From the sequence record SRR20825006_720: a stretch of 48,192 nt of DNA; one strand, 5' to 3'. The notes under the pieces are model-generated. The model was not told where the DNA came from, made no database searches, and worked only from the letters and a program-made list of their open reading frames with translations. Position numbers and translations under genes: made by a program. Position 1 is the first letter of the stretch. Each line of letters starts with the position of its first letter. This document shows, in pieces, positions 1 through 48,192 of the stretch.

Positions 1-18
1 AACAATATTAATATTGTT
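1..18. promoter_or_regulatory. Perfect 18-bp palindrome AACAATATT-AATATTGTT, candidate operator
   Basis: Exact dyad symmetry in the sequence, upstream of ORF 139..366. AT-rich context, so chance is possible. Confidence 0.4.
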
Positions 19-138
19 TTAAACTATATTTATATGTGTTAAAACAATAAATTTAATTTTCATTTTTACAAATAAAACCTATATTTATATAGTTATGACC
101 AGTGTTTCCACCATAAATACAAATAGATTTATTCCAAA

Positions 139-366
139 ATGAGCTTAAAACCAAACAACCTACTCCCCCTACTCTCTTACTTTGAAGAATGTCACGAGGG
201 AGATTTACTTTCCCTTACACAATGGTTGGATAAGGCCATTTATATGTTTCATTATCTTTCAACGGATATTTTTTCAGAAATTGAGCGCCAAAATGTTTGT
301 CATGTACTCATGGAACTAAAGGAAGCTGTTTTGAAAATCCATGTTGAGCAAAACAATTGTGCTTAA
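139..366 (+). CDS. Small hypothetical helical protein (75 aa)
   Basis: Intact ATG..TAA ORF with A-rich start context and amphipathic-helix composition. No recognised domain. Confidence 0.7.
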   Translation: MSLKPNNLLPLLSYFEECHEGDLLSLTQWLDKAIYMFHYLSTDIFSEIERQNVCHVLMELKEAVLKIHVEQNNCA

Positions 367-412
367 AATCCACTCCATTTATTTTTATTGGCTGAACCTT
401 ATCTTTTACCAG

Positions 413-967
413 TTAATCTGGCTTACTTTCCTTTTCGCATTTATAATTCTGAATGCTTGGAATCTTTAAAGTCTCTAATATTGCAATTAGTTTATCCCTC
501 TGTGCGTCCCTTCTTTTTTTACCTTCATTAATTAGACCAATGACTGAGCTGGCTATTCCAGTAATTTCAGCAATTGTTATTGCGGCGGGCCAAAAGGCTT
601 TGTTATTGTCGCAATTTTGATTTTGGAATTTTTTTAATTCATTTAAAGCATTTTTTAAGGAAGGATTGTTTGCAACGAAATCCGGGTTATTGATGCGACC
701 AAATTCATTTAAAGCGTTTCTCGTTTTTAACTCAGACAAATTAGCCATATGCTTATTTATTATTTTATTGAATTTAATGGCAACTTGTTGGTACGACTCA
801 ATGAATTGTTTCTTGTCATTACAGTTGCAGTAATCTGTTAAAACTTTAGTTTCGATTTGCAAATTAACCTCGGTTAAGAGTTCCACCAGGTTATCTTTCT
901 CTTGAGAATAGGATAACATGGAAACCATACCAAAAAGGAAAAATGTGAATTTAAATTTGCCAGCCAT
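413..967 (-). CDS. Secreted hypothetical protein (184 aa)
   Basis: Sec-type signal (MAGKFKFTFFLFGMVSMLSYSQE), four Cys, internal amphipathic segment WPAAITIAEITGIASSVIGLINEG. Confidence 0.8.
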   Translation of the reverse strand: MAGKFKFTFFLFGMVSMLSYSQEKDNLVELLTEVNLQIETKVLTDYCNCNDKKQFIESYQQVAIKFNKIINKHMANLSELKTRNALNEFGRINNPDFVANNPSLKNALNELKKFQNQNCDNNKAFWPAAITIAEITGIASSVIGLINEGKKRRDAQRDKLIAILETLKIPSIQNYKCEKESKPD

Positions 968-1130
968 AATTTTATTTTTGAATTATTTATTTTTATTCAG
1001 TAAAATGTTTTGGTATTTAGAATACGAGTAACACCTGTAACAGGATATTTCACCGGCGCAGTAAGTAGAAGGATAAGTCAATGATTTTTGCAGATCAAAA
1101 AGATAGCTATTACCGTTGAAAACCCACCGT

Positions 1131-1153
1131 AGGAAATCCTTATAGATTCTAGG
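1131..1153. promoter_or_regulatory. Motif AGGAAATCCTTA-N3-ATTCT-RGG, copy 1
   Basis: Same motif at 2867..2889. Both copies lie upstream of minus-strand genes. Confidence 0.55.
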
Positions 1154-1207
1154 TTGTCCCTTATAATTACCGGTCCCTTACCCCCATGCACGATACTTTG
1201 AATTACA

Positions 1208-2653
1208 TTACAATTCCACCGCTTTATTCGCTATAGTGAGTAAATCTTTCATGGTAAACACACCGTTTGTCCCTAAAGTGGGCGACCAATCCCTATTATG
1301 TCCCAAATAAGATTCTTCATCCATTTCCAACAAGCCGATGAGAGTTTCTGCCACAATAGTACCACCCACAGGACCTAAACCTTCACCAGGTTTGCTGCCA
1401 CCATTGTCAATCCTTCCAATCTCCTCTGCCTCGGCTAAAATGTAAAACCAGAGCGGTGTCCCATTGTCCAGATTAATGTTATATGCTTGCGATACATTTC
1501 GAATTAGGTTCTTTACATCATTGATTTCGCCTTCGTCGCGTTCCGTACAAGCGGCTACGGATTCCCCAGAAGGCAATAAAAAGCTTTGGCCCCTACGCAA
1601 ATTTCTAGTCGCCAGCGATTTATCTGCGGGGTTGGTGGAATCGATAAAGGGGAGGTTGAGCAAAATGGCCGCGAGCTGGGTGTCCAATTTTTCTGCACGT
1701 TGGTAATTGCCGTCAAAATCGAACAAGGCCTCCCACTCCACTATTTGTTTTTGGTTCTTTATCTTTTCAAAGCCCCGTCCGAACTCACTGGAAAAGATAC
1801 TGTGTACATCGCCTGATGGCTTCAACTTAAGTTGTTGGTTGATCATGGAATGTCCAAAACGATAGGCAGCCACTGAAAACTCCACAGGAATGAAGGCACT
1901 GTGGCATGGCTTGTAGAACTTTCGACCAGCGCCCAATATTTCACTTACCAATTTTGATCCGCACAATAGGGGCAAAAACTCGTTCACTACAACCCATTGA
2001 TAGTGCCACGTTACAAGTTGCCGCGCTTCTTCATAAATCTCCACCGCTGCCTTATGGGGATCTGCATTCTTTAAGGCATCGTAATTTGCATTGTAAAACC
2101 GGATCATGGCCAATTGGAACTGTGAAATCACCCGGTTTTCATCGTTTCTTGGGTCTCCGATAATGGCTGTTTCGGTGCCTGTTCGAGGCAGGTCATGTTT
2201 TTCCAGATTGGCAGCCTGACCTTGATTCTGGTTGGTTTTTCCTGTCAATAGATAAAGTCCCCTACCCTCAGGTTTATCGTACAAAAAAGGTTCATCCTCT
2301 GGACCTCCACCAAAAATACAGTCCAAATCCAACGTAGCGCTACGGGTATTTTCAATTTCACTTGGATTATTGATACTGCTGAAATTGGTTTGGGTGTCAA
2401 AAGTAATATCGTGATCTACGAATTGACCAAAAAAGATCATACCCAAGGGTACATCAGAGGTCAATTCAGCATTGGTAGCATCCATAGGTCCCCCCGGGGC
2501 TCCCAATTTCGCCAGTTCTACCGGGTTGACATACAAAGGTGAAACTTCCCTAAACATACGCCCAAACCTACCGATGGATTCTTTCCCGTATGAATTGAAT
2601 GTACATAACTGATTTTTTCCGTAAAAGCTGTGTCTTCCGTGATTGTTTTTCAT
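1208..2653 (-). CDS. Heme peroxidase, peroxidase-cyclooxygenase (animal heme peroxidase) superfamily
   Basis: Distal GQFVDHD, GDPRNDEN, proximal AYRFGHS and TPLWFYILAEA motifs. No signal peptide. Confidence 0.93.
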   Translation of the reverse strand: MKNNHGRHSFYGKNQLCTFNSYGKESIGRFGRMFREVSPLYVNPVELAKLGAPGGPMDATNAELTSDVPLGMIFFGQFVDHDITFDTQTNFSSINNPSEIENTRSATLDLDCIFGGGPEDEPFLYDKPEGRGLYLLTGKTNQNQGQAANLEKHDLPRTGTETAIIGDPRNDENRVISQFQLAMIRFYNANYDALKNADPHKAAVEIYEEARQLVTWHYQWVVVNEFLPLLCGSKLVSEILGAGRKFYKPCHSAFIPVEFSVAAYRFGHSMINQQLKLKPSGDVHSIFSSEFGRGFEKIKNQKQIVEWEALFDFDGNYQRAEKLDTQLAAILLNLPFIDSTNPADKSLATRNLRRGQSFLLPSGESVAACTERDEGEINDVKNLIRNVSQAYNINLDNGTPLWFYILAEAEEIGRIDNGGSKPGEGLGPVGGTIVAETLIGLLEMDEESYLGHNRDWSPTLGTNGVFTMKDLLTIANKAVEL

Positions 2654-2719
2654 GATTGTTTCTTTTTTAATTAGTATTGTTTTTAATTGGGGGAAAATGG
2701 TTTCATGCCTTTAGGCAGA

Positions 2720-2758
2720 CCTTCATCATTAAAAGGCAAAACATTTTAATGATGAAGG
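2720..2758. repeat. 15-bp perfect inverted repeat CCTTCATCATTAAAA / TTTTAATGATGAAGG with 9-nt spacer
   Basis: Arms at 2720-2734 and 2744-2758, 67-105 nt upstream of the peroxidase start. Confidence 0.8.
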
Positions 2759-2866
2759 GAAATACTGTGCGCCCAATAAGATGAAAAAATAACGGGGGAA
2801 GTAACTTGTAGGAAGTCAATAACTTGGAGACCAACAAGATAACCCATATCTCCGAAAAATAATTAC

Positions 2867-2889
2867 AGGAAATCCTTAAAAATTCTGGG
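2867..2889. promoter_or_regulatory. Motif AGGAAATCCTTA-N3-ATTCT-RGG, copy 2
   Basis: Matches 1131..1153. Lies in the divergent peroxidase/sigma intergenic region. Confidence 0.55.
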
Positions 2890-3178
2890 GTTTTTACCCA
2901 GTTGAAATGCACTCCACTTTCCTCCTAGCTTGGGTTTTATATTGTGCACTGTCAAAACTCAACTCCCATTTCGCGAGAGGAGTACAGAACAACCTTAATC
3001 ATGTTCCATTGTATGTGTTTTCTACACCATACGGACCAAATCATAAAATTTTTAACAAAAAACAAGGTGGATACGCACTATTTGCTATTCTTTTTTCAAA
3101 GAAATCTCATTTTTACTAGGATTTCTTCAAAAAAAGGTTAACTTATATATACACAGAATGTTACACTAAAATAGATAT

Positions 3179-4039
3179 ATGAGGCAATTAAAGATTACCA
3201 AACAAATTACAAACAGGGATGCCAAATCATTGGAAAAGTATTTTCAAGAAATTTCCAAAATTGATTTGATAACAGCAGAAGAAGAAGTAGAATTGGCCAG
3301 AAGAATTCGCGAAGGTGATCAAGTTGCTCTCAATAAATTGGTAAATGCCAACCTGCGTTTTGTGGTGTCCACCGCAAAACAATACCAAGGCAGTGGCCTA
3401 CGGCTTTCCGACTTGATCAATGAAGGGAATATTGGTTTGGTGAAAGCCGCCAAACGTTTTGATGAAACCAGGGGGTTTAAATTTATCTCCTACGCGGTTT
3501 GGTGGATCAGACAATCCATATTGCAGGCCATTTCACAAAACTCCCGTATGGTACGGTTGCCTCTAAATAAGATTGGGGAAATCAGTAAAATAAACAAAGT
3601 GTATTCCTCTTTGGAACAAATGCACCAAAGACCTCCGAGCGCGGCTGAAATAGCCAACGAGCTTGATACCACTTCCACGAAAGTGAAACTGGCCATGAAA
3701 AATTCGGGGAAACACTTGTCCATGGATGCGCCTTTTCAGGAGGGCGAATCCTCCAACCTCTACAATGTCGTGGCATCAAAGAACACCTCAAGCCCCGATG
3801 ATAAAATGATCAAGGATTCCCTGAGCACGGATATCAGCCAAGCGTTAAAAACCCTCCCCGACCGCGAGAGCGAAGTCATCCGTTTGTATTATGGTCTGGG
3901 ACAACGGGCCCCAAAAAGTCTGGGCGAAATAGGGGAACTGTTTGATATTACCCGGGAACGTGTACGTCAAATCAGGGAAAAAGCCATCCGAATGCTGAGA
4001 AAACGTTCGCACAATCAGGTTTTACAAGCCTATTTATAG
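3179..4039 (+). CDS. RNA polymerase sigma-70 factor, RpoD/SigA family (divergent paralog)
   Basis: MRQLKITKQ start, [27 protein letters not shown] (regions 2.1-2.4), TRERVRQI (region 4.2). Lacks region 1.1. Confidence 0.95.
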   Translation: MRQLKITKQITNRDAKSLEKYFQEISKIDLITAEEEVELARRIREGDQVALNKLVNANLRFVVSTAKQYQGSGLRLSDLINEGNIGLVKAAKRFDETRGFKFISYAVWWIRQSILQAISQNSRMVRLPLNKIGEISKINKVYSSLEQMHQRPPSAAEIANELDTTSTKVKLAMKNSGKHLSMDAPFQEGESSNLYNVVASKNTSSPDDKMIKDSLSTDISQALKTLPDRESEVIRLYYGLGQRAPKSLGEIGELFDITRERVRQIREKAIRMLRKRSHNQVLQAYL

Positions 4040-4058
4040 TGAGCGGCACATAGTATAT

Positions 4059-4088
4059 AAAAGCCAACCTTTTAGGTTGGCTTTTTTT
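4059..4088. terminator. Bidirectional intrinsic terminator
   Basis: AAGCCAACCT-ttt-AGGTTGGCTT with A and T tails, between convergent genes. Confidence 0.9.
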
Positions 4089-4110
4089 GTTCTTAATTGC
4101 CAAGTGTACT

Positions 4111-4782
4111 TTACGATAATTCCTCGGTAACCAGTTGGTTCTTGGATACACCGAGCTTTGCCAAATCTTGTTGTACCGACTTCATCATCGGTGGCGGTCC
4201 GCATAGGTAGAACTTCGCATCGGTATCGGTAATATGTTCTTTTAAGAATTCGGTATCCATAAATCCATGTGGAAACTTACTGCTGTGTTCATCAGAAAGA
4301 ATATTGATAAAATCCTTGCCCAACCACCTATGAAATTCGGACTGCATAATGATATCCCTTTCACGCTGATTGGCAAATAGCAACTTATTGCCTTCCAACT
4401 GGTTTTGTTGGGCCAACTGCCTAAAAATCGCAATAAATGGGGTGACCCCTGCCCCACCGGCCAAAAATACGCCAGGGCCTTGATACGAAATGGCACCCCA
4501 GGCATCGTCCAGTAATAAATGGTCACCTTGTTCCAGTGTTTGCAACATATCGGTTACACCATCGTGATTGGGATATACCTTTATGGTAAACTGTAAAAAG
4601 CCATCATCCGGTAGTCCCGTAAAGGTAAACGGACGCTTTTTTTCCCGCCAACCTTCTTTATCCAACGCAACTTCGGTAGCCTGACCGGGCTCAAAACTGT
4701 AATCGGCAGGGCGCTGCGTCTGGATTCGTAGTACATTGTGGGTTATAAAACCTATTTCTTGAATTTTAACTTTGTGTGGCAT
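4111..4782 (-). CDS. Ferredoxin/flavodoxin reductase-like FAD/NAD(P)-binding oxidoreductase
   Basis: RPFT FAD motif, LAGGAGVTPF NAD motif, FYLCGPPPM. Confidence 0.92.
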   Translation of the reverse strand: MPHKVKIQEIGFITHNVLRIQTQRPADYSFEPGQATEVALDKEGWREKKRPFTFTGLPDDGFLQFTIKVYPNHDGVTDMLQTLEQGDHLLLDDAWGAISYQGPGVFLAGGAGVTPFIAIFRQLAQQNQLEGNKLLFANQRERDIIMQSEFHRWLGKDFINILSDEHSSKFPHGFMDTEFLKEHITDTDAKFYLCGPPPMMKSVQQDLAKLGVSKNQLVTEELS

Positions 4783-4839
4783 GATGTGTTTTTAGTTGTT
4801 AAACAAAATATTTATGTCACTTCTGGACAGGTCCTTACC

Positions 4840-4870
4840 AAAAAAATAGGCCAACCTATAATGGCTGGCC
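4840..4870 (-). terminator. Intrinsic terminator after osmC
   Basis: Minus-strand GGCCAGCC-loop-GGTTGGCC followed by TATTTTTTT. Confidence 0.7.
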
Positions 4871-4898
4871 CTTTATTCTTTTCAACTAAAATTTTAGG

Positions 4899-5321
4899 TT
4901 ACTTTTTTAAGGAGACCTTTAGTTGAATATCCGTTTTTAATAATTTGGAGATAGGACAAACCTCTTTTGCCTTATGTGCAATTTGCTGAAATTGCTCGGC
5001 ATCGATATCGGGAATGTCGCCTTCCAAATCTAAATTGATCAAGGTCACCTCCCCGTCTTCAAAAGTTACAGTACTTGCAATATCCAAACTTTCTGGGGTA
5101 AATCCGTCCTCTCCCAATAAAAAACTTAACTGCATCGCAAAACAACCTGCGTGTGCCGCACCCACCAACTCTTCCGGGTTGGTGCCTTTTTCTCCATCCT
5201 CGAAGCGCGTGTGGAACGAGTATGGTGTTTTGTCCAATACGCCACTTGCTGTGCTCAATGTTCCTTTTCCTTCTTTGCCAGACCCTTTCCACTGGGCCTG
5301 AGCTTTTCTTGTAAATTTCAT
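4899..5321 (-). CDS. osmC: OsmC-family peroxiredoxin
   Basis: GTNPEELVGAAHAGCF and CPISK catalytic Cys pair, YSFHTRFE. Confidence 0.95.
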   Translation of the reverse strand: MKFTRKAQAQWKGSGKEGKGTLSTASGVLDKTPYSFHTRFEDGEKGTNPEELVGAAHAGCFAMQLSFLLGEDGFTPESLDIASTVTFEDGEVTLINLDLEGDIPDIDAEQFQQIAHKAKEVCPISKLLKTDIQLKVSLKK

Positions 5322-5358
5322 GTGTTATCTTTTTAAAATTATTATAATCTAGTATTAG

Positions 5359-6459
5359 TTATGCTTCCTGTTGGGCGCTTGCCTTGGGGTAATCGGTATA
5401 GCCTTCTTTGCCCGGGGTATAAAAGGTATCTTTGTCCCATTCGGCCAGTTCTATATCGTTCTCAAAGCGCTCCACCAAATCTGGATTGGAGATGTATGGT
5501 TTCCCAAAGGCTACCAAATCAGCATTTCCCGAGGCAATGACCTCGTTACCCGAATCTTGGTCAAACCCGCCGTTGATCATTAGCGTACCATTGTACAGGG
5601 GCCTGAAATGTTTGGCAATTTCCGTTACCGCGTAGGGTATATCGGAAACATCGGTAAATGGTTCGGACAGATGGATGTAGGCCAAATTGTAATCGTTCAG
5701 TTTTTTGATGATATATTCAAATGTGGGAATGGTATCCTCATCCATCGTCATTCCAAATACCCCGTTGAGCGAAGGATTGAACCGCGCCCCGATTTTTTCC
5801 TCTGGGATGACTTCCTTCACGGCATCCAACACTTCAAAAAAGAAACGAGCTTTATTTTCGTGGCTTCCTCCGTATTCGTCGGTTCTTGTGTTGGAGGTCC
5901 CGTTAAAAAATTGATGGAAAAGATAACCGTTGGAAGAATGGATTTCTACTCCATCAAATCCTGCTGCCACAGCATTTTTGGCGGCATTCTTGAAGTCTTC
6001 CACCGTAGTTTTGATATCGTCTTTGGTGATTTCCTTCGGAGTTACGGTATCTTTAAAGCCATCTGGTGTGTAGGATTGCTCGTTGGGATTTATCGCCGAT
6101 GGTGCCAGAGGCAGTTCCCCATCATGGAAAATCGGGTGGGACATTCTACCCACGTGCCATAACTGGATAAAGATCTTACCGCCTTTGTCGTGAACGCGCT
6201 TGGTCACCTTTTTCCAGCCCTCCACTTGGGCTTGGGTATGTATTCCAGGCGTATTGATGTATCCGACAGCTCGTTCCGAAACCTGAGACCCTTCGGTGAT
6301 GATCAAACCTGCGGAAGCACGTTGTTCATAATACAGGCCATGGAGTTCGTCAGTCGGCTTTTTTTCGTCGTTGGCCGCCCTGCTTCGGGTCATAGGTGCC
6401 ATTACGACACGGTTCTTCAAGGTAATGTTCTTGTTGTATGGTGTAAGTAAATGTTGCAT
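5359..6459 (-). CDS. nemA: Alkene reductase, old yellow enzyme (NemA-like)
   Basis: NRVVMAPMTRSRA, QLWHVGR, GFDGVEIHSSNGYL, DEYGGS, NPDLVERF. Confidence 0.93.
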   Translation of the reverse strand: MQHLLTPYNKNITLKNRVVMAPMTRSRAANDEKKPTDELHGLYYEQRASAGLIITEGSQVSERAVGYINTPGIHTQAQVEGWKKVTKRVHDKGGKIFIQLWHVGRMSHPIFHDGELPLAPSAINPNEQSYTPDGFKDTVTPKEITKDDIKTTVEDFKNAAKNAVAAGFDGVEIHSSNGYLFHQFFNGTSNTRTDEYGGSHENKARFFFEVLDAVKEVIPEEKIGARFNPSLNGVFGMTMDEDTIPTFEYIIKKLNDYNLAYIHLSEPFTDVSDIPYAVTEIAKHFRPLYNGTLMINGGFDQDSGNEVIASGNADLVAFGKPYISNPDLVERFENDIELAEWDKDTFYTPGKEGYTDYPKASAQQEA

Positions 6460-6509
6460 ATATCTGATTTTATTTATCAGAAAGATACAATGCGGAAAAC
6501 CTAAAATGA

Positions 6510-6523
6510 TTGACCTAAATCAA
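6510..6523. promoter_or_regulatory. FNR/CRP-type box TTGAC-N4-ATCAA
   Basis: One mismatch to TTGAT-N4-ATCAA. Sits right after the Crp/Fnr stop codon and about 50 nt upstream of nemA. Confidence 0.75.
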
Positions 6524-7114
6524 TTAGGCTTTTTTTAACTCACGTAGTTTTTTACGGGCACGGCTAAGGCTTTCTGCGGAAACTCCCAAATAATTGGCTA
6601 TTTGGTAGTTGGGAACGCGGCCATTAATATTTGGATAACTCTCACAGAATTCCAAATAACGTTCTTTAACACTTTTTCCCAAAGACGATAGAATGCGTTT
6701 ACGTTGCGATATGAAAGCACTGGTGACCAATAGCCTAAAATAGCGTTCAAAAATGGGAGCTTCTTGAAATAGAATTTGTAGGTCATCTTGATTGATGGCC
6801 AATAAAGTGGAATCTTCCAAGGCTTCAATGTACAATTTGGATGGTACTCCGTTGTAGAATGCATCAAAATCTCCAAGCCACCAATTTTCTATGGCGAACT
6901 GAACAATATTCTTATTCCCTTTTTGGTCCAAATAATACGCACTCAAACATCCTTCCACCACAAAATACTCATGCTTTACATAGGTATTCGGCCGCAATAC
7001 AAACTTTCCTTTGGCTACTGCCACCTCCCTAAGTTTTGAGGTGAACAAAAGCAAATCCTCCGGGCTTGCCTTTACTTGGTCATTAATATGTTGGATTAAT
7101 GGTTGATGTATCAT
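6524..7114 (-). CDS. Crp/Fnr family transcriptional regulator
   Basis: cNMP-binding-like N-terminal domain and C-terminal HTH IANYLGVSAESLSR. Confidence 0.93.
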   Translation of the reverse strand: MIHQPLIQHINDQVKASPEDLLLFTSKLREVAVAKGKFVLRPNTYVKHEYFVVEGCLSAYYLDQKGNKNIVQFAIENWWLGDFDAFYNGVPSKLYIEALEDSTLLAINQDDLQILFQEAPIFERYFRLLVTSAFISQRKRILSSLGKSVKERYLEFCESYPNINGRVPNYQIANYLGVSAESLSRARKKLRELKKA

Positions 7115-7314
7115 TCAGGTATAAAAAGTATAATAGGTGAGGCTTATGTTTAGAGATCTATATTTATATCGATCCCATATTTCTTCTAAAATAGGGATAG
7201 TAGATAAAACTTATATGTATAATCGTAAAATTGATTAATTGTAAATTAATGGCATGGCCATTTGATTATTGATATCTTAATATTATCAACTACATTCCCC
7301 AAACAATAACCCAT

Positions 7315-7341
7315 AAAAAAACCACCCAAAGGGTGGCTTTT
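7315..7341. terminator. Intrinsic terminator after the PPIase gene
   Basis: A-run, CCACCC-aaa-GGGTGG, T-run. Confidence 0.75.
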
Positions 7342-7366
7342 CCAATCTAGTATAAAAATCGTGTTT

Positions 7367-7795
7367 TTATAGTATCTCAACCACTTCAAGGTCGAACACC
7401 AAATCTTGGCCAGCCAACGGGTGGTTGGCATCTATGATAATATCTTCTTCTTCTACCTTGGCCACTCTAAACTGCTGTTCTTGCCCTTGGGCATTGGAGC
7501 CAACCAAGCCCATGCCCACTTCTGGTTTTAGGTCTTCCGGCAATTGTGTTTTAGAGATTTTTTGAAAAAGTGCCTCGTTTACCTCTCCATAGGCGTCTTG
7601 CTTATCTATGGTGATGGTTTTCTTTTCGTTAACGGCCATATCAATAAGACCTTTTTCAAAACCTGGTATAAGCTGACCCTGTCCTAATGCAACTTCCATA
7701 GGTTCGCGCTCCAAAGAACTGTCAAAAACCTGTCCGTTGGTCAATTTACCTGTGTAGTGCACCTTTACAGTGTCATTCTCTTTTACTGTACTCAT
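7367..7795 (-). CDS. FKBP-type peptidyl-prolyl isomerase (SlyD/SlpA-like, no His-rich tail)
   Basis: VKVHYTGKL, FDSS, LIPGFE, DANHPLAGQDLVF. Confidence 0.95.
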   Translation of the reverse strand: MSTVKENDTVKVHYTGKLTNGQVFDSSLEREPMEVALGQGQLIPGFEKGLIDMAVNEKKTITIDKQDAYGEVNEALFQKISKTQLPEDLKPEVGMGLVGSNAQGQEQQFRVAKVEEEDIIIDANHPLAGQDLVFDLEVVEIL

Positions 7796-7829
7796 AATTT
7801 TTGTTTATAGTTTTAAAATCAAAACGTTG

Positions 7830-7837
7830 CAAATATA
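7830..7837 (-). promoter_or_regulatory. Bacteroidota -7 promoter element TATATTTG
   Basis: Exact TAnnTTTG, 35 nt upstream of the PPIase start. Confidence 0.7.
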
Positions 7838-7953
7838 CAGGGTATAAAATGGTTCAACGAAAGAGTTGGCGCATACCTTTGGAAAAATTCGGTTTTTATC
7901 CAGGTTTGCTTGAATTTGTGCTAGAATTCTGCATAAACACGATGAAATTGCAT

Positions 7954-7997
7954 AAAAAAGGCCCACAATGTAAACCAATGTGGACCTTAGTTTTTTT
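7954..7997. terminator. Probable terminator after the M8 protease gene
   Basis: Imperfect stem AAGGCCCACA...TGTGGACCTT flanked by A and T runs. Confidence 0.55.
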
Positions 7998-8011
7998 AAA
8001 ACAAGCTATGC

Positions 8012-9073
8012 TTATTTCTTGCCGGTATTTACAAAACCTACTGGCATTAAAAGAATTTCTTTGGAGGCAATGTTGAGCCCTTCGGAGGTATCGCCTTCCT
8101 CTAAGGTGCTTAAATCAACACCCGGTGTTACTCGTGGCAGATCGTACTGCTCCCCTACGCTAGCTGCCCCATAGCCCAGGTCTTTCATGGAACCGGCCGT
8201 AATCCTGCTCAATGGATTTTCACCCAAGTTCAAGAACCCGGTCATAAGCTCGTTGTTCAAAGTAGATTCTTGCCAATGGCCAAATGCCGTTCCGGGTCCA
8301 TAAAGGCTTTCTATGGGCAGTTCCCCTGTTCCTCCTTCAGCATTCCAGAATACGTTCGCTTTATGTCCTGCAAAATATGGGGTGGTCTCGCCACCTAGCA
8401 TCAAGGTCCTGTCAAATCCAAAATCAGCAGTGTTCCAAAGTGTTCCAATGCCCAAAACGTGCCCCATTTCGTGTACAATCACATCTTCGAACAAGTCCAA
8501 GCTTTCCAAAAAGTCCAGGTCCTCCACATCAAAGTACATAACGCCCGAAATAGGCAGGAAATCACTTGTGCGGACAAAATTGGGTCCAGCCTGCCCCAAT
8601 ACACCGCCGGGACCATCGATGGGTGCCAATGCCACTTCTATTACTATATCGTCCAAGGTTCCATCCACAGCAGGAGGAAAACCTGTAAATGCCGATGGAA
8701 TGGTTCCTGTTATGGACGGAACGTCCTTTATAATGATTCGCTCCCATCGGGCAGCGGCTTGATCAAATACTTCTTGCTGTCGTTCGGTGGGTGGCAATAA
8801 AAACTTTAAGCTGATATTAAAACGTCCGTTATCGGTACCCGCGGCACCTGTTGCCCTTGCGGTCGAAATATCCGTGGTAGTCAAATCATCCAAAATAATG
8901 GGATCTCCTATGCGTGCTTCAAGTGTAATCAACGTAGGTTCGGACTCTTGAATGGAGTTTACATCTTCGTCCATACCAACATCGTTGGAGCAAGAGGAAA
9001 AAATCAGCATTCCCACAGCTGCTGTAAATGATAAAGAATAGCGGAAAATTTTTGTGAGGTTTCTCGTAATCAT
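8012..9073 (-). CDS. Leishmanolysin-like (M8) zinc metallopeptidase lipoprotein
   Basis: Lipobox FSSC, HEMGHVLGIG, distal GHW, Met-turn ELMTG. Confidence 0.88.
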   Translation of the reverse strand: MITRNLTKIFRYSLSFTAAVGMLIFSSCSNDVGMDEDVNSIQESEPTLITLEARIGDPIILDDLTTTDISTARATGAAGTDNGRFNISLKFLLPPTERQQEVFDQAAARWERIIIKDVPSITGTIPSAFTGFPPAVDGTLDDIVIEVALAPIDGPGGVLGQAGPNFVRTSDFLPISGVMYFDVEDLDFLESLDLFEDVIVHEMGHVLGIGTLWNTADFGFDRTLMLGGETTPYFAGHKANVFWNAEGGTGELPIESLYGPGTAFGHWQESTLNNELMTGFLNLGENPLSRITAGSMKDLGYGAASVGEQYDLPRVTPGVDLSTLEEGDTSEGLNIASKEILLMPVGFVNTGKK

Positions 9074-9243
9074 GTTCTCAATTTTTAAGTTAATCCAGTA
9101 AACCAGAGTTTTGATTTTAACTCAATTTAACAAAAAAAGGTGATTACTCCAACCTTGTAACAAAACAGCAATGATTATGTATAGAATGAGGTTATCTATG
9201 TAAGAATGGTTATTTTTTGATGATAATTGATTGAATCCAGAAA

Positions 9244-10089
9244 TCACTTTTCGTTGACCTCTACCAATTTATCATCATCCCACTCACCTCCAGCGACCAC
9301 ATCGCCCTCGGCATCGTAGAACCTACCAGCTCCGTTTCGCTTGTCGTTTTTCCACTCACCGGTGTACTTTTCTCCATTGGGCCAGTAGTAGGTACCATAT
9401 CCATTACGCTTGTCATCTTCATAGCTTCCCACGTAATATTCGCCATCGGCCCAGTAAAAGGTACCCTCGCCATGGCGCTGGTTGTTTTTCCAATCACCTT
9501 CGTACCTACTTCCGGTCTCTAAAAGCGCAACGCCAAAACCGTGGGCCTTGCCATCTTTTACCTGACCGATATAGTGTAGTTGATTGCCTTTGTTGCTTTT
9601 GAACGTAAGATATTCCCCAAATGATTTTTGCTGCAACTGTTTTTTAAGACGGGCCAATTGTACTTTGGCTTTTTCCAAGGAAAAGTTAATGGAATCATAC
9701 TTTCTAACGGCTTCCTCTTCGGCCCAGTTCGATTCTTGGATGGTATCCTGTTTTGCAGTTATGTTGTCGGGCATGGGGCTGACAACTATTTTGTTTTGCT
9801 TTAACTTTTCCGCCAATGCTATGCGCAAAGGAATCACCATATTGTTTTCTTTACTGGAGTTCATTGAAGCATGATATGATGAAATTGCGGTATCATAATC
9901 TTCTTGGAGCAACAAAGAATCAATTTTATTCAGTTGCTCATAGGCGTTTATCTTTTTCGAAATAACCTTGTTTTCTTCTTTGATCTGTGCCAGGTCTTTT
10001 TGAAGTTGAACCGAACGGGATGCAAAGAAAAACATTGCCAAGGCAAAAAAAGCTAAAAGTATATAGGGAGCGTATTTTTTTAATTTCAT
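9244..10089 (-). CDS. Membrane-anchored coiled-coil protein with C-terminal MORN repeats
   Basis: N-terminal TM segment, coiled coils, then four full 23-aa YxGxWxxxxRxGxG repeats plus a partial one. Confidence 0.9.
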   Translation of the reverse strand: MKLKKYAPYILLAFFALAMFFFASRSVQLQKDLAQIKEENKVISKKINAYEQLNKIDSLLLQEDYDTAISSYHASMNSSKENNMVIPLRIALAEKLKQNKIVVSPMPDNITAKQDTIQESNWAEEEAVRKYDSINFSLEKAKVQLARLKKQLQQKSFGEYLTFKSNKGNQLHYIGQVKDGKAHGFGVALLETGSRYEGDWKNNQRHGEGTFYWADGEYYVGSYEDDKRNGYGTYYWPNGEKYTGEWKNDKRNGAGRFYDAEGDVVAGGEWDDDKLVEVNEK

Positions 10090-10123
10090 GCGTTAATTGC
10101 TTGGTTCACTATTACATACGTGA

Positions 10124-10948
10124 TTAATCGGTCAAATGGACGTCCGGTAACTTTTTTTTAACTCTTCTAAAGTCAGGGGAATAATACATATGGAATCTCA
10201 ATGTCCAACCTTGTTGATAATAGCCTCCATTGTACCTTTCCTGTCCTTGATTGTACAAAACACCAGCGGCGAATGTGAGTCTAGGGGTAACAATATATCC
10301 AATGGTGGTCGTTAAGCGAAGGTCTTCCATCGGGCTTGCAACCACCTCCTTGCCACTCTGCATGATCAACTCGGCTTCCGGTGCCACATAAATGGTTTTG
10401 GGGCTGAGTTTATTATTATTCAAAGGGATTTTTGCCCTGAACATGTATCGCCAACGGTTTCTGAAAATATAGTCGCTATTCTCTGTAAATCCTTTGCTCC
10501 AGCGGTGCTCTATTCGAATTCGATGATAGAACATGGCCGAATAAAAAGGCATGGCAAACTGATATTGGTGCCAGATACGCCATTCAGGAACCACATTTTT
10601 ACCCTCGGAATCTTCATCGGTATTAAAATTGATACGCACTACCCCACCCAATCTAAAATTGGTCTTTTTGTTGAAAATATAACCAATGGCATGTCGGTTA
10701 TAAATTTGACCTATCTGTCCCATAAACGGGGTGCTTTCTGTTTCCTGAAACCTAAAATGGGTCTGGGCATCCCAAAAGAGGCGTTTACCAATACGAATGT
10801 TCCCGTATGTATTGAACCAAACCTTGGTTTTTGGATCTTTGTACTGTGAGGTCTCCGGAAGCACTTCGGGTTCTGACTCTTGTGCAAAAACCGCACATCC
10901 GAATAATAGGACAACAACCGCCAAAAAGCTATTTCTACAATTTCTCAT
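10124..10948 (-). CDS. DUF2490-family outer-membrane beta-barrel protein
   Basis: Signal peptide, EWRIWHQY, HRIRIEHRW and RNRWRY motifs, alternating aromatic strands. Confidence 0.85.
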   Translation of the reverse strand: MRNCRNSFLAVVVLLFGCAVFAQESEPEVLPETSQYKDPKTKVWFNTYGNIRIGKRLFWDAQTHFRFQETESTPFMGQIGQIYNRHAIGYIFNKKTNFRLGGVVRINFNTDEDSEGKNVVPEWRIWHQYQFAMPFYSAMFYHRIRIEHRWSKGFTENSDYIFRNRWRYMFRAKIPLNNNKLSPKTIYVAPEAELIMQSGKEVVASPMEDLRLTTTIGYIVTPRLTFAAGVLYNQGQERYNGGYYQQGWTLRFHMYYSPDFRRVKKKLPDVHLTD

Positions 10949-10950
10949 GT

Positions 10951-12885
10951 TTATTGGTTTTGGGTGGTTGATCGTTCGAGTATCAGTGCCAAAACCTCTG
11001 TTGGCCGTTTTTCACGACGAAGTTTGCGCTCCAATTTGCGGGTGTCCCTATTTCTCAAATCCAATATACTTTGGTGAGTGTTCATCATCTGGTCGTTCAA
11101 TGTCCCTATATTGTCACATGTTAATTCTTCTGTTGCCGTGTTCAAGAAATAAGGAATAAGTATATCCCTGTAGGCCGATACAATTCGTTTTTTTACCTCC
11201 TCTTCCATCACATTGGCCATAAAAGGATTCCAGACGGCATCGGTATATTCCTTTTCCACAACTTCGATACGATTTGGAAGTTCTTTAATGCCTGTTGCCA
11301 ATTCGCTGAGTTGCACAAGACATGCTTTTGCTCCTTTTCCATATTCCAGTTTTTCCTGGGGGTTTTTGATATCCGCATAATGGGTCAAAGAGCTATCGGC
11401 CAAATGCTTTAGCTGTTTTAATGCATTCGTATATTCTGATGAAAGTCCTGAAACAGAATCCAATTTCTGCTCTAGATCATTGTTCAGCTCAATAAGTTCT
11501 TCTTCCAGTCCATTCAACATTTGAAGCTGTTCCTCATTGGTCAACCGTGATGCAAGAGAACCCTTTATGTATTCCAAACTCATTTTTGCGTACGTGGCCA
11601 AAGCCTCGACCGCCAACAGGTCGTTGCTTTCATATTCAAACTCTTCAGAACTTGGCAGCTTAAACGTACTGGTGCCACCTTCTTCATCAGCGACCACCAA
11701 AATCTCCGTGCTAGGTTTGCCATTGGGCCAAAGTTTTGCCAATAGTAATGGAATCTCTTGGTACTGGACAATTTCCAATTGCTTATGTGCCACCAATGTG
11801 GATAAAGGAATCAAGAAGTCGTTGTTTATTTTTTGGGCCGCATTGTAGTAAAAAAGTGCTTCTGGGTCCGTACGCTTTACGATATTCAAATGGCTGTTTT
11901 CCAATATTGTGGAGCTCATTTTTGAGGCATCCTTATATTCCGAAACAATTTTGTCCAAGGTTTTATTTTGAAGGGAATCCAATGGAAAGTAAGGTACCCT
12001 GACTTTCATGTTGGGCTTAAAATCAGAGGTTCCCAAATGGTTTAGCACATTGTTCACCTTTTGATAATAATCCATGTTCTGGTCCAACAAACGTACTATT
12101 TGACTTTCCCTGCTTTGCAAATGGATAAGCGATTGAAGCAAAGCAATATAGCCCTCGTTCAACTGAACGGTTTTATAGGATGCAACGCTCTTGGTAAATA
12201 CGTTTATATCCTGTGATTTGCCATCGGACTTTATTTTTATGGTTCTCAGCAATCCATCCTCGAAGAACCAATCCTCGATATCCTCCACGGCCTCTGTTCC
12301 ATAGTACGACCATTCATCGTGCGCAAGACCGTCCCTTAAAAATCGACCCACCAGCACGCTGCTATCGTTCTCTATCCGAAAATTTTGACGCGGTACTCCT
12401 TTGTCAAAAGAAATGGTGCTTTTAAATATGATTTTTTCAACCTCGGAGTCCTTTATCTGGTTAATGGTGTAGTTCCAATCACCATCGGGTTTACCATCTA
12501 TTAGGTTCCCCTCACCTATTTCTTGAACACCACTGACCAAAACCCGGTATTCGTAGCCCACCACCTGACTCTGGCTATTGGTCTTGTATTCGCCAAATTC
12601 AAATTTCCATGGTCCGTTGGCAACGCCTTTATCAAACTTGCCCGAAAAACGAAAGGATGTGTCCTCGTTCTGCACCAAGGTCTCTAAATTGGATTGTTGT
12701 AATTGAAAATTACCGTCAAAAATGGTATCGAGGTCTGAAATAGCGAATTGATAAACTGCTTTTCCCGAATAAGGCCCCACTTTAAGCGGACCCTCGTATG
12801 TTTCTCGTTCTTGCCCAAAGGTCTGAAGCGAAAGCATCAAAAATAGAAATACAGGAAAAAGCCGTTTTTTGGAAGGCTGTATCAT
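10951..12885 (-). CDS. Secreted hypothetical protein: MORN-variant-like beta N-half, helical C-half (644 aa)
   Basis: Start revised to the ATG at 12885, which gives a signal peptide (MIQPSKKRLFPVFLFLMLSLQTFGQ). Contains GKFDKGVANGPW, GKPDGDW and GLAHDEW units. Confidence 0.8.
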   Translation of the reverse strand: MIQPSKKRLFPVFLFLMLSLQTFGQERETYEGPLKVGPYSGKAVYQFAISDLDTIFDGNFQLQQSNLETLVQNEDTSFRFSGKFDKGVANGPWKFEFGEYKTNSQSQVVGYEYRVLVSGVQEIGEGNLIDGKPDGDWNYTINQIKDSEVEKIIFKSTISFDKGVPRQNFRIENDSSVLVGRFLRDGLAHDEWSYYGTEAVEDIEDWFFEDGLLRTIKIKSDGKSQDINVFTKSVASYKTVQLNEGYIALLQSLIHLQSRESQIVRLLDQNMDYYQKVNNVLNHLGTSDFKPNMKVRVPYFPLDSLQNKTLDKIVSEYKDASKMSSTILENSHLNIVKRTDPEALFYYNAAQKINNDFLIPLSTLVAHKQLEIVQYQEIPLLLAKLWPNGKPSTEILVVADEEGGTSTFKLPSSEEFEYESNDLLAVEALATYAKMSLEYIKGSLASRLTNEEQLQMLNGLEEELIELNNDLEQKLDSVSGLSSEYTNALKQLKHLADSSLTHYADIKNPQEKLEYGKGAKACLVQLSELATGIKELPNRIEVVEKEYTDAVWNPFMANVMEEEVKKRIVSAYRDILIPYFLNTATEELTCDNIGTLNDQMMNTHQSILDLRNRDTRKLERKLRREKRPTEVLALILERSTTQNQ

Positions 12886-13138
12886 GGAGTAATCTAGTGT
12901 TAGTCGAATCGTCCATTTAAATACGTTCCCAAATGGATATATGGACGACAAGATCAAAGGTTTTACGATATTTATGGATATACCCGTTATTTATTGAACG
13001 GTTATTAAAGCTCAAAGGAAAATTCTATCAAACTGCTTATCCAGTTTACTTTGGTAAATGCTACAACTGCTTTAAAATAAATAAATCCTTTCTTTTTTTT
13101 CATACCTTGTTCTCTTGATTCATCAATAAACTAACTCA

Positions 13139-16100
13139 ATGAGAAAAAATTACTATCTGTTGGCCTGTGCCATAGTTTTTATGGGTACCTCTTCTTTTGC
13201 TCAGGATAAAGAGCAGGTTGCGGACAGCACAAAAAAGGCAACCGAAGAACTGCCCCTTGAACCGGAGAGAACCATTTCTTTTACCACCAAAGAGGGTACT
13301 TGGATTTCTTTGGATGTAAGCCCTGATGGCAAAACCATCATTTTTGATTTGATGGGCGACCTGTACACCATTCCCATCCAAGGAGGCAAAGCAACTCAGA
13401 TTACAGAAGGAATAGCCTATGATGTCCACCCGAGGTTCAGCCCCGATGGAAAATCCATCGTTTTTATTTCCGATAAAAGCGGGTCCGATAATATCTGGAC
13501 CATGGAATTGGGGTCAGAAGAAGCCAAACAAATTACCAAGGACAGTGATCAGAATTTCTTTTCGGCCGACTGGAGTCCGGATGGAGACTATATTGTTGGT
13601 GCCAAGGGCCGCAGGAACATCAAGCTGCACATGTACCACAAAGATGGTGGAGGCGGTGCACAACTTATCTCCGAACCGGAAAAACTGAAAGCCATTGACC
13701 CAGAATTCTCGCCAGATGGAAAACTCATTTATTTTTCGAGACGTACGGGAGCATGGAACTATAACGCCCAATTACCCCAATATCAATTAGGGACGTACGA
13801 TACCGAGGATGGTGGGGTTTCCCTGGTTACCTCCCGATATGGTTCCGCATTTACCCCTACGCTTTCGCCCAATGGTAAATGGTTGGTATATGGTAGCCGT
13901 TTTGAGACCGAGACGGGACTTGTATTGCGCAATTTGGAAAATGGTGACGAGCGTTGGTTGGCCTATCCTGTACAACGGGATGAGCAAGAATCCATTGCAC
14001 CACTTGGCGTACTGCCTGGAATGGCCTTTACTCCGGATAGCAAAAACTTGGTGGCAAGCTATGGAGGGAAAATATACAGTATAAATATCGACTCGAATTC
14101 ATCGGTTGAGATACCTTTTGAAGTAGATGTCAATCTTGAATTAGGCCCACAATTATCCTTTAAATATCCCATTGAGGATACCAAGGAGGCTTTTGTGACT
14201 CAAATCCGGGATGGGGTTCCGTCACCCGATGGAAGCAAACTTGCATTTACGGCGTTAAACAGGCTTTATGTGATGGATTTGCCCAATGGCACACCAAAAC
14301 GATTGACAAAAAACGACTTTACCGAAGCTCAACCCGCTTGGTCCCCAGATGGCGAGAGCATTGTTTTCACTTCTTGGGAAACCGATGGTGGTTATTTGTA
14401 CAAGGTAAGTGCAAACGGACGCGGAGGCTCTAAAAAACTAACGGAGGAGTCGGCTATCTATAGCAATCCAGCTTGGTCTTACAAAAACAATAGAATAGCA
14501 TTTACCAAGGGTTCCGCGCAAGTATATCGCGATGCAATTGGCCCTCGTGCCAGTGGTGCGCAGGAAGATTTGGCATGGATTCCATCCGAAGGCGGAAAAA
14601 TTACGGTGATAGATAAATCCGAAGGTCGTTCCAACCCACATTTCACCAAAGTGGACGACCGAATTTATTTGAACAAGGACAAAGATTTACTTTCCATTCG
14701 ATGGGACGGCACCGATCAAAAGGAACACCTTACGCTTAGCGGTATTACTACCTTCGGTTCCTCTTCCTTTGGGTTTCATGATGAAAACGGAGGCCATAGT
14801 ATTTTACCGGGCTCCGAACAAAATCAAGCTCCAGAGGATAAATCATCTGCTCCTTCGGAAATCAAAATTTCTCCGGATGGCACAACGGCCTTGGCCAAAA
14901 TCAACAATGATATTTACACGGTGACTGTTCCTAAATACGGAAAAACGCCAAAAGTATCTGTAGCAGATGCCGATAAAGCGGCCTTCCCTGCAATGAAATT
15001 GACACTGTTGGGAGGTGAATTCCCAGCATGGTCCGGTGATGGCAAAGATGTGCATTGGTCTTTGGGCGCCAGTCACTTTATTTATAATCTTCCGGCCGCC
15101 AAAGCATATGCTGACAGTGTGGCAATTGCTAAAAAGGAAGCCGAAAAATTAAAAAAGGAGAGCGAAGATGATGAGGAAGAAGATGAAAAGGATGAGGACA
15201 AAGAGGAAGACAAAGGATATCAAGCTAAAGAAATCAAGGTAAAGGTTAGTTATACCAAAGATATTCCCGAGGGTACGGTGCTGATAAAAGGAGCTCGTAT
15301 CATCACAATGAAGGATGACACCGTAATTGAGAACGGTGATATTCTTATCGAGAACAACAGAATAAAAGCCATCGGAAGCTCAGGCACCCTAGATGTTCCC
15401 AACGGTACCGTTGAGATTGATGCAACGGGCAAGACGGTTACCCCCGGCTTTGTGGACACCCACGCACACATGTGGCCCAACTGGGGCATCCATAAAAATC
15501 AGATTTGGATTTATTCAGCAAACTTGGCGTATGGGGTTACGACCACTAGAGATCCCCAAACTGCCACTACCGATGTATTGACCTATTCCGATATGGTTGA
15601 TGCGGGGATGATGCACGGACCACGGGTCTACAGCACCGGGCCTGGTGTCGGCTATTGGTCGTACAAAATAAAATCATTGGAACATGCCAAGGAAGTGCTA
15701 AAGCAATACAGCGAGTACTACGATACCAAGAGCATAAAAATGTATTTGGTGGGGAACCGACAGATGCGCCAATGGATCATTATGGCGGCCAAAGAATTAA
15801 AATTGATGCCGACTACCGAAGGTGGATTGGATTTTAAATTGAACATGACCCAATTGTTAGATGGATATCCCGGACATGAGCATTCGTTCCCGATTTATCC
15901 AATTTATAATGACGTCGTACAATCCGTTGCAGAATCCAAAATGGCGGTCACCCCTACCCTTTTGGTATCCTACGGCGGACCATGGGCGGAGAACTATTAT
16001 TATGCCACCGAAGACGTGTACCATGACAAAAAGCTACAATACTTTACTCCCTATGAAGAATTGGCACAAAAATCAAGACGAAGAGGAGCTTGGTTTATGC

Positions 16101-16528
16101 CCGAAGAACATGTTTTTCAAAAGCATGCCGAGTTTATGAAAGATCTGGTCGAAGCTGATGGTCTCGGAGGCATTGGAAGCCACGGTCAGTTACAGGGGTT
16201 GGGTTACCATTGGGAACTCTGGTCCGTGGCCAGTGGCGGTATGAAAAGCATGGATGCACTGAAAGTTGCCACTATTTTGGGTGCAGAATCCCTTGGTTTG
16301 GACGGAGATTTGGGTAGTATCGAGGAAGGTAAATTGGCGGATATTTTGATCTTGGATAAAAATCCGTTGGAAGATATTCGAAAGACCAACACAATTACCC
16401 ACGTTATCAAAAACGGTAAGGTATACGATGCCGATACGTTAGATGAGGTGGCTCCTGTTAAAAAAGAAGCAGAGACATTCCATTGGCAAACGAAGAAACC
16501 AGAAGGAGTTCCAGGAATGAAAAAATAA
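13139..16528 (+). CDS. Secreted TolB-like (PD40) beta-propeller plus amidohydrolase-domain protein
   Basis: Signal peptide, many (W/F)SPDG repeats, acidic linker, PGFVDTHAH, GSIEEGKLADILIL. Confidence 0.92.
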   Translation: MRKNYYLLACAIVFMGTSSFAQDKEQVADSTKKATEELPLEPERTISFTTKEGTWISLDVSPDGKTIIFDLMGDLYTIPIQGGKATQITEGIAYDVHPRFSPDGKSIVFISDKSGSDNIWTMELGSEEAKQITKDSDQNFFSADWSPDGDYIVGAKGRRNIKLHMYHKDGGGGAQLISEPEKLKAIDPEFSPDGKLIYFSRRTGAWNYNAQLPQYQLGTYDTEDGGVSLVTSRYGSAFTPTLSPNGKWLVYGSRFETETGLVLRNLENGDERWLAYPVQRDEQESIAPLGVLPGMAFTPDSKNLVASYGGKIYSINIDSNSSVEIPFEVDVNLELGPQLSFKYPIEDTKEAFVTQIRDGVPSPDGSKLAFTALNRLYVMDLPNGTPKRLTKNDFTEAQPAWSPDGESIVFTSWETDGGYLYKVSANGRGGSKKLTEESAIYSNPAWSYKNNRIAFTKGSAQVYRDAIGPRASGAQEDLAWIPSEGGKITVIDKSEGRSNPHFTKVDDRIYLNKDKDLLSIRWDGTDQKEHLTLSGITTFGSSSFGFHDENGGHSILPGSEQNQAPEDKSSAPSEIKISPDGTTALAKINNDIYTVTVPKYGKTPKVSVADADKAAFPAMKLTLLGGEFPAWSGDGKDVHWSLGASHFIYNLPAAKAYADSVAIAKKEAEKLKKESEDDEEEDEKDEDKEEDKGYQAKEIKVKVSYTKDIPEGTVLIKGARIITMKDDTVIENGDILIENNRIKAIGSSGTLDVPNGTVEIDATGKTVTPGFVDTHAHMWPNWGIHKNQIWIYSANLAYGVTTTRDPQTATTDVLTYSDMVDAGMMHGPRVYSTGPGVGYWSYKIKSLEHAKEVLKQYSEYYDTKSIKMYLVGNRQMRQWIIMAAKELKLMPTTEGGLDFKLNMTQLLDGYPGHEHSFPIYPIYNDVVQSVAESKMAVTPTLLVSYGGPWAENYYYATEDVYHDKKLQYFTPYEELAQKSRRRGAWFMPEEHVFQKHAEFMKDLVEADGLGGIGSHGQLQGLGYHWELWSVASGGMKSMDALKVATILGAESLGLDGDLGSIEEGKLADILILDKNPLEDIRKTNTITHVIKNGKVYDADTLDEVAPVKKEAETFHWQTKKPEGVPGMKK

Positions 16529-16549
16529 AATACCCTAAATTTAAAAATG

Positions 16550-16578
16550 AAAGGCGCACAGATGGGTGCGCCTTTTTT
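16550..16578. terminator. Bidirectional terminator
   Basis: AAAGGCGCAC-loop-GTGCGCCTTTTTT between convergent genes. Confidence 0.85.
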
Positions 16579-16599
16579 ATTGTCAAATTACTACTGCGT

Positions 16600-18294
16600 T
16601 TAAAAATTATCGTTGTTGAATGTCCAATCATAATCTAGTGCTAATTCATTGATTTTAGCAATGGTGGTTTGATCAATCAAATCGGTGCCTGGGTTGTATT
16701 GATAATCTATATACCCACTATTGGTTGCATTTAGGATTACATGATCATAAACACCTGAAATTATTTCATCCAATTTCTCACCGATAAATTGGTTGCCACC
16801 TATGTAAAGATGGGACACTAAGGGATTGTTGGATAAATCCAAATCAGTTAAATTATTGTTGCGAATGGACAATCTTTCAAAACGACTAAGTGCGCTTAGA
16901 TCTATATTGTCCAACAAATTATCGGCTATATATAAAGCCCTTAGGTTTAGGTTTGCAGAAAGGTCTATCGTACTTATTTGATTTTCATATAAATCTATAC
17001 GTTCCAAAATGACATTTTCAGAAAGGTCTATTTCTGTAAGGTTATTTGCCCCCACACTGATTTCCTGCAATTTTAAATTTTGGGAAACATCAATATTTGA
17101 AATAGAATTATCACTTAAATCAATTCGCTTCAGAACTGGATTATTGGTAAGATCCACACTGGTTAAATTATTCTGTTCTGCCTCTAGTATTTTTAACTTT
17201 GAATTATTGGAAACATCAAGCATTGAAATTTGATTTTCGTATATAGATAAATACTCTAACTCAATATTTTTAGTGACGTCGATTTCAGTCAACCGGTTAT
17301 GTCTCGCCCAAAGCGTTTTTAAATTCACATTATTCGAAAGATTCAAATTTGTTATCTGATTATAACCAACACTCAATTTTTCCAGCACAATATTATTGGA
17401 AGTGTCCAATGATGTCAGTGCTCCTGCATAAAATTCGCATGTTTTCAGCAAAATCAGTTTATCGATTTCTGCGGATGTGATATTGCTTTCAAAGTTTTGT
17501 CCTTGATCACTGTTGTTAAAACTTAAATATTCTATGACCTCAACAGCTCCAGTTACTTTTATTTCATAAATGCCGTTCTCCTGGTATTGATGAACTAGCT
17601 CATTCTCAATATTAATTGTACTTAGGGTAGACACATACTCTTCAATGGTTCCATCGCCCCAATCAATGGAATATTTTGAACCGGTCAATGATTTTAAAAC
17701 AATTGTTTTGGTGGTAAGAACCGCTGAATCATCAACAGTCATTGTAAAAAAGTCTTCGGAATCAGGGAAGGACAGTTCCGCTTCATCGTAACCAAATTCG
17801 ACAAATGAATAACCATCCGCCCCAATATTTTCAACGGTTGTGGTTTCGGAATTCGCTGACTGAACCGTAAAATTGTAGGGCAACGATGTTCCCGAGAACA
17901 GAGATAAGGTCGAGGTCGCTGTAGGTACCAATGCTACAACTATATCATCGGAATCCACTAGAACAAACTCAGTTAAATTATAGTTCCCCGGATCCAGCAT
18001 AACTTCTTCGGTCACAAAGCCATCTCCATGGACAAGAACATCTAACTTTTCGAAGTCGAGTACTTGGACTCCATTGTCGGTCTCAATGCTTATAAAGGCA
18101 TATACTGGTACGTATTCCTTCCCCACACCGTGAGCAGTTTTGGCCGTTATTTCTTTATTTAAAATACTAAAGGATTGTCCTCCCTGTTCCACTGCTTGTG
18201 GCTCTTCCGGCCCTTCGGGGTCTATAGGCCCTTCGTCCTCTGAGCAGGAAACCATAAAAATGAACATCAATAGTAAATAGAAAGTTTGTTTCAT
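16600..18294 (-). CDS. Leucine-rich-repeat lipoprotein with a PKD-like domain
   Basis: Lipobox MVSC followed by acidic residues, IDWGDG...HQY (PKD-like), ten 21-aa LRRs such as LTEIDVTKNIELEYLSIYENQ. Confidence 0.9.
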   Translation of the reverse strand: MKQTFYLLLMFIFMVSCSEDEGPIDPEGPEEPQAVEQGGQSFSILNKEITAKTAHGVGKEYVPVYAFISIETDNGVQVLDFEKLDVLVHGDGFVTEEVMLDPGNYNLTEFVLVDSDDIVVALVPTATSTLSLFSGTSLPYNFTVQSANSETTTVENIGADGYSFVEFGYDEAELSFPDSEDFFTMTVDDSAVLTTKTIVLKSLTGSKYSIDWGDGTIEEYVSTLSTINIENELVHQYQENGIYEIKVTGAVEVIEYLSFNNSDQGQNFESNITSAEIDKLILLKTCEFYAGALTSLDTSNNIVLEKLSVGYNQITNLNLSNNVNLKTLWARHNRLTEIDVTKNIELEYLSIYENQISMLDVSNNSKLKILEAEQNNLTSVDLTNNPVLKRIDLSDNSISNIDVSQNLKLQEISVGANNLTEIDLSENVILERIDLYENQISTIDLSANLNLRALYIADNLLDNIDLSALSRFERLSIRNNNLTDLDLSNNPLVSHLYIGGNQFIGEKLDEIISGVYDHVILNATNSGYIDYQYNPGTDLIDQTTIAKINELALDYDWTFNNDNF

Positions 18295-18527
18295 GATAAA
18301 GGAAGGTTACTTAACCTAATATGCAAATTGAATCGAGGGCAAGATTACCGTGTAGAAATACTCTCGTGATGGTGGACAGGTCAGGGTTAAGGTTGATTTT
18401 GATTATAACTTTATGTGCTTTCTAAAAGTAGGATTTTTCTTTGAAATATGGAATGGTTAGTTGCGAAACACCGTATTTTTCAGATAAAATACCGATGTAT
18501 CCATATAGATGCTTACTATACCTGAAT

Positions 18528-18554
18528 AAAAAAGCGCACCCAATGGTGCGCTTT
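18528..18554 (-). terminator. Terminator after the M13 peptidase gene
   Basis: AAAAAAGCGCACC-caat-GGTGCGCTTT. Confidence 0.85.
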
Positions 18555-18579
18555 AATGTTTTAATCAAGATATGATTTC

Positions 18580-20595
18580 TTACCAGATCTTTATTCTTTC
18601 CTCTTCTGGTTTATAGTTTTCTTCCCCCTCCTTTACATCAAAAGCCTCATAGAACGGAGTAAAATTCATTAACGGACCATTTACCCTCCAGATGGCCGGA
18701 GAGTGAGAATTGGTATTCACATAGTTCCTCATAAATTCATCACGTACTTTTACACGCCAAATACGGGCAATGGACAAAAAAAACCGCTGATCAGGTGTGT
18801 ATCCGCCAATTTTAACGGTATCTTGCCCTTGTTCCGTCATTTTAAAGGCATCGTAAGCGATTGCAATTCCCCCGTTGTCCGCCGTGTTCTCACCAATGGT
18901 CATCGCACCTTTCAAGTGAACGGTGTCCAACACTGTAAACGAGCTATATCTATCTATCAATTGTTGGGTCTTGCCCTTAAATTTTTCCAAATCTGATTTG
19001 GTCCACCAGTTTTTCAGGTTTCCTTCGCCATCGTATTGCGAACCATTATCATCGAACGCATGAGTAAGTTCGTGACCGATCACCATTCCGATACCTCCAT
19101 AATTTACCGCATCATCAGCGGCCATGTCAAAATAAGGGAACTGTAGAATCCCAGCAGGGAAAACAATCTCATTTAAAGAAGCATTGTAATACGCGGTTAC
19201 AGTTGATGGCGTTGTGCCCCAAGCATCTTTATTCGGTGGCTTGTTAAGGTATTGGACGTTATACTCGTAATTATTTTCCTGTAGGGCTACCAAATTTTCA
19301 AAGTATTGGTCTCTTGCAATTTCAACATCATACTCTCGCCAAACATCAGGATATCCAATTTTTTTGGTGATGGCATACAATTTTTCCTTGGCCTTGGTTT
19401 TGGTGCTATCACTCATCCAATCCAGTTTGGACATTCTGTTCTCGAAAGCTTTTTGAAGGTTGTTCACCAAATCCAATACCCGTTGCTTCGCGGCTTCATC
19501 AAAATATCGTTTCACGTACAATTGTCCCAAGGCAAAGCCTAGATTCCTATCTACCTGTTGGGCCATGATCTGTGCCCTTGATTGTTGTTCGGACTGCCCC
19601 AACAAAATTTTGTTGTATTCAAACAGGGCATCTTCAAAAGGGACGCTCAAAAATCTGGAGTAATTGTCCAAGGTATGCGCCTTTAGGTAGGTTTTCCAAT
19701 CATTCACCGAAAGGCTTCCAAGCAAATTGTCCAACTTATCATAATACGCGGGCTGTCTCACATTGATGGAATCTGCCTCTAACTCCAATTTTGCAAGCAT
19801 AGATGCCCAATCAATATTAGGGTTTGATGCAGTAATAGAAGAAACCGCCAATTTATGATAGTTGGTCTGTGGGTCTCTTCTTTCGATACGGGTCTTATGC
19901 GATTCCGCCAGTTGTTTTTCTATATCGTACACCGTTTCTGCCTTTTCGGCACCATCTTCAATATCCGTTAAATCGAACAAGGTTGCCAAATAGGTTTTGT
20001 AGGCTTCCTGAATGCCAACTGTTGATTCATCTGTCTTAAAATAATAATCCCTGTCCGGTAGGCCCAAACCTGATTGTCCGGCATGTAAAATATTGACTTG
20101 ACTGTTTTTGTTATCGGGTGCCACACGCAGTCCCATGATGGAATTATTTCCCTTGGAAATTTGTTCAGTGACAAAATCGACCAACTCATTTTTGTTGGAA
20201 ATGGCATCGATTTCTTCCAAAATAGGCTTTATGGGTTCATATCCACGTTGGTTAAGGGTAGCCGTATCCATCCCTGATGCAAAGAAATCCCCCACTTTTT
20301 GTTCCACGGTGCCTTTTTCATGCTCGGAGGATGAAACTTCTTCCAAAATATTCTGCAGCAATTGGCGCTGTGGTATGTTTAAGAAACTATAGGAGCCTAC
20401 ACCGACCTGATCATCGGCAATTTGGATGGTATCGTACCATGTTTTGTTCACATGGTCGAAAAAATTGTCGCCCGGTTTTATGGACTCCGTGATTCCTGTA
20501 AACGCAATTTTGGACGGTTCTTCTTCTTGCTTTTTTTCCTGTTGACAAGACAGCAACAGCATGCCCGCGAGGGCCATTCTTATTGAGTATTTCAT
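18580..20595 (-). CDS. M13 (neprilysin/PepO-like) zinc metalloendopeptidase lipoprotein
   Basis: Start revised to the ATG at 20595, lipobox LLSC, VTAYY, GHELTHAFDD, GENTADNGG, HSP. Confidence 0.95.
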   Translation of the reverse strand: MKYSIRMALAGMLLLSCQQEKKQEEEPSKIAFTGITESIKPGDNFFDHVNKTWYDTIQIADDQVGVGSYSFLNIPQRQLLQNILEEVSSSEHEKGTVEQKVGDFFASGMDTATLNQRGYEPIKPILEEIDAISNKNELVDFVTEQISKGNNSIMGLRVAPDNKNSQVNILHAGQSGLGLPDRDYYFKTDESTVGIQEAYKTYLATLFDLTDIEDGAEKAETVYDIEKQLAESHKTRIERRDPQTNYHKLAVSSITASNPNIDWASMLAKLELEADSINVRQPAYYDKLDNLLGSLSVNDWKTYLKAHTLDNYSRFLSVPFEDALFEYNKILLGQSEQQSRAQIMAQQVDRNLGFALGQLYVKRYFDEAAKQRVLDLVNNLQKAFENRMSKLDWMSDSTKTKAKEKLYAITKKIGYPDVWREYDVEIARDQYFENLVALQENNYEYNVQYLNKPPNKDAWGTTPSTVTAYYNASLNEIVFPAGILQFPYFDMAADDAVNYGGIGMVIGHELTHAFDDNGSQYDGEGNLKNWWTKSDLEKFKGKTQQLIDRYSSFTVLDTVHLKGAMTIGENTADNGGIAIAYDAFKMTEQGQDTVKIGGYTPDQRFFLSIARIWRVKVRDEFMRNYVNTNSHSPAIWRVNGPLMNFTPFYEAFDVKEGEENYKPEEERIKIW

Positions 20596-20710
20596 AGGGT
20601 TGGTTAATTTGCAACAAGGTAACCAAATAAGAAGCACCATTGCTACTGGAAAGTTTTAAAAAATTCATAAAATACAGTTGAAAAACCCCAGAAAATCAGC
20701 CAGTAATTTT

Positions 20711-21517
20711 TTAAAGTTTACCAAGCATTTTATTGGACAACTCGACTAAGTCCTCCTCATAGATTTCGTTTAAAAACTCCTTATAGGGGTCGTTTCTTTT
20801 GTACTTCAGCGATTCTTGGGCTTTTTTCAAATTATGTTTTGCGTTAATGGTATCACCTACTTTTAAATAGGTCTCGGCCAAGCCGAAATAAGCTTCACAG
20901 GTCGTATCGTATTCCACCAGCCCTTTTTTATATGCCAGAATGGCGTGTTCATAATTTTCCAATTGATAATGGCAAAGACCTTGATACACAAATGCCTGCA
21001 CATCTACCCAATCGGCACCTTGGTTTACCACACTTTGTTCAAAATATTGCAATGCCCGTTGATATTCTCCCAATCCATAATAGCATTCCCCACGTAAAAA
21101 GTCAATGTCCTCGCCCCACGGCGCATCCACCACCTCTGGGGTCATCATGTCCAATCGGTCAAAATCTGTCAGGGCTGCTTTATAATCCCTTAAAAACCGT
21201 AATTTAAGATGCCCTCTATATCCTAAGTGGTGCATAGGTTCAAGTTCGACGGCTTGGTCTAAATAATTGAAACCCGTTTCATACTCACCACATTTATTAA
21301 AGGCAACGGAACGTTCAAAATAGGCATCGGAATATCCCGGATATTGCCAATTTAGGATATCGAACATAGACTGTGACAATCCATAACCCTGCAAGCTTGC
21401 GGCCATGTGAAAACGTTTTTCTTTCGGTTGAAAAACCAATAGGTAACTAACAAATCCAATATAGACTGTAAATATGATTACCAACAGAATTTTTAATCCT
21501 TTAAATATGATTTTCAT
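20711..21517 (-). CDS. Membrane-anchored tetratricopeptide-repeat protein
   Basis: N-terminal TM segment and TPR units (RGECYYGLGEYQRAL, QGLCHYQLENYEHAI, GLAETYLKVGD). Confidence 0.88.
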   Translation of the reverse strand: MKIIFKGLKILLVIIFTVYIGFVSYLLVFQPKEKRFHMAASLQGYGLSQSMFDILNWQYPGYSDAYFERSVAFNKCGEYETGFNYLDQAVELEPMHHLGYRGHLKLRFLRDYKAALTDFDRLDMMTPEVVDAPWGEDIDFLRGECYYGLGEYQRALQYFEQSVVNQGADWVDVQAFVYQGLCHYQLENYEHAILAYKKGLVEYDTTCEAYFGLAETYLKVGDTINAKHNLKKAQESLKYKRNDPYKEFLNEIYEEDLVELSNKMLGKL

Positions 21518-21520
21518 ACG

Positions 21521-22027
21521 CTAAAAGATATCCGTGACTTTTCCGTTTTGCACTTTAAAGACAATTTGTGCATAACTGTCCATTGATTCACCATTGATTT
21601 TACCTGGAACCCAGCCATCCAACTCTGATATCAAGGAATACAAATGGCTGGATATAGAATTTGGAACTTTTACTTCCTTTAAATCATTGTCAACCATTTT
21701 AGTTCTGTAATAGCCAGATTCTCCTTTGCAATTCACAATAAAACGAACTGTCAATAAACCGTTATCTGGTAGTCCATCCATTTTTATCCTTGATATGATG
21801 GTATTTTTAATCGTCCTTTCTCCTCCCTGATAATAGGTGCCAACCCTAAAATATTGGTAAATTTTATATCTGCCGCAAGGACTGAATTCCTTAGAATCTA
21901 CCGAACTATCATAATGAATATCGCCTACTTCTGTAGTCAATTTTACGTATAGCCAAAGTGACAAGATGCCAGCAATAAGAAAGCTGACCAACAGCCAGAT
22001 ATTGAGTTTGCTTTTAAAAAAAGACAT
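21521..22027 (-). CDS. Membrane-anchored protein with a TonB C-terminal-like domain
   Basis: TM anchor, YQGG, VRFIVNCKGE and WVPG motifs typical of Bacteroidota TonB_C-like proteins. Confidence 0.65.
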   Translation of the reverse strand: MSFFKSKLNIWLLVSFLIAGILSLWLYVKLTTEVGDIHYDSSVDSKEFSPCGRYKIYQYFRVGTYYQGGERTIKNTIISRIKMDGLPDNGLLTVRFIVNCKGESGYYRTKMVDNDLKEVKVPNSISSHLYSLISELDGWVPGKINGESMDSYAQIVFKVQNGKVTDIF

Positions 22028-22091
22028 GGTTTCGTTAATGGTTGATGGAAAGATACCAATAATGAATCAATTATGGTGCTTACTTTGCAAA

Positions 22092-23369
22092 CTACCCCAA
22101 CCCTTCAACCAACTGCAAAGCCCTATCTATTTCTTCTTTGGAATTATAAATATGAACGGAATGCCGTATCATTTCGTTGCCCACCGAACGGGGCTGTAAA
22201 CGTTCCTTGTCCCACATATATTTTTGCAGGTCAGGGCCACTCATGCCTATAACCCCGTAGGTGGTGATTCCCGCCGCCATATCCTCATTAGTGGACGAAT
22301 AGAATGTAACATGGTCCATTTTCTTGAGACCGTCACGCAGGTATTTGCCGAGTTCCTTCACACGGTCCAACCACACATCATGACCTACGGTATTGAAGAA
22401 ATCCACAGCGGCATCATACCCGGCCATTAGTCCTGCATTACCTGTTCCGTTTTGCATCAAACGGAAACCATGATCATCTTGATTGTCCCAATTATAGCTG
22501 GCAATGGTGGTCCAGATATCCCCTACCACATCTTTATTAATGTACAACAATCCACTTCCTGAAGGTGCCAACAACCATTTGTGCAAACTGGAGTAATACG
22601 CATCACAGCCAATGTCCTTTACATCCACGGGTATCTGCCCCACGCATTGAGCACCATCCAAAACGGTAAAAATGCCACGCTTTTTTGCCTCGGCACAGAT
22701 TTCCTTAACGGGCATTACCGTTCCAAATCCTGAAATTATGTGAGGTACGGCTATCACCTTGGTATTTGGCGTAACCTCTTTAAAAATGGCATCCACAATT
22801 TCCTGTGGGTCATTGGCAGGTTCGGGCATGGTGGCCTGTTTGTATACACAGCCTTTTCGTTTGGCCAACAATTGCCAAGCCCCAAAACCACCACCATGCT
22901 CTTGGTTGGTATTGAGAAGTTCGTCACCTTTTTGTAAATTAAGGCCCATCCCTACGTAGTTCATGCCAAAAGTGGCATTTTGGGTCAGGGAGATTTCCTT
23001 AAAATTGCAATTGATGATTTTGCCCAATTTGGTGCGAAGCTCTTCATACGGAAAATAACCTGTCAACAATTCGGGGCCGGAGCCATTTTTATAATCTACG
23101 GTGGCAGCTTCCACGTTCCAATGCAACATATGGTCGAACATTTTGTCCAACACATATCCCGGTGTTGGCCCCATGGTGCCGTTGTTGAAGTAGGTCTGGC
23201 CTTCTTTTAGGGGAAATTGCTTGCGTACCATTCCCCAATACGCTTCATCTTTGGGGGCATTGACTTTTAGGGGTTCGATGGACCAATCTTTTTGAGGGTC
23301 AAAAGAAATAAACGGGAGCGACATCATGGCTGCCGTGCCTTGTTTTAAAAATTTTCTGCGTTGCGTCAT
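22092..23369 (-). CDS. Class V PLP-dependent aminotransferase-fold enzyme (isopenicillin-N epimerase/cysteine desulfurase-like) with Tat signal
   Basis: TQRRKFLK, YFNNGTMG, LDGAQ, SSLHKW (PLP Lys), RHSVHIYN. Confidence 0.9.
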   Translation of the reverse strand: MTQRRKFLKQGTAAMMSLPFISFDPQKDWSIEPLKVNAPKDEAYWGMVRKQFPLKEGQTYFNNGTMGPTPGYVLDKMFDHMLHWNVEAATVDYKNGSGPELLTGYFPYEELRTKLGKIINCNFKEISLTQNATFGMNYVGMGLNLQKGDELLNTNQEHGGGFGAWQLLAKRKGCVYKQATMPEPANDPQEIVDAIFKEVTPNTKVIAVPHIISGFGTVMPVKEICAEAKKRGIFTVLDGAQCVGQIPVDVKDIGCDAYYSSLHKWLLAPSGSGLLYINKDVVGDIWTTIASYNWDNQDDHGFRLMQNGTGNAGLMAGYDAAVDFFNTVGHDVWLDRVKELGKYLRDGLKKMDHVTFYSSTNEDMAAGITTYGVIGMSGPDLQKYMWDKERLQPRSVGNEMIRHSVHIYNSKEEIDRALQLVEGLG

Positions 23370-23405
23370 GGTTGGGTTGGTTATGGGTTGATTGTTTGTT
23401 GCTTT

Positions 23406-24026
23406 TCAGTCATGAAAACCGAGACCTTTCATTATTTTCGGTATATACTTTTCTACACGGGAGTCACGGGTCTTGGATTGTTTGGCCCCGGAAAAATAGA
23501 GCAAATAACCTTTTTGCCTTCCGGGTGTCAATGCTTGGAATGCTTCTTTCAAATCTGCATCGGCATCCAAACGTTCTTGGAATTCTTCGGGCACCTTATA
23601 ATCCCCAATACTTTTATAGGCTACTTTTTTGCCCTGTTCATCAATTTCCAGTGCTTCAAAAATGTATGTTTTCAACACATCCTCCAATGCAATTATCTCT
23701 TCAATATTGGTAAACCGGATTACCCTGCCCGCTTGAGAATTTTTTCCCGGTTTTTTCAAAATTCCACTTTCATCCTTTAAGAGTGCTCCCTTGAAAAAAC
23801 TAAGGGTTGCATTTTCTTTAAAGGCCGCCATCATTAATATAACATGGCTATTATGGGTGTAACAGGGCACGCTCCATTTTAATTCCTCCGTTAATCCACA
23901 GCTCAAAACAAGCTGTCTGAGATATTTGAGTTCCTCTTGCCAAGTATGCACCTTACAATCCGGTGTGCCGACCAGCGAACATCTACCGCATCCTTCCTGC
24001 AAATACGAGTCAATTTTGGGATTCAT
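23406..24026 (-). CDS. YdeI/OmpD-associated family protein (DUF1801) with N-terminal GCGRC...C motif
   Basis: EELKWSVPCY, FFKGALL, ALTPGRQKGY, AKQSKTR. Confidence 0.9.
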   Translation of the reverse strand: MNPKIDSYLQEGCGRCSLVGTPDCKVHTWQEELKYLRQLVLSCGLTEELKWSVPCYTHNSHVILMMAAFKENATLSFFKGALLKDESGILKKPGKNSQAGRVIRFTNIEEIIALEDVLKTYIFEALEIDEQGKKVAYKSIGDYKVPEEFQERLDADADLKEAFQALTPGRQKGYLLYFSGAKQSKTRDSRVEKYIPKIMKGLGFHD

Positions 24027-24367
24027 AAGTGTGTCAAAAGATTAATTGTGGCCCCATTGGGGTCTTTTACAAAGAATCGGCGTACGCCCCAACTTTCGTT
24101 CCTTAATTCGTAAACTATACCGAATTCATTTTCCTGGGCCTGCTCGTACAATTTATCCACGTTGGGCACCTCAATGGATATAAAGGATTCGTCAACTATG
24201 GACTTGTCATCCTTAAAGATATTGATTTGTGCCGTTGGATTTTCTTTGGAGGCAAATGTTATGACCCATCCAATATCCATCACCAATTCCATCCCTAGAA
24301 AATCCATATAAAACAATTTGCTTGCTTCTAGGTCATTGGAATGGATGTTGGGAACAATTCTACGCAT
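24023..24367 (-). CDS. VOC/glyoxalase family protein
   Basis: FYMDFLG and ESWGVRRFFVKDPNG. ATGA overlap with the next gene. Confidence 0.92.
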   Translation of the reverse strand: MRRIVPNIHSNDLEASKLFYMDFLGMELVMDIGWVITFASKENPTAQINIFKDDKSIVDESFISIEVPNVDKLYEQAQENEFGIVYELRNESWGVRRFFVKDPNGATINLLTHL

Positions 24368-24390
24368 TGCTATAAGGATTTATTTTAAAA

Positions 24391-24972
24391 CTACTGTTCG
24401 TTATACCCTTTACCCTCAAAAATTTTGGGAATGGATTTTTCAATTCTGGCTATTCTGGTCTTGGATTGTTTGGCTTGGGAAATATGGAGCATATACCCGC
24501 GTTGTCGACCCGGCGTCAATGCCTTAAATGCTGATTTAAACTCTGTATCCGAATCCATTTTTTTCTGAAGCTCTTCGGGCATATTAAACTCGGAGGTCTT
24601 TTTTAGTTTTACTTCCAAACCTGCTTTTTCCACCTCAATAGCTTCATAGATATAAGCCTTTAGAATTTTTTCTTGTTTTATAATTTCTTCAACATCAGTA
24701 AACCTAATCTGGCGTGCTGATTGCACATTCTCGGTCTGCTGCACCAAAATATGTTCTGTATCCTTCAACAAGACTCCTTTATGAAAAAGCAAAGCGCAAT
24801 ATTCCTTAAAACCATGCATCAAAAAAATATTGTTGCTATTCAAGGTATAGCAGGGCTTGCCCCATTTAAGCTCTTCGGTCAAACCCGTGTCGAGCGCAAT
24901 TCTTCGCAATTCCCTGAATGCATTTTGCCATTGGGATGGCTTTTCAAAAAAGAAATCAACTTTTGGGTTCAT
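24391..24972 (-). CDS. YdeI/OmpD-associated family protein (DUF1801)
   Basis: EELKWGKPCY, FHKGVLL, ENVQSARQIRF, ALTPGRQRGY. Confidence 0.92.
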   Translation of the reverse strand: MNPKVDFFFEKPSQWQNAFRELRRIALDTGLTEELKWGKPCYTLNSNNIFLMHGFKEYCALLFHKGVLLKDTEHILVQQTENVQSARQIRFTDVEEIIKQEKILKAYIYEAIEVEKAGLEVKLKKTSEFNMPEELQKKMDSDTEFKSAFKALTPGRQRGYMLHISQAKQSKTRIARIEKSIPKIFEGKGYNEQ

Positions 24973-25098
24973 GATATTTATTTTTGAGGTTTCCTTTCAA
25001 AGAAAATGTAAATTCTTTGAAAATTCGATACAGGTTCATCTCTTTTTCTTTCATTTACTTTAATCAAACCCTTAAATTTAGGGAGCTAATTCAAAACA

Positions 25099-27294
25099 AT
25101 GAAAAATAAATTACTTTCCCTACTTCTACTTTTAGGAGTAGTCAGTGTCTCGGCCCAGGACAAAATTATTGGGTTCAGTGAAAAAGCTTCGCAGGAACAG
25201 GCCAAACTCGAAGCCGAATACGAAAAACAACTTTCCGCCGAAAATTTGGACGAATGGATGAAGCTCATGGCCGCCGAACCCCACTGGGTAGGTACCGAAT
25301 ATGGCGAAAAGAACGTAAAATGGATGGAAAAACAGTTCAAATCTTGGGGCTACAAAACCAAGATAGACACCTACCACGTGCTTTTTCCCTATCCAAAAGT
25401 AAGGGTACTGGAATTAACAGGCCCAACCCAATACGCTGCCAAATTGGAGGCCGTTCCTGTTGAGGGCGACCCGTACACCGCCCAAGGAGATAAATTGTTG
25501 CCCAGCTACAATGCGTTCTCTACCGATGGCGATGTAGAGGCCGATTTGGTGTTCGTGAACTACGGAATCCCAAGCGACTACGAAGAGCTCGAAAAATTGG
25601 GCATCGATGTAAAAGGAAAAATAGTGATTGCGAAGTACCAAGGTTCTTGGCGAGGCATTAAACCAAAATTGGCGGCCGAAAAGGGCGCCATTGGTTGTAT
25701 TATCTACTCCGACCCTATGGATGATGGCTATTACCAAGGCGATGTATACCCAAAAGGACCGTACAAGAACAAAACCGGTGTGCAGCGTGGTTCCGTAATG
25801 GACATGCCGTTATATCCTGGCGATGTGTTGACTCCCGGCTATGCCGCGACTAAGGATGCCAAGCGTTTGGACCGTGAAGATGCACCAACAATCACGAAGA
25901 TTCCTGTGTTGCCCATTTCCTACGAAGATGCACAGCCGTTGTTGGCCGCTTTGGAAGGCCCTGTTGCACCATCCAACTGGAGAGGTGGATTGCCAATTAC
26001 CTATCATATTGGCCCTGGACCGGCCAAAGTGCACTTAAAATTGGAGTTTGACTGGCAATTGAAACCGGCCCACAACTTAATCGCCACTTGGGAAGGAAAT
26101 GAATTCCCTGACGAGTGGGTGATTCGTGGAAACCACCACGATGCTTGGGTACACGGTGCCAGCGACCCCATCAGTGGTATGGTCGCTTTAATGGAAGAGG
26201 CCCGCGTGGTGGCCCAATTGGCCAAAGAAGGCAAAAAACCAAAACGTACCTTGGTGTACTGTGCCTGGGATGCCGAAGAACCTGGACTAATCGGGTCCAC
26301 CGAATGGGTGGAGGACCATATTCCCGAATTGAAAGAAAAGGCCGTGGCCTACATCAATACCGATGGCAACAGCCGCGGTTATTTGGGTGCTGGAGGTTCC
26401 CACTCGTTGGAGGCTATGGTAAGCCAAGTGGCAAATGCGGTGACCGACCCACAAAAAGGGGTTTCCGTTGCGGAGCGTCGCAAAGCGGCCAATGTAATGC
26501 GTGGAGGCGACAACTCGTTTAAGCTGTCCGCCTTGGGTTCCGGTTCGGACTATACGCCGTTTATCCAACATACCGGTATCGCCTCGTTGAACTTGGGCTA
26601 CGGTGGTGAAGGTTCTGGTGGTGAATACCACACCATTTACGATACTTACTCCCACTACACCCGTTTTAAAGATCCTGGGTTCCAATACGGTGTTGCCTTG
26701 GCAAATACCGCAGGACGTATCTCTTTGCGTTTGGCAAATGCCGAGGTTTTACCGTTTGAACTTACCCAGTGGCACAGTACCATCGAAGGCTATTTGGGCG
26801 AGGTGATGAAAACCTTGGAGGATATGCGTGCCGAGGTGGAAAAACACAACAAACTGGTCGCATCAGATGCCTACCAACTGACCATGGACCCCAAAAAACC
26901 CGTAGCACCCGCAAAAATGAAGGAAGAAGTGCCCTATTTGGACTTCTCCCCCATCCAAAATGTGGTGGCCGAACTAAAAAAAAGTATCGAGACCTTTTCC
27001 AAGGCCGATGTACTTGCTTTGTCCAGCGCCAAAAAGGCGCAACTGAACGAAAAGTTGATGGGCTTGGAGCAGGTATTGCTGCAGGATAAGGGTCTGCCCC
27101 GTAGAGATTGGTTCAAGCACCAGATTTATGCCCCTGGATTTTACACAGGGTATGGGGTAAAAACACTTCCAGGCGTGCGCGAGGCCATCGAACAGAAGGA
27201 ATGGAAAGAAGCACAGGAACAAATTGGGGTATTGGCCACCACCCTAAAAGCTTTTGATGCGCAGGTACAAAAACTGAACAGCATTGTGCAGTAG
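25099..27294 (+). CDS. M28 glutamate carboxypeptidase II-like peptidase (PA and transferrin-receptor-like dimerisation domains)
   Basis: Signal peptide, GNHHDAW, DPISG, WDAEE, GSGSDY, YHTIYD, WFKHQIYAPG. Confidence 0.95.
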   Translation: MKNKLLSLLLLLGVVSVSAQDKIIGFSEKASQEQAKLEAEYEKQLSAENLDEWMKLMAAEPHWVGTEYGEKNVKWMEKQFKSWGYKTKIDTYHVLFPYPKVRVLELTGPTQYAAKLEAVPVEGDPYTAQGDKLLPSYNAFSTDGDVEADLVFVNYGIPSDYEELEKLGIDVKGKIVIAKYQGSWRGIKPKLAAEKGAIGCIIYSDPMDDGYYQGDVYPKGPYKNKTGVQRGSVMDMPLYPGDVLTPGYAATKDAKRLDREDAPTITKIPVLPISYEDAQPLLAALEGPVAPSNWRGGLPITYHIGPGPAKVHLKLEFDWQLKPAHNLIATWEGNEFPDEWVIRGNHHDAWVHGASDPISGMVALMEEARVVAQLAKEGKKPKRTLVYCAWDAEEPGLIGSTEWVEDHIPELKEKAVAYINTDGNSRGYLGAGGSHSLEAMVSQVANAVTDPQKGVSVAERRKAANVMRGGDNSFKLSALGSGSDYTPFIQHTGIASLNLGYGGEGSGGEYHTIYDTYSHYTRFKDPGFQYGVALANTAGRISLRLANAEVLPFELTQWHSTIEGYLGEVMKTLEDMRAEVEKHNKLVASDAYQLTMDPKKPVAPAKMKEEVPYLDFSPIQNVVAELKKSIETFSKADVLALSSAKKAQLNEKLMGLEQVLLQDKGLPRRDWFKHQIYAPGFYTGYGVKTLPGVREAIEQKEWKEAQEQIGVLATTLKAFDAQVQKLNSIVQ

Positions 27295-27482
27295 CTAGAT
27301 TTTCCCTGAAAAACCTAGACCTGACCCCATTGTGCAAGCTCCTGTTGTATTTATGCCGCATTTCTTGAGTTAAAAATTAGTTGCCTGACCTTTAGCGTCA
27401 ATAATTTCTTGGTATGAATTAATTCAAAAACAACTCGCATTCTACTTTCGTGATGGATTAGAAACCCCAAAATATTTATATC

Positions 27483-28067
27483 ATGAAAAAGAATTTGATT
27501 TTATTAGGTGTCCTGTTTATAGGATTTACCACTTTTGCCCAGAATACGAACAATGTACAACTAGGAGTGCGTGGTGGTGCCAATTTTGCAACCGTGGCCG
27601 GTGACGATTTTGACAGCCCCGATTCAAGGACATCCTTTTACTTGGGTCTTTTGGCCGAAGCTCCTTTATCCGACCATGTGTCGTTGCAGCCAGAGGTTTT
27701 TTACTCTGCACAAGGTTTTGATATTACCGATGAACCGGATACCCCAGATGCGCAATTTCAGGTAGACTATATACAAGTTCCTGTGCTTTTAAAGTTTTAT
27801 ATAGCAGATGGACTTAACATTCACGGTGGACCACAGTTCGGTTTTAAAGTGAACGAAGAACTTGATTTTAATCCAGGAGAGGATTCTGGTGATTTTGATT
27901 CGGATTCCATAAACAGCTTTGATTTTCAGGGAACAGCTGGTGTAGAATATAAATTCCCATCAGGATTCTTTATTCAAGGAAGATATTCTTATGGTTTTTC
28001 CGAGATGATCGAGGATGTAGACGTACATAACTCCGTATGGTCCGCAGGTCTTGGATTTATGTTCTAA
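27483..28067 (+). CDS. Outer-membrane beta-barrel (PorT-like porin family) protein
   Basis: Signal peptide, GVRGGAN, LQPEVFYS, YIQVPVL, C-terminal Phe. Confidence 0.9.
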   Translation: MKKNLILLGVLFIGFTTFAQNTNNVQLGVRGGANFATVAGDDFDSPDSRTSFYLGLLAEAPLSDHVSLQPEVFYSAQGFDITDEPDTPDAQFQVDYIQVPVLLKFYIADGLNIHGGPQFGFKVNEELDFNPGEDSGDFDSDSINSFDFQGTAGVEYKFPSGFFIQGRYSYGFSEMIEDVDVHNSVWSAGLGFMF

Positions 28068-28102
28068 AAGAACTGTATAAAAAAATTGAAAAAGAAAATG
28101 GG

Positions 28103-28137
28103 AAACTTCATCTATTCGCTTAGATGGAGTTTTTTTT
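28103..28137 (+). terminator. Intrinsic terminator
   Basis: AAACTTCATCTA-loop-TAGATGGAGTTT plus T-run. Confidence 0.8.
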
Positions 28138-28252
28138 GCTTAAAATGCTTTAATAAATCATTTGTTGGGTAATTTTATTCTTTCAGGTAATTCATCTACA
28201 AAACTCAACTGTATTCAAAATAATGCTCAAGAGGTACAGTTTTATAGGGTAT

Positions 28253-28309
28253 GACACTAAGGTGACATCTAAATGTCGTGGCGCTGTCCTGTACGCTCCG
28301 ATAACTTTG
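28253..28309 (+). promoter_or_regulatory. Dyad operator GACA-N7-GACA-N6-TGTC-N7-TGTC plus -7 promoter TAACTTTG
   Basis: Half-sites at 28253, 28264, 28274 and 28285 share the centre 28270.5. TAnnTTTG at 28302-28309. Confidence 0.7.
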
Positions 28310-28333
28310 TTCCCGAACTAAAAATCATATATC

Positions 28334-30088
28334 ATGAACAATTCATCAATCGGGGAACGATTAAAATATCAAAGAAAAATTAAAGGTTACTCGCAAGAAG
28401 AACTAGCAGACAGAACCAATGTAACCGTCCGAACCATCCAACGAATAGAAAAGGAAGAGGTCTCCCCACATCTAAATACCATCAAACTTTTGGCCATTGC
28501 CCTGGATATTGAAGTGGATGAACTTGTTGCTTTGGATGATCCAAAAGAAGAAACCGTAAAAAAGAAATGGTTACTCTTGATGCATGCAACACCTTTGGCC
28601 GGGTTGATCTTACCACTATTAAATGTGTTGATTCCACTTTTTTTGTGGATCCACAAGCGGGAAGATAACCCTGTGTACAATGAACATGGCATCAAGGTCA
28701 TTAATTTTCAAATTACCGTATTGATACTTGCGATTTTGTCTTTTATAAGCTTACTGACTATTGAAAAGTGGGGCTTTTTCATTTTCATTTCAGTGGTACC
28801 GATTTGTATTGGAATAATGCTGTTCAACATCGTTTATGTAGTGCAAAAAAATAAATGTTATTATCCGTTCTCCATTCCATTTATCAGATTGAAGAAAAGC
28901 AGAACATTTGTTTTGATGGCTTTGATAGGTATGACGCTACTGGGCAGTTGTACTGTTCAAAAGCAAGAAACCATTGAACGTTTGGACGGTTCTGTGATAA
29001 CCAAGGACTCTGTAACCGCCAAAATCCACCAATTGATGGATGGTGCCAAAATATATGGTACTGCCATATCAGTTTTTAACGATAACCAACCCGTCTATCA
29101 AAAAGTTTTTGGTTATAAAGATTATCCAAACCGTATTCCATTGACCGATTCCACCAACATTTATGGGGCCTCCTTTAGCAAAGCGGTATTTGGTGTTTTG
29201 GTGATGAAATTGGTGGAGCAGGGTGTTATCGATTTGGATACGCCACTTGAATCTTACTTGCCACAAAAACTATATGAATACGAACCCCAAACAAGTTGGC
29301 ACGATGATTTTTCTAGCTTAAAGGAAGATTCGCTCTACACCAAAATAACCGCTAGAATGTGTCTGGCCCACACCACAGGTTTTAAAAATTACCGATGGTT
29401 CGAAGAGGATTATAAATTACGAACGCATTGGGAACCGGGTACCAAGTTTGGTTATAGTGGTGAAGGCTTCATTTATTTACAAGTAGTACTGGAAAAATTG
29501 ACCGGCAAAGGTCTGGAGCAGTTGGCCCAGGAAAATATATTTGAGCCTCTGGGCATGAAAAATTCCGCCTACGAGTGGAAAACCAGATTTGACAAGGATT
29601 TTGCATTGGGCCACGATGAAAATGCGAAAGCACTTAAAAAGGATAAGGACAATGAACCCCGGGGCGGAGGTACTCTGGAGACGACTGCCGAAGATTACAC
29701 CAAATTTCTTACCGCTGTGTTCAACCAAGAATTGATCAGTAAGGAATCCTACGAAGAAATTTTCACCCCACATATTCGTATCAGAACAGAAAAACAATTT
29801 TATGAGGGTGAAGGCAAAATCACGGATAAATATGACGATATCAACCTAGGCTATGGATTGGGTTGGGGCTATTTTGAAACACCATATGGCAAAGCAGTTT
29901 TTAAGGAAGGTCATGGAAGCGGATTTGTACACCATTCCGTTTTATTTCCAGAAACCGGAAAAGGAATAATGATTATGACCAATTTTGAGAACGGGAACAG
30001 TATCTTCAAGGAATTACTAGAGGTTATTTTGATGGATACTTACACACCCTGGGAGTGGGAAAATTATATTCCGTACGATAAAAAATGA
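28334..30088 (+). CDS. XRE-HTH / DUF4870 membrane domain / beta-lactamase-family serine hydrolase fusion
   Basis: SQEELADRTNVTVRTIQRIE HTH, LWIHKRE and INFQI TM domain, SFSK (SxxK, Ser280), EPGTKFGYSG, YGLGW, HGSG. Confidence 0.88.
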   Translation: MNNSSIGERLKYQRKIKGYSQEELADRTNVTVRTIQRIEKEEVSPHLNTIKLLAIALDIEVDELVALDDPKEETVKKKWLLLMHATPLAGLILPLLNVLIPLFLWIHKREDNPVYNEHGIKVINFQITVLILAILSFISLLTIEKWGFFIFISVVPICIGIMLFNIVYVVQKNKCYYPFSIPFIRLKKSRTFVLMALIGMTLLGSCTVQKQETIERLDGSVITKDSVTAKIHQLMDGAKIYGTAISVFNDNQPVYQKVFGYKDYPNRIPLTDSTNIYGASFSKAVFGVLVMKLVEQGVIDLDTPLESYLPQKLYEYEPQTSWHDDFSSLKEDSLYTKITARMCLAHTTGFKNYRWFEEDYKLRTHWEPGTKFGYSGEGFIYLQVVLEKLTGKGLEQLAQENIFEPLGMKNSAYEWKTRFDKDFALGHDENAKALKKDKDNEPRGGGTLETTAEDYTKFLTAVFNQELISKESYEEIFTPHIRIRTEKQFYEGEGKITDKYDDINLGYGLGWGYFETPYGKAVFKEGHGSGFVHHSVLFPETGKGIMIMTNFENGNSIFKELLEVILMDTYTPWEWENYIPYDKK

Positions 30089-30148
30089 CCCACTTTTATA
30101 ACATTACAAGTATCTTTACTAGAACATAATAGAATTTTTCAGAAGAGT

Positions 30149-31036
30149 ATGGCAAAAAAAAAGTACATCATATCAGTAATACAATTAAACCTGAACAATA
30201 CTCCGGAGAACAATTTGGTCAAATGTACCGAGTGGGTAAAAAAGGCAGCGAGTAAAGGAGCTGAGGTCATTTTGTTGCCCGAGCTGTACAGCAGCCATTA
30301 TTTTTGCCAGAGCGAGGACACGGAGAACTTTGCGTTAGCGGAACCACTTTATGGCACTTCTTTCAAGGCGTTCAGTGCGTTGGCAAAAGAACTCGGTGTG
30401 GTCATAATAGTTCCGTTTTTTGAAAAACGAATGGCCGGAGTGTACCATAACAGTGCCTACATAATCGATACGGATGGAACAGAGGCCGGACTATATCGCA
30501 AAATGCACATTCCGGACGATCCACATTTCTATGAAAAATTCTATTTCACCCCAGGAGATCTCGGGTTCAAGAACATTCCGACCAAAAAAGGAAATATCGG
30601 CACCTTGATCTGTTGGGACCAGTGGTATCCGGAAGCGGCAAGATTAACGGCTTTACAAGGAGCGGAAGTACTCTTCTACCCTACTGCCATTGGTTGGCAT
30701 CCCCAGGAAAAAGAGGAATTTGGTGAAAAGCAGCACGGTGCTTGGATGAATGTAATGAAAGGACATGCCGTTGCAAATGGGGTCTATGTGGCCGCCGCCA
30801 ACCGAATCGGGCTTGAAAAATATCTTCCGGACACTAATGGTATCGAATTTTGGGGATCCTCCTTTATTTGTGGCCCCCAAGGAGAGATCTTGGCGCAAGC
30901 ATCCAATGATCAGGAAGAAATATTAATGGCTGAAGTAGATTTGGATCTTCAGGAAAATGTAAGGCAAAATTGGCCGTTCCTCAGGGACAGGCGTATAGAT
31001 ATGTACGGTTCCATTACCAAACGTGCCATCGACTAA
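30149..31036 (+). CDS. aguB: N-carbamoylputrescine amidase (carbon-nitrogen hydrolase)
   Basis: LPEL, YRKMHIPDDP, ICWDQWYPE triad. Adjacent to agmatine deiminase. Confidence 0.92.
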   Translation: MAKKKYIISVIQLNLNNTPENNLVKCTEWVKKAASKGAEVILLPELYSSHYFCQSEDTENFALAEPLYGTSFKAFSALAKELGVVIIVPFFEKRMAGVYHNSAYIIDTDGTEAGLYRKMHIPDDPHFYEKFYFTPGDLGFKNIPTKKGNIGTLICWDQWYPEAARLTALQGAEVLFYPTAIGWHPQEKEEFGEKQHGAWMNVMKGHAVANGVYVAAANRIGLEKYLPDTNGIEFWGSSFICGPQGEILAQASNDQEEILMAEVDLDLQENVRQNWPFLRDRRIDMYGSITKRAID

Positions 31037-31037
31037 T

Positions 31038-32078
31038 ATGAAGAAGGAAAATTGGGTATTTCCCGCAGAATGGGAAAAGCAAGAGGGCATTTTGCTTTGT
31101 TTCCCACATAATGGTAACGATTGGCCAGGTAAATACGGAGCCATTCAATGGGCCTTTGTGGAATTCATCAAAAAAGTTTCGCAATTTGAAAAGGTGATTC
31201 TTGTGGTGTCATCAAAAAAGCTTCAGGATAAAGTGGATGTTATGTTGTGCACGGCACACGTTAACATGGAGAAAGTTTCCTTTATCGTGCACAAGACCAA
31301 CCGGAGTTGGATGAGGGACTCCGGCCCCATAATCGTCAAAAATGGAAAGAAACGGAAAGCGATCAACTTTAACTTTAATGGTTGGGCAAAATATACCAAT
31401 TATAAGCTGGATAAACACGTGCCCAAAAAGGTCTCGGATTTTCTAAATATTCCTATTGAAAAGGCAGTCTATAAAGGCAAGTCCATTGTTTTGGAAGGCG
31501 GAGCCATCGATGTGAATGGTAAGGGCACATTGATCACTACCGAAGAATGCCTTTTGGACCCTAAGGTTCAGGTTAGAAACAAAGGCTTTACCAAAGAAGA
31601 TTATGAGGCCATTTTTAAGGAGTATTTTGGTGTTACCCATACCATATGGTTGAAAGATGGTATCAAAGGTGATGATACGCACGGACACATTGATGATTTA
31701 GCTCGATTTGTAAATGAAGAAACTATTGTCACCGTGGTTGAAAATGACCCAAAAGCAGCCAATTATGTTCCGCTACAAGAAAATTTAAAGCGTTTGAAGC
31801 AGGCGAAGTTGGAAAATGGAAAATCACCTAGGATTATAAAGCTGCCAATGCCCCATCGCTTGGAATTCGATGGTTTGGAATTACCAGCAAGTTATGCCAA
31901 TTTCTTGATTTTGAACAAAGCTGTTTTGGTGCCAACCTTTAATGATAGTCGTGATCGTGAAGCTTTGAATATCTTGTCAGAGGTATTCAAGGGTAGAGAA
32001 GTAATCCCAATAAATGCCATTGATTTAATATGGGGATTCGGAACTTTACACTGTCTAAGTCAGCAAATACCAGTTTAG
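31038..32078 (+). CDS. aguA: Agmatine deiminase
   Basis: PAEWE, WMRDSGP, EGGAIDVNG, DDTHGHIDD, ASYANF, GTLHCLSQQ. Start taken at the ATG at 31038. Confidence 0.93.
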   Translation: MKKENWVFPAEWEKQEGILLCFPHNGNDWPGKYGAIQWAFVEFIKKVSQFEKVILVVSSKKLQDKVDVMLCTAHVNMEKVSFIVHKTNRSWMRDSGPIIVKNGKKRKAINFNFNGWAKYTNYKLDKHVPKKVSDFLNIPIEKAVYKGKSIVLEGGAIDVNGKGTLITTEECLLDPKVQVRNKGFTKEDYEAIFKEYFGVTHTIWLKDGIKGDDTHGHIDDLARFVNEETIVTVVENDPKAANYVPLQENLKRLKQAKLENGKSPRIIKLPMPHRLEFDGLELPASYANFLILNKAVLVPTFNDSRDREALNILSEVFKGREVIPINAIDLIWGFGTLHCLSQQIPV

Positions 32079-33316
32079 GTACAACCTTTATTCTTTGCCT
32101 CAATCCATTTCGCCATGTACTTAGTGCTCATCATGGTTTGATGTTGCAGCAACTTTCCAATGAAATTTTGTTCACGGTGAGTTTCCAACACGCTGCGTAT
32201 TTGGTTTACACGCTCTTCCAGTAGGTCTTGTAAAAATGCTCTGCTATAAATAGTTTGAAGAAGTTCAAGCCCTTGCTCTTGACCTGTCTCCCACAAATCT
32301 TTGCTTTGATGAAGTTTCACGGAAATTTGGGCGACCGCTTTCCAGTTATTTGTGATTGCGCCGTTCCAGGGAAGGTCTTTGTGCATACCTTCCGCTCCTA
32401 CCGTGGTAGTTACGCTGGGTGTTCCTGTTCGCATGGCATCTATTAGTTTCCCCTTTATGCCGGCTCCAAACTGCAAGGGTGCCAACAGTACTTTTGCGCT
32501 ATTGAGTACGATATCCACATTTTCGGTCCATCCTTTCACATAAAACCCTGATTTAGGATGGTGCATTTGACTTACTTGTTGTGGTAAGTATGCACCATAA
32601 ATGTGAATTTCAGCATCAGGTAATTCTTTTCGTATGCTAGGCCATATCTCTTGCTTTAGAACTTTAATGGCATCGACATTTGGTGCATGCTTGCCGTTAC
32701 CAATGCTTATGAAGCCTTTTCTATCATCAAAAGGGATAAACTTTTCTTTGGATATGGTCGAAACATCAACCATAAAAGGTAAATGCATGAGCAACTCCGA
32801 TGGAATATGAAGTTCTTTTTGTAAAATTTCCATTTCATAAGTGGAAATTATTAAGCTAAGGTCACAACGATAGATACTGGCTGTTTCCCGTAAGGTCATT
32901 GGATGGTTTTTCCAATCATCGGTCACAAAGGGTCTTTGTTTTCTATAAGCTTCTTCCCTAGCCTTTCGTAAGGCATGTAGATCTTCTGTATTCAGGATGC
33001 GTAACGCTTTTGGGGCAAATTCAGCGACTCGCCATCCAAATTGCTCTTCAACCATAAAGCGGTCAAAAATGACAATGTTGGGCAAAAGTTTTTTAATAAA
33101 ATCATCAAAACTGGAATGGTTGAGTTGAATGGTGACTTCGGTGACTCCGATTTTTTCTAAATCCAGACTATACTCAGTTCTGCTTGCCGTGCTCGCAAAG
33201 GTGATGTTGTAACCAAATCTTAAAAATGCTCCCAACAATTGTTGCATACGACAGCCGGCAGCAGTAGTGGTCGGCTCTGGCCATACAGACCCAATGACAA
33301 GGAGTTTTTTTGACAT
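32075..33316 (-). CDS. Glycosyltransferase (GT-B, GT4-like)
   Basis: VWPEP, FDRF, EDLH, LAPLQFGAGIKGK, TPSVTTTVGAEG. Confidence 0.9.
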   Translation of the reverse strand: MSKKLLVIGSVWPEPTTTAAGCRMQQLLGAFLRFGYNITFASTASRTEYSLDLEKIGVTEVTIQLNHSSFDDFIKKLLPNIVIFDRFMVEEQFGWRVAEFAPKALRILNTEDLHALRKAREEAYRKQRPFVTDDWKNHPMTLRETASIYRCDLSLIISTYEMEILQKELHIPSELLMHLPFMVDVSTISKEKFIPFDDRKGFISIGNGKHAPNVDAIKVLKQEIWPSIRKELPDAEIHIYGAYLPQQVSQMHHPKSGFYVKGWTENVDIVLNSAKVLLAPLQFGAGIKGKLIDAMRTGTPSVTTTVGAEGMHKDLPWNGAITNNWKAVAQISVKLHQSKDLWETGQEQGLELLQTIYSRAFLQDLLEERVNQIRSVLETHREQNFIGKLLQHQTMMSTKYMAKWIEAKNKGCT

Positions 33317-33378
33317 ACTAAATTACAGGTACATGGGTAAAGGGTAAAAGTACTAAGTGAGAATCCAATAATCTAGAT

Positions 33379-34890
33379 TTACATTTTGGCCGCAAACATT
33401 TTGGAAATACTCGAACGCAATTTACGTTCATAATCCTCCTCCAGCCACTCTTTGTAGTTTTTTGTGTTGTTCATGATGCAGTAGGAATACTGCTTTACTC
33501 GGTACTGGATTTCATCTTTGAGCTCTTTGGCCAAAATTCGGGCATCGAATACATCCTCACTGTTTTCCACGCATATTTGGGCGTGCTGCTCAATACTTTT
33601 TTCAAGGACCAATTTTGATTTTTTGCCCTGCGCGAAAATCTTTTTATATTCTTCTTTTACATCAAAGGTGATGTTGTTCGAGTTACTGAATTTGGCACGA
33701 AGCTCATCTGGCATCTCATAAACAAAATCACGCTCGATTTCCTCATCATTTTTAATGTTCTCCAAATAAAAGTCAGGAAAAAGAAAAATTTCCTGCCAAT
33801 CCACCGGTGCATCCCAAGGGCCAAAACGTGCAATATTGTTACCCATATCGATTACGTTGAACTCATTCTTGTTCGGAAGAACCCTAGAACCTCTACCGAT
33901 CATTTGGAAATACAGGGTAAGTGACCTTGTGGCCCTGTTCAAAATAATGCTCTCAACCGTAGGTTCATCAAAACCTGTGGTAAGAATACTCACAGATGTC
34001 AGGATAGCATCCGGTGTTTCTGCAAACCACTCGAGGATATCCTTTCGCTCCGTGGCCGTGTTTTTATTGTCCAAGTGCCTAACGTTATAGCCTGCCTTTT
34101 TAAAGGTCTCGTAAACGTATAGGGAAGTGTTGATACCGTTGTTAAAAATCAATGTTTTTGTACCCTTGGCTATTTCTTCGTATGCTGTGAGCAGTTTGCC
34201 GAGCATACTGTGGGCACTGTAGAATTCATCGGAAGATTTTACGGTATAGTCCCCATTGATGCCCAGTTTTAGGGTACGTAGGCTGACATCGTAATTGTAA
34301 AGATTGGCCTTGGCCAAGAAATTTTTATCGATCAACGATTGTATGGACTCCCCAATGATCAAATGCTTGTAATTGTCCTTCATCGGGAGTTTAATGTTGG
34401 AACTCAACGGGGTTGCCGTTACGCCCAAAATGGTGGACTTATCAAAATATTTAAAGAGTTTCCTAAAGGAATTGTAGTGGGCTTCATCGATAATGACCAA
34501 GCCAATATTGTTGATTTTGACTTTTTCTTCCTGTAAACGGTTGTTCAAGGTTTCCACCATGGCAACAAAGCACATATAATCGTCTTGATCATAAAGCTCT
34601 TTAACTTCACTGTTGATGACTTTGTTGGCTACTCCAAATCCCTTGAGCATTTTGGAAGTTTGTTTGCTAAGTTCTATCCGGTGTGTGAGTACCATTACCT
34701 TTTTTCCGGTCTGCTCAATAAACCTGCGGGTGATTTCAGAAAACACCACTGTTTTTCCGCCTCCGGTTGGTAGTTGGTACAAAATGTTGGTACCCTCCGG
34801 AAGCTCGTCCAGTTGGGTGAAAATTTTGTTCAGGTCTTCTTCCTGATAACCGTATAATGTTTTCTTCTTGACTTTTTTGTTTACCTCCAA
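33379..34890 (-). CDS. DEAD/DEAH-box SF2 helicase (RadD-like)
   Basis: LPTGGGKT, IIDEAH, TATP, TGFDEP, QMIGRGSR. TTG start. Confidence 0.93.
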   Translation of the reverse strand: MEVNKKVKKKTLYGYQEEDLNKIFTQLDELPEGTNILYQLPTGGGKTVVFSEITRRFIEQTGKKVMVLTHRIELSKQTSKMLKGFGVANKVINSEVKELYDQDDYMCFVAMVETLNNRLQEEKVKINNIGLVIIDEAHYNSFRKLFKYFDKSTILGVTATPLSSNIKLPMKDNYKHLIIGESIQSLIDKNFLAKANLYNYDVSLRTLKLGINGDYTVKSSDEFYSAHSMLGKLLTAYEEIAKGTKTLIFNNGINTSLYVYETFKKAGYNVRHLDNKNTATERKDILEWFAETPDAILTSVSILTTGFDEPTVESIILNRATRSLTLYFQMIGRGSRVLPNKNEFNVIDMGNNIARFGPWDAPVDWQEIFLFPDFYLENIKNDEEIERDFVYEMPDELRAKFSNSNNITFDVKEEYKKIFAQGKKSKLVLEKSIEQHAQICVENSEDVFDARILAKELKDEIQYRVKQYSYCIMNNTKNYKEWLEEDYERKLRSSISKMFAAKM

Positions 34891-34927
34891 AGGGAATGCG
34901 TTATGGATTGTTAAATAAAAAACCCTA

Positions 34928-34935
34928 CAAAATTA
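34928..34935 (-). promoter_or_regulatory. -7 promoter TAATTTTG of the helicase gene, inside an inverted repeat
   Basis: TAnnTTTG match flanked by AAAAAACCC / GGGTTTTTT. Confidence 0.55.
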
Positions 34936-35130
34936 GGGGTTTTTTGCGCTTGAGACCAATCCTTCTTGGCTTTTCTATCAAAATTGTATTAACAATTAAA
35001 ATATCACTCCTTTTTTTGTGAATAGCTTATCTGCTCATAACATTTTGATAACAATAACATTTAGGACTTGGAAAAATGCATATTATAATGTATAATGATA
35101 GTTTATAACACTAGTAAACCAGATACAAGA

Positions 35131-35994
35131 ATGAGGCAGCTAAAAATCATCAAACAGGTCACGAACCGTGAATCCAAATCACTTGACAAATACTTGCAGG
35201 ATATCAGTAAAATCGATTTGATCACCGCGCAGGAAGAAGTTGAGCTAGCACAGAAGATCAGGGCCGGAGACCAAGCTGCTTTGGAAAAATTGACCAATGC
35301 AAACCTAAGGTTTGTGGTATCCGTTGCAAAACAGTACCAGAACCAAGGGTTGAAGCTCCCAGATTTGATCAATGAAGGAAATGTTGGATTGGTAAAAGCA
35401 GCCAAGCGTTTTGATGAAACCCGTGGGTTTAAATTTATTTCTTATGCTGTTTGGTGGATTCGCCAATCCATTCTGCAAGCTTTGGCGGAGCAGTCCCGTG
35501 TGGTACGTTTGCCATTGAACAAAATTGGGTCAATAAATAAAATAAAAAAGACATTTTCCTATCTAGAGCAAGCCCATGAGCGTCCGCCGTCCCCAGAGGA
35601 GATTGCCAAAGAATTGGACATGACGGTTTCCGAGGTGAAGCAATCATTGAAAAATACAGGTAGACACGTATCTATGGATGCGCCATTAAAGGAAGGTGAA
35701 ACTTCCAATCTATACGATGTTCTTAATGCCGGGGACTCTCCAAAACCTGACAAAGGGCTGATGCATCAGTCTCTGAACACAGAAATAAACAGGGCTTTGG
35801 ATACATTATCGCCAAGAGAAGCCGATGTGGTACGCCTGTATTACGGTATAGGTGACCAACCATCCATGACCTTGGAGGAAATTGGAAGCACTTTCGATTT
35901 GACCAGGGAACGTGTACGTCAGATTCGGGAGAAGGCAATCAGAAAATTAAGACATACATCAAAAAGTAAAATTTTGAAGTCCTATCTTGGATAA
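35131..35994 (+). CDS. rpoD: RNA polymerase sigma-70 factor, RpoD/SigA family (close to the Bacteroidota primary sigma, possibly a second copy)
   Basis: [51 protein letters not shown]. Start at the ATG at 35131. Confidence 0.93.
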
Positions 35995-36014
35995 GTCAAG
36001 ACAGTCAATAAATA

Positions 36015-36049
36015 GAAAAGGGGACGTTTTTTTACAACATCCCCTTTTC
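36015..36049. terminator. Bidirectional terminator between the sigma gene and the micropeptide genes
   Basis: GAAAAGGGGA...TCCCCTTTTC arms. Confidence 0.8.
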
Positions 36050-36068
36050 CATGATATACACTTAAACA

Positions 36069-36170
36069 TCATTGCTTGCTCAAAAGACTAATATCAAAGT
36101 CGGTGAGCATGTCTTTCAAATCTTGAATAAAATTCAAGTAAGCGGCGTTTTCTTTGTTAGGGTTTTTCAT
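36069..36170 (-). CDS. Unannotated micropeptide B (33 aa) MKNPNKENAAYLNFIQDLKDMLTDFDISLLSKQ
   Basis: Hand-translated. Paralogous to 36198..36296, TTACC-ATG start context, ends 20 nt before the terminator. Confidence 0.7.
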   Translation of the reverse strand: MKNPNKENAAYLNFIQDLKDMLTDFDISLLSKQ

Positions 36171-36197
36171 GGTAACAAGTTTTGGGTTGTTGGCTAA

Positions 36198-36296
36198 CTA
36201 TAGGTAATCAAGTTCGGCAAGTTCGTTTACCGTCAAAATTTCGTTTAGTTCTTGTAAAAAGGCTAAGTACTCTTCTCCGTAGGTATCGTATAACAT
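36198..36296 (-). CDS. Unannotated micropeptide A (32 aa) MLYDTYGEEYLAFLQELNEILTVNELAELDYL
   Basis: Hand-translated. Shares YLxF[LI]Q[ED]Lx[ED][IM]LT with peptide B and has the same TTACC-ATG context. Confidence 0.7.
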   Translation of the reverse strand: MLYDTYGEEYLAFLQELNEILTVNELAELDYL

Positions 36297-36410
36297 GGTA
36301 ATCTTTGGTTTTGGTTCGGGGGTTTTTTAGGTATAACGCAGTTTCACACATAACATTATGTTACTTTCACAAATTGTGGTGAACATATCAAATTATGGAG
36401 TGAAATATTT

Positions 36411-36764
36411 TTATTTCATATTTAAAATGTCGAGTTCAACTTCAAAATCAAGTTCGTTGTCTATTTTGCTCGGCCTAATATTGAACTCGTCATAAATAAA
36501 ACAAAGGTTCATGGGCAATCTTCGTCGTTCCGCATCGGACAACACGCCCAATTTTGACTGCAGTTCGTTTTTAACGGCAAAAGCCTTGTTACTGATTTTC
36601 GGATTGTGATGGGATTCCAATTCAGAAAGGAAGGGAATCTCTTTCCTATCCCCTACCTTCAACATTTCATCCAATAACATTAATTGGCACTCCAAGTCTT
36701 CCGTATGCTGGAACAACGGATAAAATATGCTTTGGAGGTATTCGGGCAGTTGGTTGTTTTCCAT
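36411..36764 (-). CDS. Hypothetical protein with a HEAT-like helical pair (117 aa)
   Basis: LLDEMLKVGDRKEIPFLSELESHHNPKISNKA resembles a PBS/HEAT repeat. Starts 12 nt after the upstream gene. Confidence 0.7.
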   Translation of the reverse strand: MENNQLPEYLQSIFYPLFQHTEDLECQLMLLDEMLKVGDRKEIPFLSELESHHNPKISNKAFAVKNELQSKLGVLSDAERRRLPMNLCFIYDEFNIRPSKIDNELDFEVELDILNMK

Positions 36765-36776
36765 CTTGACTGTGTA

Positions 36777-37556
36777 TTAGATTGCGCGGAATATTTCCAT
36801 TTCAAAATCTATTTGCTCTTGAATGCGTGGATATTCCTGGAGAAATTGATCGTACAAAAAGTCAAGGTGCTTTTTATCCCTATCCGTTTTGCACAACCTT
36901 GAAATTTGTTGGGTCACTTCCAAAAGCCCTGATGTCTTCATCATACGCAACGAAGGCATTATTTTTTGACAGGAAAGCTCGAGCTCTGTATAATTTTCGT
37001 TTATTAGATTGACTTTGGCACTTCCGACAAACTCAAAAATGTTTTGTTTGAACATGCGCACCAACTCTTCCAACAGTTCAATTTGCCCCATGCAATCCTC
37101 CAAAACGGGTTGGAGATCAATCTTTTGGGAAGAAAAACCAGCTTGAAGGCTCTTCTCAATAAATTCAAAATCGGTAGACATACGTTCTGTGTTTTTATTC
37201 TGATCTTGAGGCTTCTCTTGTATGTTCTGTATCCTTTTTTTAATCTCTTCCACAATACTTTTTTGTGGTTCAGAAAGATTTGTATCCTCCAAAGACTTTA
37301 AAAGCATCAAAATTTCACTATCATCTGGGGCAGTAAACGATTTGCTATCAGAGCCTTGGATGCCTACATTTTTGTATAGGTCTTCGAGCTGCTTCATTTC
37401 GGAAATCCCAAAAACTTTGCTTTCAAGTCCAAACTTGAACATTTCAAAAGTCTTTTTAAGTTCTCCAGCCTCAACTACTCCCAATTCTTCATAAGAAAAA
37501 GAACTCAAACCTATTTCAAGCTTTTCCAGATACGTTAACAATTCGCGTGTTCCCAA
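36777..37556 (-). CDS. Protein with a C-terminal Hpt-like domain lacking the phospho-His
   Basis: IDLQPVLEDCMGQIELLEELVRMF...SCQKIMPSLRMM matches the Hpt layout (AHK[IL]K.S) with Gln at the His site. TTG start. Confidence 0.72.
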   Translation of the reverse strand: MGTRELLTYLEKLEIGLSSFSYEELGVVEAGELKKTFEMFKFGLESKVFGISEMKQLEDLYKNVGIQGSDSKSFTAPDDSEILMLLKSLEDTNLSEPQKSIVEEIKKRIQNIQEKPQDQNKNTERMSTDFEFIEKSLQAGFSSQKIDLQPVLEDCMGQIELLEELVRMFKQNIFEFVGSAKVNLINENYTELELSCQKIMPSLRMMKTSGLLEVTQQISRLCKTDRDKKHLDFLYDQFLQEYPRIQEQIDFEMEIFRAI

Positions 37557-37683
37557 TTTTTTGCGTTAATGGTTATTAATCACATTAAAAATGTCGATTA
37601 AACTGAGGGATTACAATTTATTGTTCCGTAGCATTCGGATATTGTTGTCAAATTGCGTTATTTGTATGTGTAAAAAACCAACC

Positions 37684-38970
37684 ATGAAATATTTTTATTT
37701 ATTCCTTAGTATTACCCTGCTCATATCTTGCGGGGAGAAAAAAACCGAAACCAAAGAAGAAACCTTGGTAGAAAAAGCACAGAGAATCCACGATTCCGTA
37801 ATTACGATTGATACGCACGATGATATCAACGTTCAAAATTTTACGGACAGTATCAACTACACTCAGAATTTGGATACCCAAGTAAACATACCCAAAATGA
37901 AAGAGGGAGGTCTCGATGTAGCATGGTTAGTAGTGTACACAGGTCAAGATAACTTAACAACGGAGGGTTATGCCAAAGCATCTGAAAATGCAATCTCAAA
38001 ATTCGAGGCTATCCACAAACTTTGTGAGGAAATAGCTCCTGACGAGATTGAGTTGGCCCTGACCTCTGAAGATGTTAGAAGAATTGTGGCCGCAGGCAAA
38101 AAAGTGGCCATGATCGGTGTGGAAAATGCCTACCCAATTGGCGAAGACCTTTCTAAAATTGAAGAATACCAAAAGCGTGGTGCCCGATATATGTCCTTGG
38201 CACACAATGGCCATAGCCAATTGAGCGATTCCAATACAGGGGAGCAAGACAGTGTTTGGCTTCATAACGGATTGAGCGACCTTGGCAAAGAAGCGGTTGC
38301 AGAAATGAACCGTGTTGGAATGATGATCGATGTTTCCCACCCATCAAAAGAAGCGATGAAACAAATGATCGAGCTTACCAAAGCTCCGATAATCGCATCG
38401 CACTCATCGGCAAGAGCACTTTGTGGCCATAGCCGTAATCTTGACGATGAGCAATTAATGTTGATGAAGGAAAACGGAGGTGTTGTACAAACCGTAGCTT
38501 TTAGTTCTTACTTGAATACCGAGAAGCATGAAGCACGTTCCGCCTACATGTCGGAGGTGTACAAAAAAGTGGCAGATTCCTTGGGTCTTGCTTGGTACGA
38601 GCGCTCCCAATTTGGTTCGTTGACCGATGAACAGCGCGAAGAGTTCTTTGCCAATTACGGAAAAATCAGAAATATCGGCGAAGAATTGGCCGAAACCGAC
38701 CCCAACGTGCCACCTGCGGTGAACGTATCGGATTTTGTGGACCATATCGACTATATGGTGAAATTGATAGGTATCGACCATGTGGGCATTAGCTCCGATT
38801 TTGATGGCGGAGGCGGTATTGAAGGATGGTCGGATGCATCCGAAACCTTCAACGTAACCTTGGAACTCGTAAAAAGAGGCTATACCGAAGAAGAAATTGC
38901 CAAATTATGGGGCGAAAATCTATTAAGGGTATTGGATGAAGTTCAAGCGGTCGCCAAAACAATGAACTAA
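37684..38970 (+). CDS. M19 membrane dipeptidase lipoprotein
   Basis: Start revised to the ATG at 37684, lipobox LISC, DTHDD, GVENAY, IDVSH, ASHS, SDFDGGG, GENLLRV. Confidence 0.95.
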   Translation: MKYFYLFLSITLLISCGEKKTETKEETLVEKAQRIHDSVITIDTHDDINVQNFTDSINYTQNLDTQVNIPKMKEGGLDVAWLVVYTGQDNLTTEGYAKASENAISKFEAIHKLCEEIAPDEIELALTSEDVRRIVAAGKKVAMIGVENAYPIGEDLSKIEEYQKRGARYMSLAHNGHSQLSDSNTGEQDSVWLHNGLSDLGKEAVAEMNRVGMMIDVSHPSKEAMKQMIELTKAPIIASHSSARALCGHSRNLDDEQLMLMKENGGVVQTVAFSSYLNTEKHEARSAYMSEVYKKVADSLGLAWYERSQFGSLTDEQREEFFANYGKIRNIGEELAETDPNVPPAVNVSDFVDHIDYMVKLIGIDHVGISSDFDGGGGIEGWSDASETFNVTLELVKRGYTEEEIAKLWGENLLRVLDEVQAVAKTMN

Positions 38971-39386
38971 GAAGTGGCTTTTTGCTCTTCTTTTTCTTTT
39001 TTGGCAAGTCGGTCCTTAACGTATTCTATTTTCGTTTTACCGTGAGCCTTGGGATTACCGTTCTCATCTAGATTCACCATAATAATGTTGTCTACGGTAA
39101 CAATACTTTCGTGGGTCATCTTGTTTCTAACTTCACAGTTGAGCGAAATTGAGGTGACCCCGAATTTTATTACTTCAATACCAATTTCTATGATGTCCCC
39201 TTCGTGGGCCGTGCTCATAAAATTGATTTCGGACATATATTTGGTTACGATTTTTTTGTTTTCAAGCTGTATAATGCTGTACAATGCAGCCTCCTCGTCT
39301 ATCCAAGCTAGGACCTTGCCGCCAAAAAGAGTTCCATTGGCATTCAAATCTTCTGGCTTTACCCATTTTCGTGAATGAAATCGCAT
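38967..39386 (-). CDS. Acyl-CoA thioesterase (hotdog fold)
   Basis: PEDLNANGTLFGGKVLAWIDE. Confidence 0.93.
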   Translation of the reverse strand: MRFHSRKWVKPEDLNANGTLFGGKVLAWIDEEAALYSIIQLENKKIVTKYMSEINFMSTAHEGDIIEIGIEVIKFGVTSISLNCEVRNKMTHESIVTVDNIIMVNLDENGNPKAHGKTKIEYVKDRLAKKEKEEQKATS

Positions 39387-39411
39387 AGTTGAAACTTTTA
39401 TAATTCAATTA

Positions 39412-39419
39412 CAAAGTTA
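39412..39419 (-). promoter_or_regulatory. -7 promoter TAACTTTG of the thioesterase gene
   Basis: Exact TAnnTTTG, 26 nt upstream of the ATG. Confidence 0.65.
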
Positions 39420-39556
39420 GCGGAATCCTTTGAAGATTTTCTTGATAAAACCTTTAATTTATGCGAATTACGAATTTGAAATATTTCATGGAGAGCAAAT
39501 ATTGAGTAAACAATTTTAAATGCCCCAGATTTTAAACTTGATCAGTTTGTGCCATT

Positions 39557-40456
39557 TTAATCGAATAAACCTTTTTGGGCAGGTAAAGTAGTCTTGGGTA
39601 TATGCAAATTACAATTCATTTTGGCATTTAGTTGCTCAATAAAATAAGCGGATAATAAAGGAGACTCAAGTTCAAGGTTTTGATGCACAAAAAAGTGAAT
39701 ATGCTCCAACCCCATGGATTTCCATGAATTTAAACGCTCTATCCAATCATCTAAACGGGGATAATCCGATTTATGGTTCGCTCCAACATATCTAATAAAG
39801 GCTTCATTCGTGGTCAATCGCATGTGCATAAGGTCCCTCCTGCCAGCGGTGTCTACCAAAACGTTGGCAATATTGTTCTCATCAAGTAAGTGATAAAGCT
39901 CCTGCGCCACCTTGTCATCATTGAACCAATCGGTGTGCCGAAACTCCATGGCCAAGGGGAATTCCTTCGGCCAATATTCCACAAAGCGCACTACCCTGTC
40001 CCAGTTTTTTGGTCCAAAGTTATTGTGCATTTGTAAAAAGATGGTGCCCAGTTTTTCCCCGAGCAATGATGTTACCTCCAAATATCTATCGGCGATTTCA
40101 TAAACTTTGTCGTTCATGCGACGAAGATGGCTTACTTCGTTGGTCATTTTTGGAAAAAACTTAAAGCCTTCAGGGGTTTTGTCACGCCACTTTTCGTACT
40201 GTTCTGCAGGGAAAATCCGATAAAAGGTGGCATTGAGCTCAATACAGTTAAATTGAGATGAGTAGTATTCCAATTCGTCTTTGGTACCCCTCGGATAAAA
40301 ATTCTTCAGATCTTGCCGGTTCCACTTGGCACAACCCACGTACACCTCGGTGTTAGCACCCGTTTTGTTCTTTTTCAGGACTACCGCAGTATCCGGATGG
40401 TCGGGTGGTATGGTGAAATCTATATGTTCTGGGCGGTCTACTTTTCCGAATTTCAT
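39557..40456 (-). CDS. DUF72 domain protein
   Basis: VGCAKW, IELNATFY, FKFFPK, EFRH. Start revised to MKFGKV at 40456. Confidence 0.92.
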   Translation of the reverse strand: MKFGKVDRPEHIDFTIPPDHPDTAVVLKKNKTGANTEVYVGCAKWNRQDLKNFYPRGTKDELEYYSSQFNCIELNATFYRIFPAEQYEKWRDKTPEGFKFFPKMTNEVSHLRRMNDKVYEIADRYLEVTSLLGEKLGTIFLQMHNNFGPKNWDRVVRFVEYWPKEFPLAMEFRHTDWFNDDKVAQELYHLLDENNIANVLVDTAGRRDLMHMRLTTNEAFIRYVGANHKSDYPRLDDWIERLNSWKSMGLEHIHFFVHQNLELESPLLSAYFIEQLNAKMNCNLHIPKTTLPAQKGLFD

Positions 40457-40542
40457 TTTGAATTCAATTTGAGATAAAAATAAGGCTTTTGGTTCGTACA
40501 ACGATTTAATACATTTTCTCTGTTTTTTCGGTATATTTAGTC

Positions 40543-40659
40543 ATGATACATTTTCACATACCTTCTAAATTGCCTAAACTGTTTAGATATTGGGTTCTCT
40601 TTGAATTTTCAGTTTGCCTCCTATGTTTAATCTTTTACTGGATTTCCAAATTATTCTAA
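40543..40659 (+). CDS. Unannotated 38-aa single-TM small protein MIHFHIPSKLPKLFRYWVLFEFSVCLLCLIFYWISKLF
   Basis: Hand-translated. Basic N-terminus plus a hydrophobic helix, filling an otherwise empty intergenic gap, with -7-like TATATTTA just upstream. Confidence 0.5.
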   Translation: MIHFHIPSKLPKLFRYWVLFEFSVCLLCLIFYWISKLF

Positions 40660-40768
40660 TACCCCTTTGTTTTTGAGGCTTCAAGTTGTTCATAACCTAG
40701 TTGACAACTATTACCATAATTAAAAATGTGCAATGCATCATTCTGTAATTTTAGTAAAAATCACAACC

Positions 40769-41185
40769 ATGGACTCACAATCCGACCGTAGATTGGACAT
40801 TCGTCCCACCATTCAATCATCACATTTTAACAGCCAAATGGGTTTTGATGAGCATTTTCAAAACAAAACCTTACGTCCTGTAATCAAACTCCAAAATGAT
40901 TTGTTGGTAGAGGCTTTCAAAAACTATGCAAACAAGCACAAGGGAGCTTTTTACGAACTTTCTCTGGAGAAAAAGATGGAGTATATAGAAAGGGCCATCC
41001 AAAAGGACATCAAATTCAGAAACTCTTTAAAAGGAATGATTATCGGTCAATTCACTGTAGAAGAGTACCGCGACTATATTACCAACTCTTCGGCTCTCAA
41101 CAAGCGCATGATGAATATGGTAGTGGAACGCCTCAAAGACCAAATTCAACTTTTAGAGGAAGAAGAAGCACTATTCCAAAATTGA
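40769..41185 (+). CDS. Conserved Flavobacteriaceae hypothetical protein (often auto-labelled 'glyoxalase')
   Basis: EHFQNKTLRPVIKLQNDLL and FRNSLKGMIIGQFT. Start at the ATG at 40769. No VOC motifs visible. Confidence 0.8.
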   Translation: MDSQSDRRLDIRPTIQSSHFNSQMGFDEHFQNKTLRPVIKLQNDLLVEAFKNYANKHKGAFYELSLEKKMEYIERAIQKDIKFRNSLKGMIIGQFTVEEYRDYITNSSALNKRMMNMVVERLKDQIQLLEEEEALFQN

Positions 41186-41854
41186 TTCCCCGTTCAGGTT
41201 GGTGGTGAGGATATCGCTCATCAAATCAAAATAAGGACGAATGGACTTAAAGGATTTGTCCACTTCACCCAAAAAAGAAGGGGACAGCACTTCTTCATCT
41301 GTAAGATTCCGAACAAATACAAACTGTTTTTTTCGAATCAAGTCAATATCTGGGTGTTCCTTGTCAAAACCTTTGGGTGCCGTTTTTAATTCATCACCAC
41401 GCAATTCACCCCAAGTTTCTTTCAATTCTTTTTTGTTGATGACTTTACGGAAGTCGTCTGCATCCATTTCCAGTTCTTTTCGAATACGAAACAGGTCTTC
41501 CTTGTTCGGGTCCCAGAATCCCGTAGCCAATAAGGACTCTCCTGGTTTTAAGTGAATATAATAACCGCCCCGTAAATGTGCCCCCAGTCGGGAAAAAGAC
41601 CCTGCAAAATGACTTTTGTAGGGTGTTTTGTCCTTAGAAAACCGTATATCTCTGTAAATCCGGAACAGCTTCATTTTTTCAATATCATCGTGGTGGTTTA
41701 AGTTTGTCTTTACAGCTTCTAGAAATGACTTTACCTCGGACTGATGTTTTTTGAAATCAGTTTTATTTGCTTCAAACCAATCCCGGTTGTTGTTGTTTTT
41801 TAGCTCCTTCAGAAAATCAAAAACTCCTTTGGATATCGTTACATTGGACGCCAT
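41171..41854 (-). CDS. DUF2461 (TIGR02453) family protein
   Basis: NNNRDWF, FRIYRDIRFSKDKTPYK, LKTAPKGF. Confidence 0.93.
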   Translation of the reverse strand: MASNVTISKGVFDFLKELKNNNNRDWFEANKTDFKKHQSEVKSFLEAVKTNLNHHDDIEKMKLFRIYRDIRFSKDKTPYKSHFAGSFSRLGAHLRGGYYIHLKPGESLLATGFWDPNKEDLFRIRKELEMDADDFRKVINKKELKETWGELRGDELKTAPKGFDKEHPDIDLIRKKQFVFVRNLTDEEVLSPSFLGEVDKSFKSIRPYFDLMSDILTTNLNGESILE

Positions 41855-41946
41855 ATATCGATAATATGTTATTTTTAAACTAAAGTTAGCCTTTTATACC
41901 TTCGCATGGTAAGGATTTCTATAATTTTAAGACAATATAGCGCAGC

Positions 41947-42738
41947 ATGGACAAGGATAAAATCATCGCCGAACTCAATAGGCACAAAAAACTGCCTTAT
42001 CTGGATTATAGGTTAAAGCAGGAAACCGAAGATTTCACTGATACGCTATTTTATACCCTATTTGATGCCAACACCCCAGTTGCCGTAAACTTGGAGCTGT
42101 TGGAGAATAAATTCAATCAGCTAATGGATATGGCTTGTTGGGATTTGGAGAAGCCCAATGAAGAACTTTGGGGCAATTATGTGGCCCATCTGCCACAGAT
42201 TCTGGAGAATCTAAATTTAGACGCAGAGGCCATATTGAATTGTGATCCGGCATCCCTTTCCATGCAGGAAATTTATATGGCCTACCCCGGCTTTTATGCC
42301 ATAGCCATTTATAGATTGGCGCACGAGCTTTATGAAGAAGGTGTTCCATTGATTCCTAGAATAATGACCGAATATGCGCATAGACAGACCGGTGTGGATA
42401 TTAACCCAGGGGCAAAAATTGGCAAGTCTTTTTTTATAGATCATGCCACCGGTGTAGTTATCGGCGAAACTGCTGTAATCCATGACAACGTGAAAATTTA
42501 TCAAGGGGTGACCTTAGGTGCCCTGTATGTGGCCAAGAACTTGCAGAAAACAAAGCGGCATCCCACCATAGAAAACAATGTGACCATTTACGCCAATGCC
42601 ACTATTTTAGGAGGCGATACCGTTGTAGGTGCCAATTCCGTAATTGGCGGGAACGCTTGGATAACTTCGTCTGTGCCTCCCAACTCCACCGTTTATCATA
42701 AACCAGAAATTAAAATAAAGACAACCCCAAATGTCTAA
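41947..42738 (+). CDS. cysE: Serine O-acetyltransferase
   Basis: DPAS, YPGFYA, DINPGAKIG, IDHATGVVIGET, KRHPTI hexapeptide repeats. Overlaps cysM. Confidence 0.93.
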   Translation: MDKDKIIAELNRHKKLPYLDYRLKQETEDFTDTLFYTLFDANTPVAVNLELLENKFNQLMDMACWDLEKPNEELWGNYVAHLPQILENLNLDAEAILNCDPASLSMQEIYMAYPGFYAIAIYRLAHELYEEGVPLIPRIMTEYAHRQTGVDINPGAKIGKSFFIDHATGVVIGETAVIHDNVKIYQGVTLGALYVAKNLQKTKRHPTIENNVTIYANATILGGDTVVGANSVIGGNAWITSSVPPNSTVYHKPEIKIKTTPNV

Positions 42739-43615
42739 CAGCATACTAGATCTTATCGGAAACACCCCAATGGTGGAATCCAACGTATTGAATACCAATC
42801 CAAATGTAAAAATCCTGTTTAAGCTGGAAGGAAATAACCCTGGCGGTAGCGTTAAGGACCGCCCAGCATACAATATGATAAAAAGTGGGTTAGAGCGCGG
42901 CGATTTTACCAAGAAAACCAAATTAATCGAGGCCACGAGCGGTAACACAGGTATTGGCTTGGCCATGATAGCAGGTCTTTTTGGCCTTGATATTGAATTG
43001 GTGATGCCCGAAAATTCTACCAAGGAACGTGTCCAAACCATGCGGGCCTATGGAGCAAAAGTTACTTTGACCCCTGCCGATGTTGGAATCGAGGGGGCCA
43101 GGGACTATGCCGAAGCCAAAGTCAGGGAAGAAGGTTTCCAAATGTTGAACCAGTTTTCCAATGATGATAACTGGAAGGCACACTACAAAACCACAGGCCC
43201 TGAGATTTGGAGAGATACGAATGGTGAGGTCACTCATTTTGTATCCAGTATGGGCACTACGGGCACCATAATGGGAACTTCCACTTATTTAAAGGAGCAA
43301 AATCCCAATGTTCAAATTGTGGGCGTACAGCCTACCGACGATTCCAAGATTCCGGGGATACGAAAATGGCCAAAAGAATATCTGCCCAAAATCTTTAATC
43401 CTGACAAAGTGGATACCGTAATGGAGGTTAGCGAACACGATGCTACCGAAATGGCGAAGCGATTGGCCAAAGAAGAAGGTATTTTTTCTGGTATGAGCAG
43501 TGGCGGAGCGGCGGCTGTAGCCCTGCGTTTGGCCGAAACTTTGGAAAGCGGTACTATCGTTTCTATTGTATGCGATCGTGGTGACCGCTATTTGTCTTCT
43601 AATCTTTTTGATTAA
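42731..43615 (+). CDS. cysM: Cysteine synthase B
   Basis: KLEGNNPGGSVKDR, EATSGNTG, MGTTGT, IPGIRKWP, CDRGDRYLS. Confidence 0.96.
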   Translation: MSNSILDLIGNTPMVESNVLNTNPNVKILFKLEGNNPGGSVKDRPAYNMIKSGLERGDFTKKTKLIEATSGNTGIGLAMIAGLFGLDIELVMPENSTKERVQTMRAYGAKVTLTPADVGIEGARDYAEAKVREEGFQMLNQFSNDDNWKAHYKTTGPEIWRDTNGEVTHFVSSMGTTGTIMGTSTYLKEQNPNVQIVGVQPTDDSKIPGIRKWPKEYLPKIFNPDKVDTVMEVSEHDATEMAKRLAKEEGIFSGMSSGGAAAVALRLAETLESGTIVSIVCDRGDRYLSSNLFD

Positions 43616-43767
43616 GTAGAGAAATACTTTTTAGCATCTATTTTTTAGGTTTTCACGTCGGATTTTTCGTATTATCCAACAATGTTTGCAGCTTGTCGAT
43701 TTCTTTGAAATAGGAGTTCTGAATCTCCGTTCTTTATACTGTCAAAGTCCTTAAATATCAACATAGT

Positions 43768-44250
43768 ATGGATGCACTGTCAAAAATAATCACCTGGAAA
43801 CGAAACATACTAGCCAGCATAGCTGTCTTGTTAATTTTGATAGTGTTAAGCTTTTACGGGGTTTATACAAATCAATTCTACTTTTTAAAACCCGACAATT
43901 ATATATTCCCTATTTTGAGTTCGATTCATTTTTTATATTTATACGTGATTTGGTTCAAAATTTCCGAGGATGAACTACCCGACCCCAAAATGCGCAACAT
44001 TGAATATGTCCTCTACGCCATCATGATTGTTTACGTTTTCAAAATTTACGATAGCATTACCGTTCTCAATTCCATTGAAACGTATGGAGAACACGTGATA
44101 CCTGTCACTTTTAAACCAATGGCAACATTAACTGTAGTAGTATTCAGCATTTTGCCGATTCTAACACTATATACCTTTTGGCTGAGAAAACGTTATGTTG
44201 GAGTCTACAATTTTGAAAACTACAACGACAACCTAAATATTTGGCAATAA
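43768..44250 (+). CDS. Hypothetical membrane protein with four TM helices
   Basis: Four hydrophobic segments in an intact ORF. Confidence 0.82.
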   Translation: MDALSKIITWKRNILASIAVLLILIVLSFYGVYTNQFYFLKPDNYIFPILSSIHFLYLYVIWFKISEDELPDPKMRNIEYVLYAIMIVYVFKIYDSITVLNSIETYGEHVIPVTFKPMATLTVVVFSILPILTLYTFWLRKRYVGVYNFENYNDNLNIWQ

Positions 44251-44252
44251 GT

Positions 44253-45722
44253 TTAAAGCCCTCGAATAAAGCTACCGTAGAGATCTTTGAACTGGTACCC
44301 TTGCTGAAAACGGTGTTTGCTCAGCTTTTTGTGGGCCACCAATCCCCAAAGCACTAATTCTTTTAAGAAATATGCGTCTTCTTTCGGAACTTCTGACTGA
44401 TATTCTTTCATGAGATTGTTCAATGGCCCAATAGAGTCCAGCTTGGATTTATATTCGTCCTCTTTTTCATCGTCCAAAAGGTCGAAGCCTTCTCCGTCAA
44501 AGAACCAACTGATCAATTCATCATATTCGGTTTCCTCTTCCTTGCGCTGAAGCTTATCAATTTTCGGAAAATAACTCGGGAATAGTGATTTTGCGGCATC
44601 TTCAATCAAATTCTCGGCTACGGAACCAGCTCCCTCCTGCTCTCCTTCGTACACCAACTCAATTTTCCCCGTGATGGAAGGGACAACCCCCATAAAATCA
44701 CTCAAGCGAACATTGGTTTTCTTGTCACCGGCAACAATGGCCCTACGTTCGGCGGTACTCAAAAGGTTTTCGAATGCCGTGATGCTCATACGTGCACTTA
44801 CACCACTTTTGGCATCCACATATTCGCTGGTTCTGGCCTCAAAACTGATTTGTTCCAATAAATCCATTGCAATTTCGGGTACATACACAAAATCGGACTG
44901 ACGTTTGTCCAGCTTCGCTTCCTGTTTTGTTATTTTCTTCGCAATCTCAATACTCTCTGGATAGTGCGTCAAAATCTGGGAACCTATCCTATCTTTCAAA
45001 GGAGTAACAATGCTTCCCCTATTGGTGTAATCTTCAGGGTTGGCAGTAAACACAAATTGAATATCCAAATGCAAACGAAGTTTAAAACCCCGAATTTGTA
45101 TATCACCTTCTTGCAGTATATTAAACAACGCCACTTGAATCCTTGCTTGAAGGTCGGGAAGTTCGTTGATCACAAAAATACAACGGTTGGCCCGCGGTAT
45201 CATTCCAAAATGAATGACACGATCATCCGCGTAGGACAGTTTGAGGTTGGCCGCTTTTATGGGGTCCACATCTCCAATCAAATCCGCTACGGTAACATCG
45301 GGTGTGGCCAATTTTTCATAGAAACGCTCGTTCCGGTGTATCCAGCTAATGGGTGTGTCATCCCCTTTTTCCTTGATCAATTCCGTGGCATATCTTGAAA
45401 TAGGTTCCAAAGGGTCATCGTGGATTTCAGAGCCCTCCACAATGGGCATCCATTCATCAAGCAGTTGCACCATTAAACGGGCCAAACGGGTCTTTGCCTG
45501 CCCGCGCAAACCCAATAAATTAATATTGTGACGGGAAAGAATGGCTCTTTCCAGTTCTGGAATTACCGAGTTTTCATAACCCCAAACGCCTTCGAAAACT
45601 TGTTCGCCTTTGGATATTTTCTCCAAAAGGTTCTCCCGAAGTTCATCCTTAATGCTTCTGTTTGTATATCCCGCTGATTTTAATTCACCTAGCGTTGTAA
45701 TGTTGGTATGATCCAAATTCAT
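44253..45722 (-). CDS. AAA+ ATPase, magnesium-chelatase/MoxR-like
   Basis: GLRGQAKT Walker A variant, INELPDL, FTANPEDY, LKDRI. Confidence 0.9.
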   Translation of the reverse strand: MNLDHTNITTLGELKSAGYTNRSIKDELRENLLEKISKGEQVFEGVWGYENSVIPELERAILSRHNINLLGLRGQAKTRLARLMVQLLDEWMPIVEGSEIHDDPLEPISRYATELIKEKGDDTPISWIHRNERFYEKLATPDVTVADLIGDVDPIKAANLKLSYADDRVIHFGMIPRANRCIFVINELPDLQARIQVALFNILQEGDIQIRGFKLRLHLDIQFVFTANPEDYTNRGSIVTPLKDRIGSQILTHYPESIEIAKKITKQEAKLDKRQSDFVYVPEIAMDLLEQISFEARTSEYVDAKSGVSARMSITAFENLLSTAERRAIVAGDKKTNVRLSDFMGVVPSITGKIELVYEGEQEGAGSVAENLIEDAAKSLFPSYFPKIDKLQRKEEETEYDELISWFFDGEGFDLLDDEKEDEYKSKLDSIGPLNNLMKEYQSEVPKEDAYFLKELVLWGLVAHKKLSKHRFQQGYQFKDLYGSFIRGL

Positions 45723-45730
45723 ATGTTGTG

Positions 45731-46894
45731 TTATCCTTTAATTCTTCTTTTTCTGTTTTGTTCGTAATCTTCAAAAATCATTTCACCCAAACCTTTTAGT
45801 CCTGTGTAAAAGGCTTTTCCCTTGTTTGCTTTGGTAAATTCACGCACAAACTGCATCAGGTAGGGGTCCTCTGCAATCATAAAAGTGGTTATGGGGATAT
45901 GAAGTTTCCGGGCCTGTTGGGCCATGGCGTAGCATTTTTCAACGATATATTCGTCCAAACCTACGCTGTTCTTGTAATAATCACCGTTCGGAAGTCGCAA
46001 ACAAGATGGTTTTCCATCGGTAATCATAAAAATCTGCTTATTGGTGTTCCGTTTTCTACGGAGCATATCCATCGCAAGTTGCAATCCGGCCACAGTATTG
46101 GTGTGGTATGGACCTACTCTTAAATAGGGTAAATCTTTGATGGGAATGGGCCAAGCATCGTTTCCGAACACCAAAATATCCAGTGTATCCTTTGGGTAAC
46201 GGGTCGTAATAAGTTCAGCAAGGGCCATTGCCACTTTTTTTGCCGGTGTGATTCTATCCTCGCCGTACAAAATCATACTATGGCTGATGTCAATCATCAG
46301 CACCGTGCTCATCTGGGCTTTGTGCTGGGTATCTTCGACCACCAAATCCTCTTCACTCAAAGTGAAGTTGTCCAATCCACGGTTTACTTGGGCGTTCTTG
46401 AGGCTTTCAGTCATACTGATGTGCTCCAAGGAATCCCCAAAGCGGTATTCACGGAACTCACCGGTATGTTCATCGCCTTTTCCCGATTTTCCTGTTTTGT
46501 GGTTACCAGAACCACTTCGTTTGATTTTTCCAAAGATTTGGTCCAAGGCCCGTTGGCGCAGCATTCGCTCCAACTTGGCGGTGACGGAAAGGCTTCCGCC
46601 TTTGCCCGTTTCATCCCCTTCTTCGCCTTCGCCGCCCTGAGGAGCATCCATATCAAATTCCTCACGGATGTATCCCTTGGCCTTAAGGTCTTCTATAAAA
46701 TCATCGATAGTGTAATCGTCGTCGGTAAGCTCGTATTCCTTATCCAATTCACGGAGCCAATCCAGCGCCTCCTCCACATCGCCCGAAGTGTGTGTAATCA
46801 GTTCCTGAAAAATCTCAAAGAGTTTTTCGAACGGAGTTTGGTCCGGGGCTTCGTAATTGGTAAAACGAAACCCTTTTCTTGTGTTCATAGCCAT
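45731..46894 (-). CDS. von Willebrand factor A domain protein
   Basis: MIDAS DISHS, HTNT, MITDGKP. Starts the operon with the AAA+ gene. Confidence 0.92.
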   Translation of the reverse strand: MAMNTRKGFRFTNYEAPDQTPFEKLFEIFQELITHTSGDVEEALDWLRELDKEYELTDDDYTIDDFIEDLKAKGYIREEFDMDAPQGGEGEEGDETGKGGSLSVTAKLERMLRQRALDQIFGKIKRSGSGNHKTGKSGKGDEHTGEFREYRFGDSLEHISMTESLKNAQVNRGLDNFTLSEEDLVVEDTQHKAQMSTVLMIDISHSMILYGEDRITPAKKVAMALAELITTRYPKDTLDILVFGNDAWPIPIKDLPYLRVGPYHTNTVAGLQLAMDMLRRKRNTNKQIFMITDGKPSCLRLPNGDYYKNSVGLDEYIVEKCYAMAQQARKLHIPITTFMIAEDPYLMQFVREFTKANKGKAFYTGLKGLGEMIFEDYEQNRKRRIKG

Positions 46895-46959
46895 TACATA
46901 AATTTACGGTATTTCGCTGTAACGACTAAACGTTTAGAAAAAACTTAACGCGATGAACC

Positions 46960-46992
46960 AAAAAAAGCGCCGAACCAAGAAGCCCGACGCCT
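46960..46992 (-). terminator. Intrinsic terminator after the DUF4249 gene
   Basis: Minus-strand GGCGTCGGGC-loop-GTTCGGCGCT plus T-run. Confidence 0.7.
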
Positions 46993-47012
46993 AAAATCCA
47001 ACCAATCTAAAA

Positions 47013-47861
47013 CTAGTCTTCCACAAAGGTGTAGCTGGTTTTGACCACCTGTGTTAACCTGAAGTACCCAAAGGCATAGTTTTCAGGATTTGTGGTATTG
47101 ACACAGTTGCCTTTCACGTCCACTGGCGTGGACTCAAAAAGACCTACACCACCCAGTTGGGAGATGAGTATCTTGATGTAATCGTAATAGGCCTTGGAGA
47201 TCCCATACATTTCTATGTCCACTACATCACCAGGTTTAAAAGGCTCTATTTCAGTATCATCGTCCTCGTCGATTTCATACCACCAATCAATCTCGTTGCC
47301 ATTTAAAAATTCATCTTTGGCTGTTTCCAAATCAGGTAACAGATCACCTTCCCGCTGAAATTTGAAAAGATAATTGTTCCCTTCTACCTCCGGGTCGGTA
47401 AACACCACGTGTACTTCCAGTAGTTCATCATCAAACCCTTCTTTACGCCCCTGAAAAACACTGGTGATGTCCGTCACGGCGGTCATAGTCTCCGTTGCAG
47501 TATATATCTCACCATTATATTCGATTCTAAGCGTGTATTTCTGTTCCAAAACGGGCTCAAAATTTGTGGTCAGGTATTCGCCGTTGCCCTGGTCCTCAAA
47601 ATTATAGCTTGCCCCGCTGCCTTCATTGGTTACAACAACTGAGGCACCTGTTACTTCCGTGTTGGTATTTGTGCTAAAAAATGGGGTGGATTCTCTCAAT
47701 CGGATGGTCTGTACATTTCCTTCGGAGCCCTTTTCCCAGTCCAGAGATGCTTCCACCACCAATCGTTTTGGGCCTTCTTGGACCTCCACATCCACCACGT
47801 CCGAACATGAGGCAAATATGATTACAATAACCACCAATATAATTTTCTTCAATGTTTTCAT
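47013..47861 (-). CDS. DUF4249 family lipoprotein
   Basis: Lipobox FASC, RLVVEA, KGNCVN, FGYF. Follows a TonB-dependent receptor. Confidence 0.9.
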   Translation of the reverse strand: MKTLKKIILVVIVIIFASCSDVVDVEVQEGPKRLVVEASLDWEKGSEGNVQTIRLRESTPFFSTNTNTEVTGASVVVTNEGSGASYNFEDQGNGEYLTTNFEPVLEQKYTLRIEYNGEIYTATETMTAVTDITSVFQGRKEGFDDELLEVHVVFTDPEVEGNNYLFKFQREGDLLPDLETAKDEFLNGNEIDWWYEIDEDDDTEIEPFKPGDVVDIEMYGISKAYYDYIKILISQLGGVGLFESTPVDVKGNCVNTTNPENYAFGYFRLTQVVKTSYTFVED

Positions 47862-47864
47862 GAT

Positions 47865-48192
47865 TTAAAATTTAAAGTTGTAGGTCAATGAGGGCACAAT
47901 GCCAAAAATCGCTGTTCGCGTAGCTTCGTTGGCCCCGGTCTCCATATTTTGACCGAAGGAAATCGAAGCGGCATTTTTTCTGTTGTAGAGATTGTAGATG
48001 CTGAACACCCATTCGCCCTTGAAACGTTTATTTTGATATTTTCTTGGTTTGTAATTGACAGAAACATCCATCCGATGGTAGCTTGGCAAACGGTCTGAAT
48101 TTCTTGGGGCGTAGCTTGCTATGGACAAATCCTCGTACACATATTGCCCATTGGGATAGGTCACCGGTCTCCCTGTTTGAAAAACCAGATTG
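47865..48192 (-). CDS. TonB-dependent receptor, C-terminal fragment (truncated by the window edge)
   Basis: RLPSYHRMD, YNLYNRKN, PSLTYNFKF barrel terminus. The frame continues off the window. Confidence 0.9.
   Translation of the reverse strand, partial: NLVFQTGRPVTYPNGQYVYEDLSIASYAPRNSDRLPSYHRMDVSVNYKPRKYQNKRFKGEWVFSIYNLYNRKNAASISFGQNMETGANEATRTAIFGIVPSLTYNFKF

Follow-up and report, generated by a model that had tools for sequence, protein, structure and literature searches.

LytTR-type regulators act at 9-bp repeats with a 12-bp spacer that lie 4-11 bp before the -35 box, and the regulons of AgrA and of the S. mutans LRS share such 9-bp direct repeats, 12 bp apart and immediately ahead of the promoter, some of the sites being at the locus of the regulator itself (PMC6193735). 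An HPt fold lacking the phospho-accepting His is found in Arabidopsis AHP6, which, as given in the cited section of PMC6963811, inhibits by competing for kinases and regulators. Hybrid kinases of the BarA/ArcB/TorS type carry HisKA, HATPase, REC and Hpt domains, PgaC/IcaA-like GT2 synthases occur in loci with YaiO, and partner switching of the Rsb/SpoIIA type involves an anti-sigma kinase, a STAS anti-anti-sigma factor and a PP2C phosphatase. AsiA, Crl, Sda and MgrB are small-protein regulators of sigma factors or kinases. Marine Bacteroidota have a second RpoD-like sigma, whose role is stated as unknown in the section of PMC3587595 that deals with sigma factors.

Here we analyzed a locus within a 48,192-nt stretch of DNA (the window) in which four minus-strand genes, encoding proteins of 259, 117, 32 and 33 aa, face an RpoD-family sigma gene. 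This arrangement had been described in the initial annotation, and ORF and domain annotation confirmed it with its coordinates, the sigma gene ending at 35994. No enzymatic motif remains in the four proteins, as had been remarked, and a domain search of the four found no anti-sigma kinase, STAS or phosphatase (PP2C) domain, in contrast to Rsb/SpoIIA-type systems. The anticipated co-conservation is present within Flagellimonas, where all five genes lie together in 30 of 30 loci, the four minus-strand genes being intact and under purifying selection (dN/dS values here and below come from 56 loci, of which 32 pairs, not independent of one another, were compared). A bidirectional intrinsic terminator (36012..36052, both strands) does serve both the peptide pair and the sigma gene, and its hairpin (36015-36049 on the plus strand, 36012-36052 on the minus strand) folds strongly on both strands, better than 200 of 200 shuffles on each (z = -4.2 and -7.0, respectively). 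Its stem is preserved across loci despite changed letters, and an RNA-library contig terminates at 36040, inside it.

The four genes are real but are not one purpose-built module. The dedicated four-protein partner-switching module first proposed for them is not supported: the two larger genes are left over from a phosphorelay/polysaccharide operon, and the 32-aa peptide, p32, persists without them. Our preferred reading, to which we assign a probability of roughly 0.55, is that the locus combines an eroded surface-polysaccharide operon with a separate two-peptide unit, both being outputs of one undescribed LytTR system that includes an AHP6-like pseudo-Hpt and regulator-binding peptides. A literature search with little coverage of subscription journals found no description of the locus, the peptide family or the regulon.

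Direct repeats at two promoters and a LytTR regulator

The four genes had been taken as a single unit, but two promoter-like sites are found rather than one. At the p32-p33 promoter, a 9-N12-9 direct repeat occupies 36375..36404 on the minus strand, with its first half and the -7 box degenerate in this genome. The promoter of the 259-aa gene (37586..37651, minus strand) comprises a repeat at 37622-37651, a TTG box and a -7-like box at 37586-37593. Given the degenerate p32 site and -7 box, together with one RNA-library contig that starts at the 3' end of the 117-aa gene and continues across both peptide genes, read-through into the peptides may dominate in this genome. A matrix trained on repeat sites from regulator loci exceeded the null level ahead of p32 in 28 of 30 Flagellimonas regions and 36 of 38 others, and ahead of the 259-aa/kinase gene in 29/29 Flagellimonas and 6/6 other regions that the script could anchor, compared with 0/32 in the coding control; this test is only partly independent, since its training sites were selected with a regular expression originally derived from the promoters of p32. 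None of 31 sigma upstream regions scored above null. The pattern itself gave 86 matches, against 6 for its reversed form. The conserved 9-N12-9 direct repeat at a fixed distance from a Bacteroidota -7 box at both promoters is new here.

The same repeat also stands ahead of small-RNA-like units that follow the genes of a LytTR regulator and a TPR sensor kinase of matching distribution. Of 30 regulator loci, 29 have it no more than 700 nt past the LytTR gene, and a -7-like box follows it at a distance of 28 nt; in genome G153 it occurs up to five times behind this gene, and another 35-aa peptide elsewhere is under the same repeat. The regulator has a REC domain and a LytTR domain, and its gene is ahead of that of the TPR/HisKA_2 kinase. 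It is present in 49 of the 50 p32 genomes (the exception being G087) and in nine genomes without p32; the co-occurrences of regulator, peptides and sigma gene all fall within one clade and are mostly a matter of inheritance. The likeness to the AgrA and S. mutans regulons extends to the targets, RNA-like units and small peptides, whereas the repeat sequence is new, and the Bacteroidota -7 promoters and the arrays, in which as many as five short units follow one another, are points of difference. Compared with the AgrA system, the sensor is a TPR/HisKA_2 kinase instead of AgrC, and no pheromone or AgrB was seen. An LRS of the S. mutans type consists of a LytTR protein and a membrane inhibitor with no kinase, whereas here a REC-LytTR protein lies beside a kinase, which places the system outside the LRS class.

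Pairing of the small-RNA core with the start regions of the five genes at this locus ranked 11 to 32 among 39 window genes and gave no signal, and Rfam returned no gathering-level match in six loci. A perfect TTGACA-17-TATAAT at 36966-36994 (plus strand) is taken as chance because it lies antisense over variable codons.

The repeats could instead be read by another regulator or by an alternative sigma, in which case the unit would be under common control of a factor other than this LytTR protein. At the p32 and kinase promoters a near-palindrome coincides in part with the second repeat, the kinase promoter has a -7 box without its first T, and these genomes encode many response regulators, all of which would suit such a reader. 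However, the spacing and position fit LytTR sites as set out in the cited part of PMC6193735, and the best repeats are those clustered directly behind the LytTR gene, so that we consider a different reader improbable.

The peptides and the neighboring sigma gene

The p32 peptide (36198..36296, minus strand) is acidic, with a net charge of -8, is probably one amphipathic helix, and has no signal or membrane segment. Its neighbor p33 (33 aa; 36069..36170, minus strand) is a younger, faster-evolving paralog (dN/dS 0.087, compared with 0.008 for p32), and the paralogy proposed earlier is corroborated by hhalign (probability 96%, E = 3.5e-9). Both peptide genes are coding, as judged from these values and, for p32, from synonymous changes spread along its codons in 40 loci; a function of its coding region at the RNA level was rejected in view of the variable synonymous sites and the lack of a conserved fold. 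In the four runs that were compared, out of 22 listed, RNA-library contigs from two studies cover p32 and p33, and, being contigs, give neither a gene ranking nor start sites. Among the 251 Flavobacteriaceae genera sampled, 50 have p32, and GTDB genomes contain 446 p32 loci, with weak partial matches only in 168 genomes of other families, while p33 is found in 30/30 Flagellimonas loci and in 47 of the 50 p32 genomes. An Atlas search with p32 returned nothing, and neither peptide has a sequence family match in Pfam and PDB searches. p32 is retained after loss of the operon, there being no kinase match in G212, G153 and G087 and no HEAT gene at the locus in G128, G206, G105 and G133. Like AsiA, Crl, Sda and MgrB, p32 and p33 are short and conserved, with induction and regulator binding proposed for them, but they differ in lacking a match to any sequence family.

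The likeness of the peptides to sigma region 1.2, on which the first proposal had drawn, was not recovered: hhalign gave probabilities of 1.4% (p32) and 0.4% (p33) against a shallow region 1.2 profile of 12 rows, Pfam sigma models were matched by 0 of 21 and 0 of 30 peptide family members, and the PDB matches of the peptides included no sigma chain. Mimicry of region 1.1 likewise found no Pfam or PDB support, and the N-terminus of the 259-aa kinase was discarded as a third peptide paralog at hhalign probabilities of only 0.2-0.3%.

Phenol-soluble modulins are AgrA-controlled, and p32 and p33 might similarly be exported or membrane-active, shaping biofilm or spreading along with the polysaccharide, an idea favored by the presence of two small helical peptides in tandem, controlled from a LytTR-type site next to a polysaccharide operon, and by the 35-aa peptide under the same repeat. 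Against it stand the strong negative charge, the low hydrophobicity and an unremarkable helical moment (the best 11-residue value is matched by 10.5% and 7.4% of shuffles for p32 and p33), and the near-invariance of p32 suits a specific partner more than a physical role. Moreover, p32 occurs without a linked GT2 gene in 12 genomes and GT2 relatives occur without p32 in 33 genera, and the genes annotated at the locus include no exporter or transporter. A modulin-like role is accordingly a poor prospect.

The sigma paralog (287 aa; 35131..35994, plus strand, start from homologues) contains regions 1.2, 2, 3 and 4 by Pfam/NCBIfam, lacks region 1.1 and has a dN/dS of 0.007. It is additional to the housekeeping sigma, with which it shares 83% identity and whose gene lies elsewhere in genome G001. 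This genome has four RpoD-like genes; region 1.1 was not found in G001, and 6 of 14 control genomes match it. A candidate promoter at 35066..35100 (plus strand), consisting of a TTGGA-rich box followed by TGTATnnTG, is of another type than the LytTR-repeat promoters; by visual inspection it precedes most of the orthologues displayed. That the peptides travel with this gene proved correct, as all 45 genomes with a close sigma paralog carry p32, in 43 of them adjacent to it; co-occurrence of peptide and paralog reaches 46/47 and is mostly inherited. Genome G222 has both peptides and no sigma paralog, and in G105 the two are apart. A tree of the sigma gene, a single gene with weak support and apparently pulled by base composition, suggests several separate losses of the operon.

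Remnants of a kinase-to-YaiO operon

The 259-aa protein (36777..37556, minus strand, TTG start) is a hybrid histidine kinase that has lost its core by deletion, leaving a conserved N-terminal stretch of ~50 aa (37407-37556, minus strand), a variable linker and an Hpt fold (about 36786-37133, minus strand). The Hpt-like fold without its His, noticed from the outset, is borne out by a structural match of the domain model to HptB (Z 14.2, rmsd 2.0, 112 aligned), with all of the top eight VIA matches being HPt proteins (Z 12.3-14.2) and pLDDT > 90 across the domain. The position of the phospho-accepting His is taken by Gln197 (36966-36968), with Gln in 120 of 121 aligned sequences and Lys in the other. 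A single-sequence model of the entire protein reached pLDDT 39, Foldseek gave no match at E < 0.001, and a collapsed homologue matched PF01627 at E 1e-4, below the cut-off. The full-length form in related genera is HisKA-HATPase-REC-Hpt, as in BarA, ArcB and TorS; unlike those kinases, this ancestor apparently had no membrane sensor, just a ~55-aa N-terminal piece, and the Flagellimonas protein has no catalytic core, REC or His. All 29 loci that retain the receiver gene also have the Hpt His, and 6 of the 11 loci lacking that gene have another residue in its place (Q, R, G, Y, N and Q). The 259-aa protein resembles AHP6 in its fold but comes from bacteria, originated when the inner part of a hybrid kinase was deleted, has an extra N-terminal domain and carries Gln at the site; inhibition is a feature of AHP6, whereas receiver docking of the 259-aa protein is only predicted.

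The 117-aa protein (36411..36764, minus strand) comprises the last HEAT-like helical repeat and a C-terminal motif, and we identify it by homology as the tail of a 600-960-aa HEAT-repeat membrane protein. Its HEAT-like character, suspected earlier, is supported by a profile that, of 14 candidate proteins in other genera, matches 13 in their C-terminal part, and by its placement in Atlas HEAT clusters at 0.94-0.95. With about one repeat left, it has no direct Pfam HEAT match and is homologous to repeats of proteins carrying PF13646. A word search for longer homologues found 0 among 208 candidates; the link came from tblastn and the profile.

The ancestral arrangement began with the hybrid kinase and continued with a single receiver, a HEAT membrane protein, a GT2 synthase, an LTA-synthase-like sulfatase and a YaiO barrel, then p32, p33, the terminator and the sigma paralog, and the kinase-receiver-HEAT-glycosyltransferase-sulfatase-YaiO operon is still present in related genera. 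The 259- and 117-aa genes are, from this comparison of gene content, what is left over from that operon. GT2 and receiver were found in none of 5 Flagellimonas genomes searched, and the GT2 query has matches in 72 of 251 genera. The ancestral operon shares YaiO and a GT2 whose best NCBIfam match is PgaC_IcaA (below the cut-off) with PgaC/IcaA-like loci, but this window has neither a GT2 nor a YaiO gene, and the search of five Flagellimonas genomes did not find them either. A similar set of remnants (kinase N-terminus, Hpt, HEAT tail and peptides) recurs in other genera that lost the envelope genes.

Both larger genes are deletion products, His loss follows receiver loss, the homologue in G105 is clearly degenerate, and the association with the sigma gene is broken in G222 and G105; the two genes could therefore be decaying leftovers with no present function, and the sigma gene merely a neighbor sharing the terminator. 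However, they are intact in 37/37 Flagellimonas genomes at 47-99% identity (one match being cut to 95 residues at a contig end), their domains are constrained (dN/dS 0.028 for the N-terminus, 0.042 for the Hpt and 0.060 for the 117-aa protein) compared with the linker (0.29), and the promoter repeat is retained in 29/29, all of which makes simple decay unlikely. The earlier model of one partner-switching complex controlling the sigma paralog, with peptides mimicking region 1.2, can draw on the five-gene co-location, the recurrent remnant sets and the purifying selection on all genes, but is unlikely given the missing profile likeness and partner-switching domains, the separate promoter-like sites, peptides that persist without kinase or HEAT gene in seven genomes, and a co-location explained by deletion of the genes in between.

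A proposed circuit in marine flavobacteria

Comparison shows that Flagellimonas has lost the kinase core, the receiver and the three envelope genes, that the Hpt His has changed to Gln, and that the remnants have stayed under purifying selection. In the LytTR reading that we prefer, the REC-LytTR regulator, phosphorylated by the TPR/HisKA_2 sensor, is predicted to bind the 9-N12-9 repeats and to activate both promoters, along with small-RNA-like units and secreted-protein genes elsewhere, a step that we regard as quite probable. More tentatively, at somewhat under even odds, the His-less Hpt might still dock on a receiver without taking phosphate, damping or tuning signaling as AHP6 does. We slightly favor the prediction that p32 and p33 are cytoplasmic acidic helices docking on a conserved regulator. 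As a first, possible target, the neighboring sigma paralog or its holoenzyme may be considered; with its different promoter, the paralog would then be curbed while the LytTR programme is active. We would place a little less weight on a second putative target, the LytTR regulator or its kinase. It is doubtful, if conceivable, that p32 and p33 are new ~32-aa sigma-selectivity factors, induced by a LytTR master regulator of marine Flavobacteriaceae and binding and tuning near-identical RpoD-type sigmas (the older p32 the housekeeping one, the younger p33 the paralog found alongside it), with the pseudo-Hpt feeding back on the phosphorelay.

Little of the gene control of marine Bacteroidota has been mapped. 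In marine flavobacteria the peptides and operon scraps, placed under a common switch-like DNA signal beside a spare sigma, point to an undescribed gene-control circuit. The analysis yields a candidate master regulator with a candidate binding motif, a candidate target list with small-RNA-like arrays and a peptide as conserved as the sigma factor, and a natural series that leads from a kinase to a His-less Hpt after loss of its partner. If the sigma-selectivity reading were true, the locus would represent a lifestyle switch in a phylum that has no region 1.1 in its primary sigma.

Locus anatomy and ancestry

The initial annotation described four minus-strand ORFs facing a sigma-70-type gene across a shared terminator, and its positions were correct. 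The names of the nearest protein matches place the window in Flagellimonas (Muricauda). Genes for proteins of 259 aa (36777-37556), 117 aa (36411-36764), 32 aa (p32, 36198-36296) and 33 aa (p33, 36069-36170) face an RpoD-family sigma paralog (plus strand, 35131-35994; ORF called from 35095, homologues starting at Met 35131), and the hairpin between the peptide pair and the sigma gene folds strongly on either strand. The 259-aa gene is found in 37/37 Flagellimonas genomes vs 0/24 genomes from other families; in the 30 of these 37 whose loci were fetched, the expected co-conservation is seen, the order 259-117-32-33, terminator, sigma being unbroken in 30/30. Beyond the 259-aa gene lies a peptidase M19 gene (37591-38970, plus strand), whose homologues suggest a real start at the ATG at 37684, in which case 37557-37683 would be a divergent promoter region. 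A perfect TTGACA-17-TATAAT (36966-36994, plus strand), antisense within the 259-aa gene, is taken as chance.

In other genera, both conserved ends of the 259-aa protein sit in a single ORF, roughly 590-630 aa long, which places HisKA, HATPase, REC and Hpt domains between these ends and beyond them; because both ends belong to this full-length kinase ORF elsewhere, the 259-aa protein is, by sequence comparison, a hybrid kinase minus its core. The Hpt-like fold without its His, proposed initially, was borne out: the C-terminal half gives a confident structure model whose best eight structural matches are all HPt proteins (HptB Z 14.2), and the His site, Gln197, is Q in 120 and K in 1 of 121 sequences. 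In 40 loci selected from those available, the His is retained in 29/29 with a receiver gene downstream and substituted, using five different residues, in 6/11 without one; His loss therefore follows partner loss, and more than once. Short forms (N-terminus plus Hpt, His retained) occur next to an intact receiver gene, e.g., in the sampled genomes G254, G249 and G303. The kinase N-terminal piece (37407-37556, minus strand; ~50 aa, usually with a TTG start) is strongly conserved and often retained along with the Hpt after core loss.

A profile from 64 Flagellimonas copies of the 117-aa protein matches the C-terminal repeats and tail motif in 13/14 candidates from other genera, mostly of 600-960 aa, one carrying Pfam HEAT_2, and Atlas placed the 117-aa query beside HEAT clusters. 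The ancestral operon order is kinase, receiver, HEAT protein, GT2, LTA-synthase-like sulfatase, YaiO, p32, p33; GT2 and receiver were searched in 5 Flagellimonas genomes and not found in 5/5. Such losses lend some colour to plain leftovers, a reading against which purifying selection on all parts of the locus speaks: estimated over 32 pairs that are not independent, drawn from 56 loci, dN/dS is 0.028 for the N-terminal 50 aa of the 259-aa protein, 0.042 for its Hpt, 0.060 for the 117-aa protein, 0.008 for p32, 0.087 for p33 and 0.007 for the sigma paralog, compared with 0.29 for the linker of the 259-aa protein.

The peptides and the sigma paralog

p32 was found in 50/251 Flavobacteriaceae genera (one genome each); a wider profile recovered the same 50 genera plus two weak matches within long ORFs, and GTDB genomes hold 446 p32 loci. 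As initially proposed, p33 is a paralog of p32, and it occurs in 47/50 p32 genomes, while the suggested resemblance to sigma region 1.2 did not survive profile comparison, Pfam sigma models and PDB matches. No family naming p32 was found among the family databases searched; some databases enter it as a hypothetical protein. RNA-library contigs from two studies cover both peptides (36040 to 36295, and 36071 to 36428), indicating presence in the RNA library only. At one fetched locus (L109; G112:C91:3000-10000), the operon end and both peptides form an inverted duplication that may be an assembly artefact, and a single 77-aa record (P0122), derived from one 421-nt contig and possibly an error, fuses the two peptides in frame.

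Close copies of the sigma paralog (>=87% identity) occur in at least 45/251 genomes among the matches listed, with p32 in 45/45 and adjacent in 43; 253 weaker matches lie outside those listed, and divergent copies may be missed. G212, a further genome, carries a divergent copy adjacent to the peptides, which with the 45 close copies places the paralog in 46/47 genomes having both peptides. G222 has both peptides and no sigma paralog; in G105 the paralog is on a different contig, and in G112 the neighbourhood is split by a contig end. Three genomes with p32 and without p33 have no close sigma paralog among the matches listed. The tie to polysaccharide genes is looser: the linked GT2 is retained in 38/50 p32 genomes, and a more distant GT2 relative occurs without p32 in 33 genera. 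These co-occurrences are mostly inheritance, because all lie within one clade, and are no proof of interaction. The nearest genome, G001, carries three further RpoD-like sigmas (C1:174309-175166, C19:164160-165020, C82:255906-256766; sharing 67%, 83% and 59% identity with the copy in the window).

Despite synonymous codon variation, 13/32 p32 residues are invariant among 24 aligned copies, and conservation equal to that of the sigma factor points to a fixed cytoplasmic protein partner. By neighbourhood, the sigma paralog would be the best candidate, with the LytTR pair next; that p32/p33 form a new class of sigma-selectivity factor we consider unlikely. A four-protein switch, the initial proposal, has the unbroken Flagellimonas order on its side and the failed region 1.2 resemblance against it. 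Exported, surfactant-like peptides form another alternative; p32 has a net charge of -8, an unremarkable helical moment and, in sequence analysis, no membrane segment.

A promoter repeat at a LytTR regulator locus

The region upstream of p32 carries a direct repeat (9 bp, spacer 12 bp) followed by a TTG box; 28 nt past the repeat is a TAnnTTT(A/G)-like box, close to the Flavobacterium -7 consensus TAnnTTTG (PMC9723704). The same site, at 37622-37651 in the window, precedes the kinase gene. A genome-wide pattern search, with few control matches, found further copies. They precede short non-coding units that end in a terminator, as well as genes for an LRR protein, a 35-aa peptide, secreted proteins and a duplicated ECF sigma. 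The best copies sit in the interval flanked by a REC-LytTR gene and a TPR/HisKA_2 sensor gene (29/30 loci; up to five copies in G153). A matrix trained on regulator-locus sites and judged against a shuffled null scored above null upstream of p32 in 28/30 Flagellimonas and 36/38 other loci, of the kinase gene in 29/29 and 6/6, and of the sigma gene in 0/31 (coding control 0/32), a test just partly independent because the pattern selecting the training sites was drawn from p32 promoters.

Some other DNA-binding factor might instead read the repeat; the repeat layout matches LytTR sites (PMC6193735), and the LytTR regulator occurs in 58/251 genera, among them 49/50 p32 genomes. In the nine other regulator-bearing genera, no p32 was seen. 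The sigma paralog has its own upstream motif (35066-35100, plus strand), which differs from the repeat and is conserved across genera; it fits the usual TAnnTTTG box poorly and may be read by another sigma.

At L285:4749-6052 (G001:C1 about 352200-353550) and L288:2000-5630 (G153), one to five short units lie between regulator and sensor, each with direct repeat and -7 box and most also with a terminator; they are probably arrays of small RNAs. L145:1590-1680 and L126 (G001:C1 about 154900) hold a non-coding core that is U-rich, nearly invariant and closed by a terminator. It recurs across many genera, with two copies in G001, matches no Rfam family at gathering level and could pair with A-rich start-codon regions. 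The direct repeat also precedes a different conserved ~35-aa peptide gene (L135:1615-1722, L140:1611-1718; G001, G290), its product hydrophobic and basic at the C-terminal end, a 124-126 aa protein without a Pfam family, seen in two genera (L142:1613-1987, L143:1041-1421), and the second copy of a tandemly duplicated ECF sigma gene (L146:460-2269, G096).

Proposed programme

The comparison demonstrates anatomy, ancestry, selection and a common promoter site. The His-less Hpt would have been retained for continued binding, most simply to a receiver domain, as proposed by analogy with plant AHP6, a precedent of His-less Hpt binding (PMC6963811). No account of the peptide family, repeat motif or regulon was found in the literature searched, most subscription journals being outside its coverage; PMC3587595 states the promoter of a second flavobacterial RpoD as unknown, and this may not be the same paralog. 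Precedent exists for each kind of part: pseudo-HPt, LytTR regulons that include RNAs and peptides, and flavobacterial RpoD paralogs. The LytTR system would turn on a programme of surface or biofilm type. A polysaccharide operon with a phosphorelay of its own would originally have belonged to this programme, and the operon remnants and peptides would belong to it still.

Follow-up and report, generated by a model that had tools for sequence, protein, structure and literature searches.

Bacterial small proteins of fewer than 50 amino acids have been catalogued by comparative genomics, by ribosome profiling and in smORF catalogues, one example being the global microbial smORF catalogue (PMC11364881). 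The two proteins described here, which we call A and B, resemble other conserved small proteins in that they have fewer than 50 codons, belong to a size class often skipped in annotation, can be told by a conserved reading frame and a low dN/dS, and carry no signal peptide. They are unlike other small proteins in that their family is unnamed, is covered by neither Pfam nor NCBIfam and returned no match in the literature, in that they form a fixed tandem pair of paralogues, and in that A is constrained like a primary sigma factor. The precursor pairs of two-peptide bacteriocins and RiPPs provide another point of comparison, as A and B are likewise two adjacent paralogues of about 30 codons with a common conserved motif. 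Unlike those pairs, A and B have no Gly-Gly leader or Cys and no processing, export or immunity genes among the five neighbours that were scanned, and they occupy a fixed position in the core genome and are conserved over their whole length.

Small acidic proteins and domains are also known to bind the transcription machinery, region 1.1 of sigma-70 and Gp2 of phage T7 being examples. A is similarly very acidic (-8 in 32 residues) and lies beside a primary-type sigma factor without a region 1.1 match, but no sequence or structural similarity was found. The pair and the sigma gene converge and are transcribed separately, and the adjacency was examined within one genus. A further likeness is to the end of the J domain (DnaJ/Hsp40), since the N-terminal YDTYGEE of A resembles the YD.YGEE seen when protein P0098 is aligned with DNAJB1. 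A contains no HPD, however, and neither A nor B gave a Pfam DnaJ (PF00226) match at E ≤ 1. P0098 itself is a protein of 94 aa that consists of a complete eukaryote-type J domain and the last 27 residues of A, joined at YDTYGEE. Only one copy of it is known, from a contig of 889 bp, and since its J domain is most like eukaryotic DNAJB1 it is probably an assembly chimera. As a singleton of this kind, on so short a contig and with a eukaryote-type J domain, P0098 was set aside as a clue to the origin of A.

The locus lies in a stretch of 48,192 nucleotides from record SRR20825006_720, referred to here as the window, which on the evidence of the relatives of a 117-aa neighbouring protein is from a Flagellimonas genome (Muricauda and Allomuricauda being other names). 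Gene A occupies positions 36198..36296 on the minus strand and consists of 32 codons followed by TAG, its product being MLYDTYGEEYLAFLQELNEILTVNELAELDYL. Gene B, its paralogue, occupies positions 36069..36170 on the same strand and consists of 33 codons followed by TGA, with the product MKNPNKENAAYLNFIQDLKDMLTDFDISLLSKQ. Both were defined from the ORF list and the comparative alignment, and retranslation gave the coordinates, strand and peptides that an earlier reading made from the sequence alone had assigned to them. That sequence-only reading had also placed the two genes 27 nt apart and had noted CCAAAAC...TTACC ahead of both ATG codons with adenine at -3, and both observations are correct. 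The spacer (36171..36197, minus strand) contains the translation-initiation region of B, with adenine at -3 and a run of adenines at -10 to -13.

Other parts of the earlier description stood up less well. Both peptides had been described as acidic, which is true of A, with 8 acidic residues, no basic residue, 5 aromatic residues and a net charge of -8, and is barely true of B as encoded in this window, with 5 acidic and 4 basic residues and a net charge of -1. They had also been described as amphipathic helices, yet their amphipathicity did not exceed that of shuffled sequences (p = 0.10 for A and 0.20 for B; 0.64 and 0.12 in a second test). Both peptides are without Cys, signal peptide or hydrophobic segment. 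The genes had been presented as missed, and according to the same reading they are absent from the ORF track of the window; in some public genomes, though, the two genes do have entries, as ‘hypothetical protein’. An in-frame ATG further upstream lengthens A or B to 50 codons in certain species (L001 and L003, at 3414-3566; L053, at 3573-3725), and gene callers that choose the longest ORF then report the longer forms, for example P0085 and P0184. As many as 99 ORFs of at least 20 aa overlap the surrounding 6.5 kb. Since small ORFs are this frequent by chance, the presence of A and B alone proves nothing, and it is the comparative data that carry the case.

These data came from a single scan of species-representative genomes with the 117-aa family, which yielded 53 loci and, with the window, a set of 54 sequences. 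In all 54, A is intact at 32 codons and B at 33 codons, both with ATG starts, and indels are confined to positions outside the two ORFs. The non-coding lengths vary in the same sequences, from 19 to 32 nt for the A-B spacer, from 87 to 187 nt for the upstream region and from 61 to 283 nt for the downstream region. The 48 distinct DNA sequences of A encode just 12 distinct peptides, and the variable sites at codon positions 1, 2 and 3 number 11, 2 and 29 of 33; A is nearly invariant along its full length, the C-terminus included. For B, 51 distinct DNA sequences encode 34 peptides, with 18, 14 and 33 of 34 sites variable at the three codon positions. Pooled Nei-Gojobori estimates of dN/dS, which were made within one genus and from pairs that are not independent, were 0.034 for A and 0.11 for B as compared with 0.18-9 in the other five frames; despite this dependence between pairs, the pattern leaves no ambiguity. 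Only the proposed frames are free of stops in 54/54 sequences, the best alternative frame being open in 25/54. The sequence-only reading had attributed the pair to selection on protein sequence, and third-position variation, low dN/dS, fixed ORF lengths and the restriction of indels to the flanks all bear this out. It had also named frameshifts, stops or a dN/dS near 1 in orthologues as findings that would speak against it, and the 54 sequences gave the opposite result. Taken together, this comparative evidence indicates that A and B are real protein-coding genes whose reading frames are kept by strong purifying selection on the amino-acid sequence.

The strength of this selection can be judged against the neighbouring genes in the 52 sequences that contain all five. 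The value of pN was lowest for the sigma factor (0.029) and A (0.032) and rose through B (0.123) and the 117-aa gene (0.148) to 0.225 for the 259-aa gene that precedes the 117-aa one, from which it follows that A is under as tight a constraint as the primary sigma factor next to it. In the same sequences pS was 0.54 for A and 0.60 for B and was higher, at 0.73-0.81, for the three neighbouring genes. These lower values suggest that some extra constraint on codons or on the mRNA/RNA may act as well.

The proposal that A and B are tandem paralogues had been based on a conserved core in which 6 of 13 positions were said to be identical. The actual count is 7/13. BLASTP of A against B produced no alignment. 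The Smith-Waterman local score of 40 was well above that of shuffled sequences (mean 18.4, sd 3.9; p = 5.5e-4 from 20000 shuffles), and comparison of the A and B alignments with hhalign gave a probability of 91.6% and an E-value of 8.1e-7 over 22 columns. Distant forms of B approach the core of A more closely. The relation between the two thus holds in both the shuffle test and the profile-profile comparison, and on this basis A and B are paralogues. A relationship of A or B to the 117-aa or the 259-aa neighbour was considered and rejected, the corresponding hhalign probabilities being 0.1-0.6%.

Relatives of the pair are found outside Flagellimonas. A joint A+B profile recovered 38 representatives of 29-94 aa at E ≤ 1e-3 in a search of 1.84 billion proteins, and in a larger collection a profile headed by a natural 50-aa form recovered 314 clusters at E ≤ 0.01. 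Members with a named source belong to Flagellimonas, Maribacter, Cellulophaga, Croceitalea and Psychroserpens, and the 120 matches listed bear no protein name other than ‘hypothetical protein’. In two annotated genomes the pair carries neighbouring locus tags (SAMN05216294_2511/_2512 and GGE08_003174/_003175). Such entries and adjacent tags indicate that the genes are called in some annotations yet are uncharacterised. The 158 small proteins collected comprise 129 of the B type (in 109 cases with a length of exactly 33 aa), 20 of the A type, 6 that contain both and 3 left unclassified by the patterns used. Neither A nor B had a match above noise in Pfam, NCBIfam, PADLOC or PHROGs, the best match of the family profile among PDB sequences had an E of no better than 0.77, and the ESM Atlas held no usable match for either peptide. 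No copy of A was detected on plasmids or phages by tblastn, and literature searches with the peptide strings and locus tags of the pair returned nothing.

The 6 proteins that contain both are natural read-through fusions of A and B (P0081, P0120 and P0130-P0133). In five of these the stop codon of A has become Q and in one W; the spacers are in frame and of several different kinds, the Met of B is retained, and the B halves match the form of B that occurs outside Flagellimonas. All six lie on short contigs (421-892 bp for the four lengths listed, P0081 and P0130-P0133), and sequencing error is a possible source, although the six differ from one another. The fusions show that the order A then B extends beyond Flagellimonas, and they suggest that A and B act jointly. 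Within Flagellimonas the spacer is in frame in 28/54 sequences and both in frame and stop-free in 20/54; with so few in frame, programmed read-through is not conserved in the genus. A prediction of the complex of A with B, in which the alignments were not used, scored 0.02 against a mark of 0.34, a result that speaks neither for binding nor against it.

Adenine is present at -3 in 45/54 sequences for gene A and in 34/54 for gene B, and at both -11 and -12 of the B start region in 54/54. In Flavobacterium johnsoniae adenines at -3, -12 and -13 have been described as positive determinants of initiation (PMC6847099). The start contexts of A and B, as read from the DNA, fit the Bacteroidota rules set out in that study, with runs of adenines near -12.

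Upstream of A, the alignment revealed a conserved block (36333..36405, minus strand) that may be the promoter or a regulatory region of A and B. It contains direct repeats of the TTTCAC type (TTTCAC[CA]AC) at 36397-36405 and 36376-36384, 21 bp or two helical turns apart, a -10-like CATAAT at 36355-36360 that lies 17 nt past TTCACC and so completes a sigma-70-like match (TTCACC-N17-CATAAT), and a CGTTAT element at 36333-36338, all on the minus strand. The strict pair of repeats, exactly 21 bp apart, is present in 36/54 sequences. ATA[AC][TG][CG]T[TA] is found 55-64 nt upstream of the A ATG in 54/54, with ATAAT[CG]T in 53/54, and in loci L001-L053 the block is situated at about 3360-3470. The canonical -7 box of Bacteroidota is given as TAHHTTTG in the same source (PMC6847099), and this box was found ahead of A in 0/54 sequences. 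The arrangement of repeats and -10 element is unlike the usual Bacteroidota promoter, and it may form a site for a regulator or an alternative sigma factor.

Downstream of B the sequence-only reading had placed a terminator, and a fold test confirmed it. The hairpin, at about 36012..36052, has a 17-bp stem and begins 17 nt past the B stop codon, and it would serve both A-B on the minus strand and the convergent sigma gene on the plus strand. Its folding energy is -25 to -29 kcal/mol (z = -5.5, with 0/200 shuffles as stable), and its stem is conserved across the aligned intergenic regions. A simple terminator scan did not pick up a hairpin at 36012-36052. Insertions of about 130-210 bp were seen between the B terminator region and the sigma gene in three species, at loci L012 (3700-3899), L041 (3702-3981) and L051 (3671-3949), where the intergenic lengths are 542, 624 and 598 nt as opposed to about 410 nt elsewhere.

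A and B are the last two genes in a run on the minus strand that begins with genes for proteins of 259 aa and 117 aa, and the order and spacing of the four are alike in 53/53 loci. Pfam searches of five neighbours identified the sigma factor, a helicase and an M19 dipeptidase and left the 259-aa and 117-aa proteins without assignment. The 117-aa hypothetical protein, the upstream neighbour of A (36411..36764, minus strand), has 64 relatives at 66-98% identity, which, where an organism is named, come from Flagellimonas, Muricauda or Allomuricauda or from unclassified Flavobacteriaceae/Bacteroidota. Its AF2 model has a pLDDT above 90 for residues 11-70 and of 73 overall, and the best PDB fold matches (E 0.46 or worse) are mainly designed armadillo proteins, giving weak support for a small helical-repeat (ARM/HEAT-like) structure. 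The C-terminal 30 residues of this protein are conserved and are modelled with low confidence. An identity as a degenerate J domain was rejected, as the fold matches were armadillo/HEAT-like only.

The 259-aa protein is the first of the run (36777..37556, minus strand). In the alignment its TTG start is conserved, its N-terminal 65 residues are very conserved and a linker is variable. The AF2 model (pLDDT 85-95 for residues of about 170-240) predicts an HPt-like four-helix bundle at the C-terminus, for which the top fold match was 7c1i HptB (E 0.053, TMt 0.64), with ZmHP2 and the HPt of ArcB also recovered. These HPt matches had a probability of 1.00 and a TMt of about 0.6 with E-values of only 0.05-0.3. 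Pfam gave no Hpt match, and one orthologue is named ‘Hpt domain-containing protein’. HPt proteins possess an H..KG motif with the phospho-accepting His in the second helix. At what would be the corresponding place the 259-aa protein has an invariant Q197, within ‘CQK..PSLRMMK’, and it may be a pseudo-HPt in which Q197 stands where His is expected. On the other side of the pair lies the gene for an RpoD-type sigma factor of 299 aa (35095..35994, plus strand), with regions 1.2, 2, 3 and 4 recognised by Pfam and NCBIfam and no match to region 1.1 in either. It is convergent and adjacent in 53/53 loci and lies about 400 nt downstream of the 117-aa gene loci.

Several other explanations of the pair have to be considered alongside this evidence. 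The conserved region might be non-coding sequence with incidental ORFs (part of a small RNA, of a 3' UTR or of a terminator region in common with the sigma gene), an idea prompted by its position between two convergent transcription units beside a conserved hairpin and by a synonymous diversity somewhat below that of the neighbouring genes. We give it almost no credence, as the three-base periodicity falls exactly in the proposed frame, where dN/dS is 0.03-0.11 and not the 0.18-9 seen elsewhere, and the ORFs stay intact in 54/54 sequences while their flanks carry indels; there were, in addition, 0 Rfam matches at E ≤ 1 in 34500-38000 and no excess folding in 36060-36410 (z = -0.75). Regulatory leader peptides or uORFs, for which the act of translation matters and the peptide sequence does not, would also be short intergenic ORFs with good initiation contexts. 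No gene follows B on the same strand, however: the terminator comes 17 nt past B, and beyond it the next gene runs in the opposite direction. It is also the amino-acid sequence itself that is strongly selected, and this role is scarcely credible for A and B. A and B might also be made as precursors of peptides that are secreted and perhaps modified, for instance bacteriocins of the two-peptide kind, RiPPs or signals, with the conserved core as a leader for a processing enzyme. Such precursors are typically encoded by tandem paralogues of about 30 codons, and a gene for an M19 dipeptidase lies 1.3 kb away on the other strand. Against such an origin stand the absence of both Cys and a Gly-Gly motif from A and B, the lack of a modifying enzyme, a peptidase-domain ABC transporter or an immunity gene among the five scanned neighbours, the fixed position in 53/53 loci, the absence of PADLOC or PHROGs matches and of plasmid or phage copies of A, and the near invariance of A to its C-terminus, which is unlike the variable cores of these precursors. 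We regard it as very unlikely.

More deserving of attention, and in our judgement still improbable, is a four-gene signalling module in which A and B would be partners or regulators of the HPt-like 259-aa and the helical-repeat 117-aa proteins. HPt-like and armadillo-like folds bind helices and peptides, and the two neighbours are modelled as having folds of these kinds. The four genes lie on one strand in an order and spacing that are constant in 53/53 loci, and no terminator-like site is present between the 117-aa gene and A. On the other hand, named relatives of the 259-aa and 117-aa proteins are from Flagellimonas, Muricauda and Allomuricauda, with a few entries identified at family or phylum level only (64 matches, and the best 120 of 162, from a word-based search that can miss distant relatives), whereas A and B occur in at least four further genera. 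Moreover, between the 117-aa gene and A there is a distinct promoter-like block that is conserved, and neither upstream protein comes near A in degree of constraint.

The explanation that best accommodates the locus as a whole, to which we assign a probability of about 85%, is that A and B are coding tandem paralogues of an uncharacterised family of about 32-33 residues in marine Flavobacteriaceae. Transcription would start at the conserved block immediately ahead of A, which is promoter-like but not of canonical type, or else A and B would be co-transcribed with the two upstream genes; in either case the A-B transcript would end at the shared hairpin. Translation is likely to proceed without a Shine-Dalgarno sequence, via the A-rich contexts with adenine at -3 that are usual in Bacteroidota. 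Both peptides are predicted to remain cytoplasmic, since neither contains a signal peptide, a hydrophobic stretch or Cys. A and B are adjacent and in the same order throughout the Flagellimonas loci and are fused in some lineages outside the genus, and they may act together, probably as a hetero-complex that binds a conserved cellular protein. As far as can be judged from its composition, with 8 acidic, 0 basic and 5 aromatic residues, A may present a docking or mimicry surface. Our best guess at function, which we infer, is a cytoplasmic micro-protein pair that acts on a conserved partner. It is conceivable, if decidedly improbable, that A and B together make up a hitherto unrecognised two-chain micro-protein, one that accompanies a core machine of marine Flavobacteriaceae as a near-universal accessory. 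In its boldest form the idea centres on A, which is invariant, has a net charge of -8 and is encoded next to rpoD: A would work in trans as an acidic module of the Bacteroidota primary sigma factor or RNA polymerase and would take over what region 1.1, missing from this sigma factor, does in other bacteria.

Annotation systematically under-reports small proteins, of which few are known from Bacteroidota, and A and B provide a clean case that could be recognised from sequence alone. They represent a new family for annotators to model, spread over several genera of abundant marine Flavobacteriaceae. The pair also offers a compact experimental target, as each of the two genes is about 100 bp long, fusions of them occur in nature and the promoter is probably a dedicated one. 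The strength of the constraint on A suggests that its partner in these bacteria is an important one.
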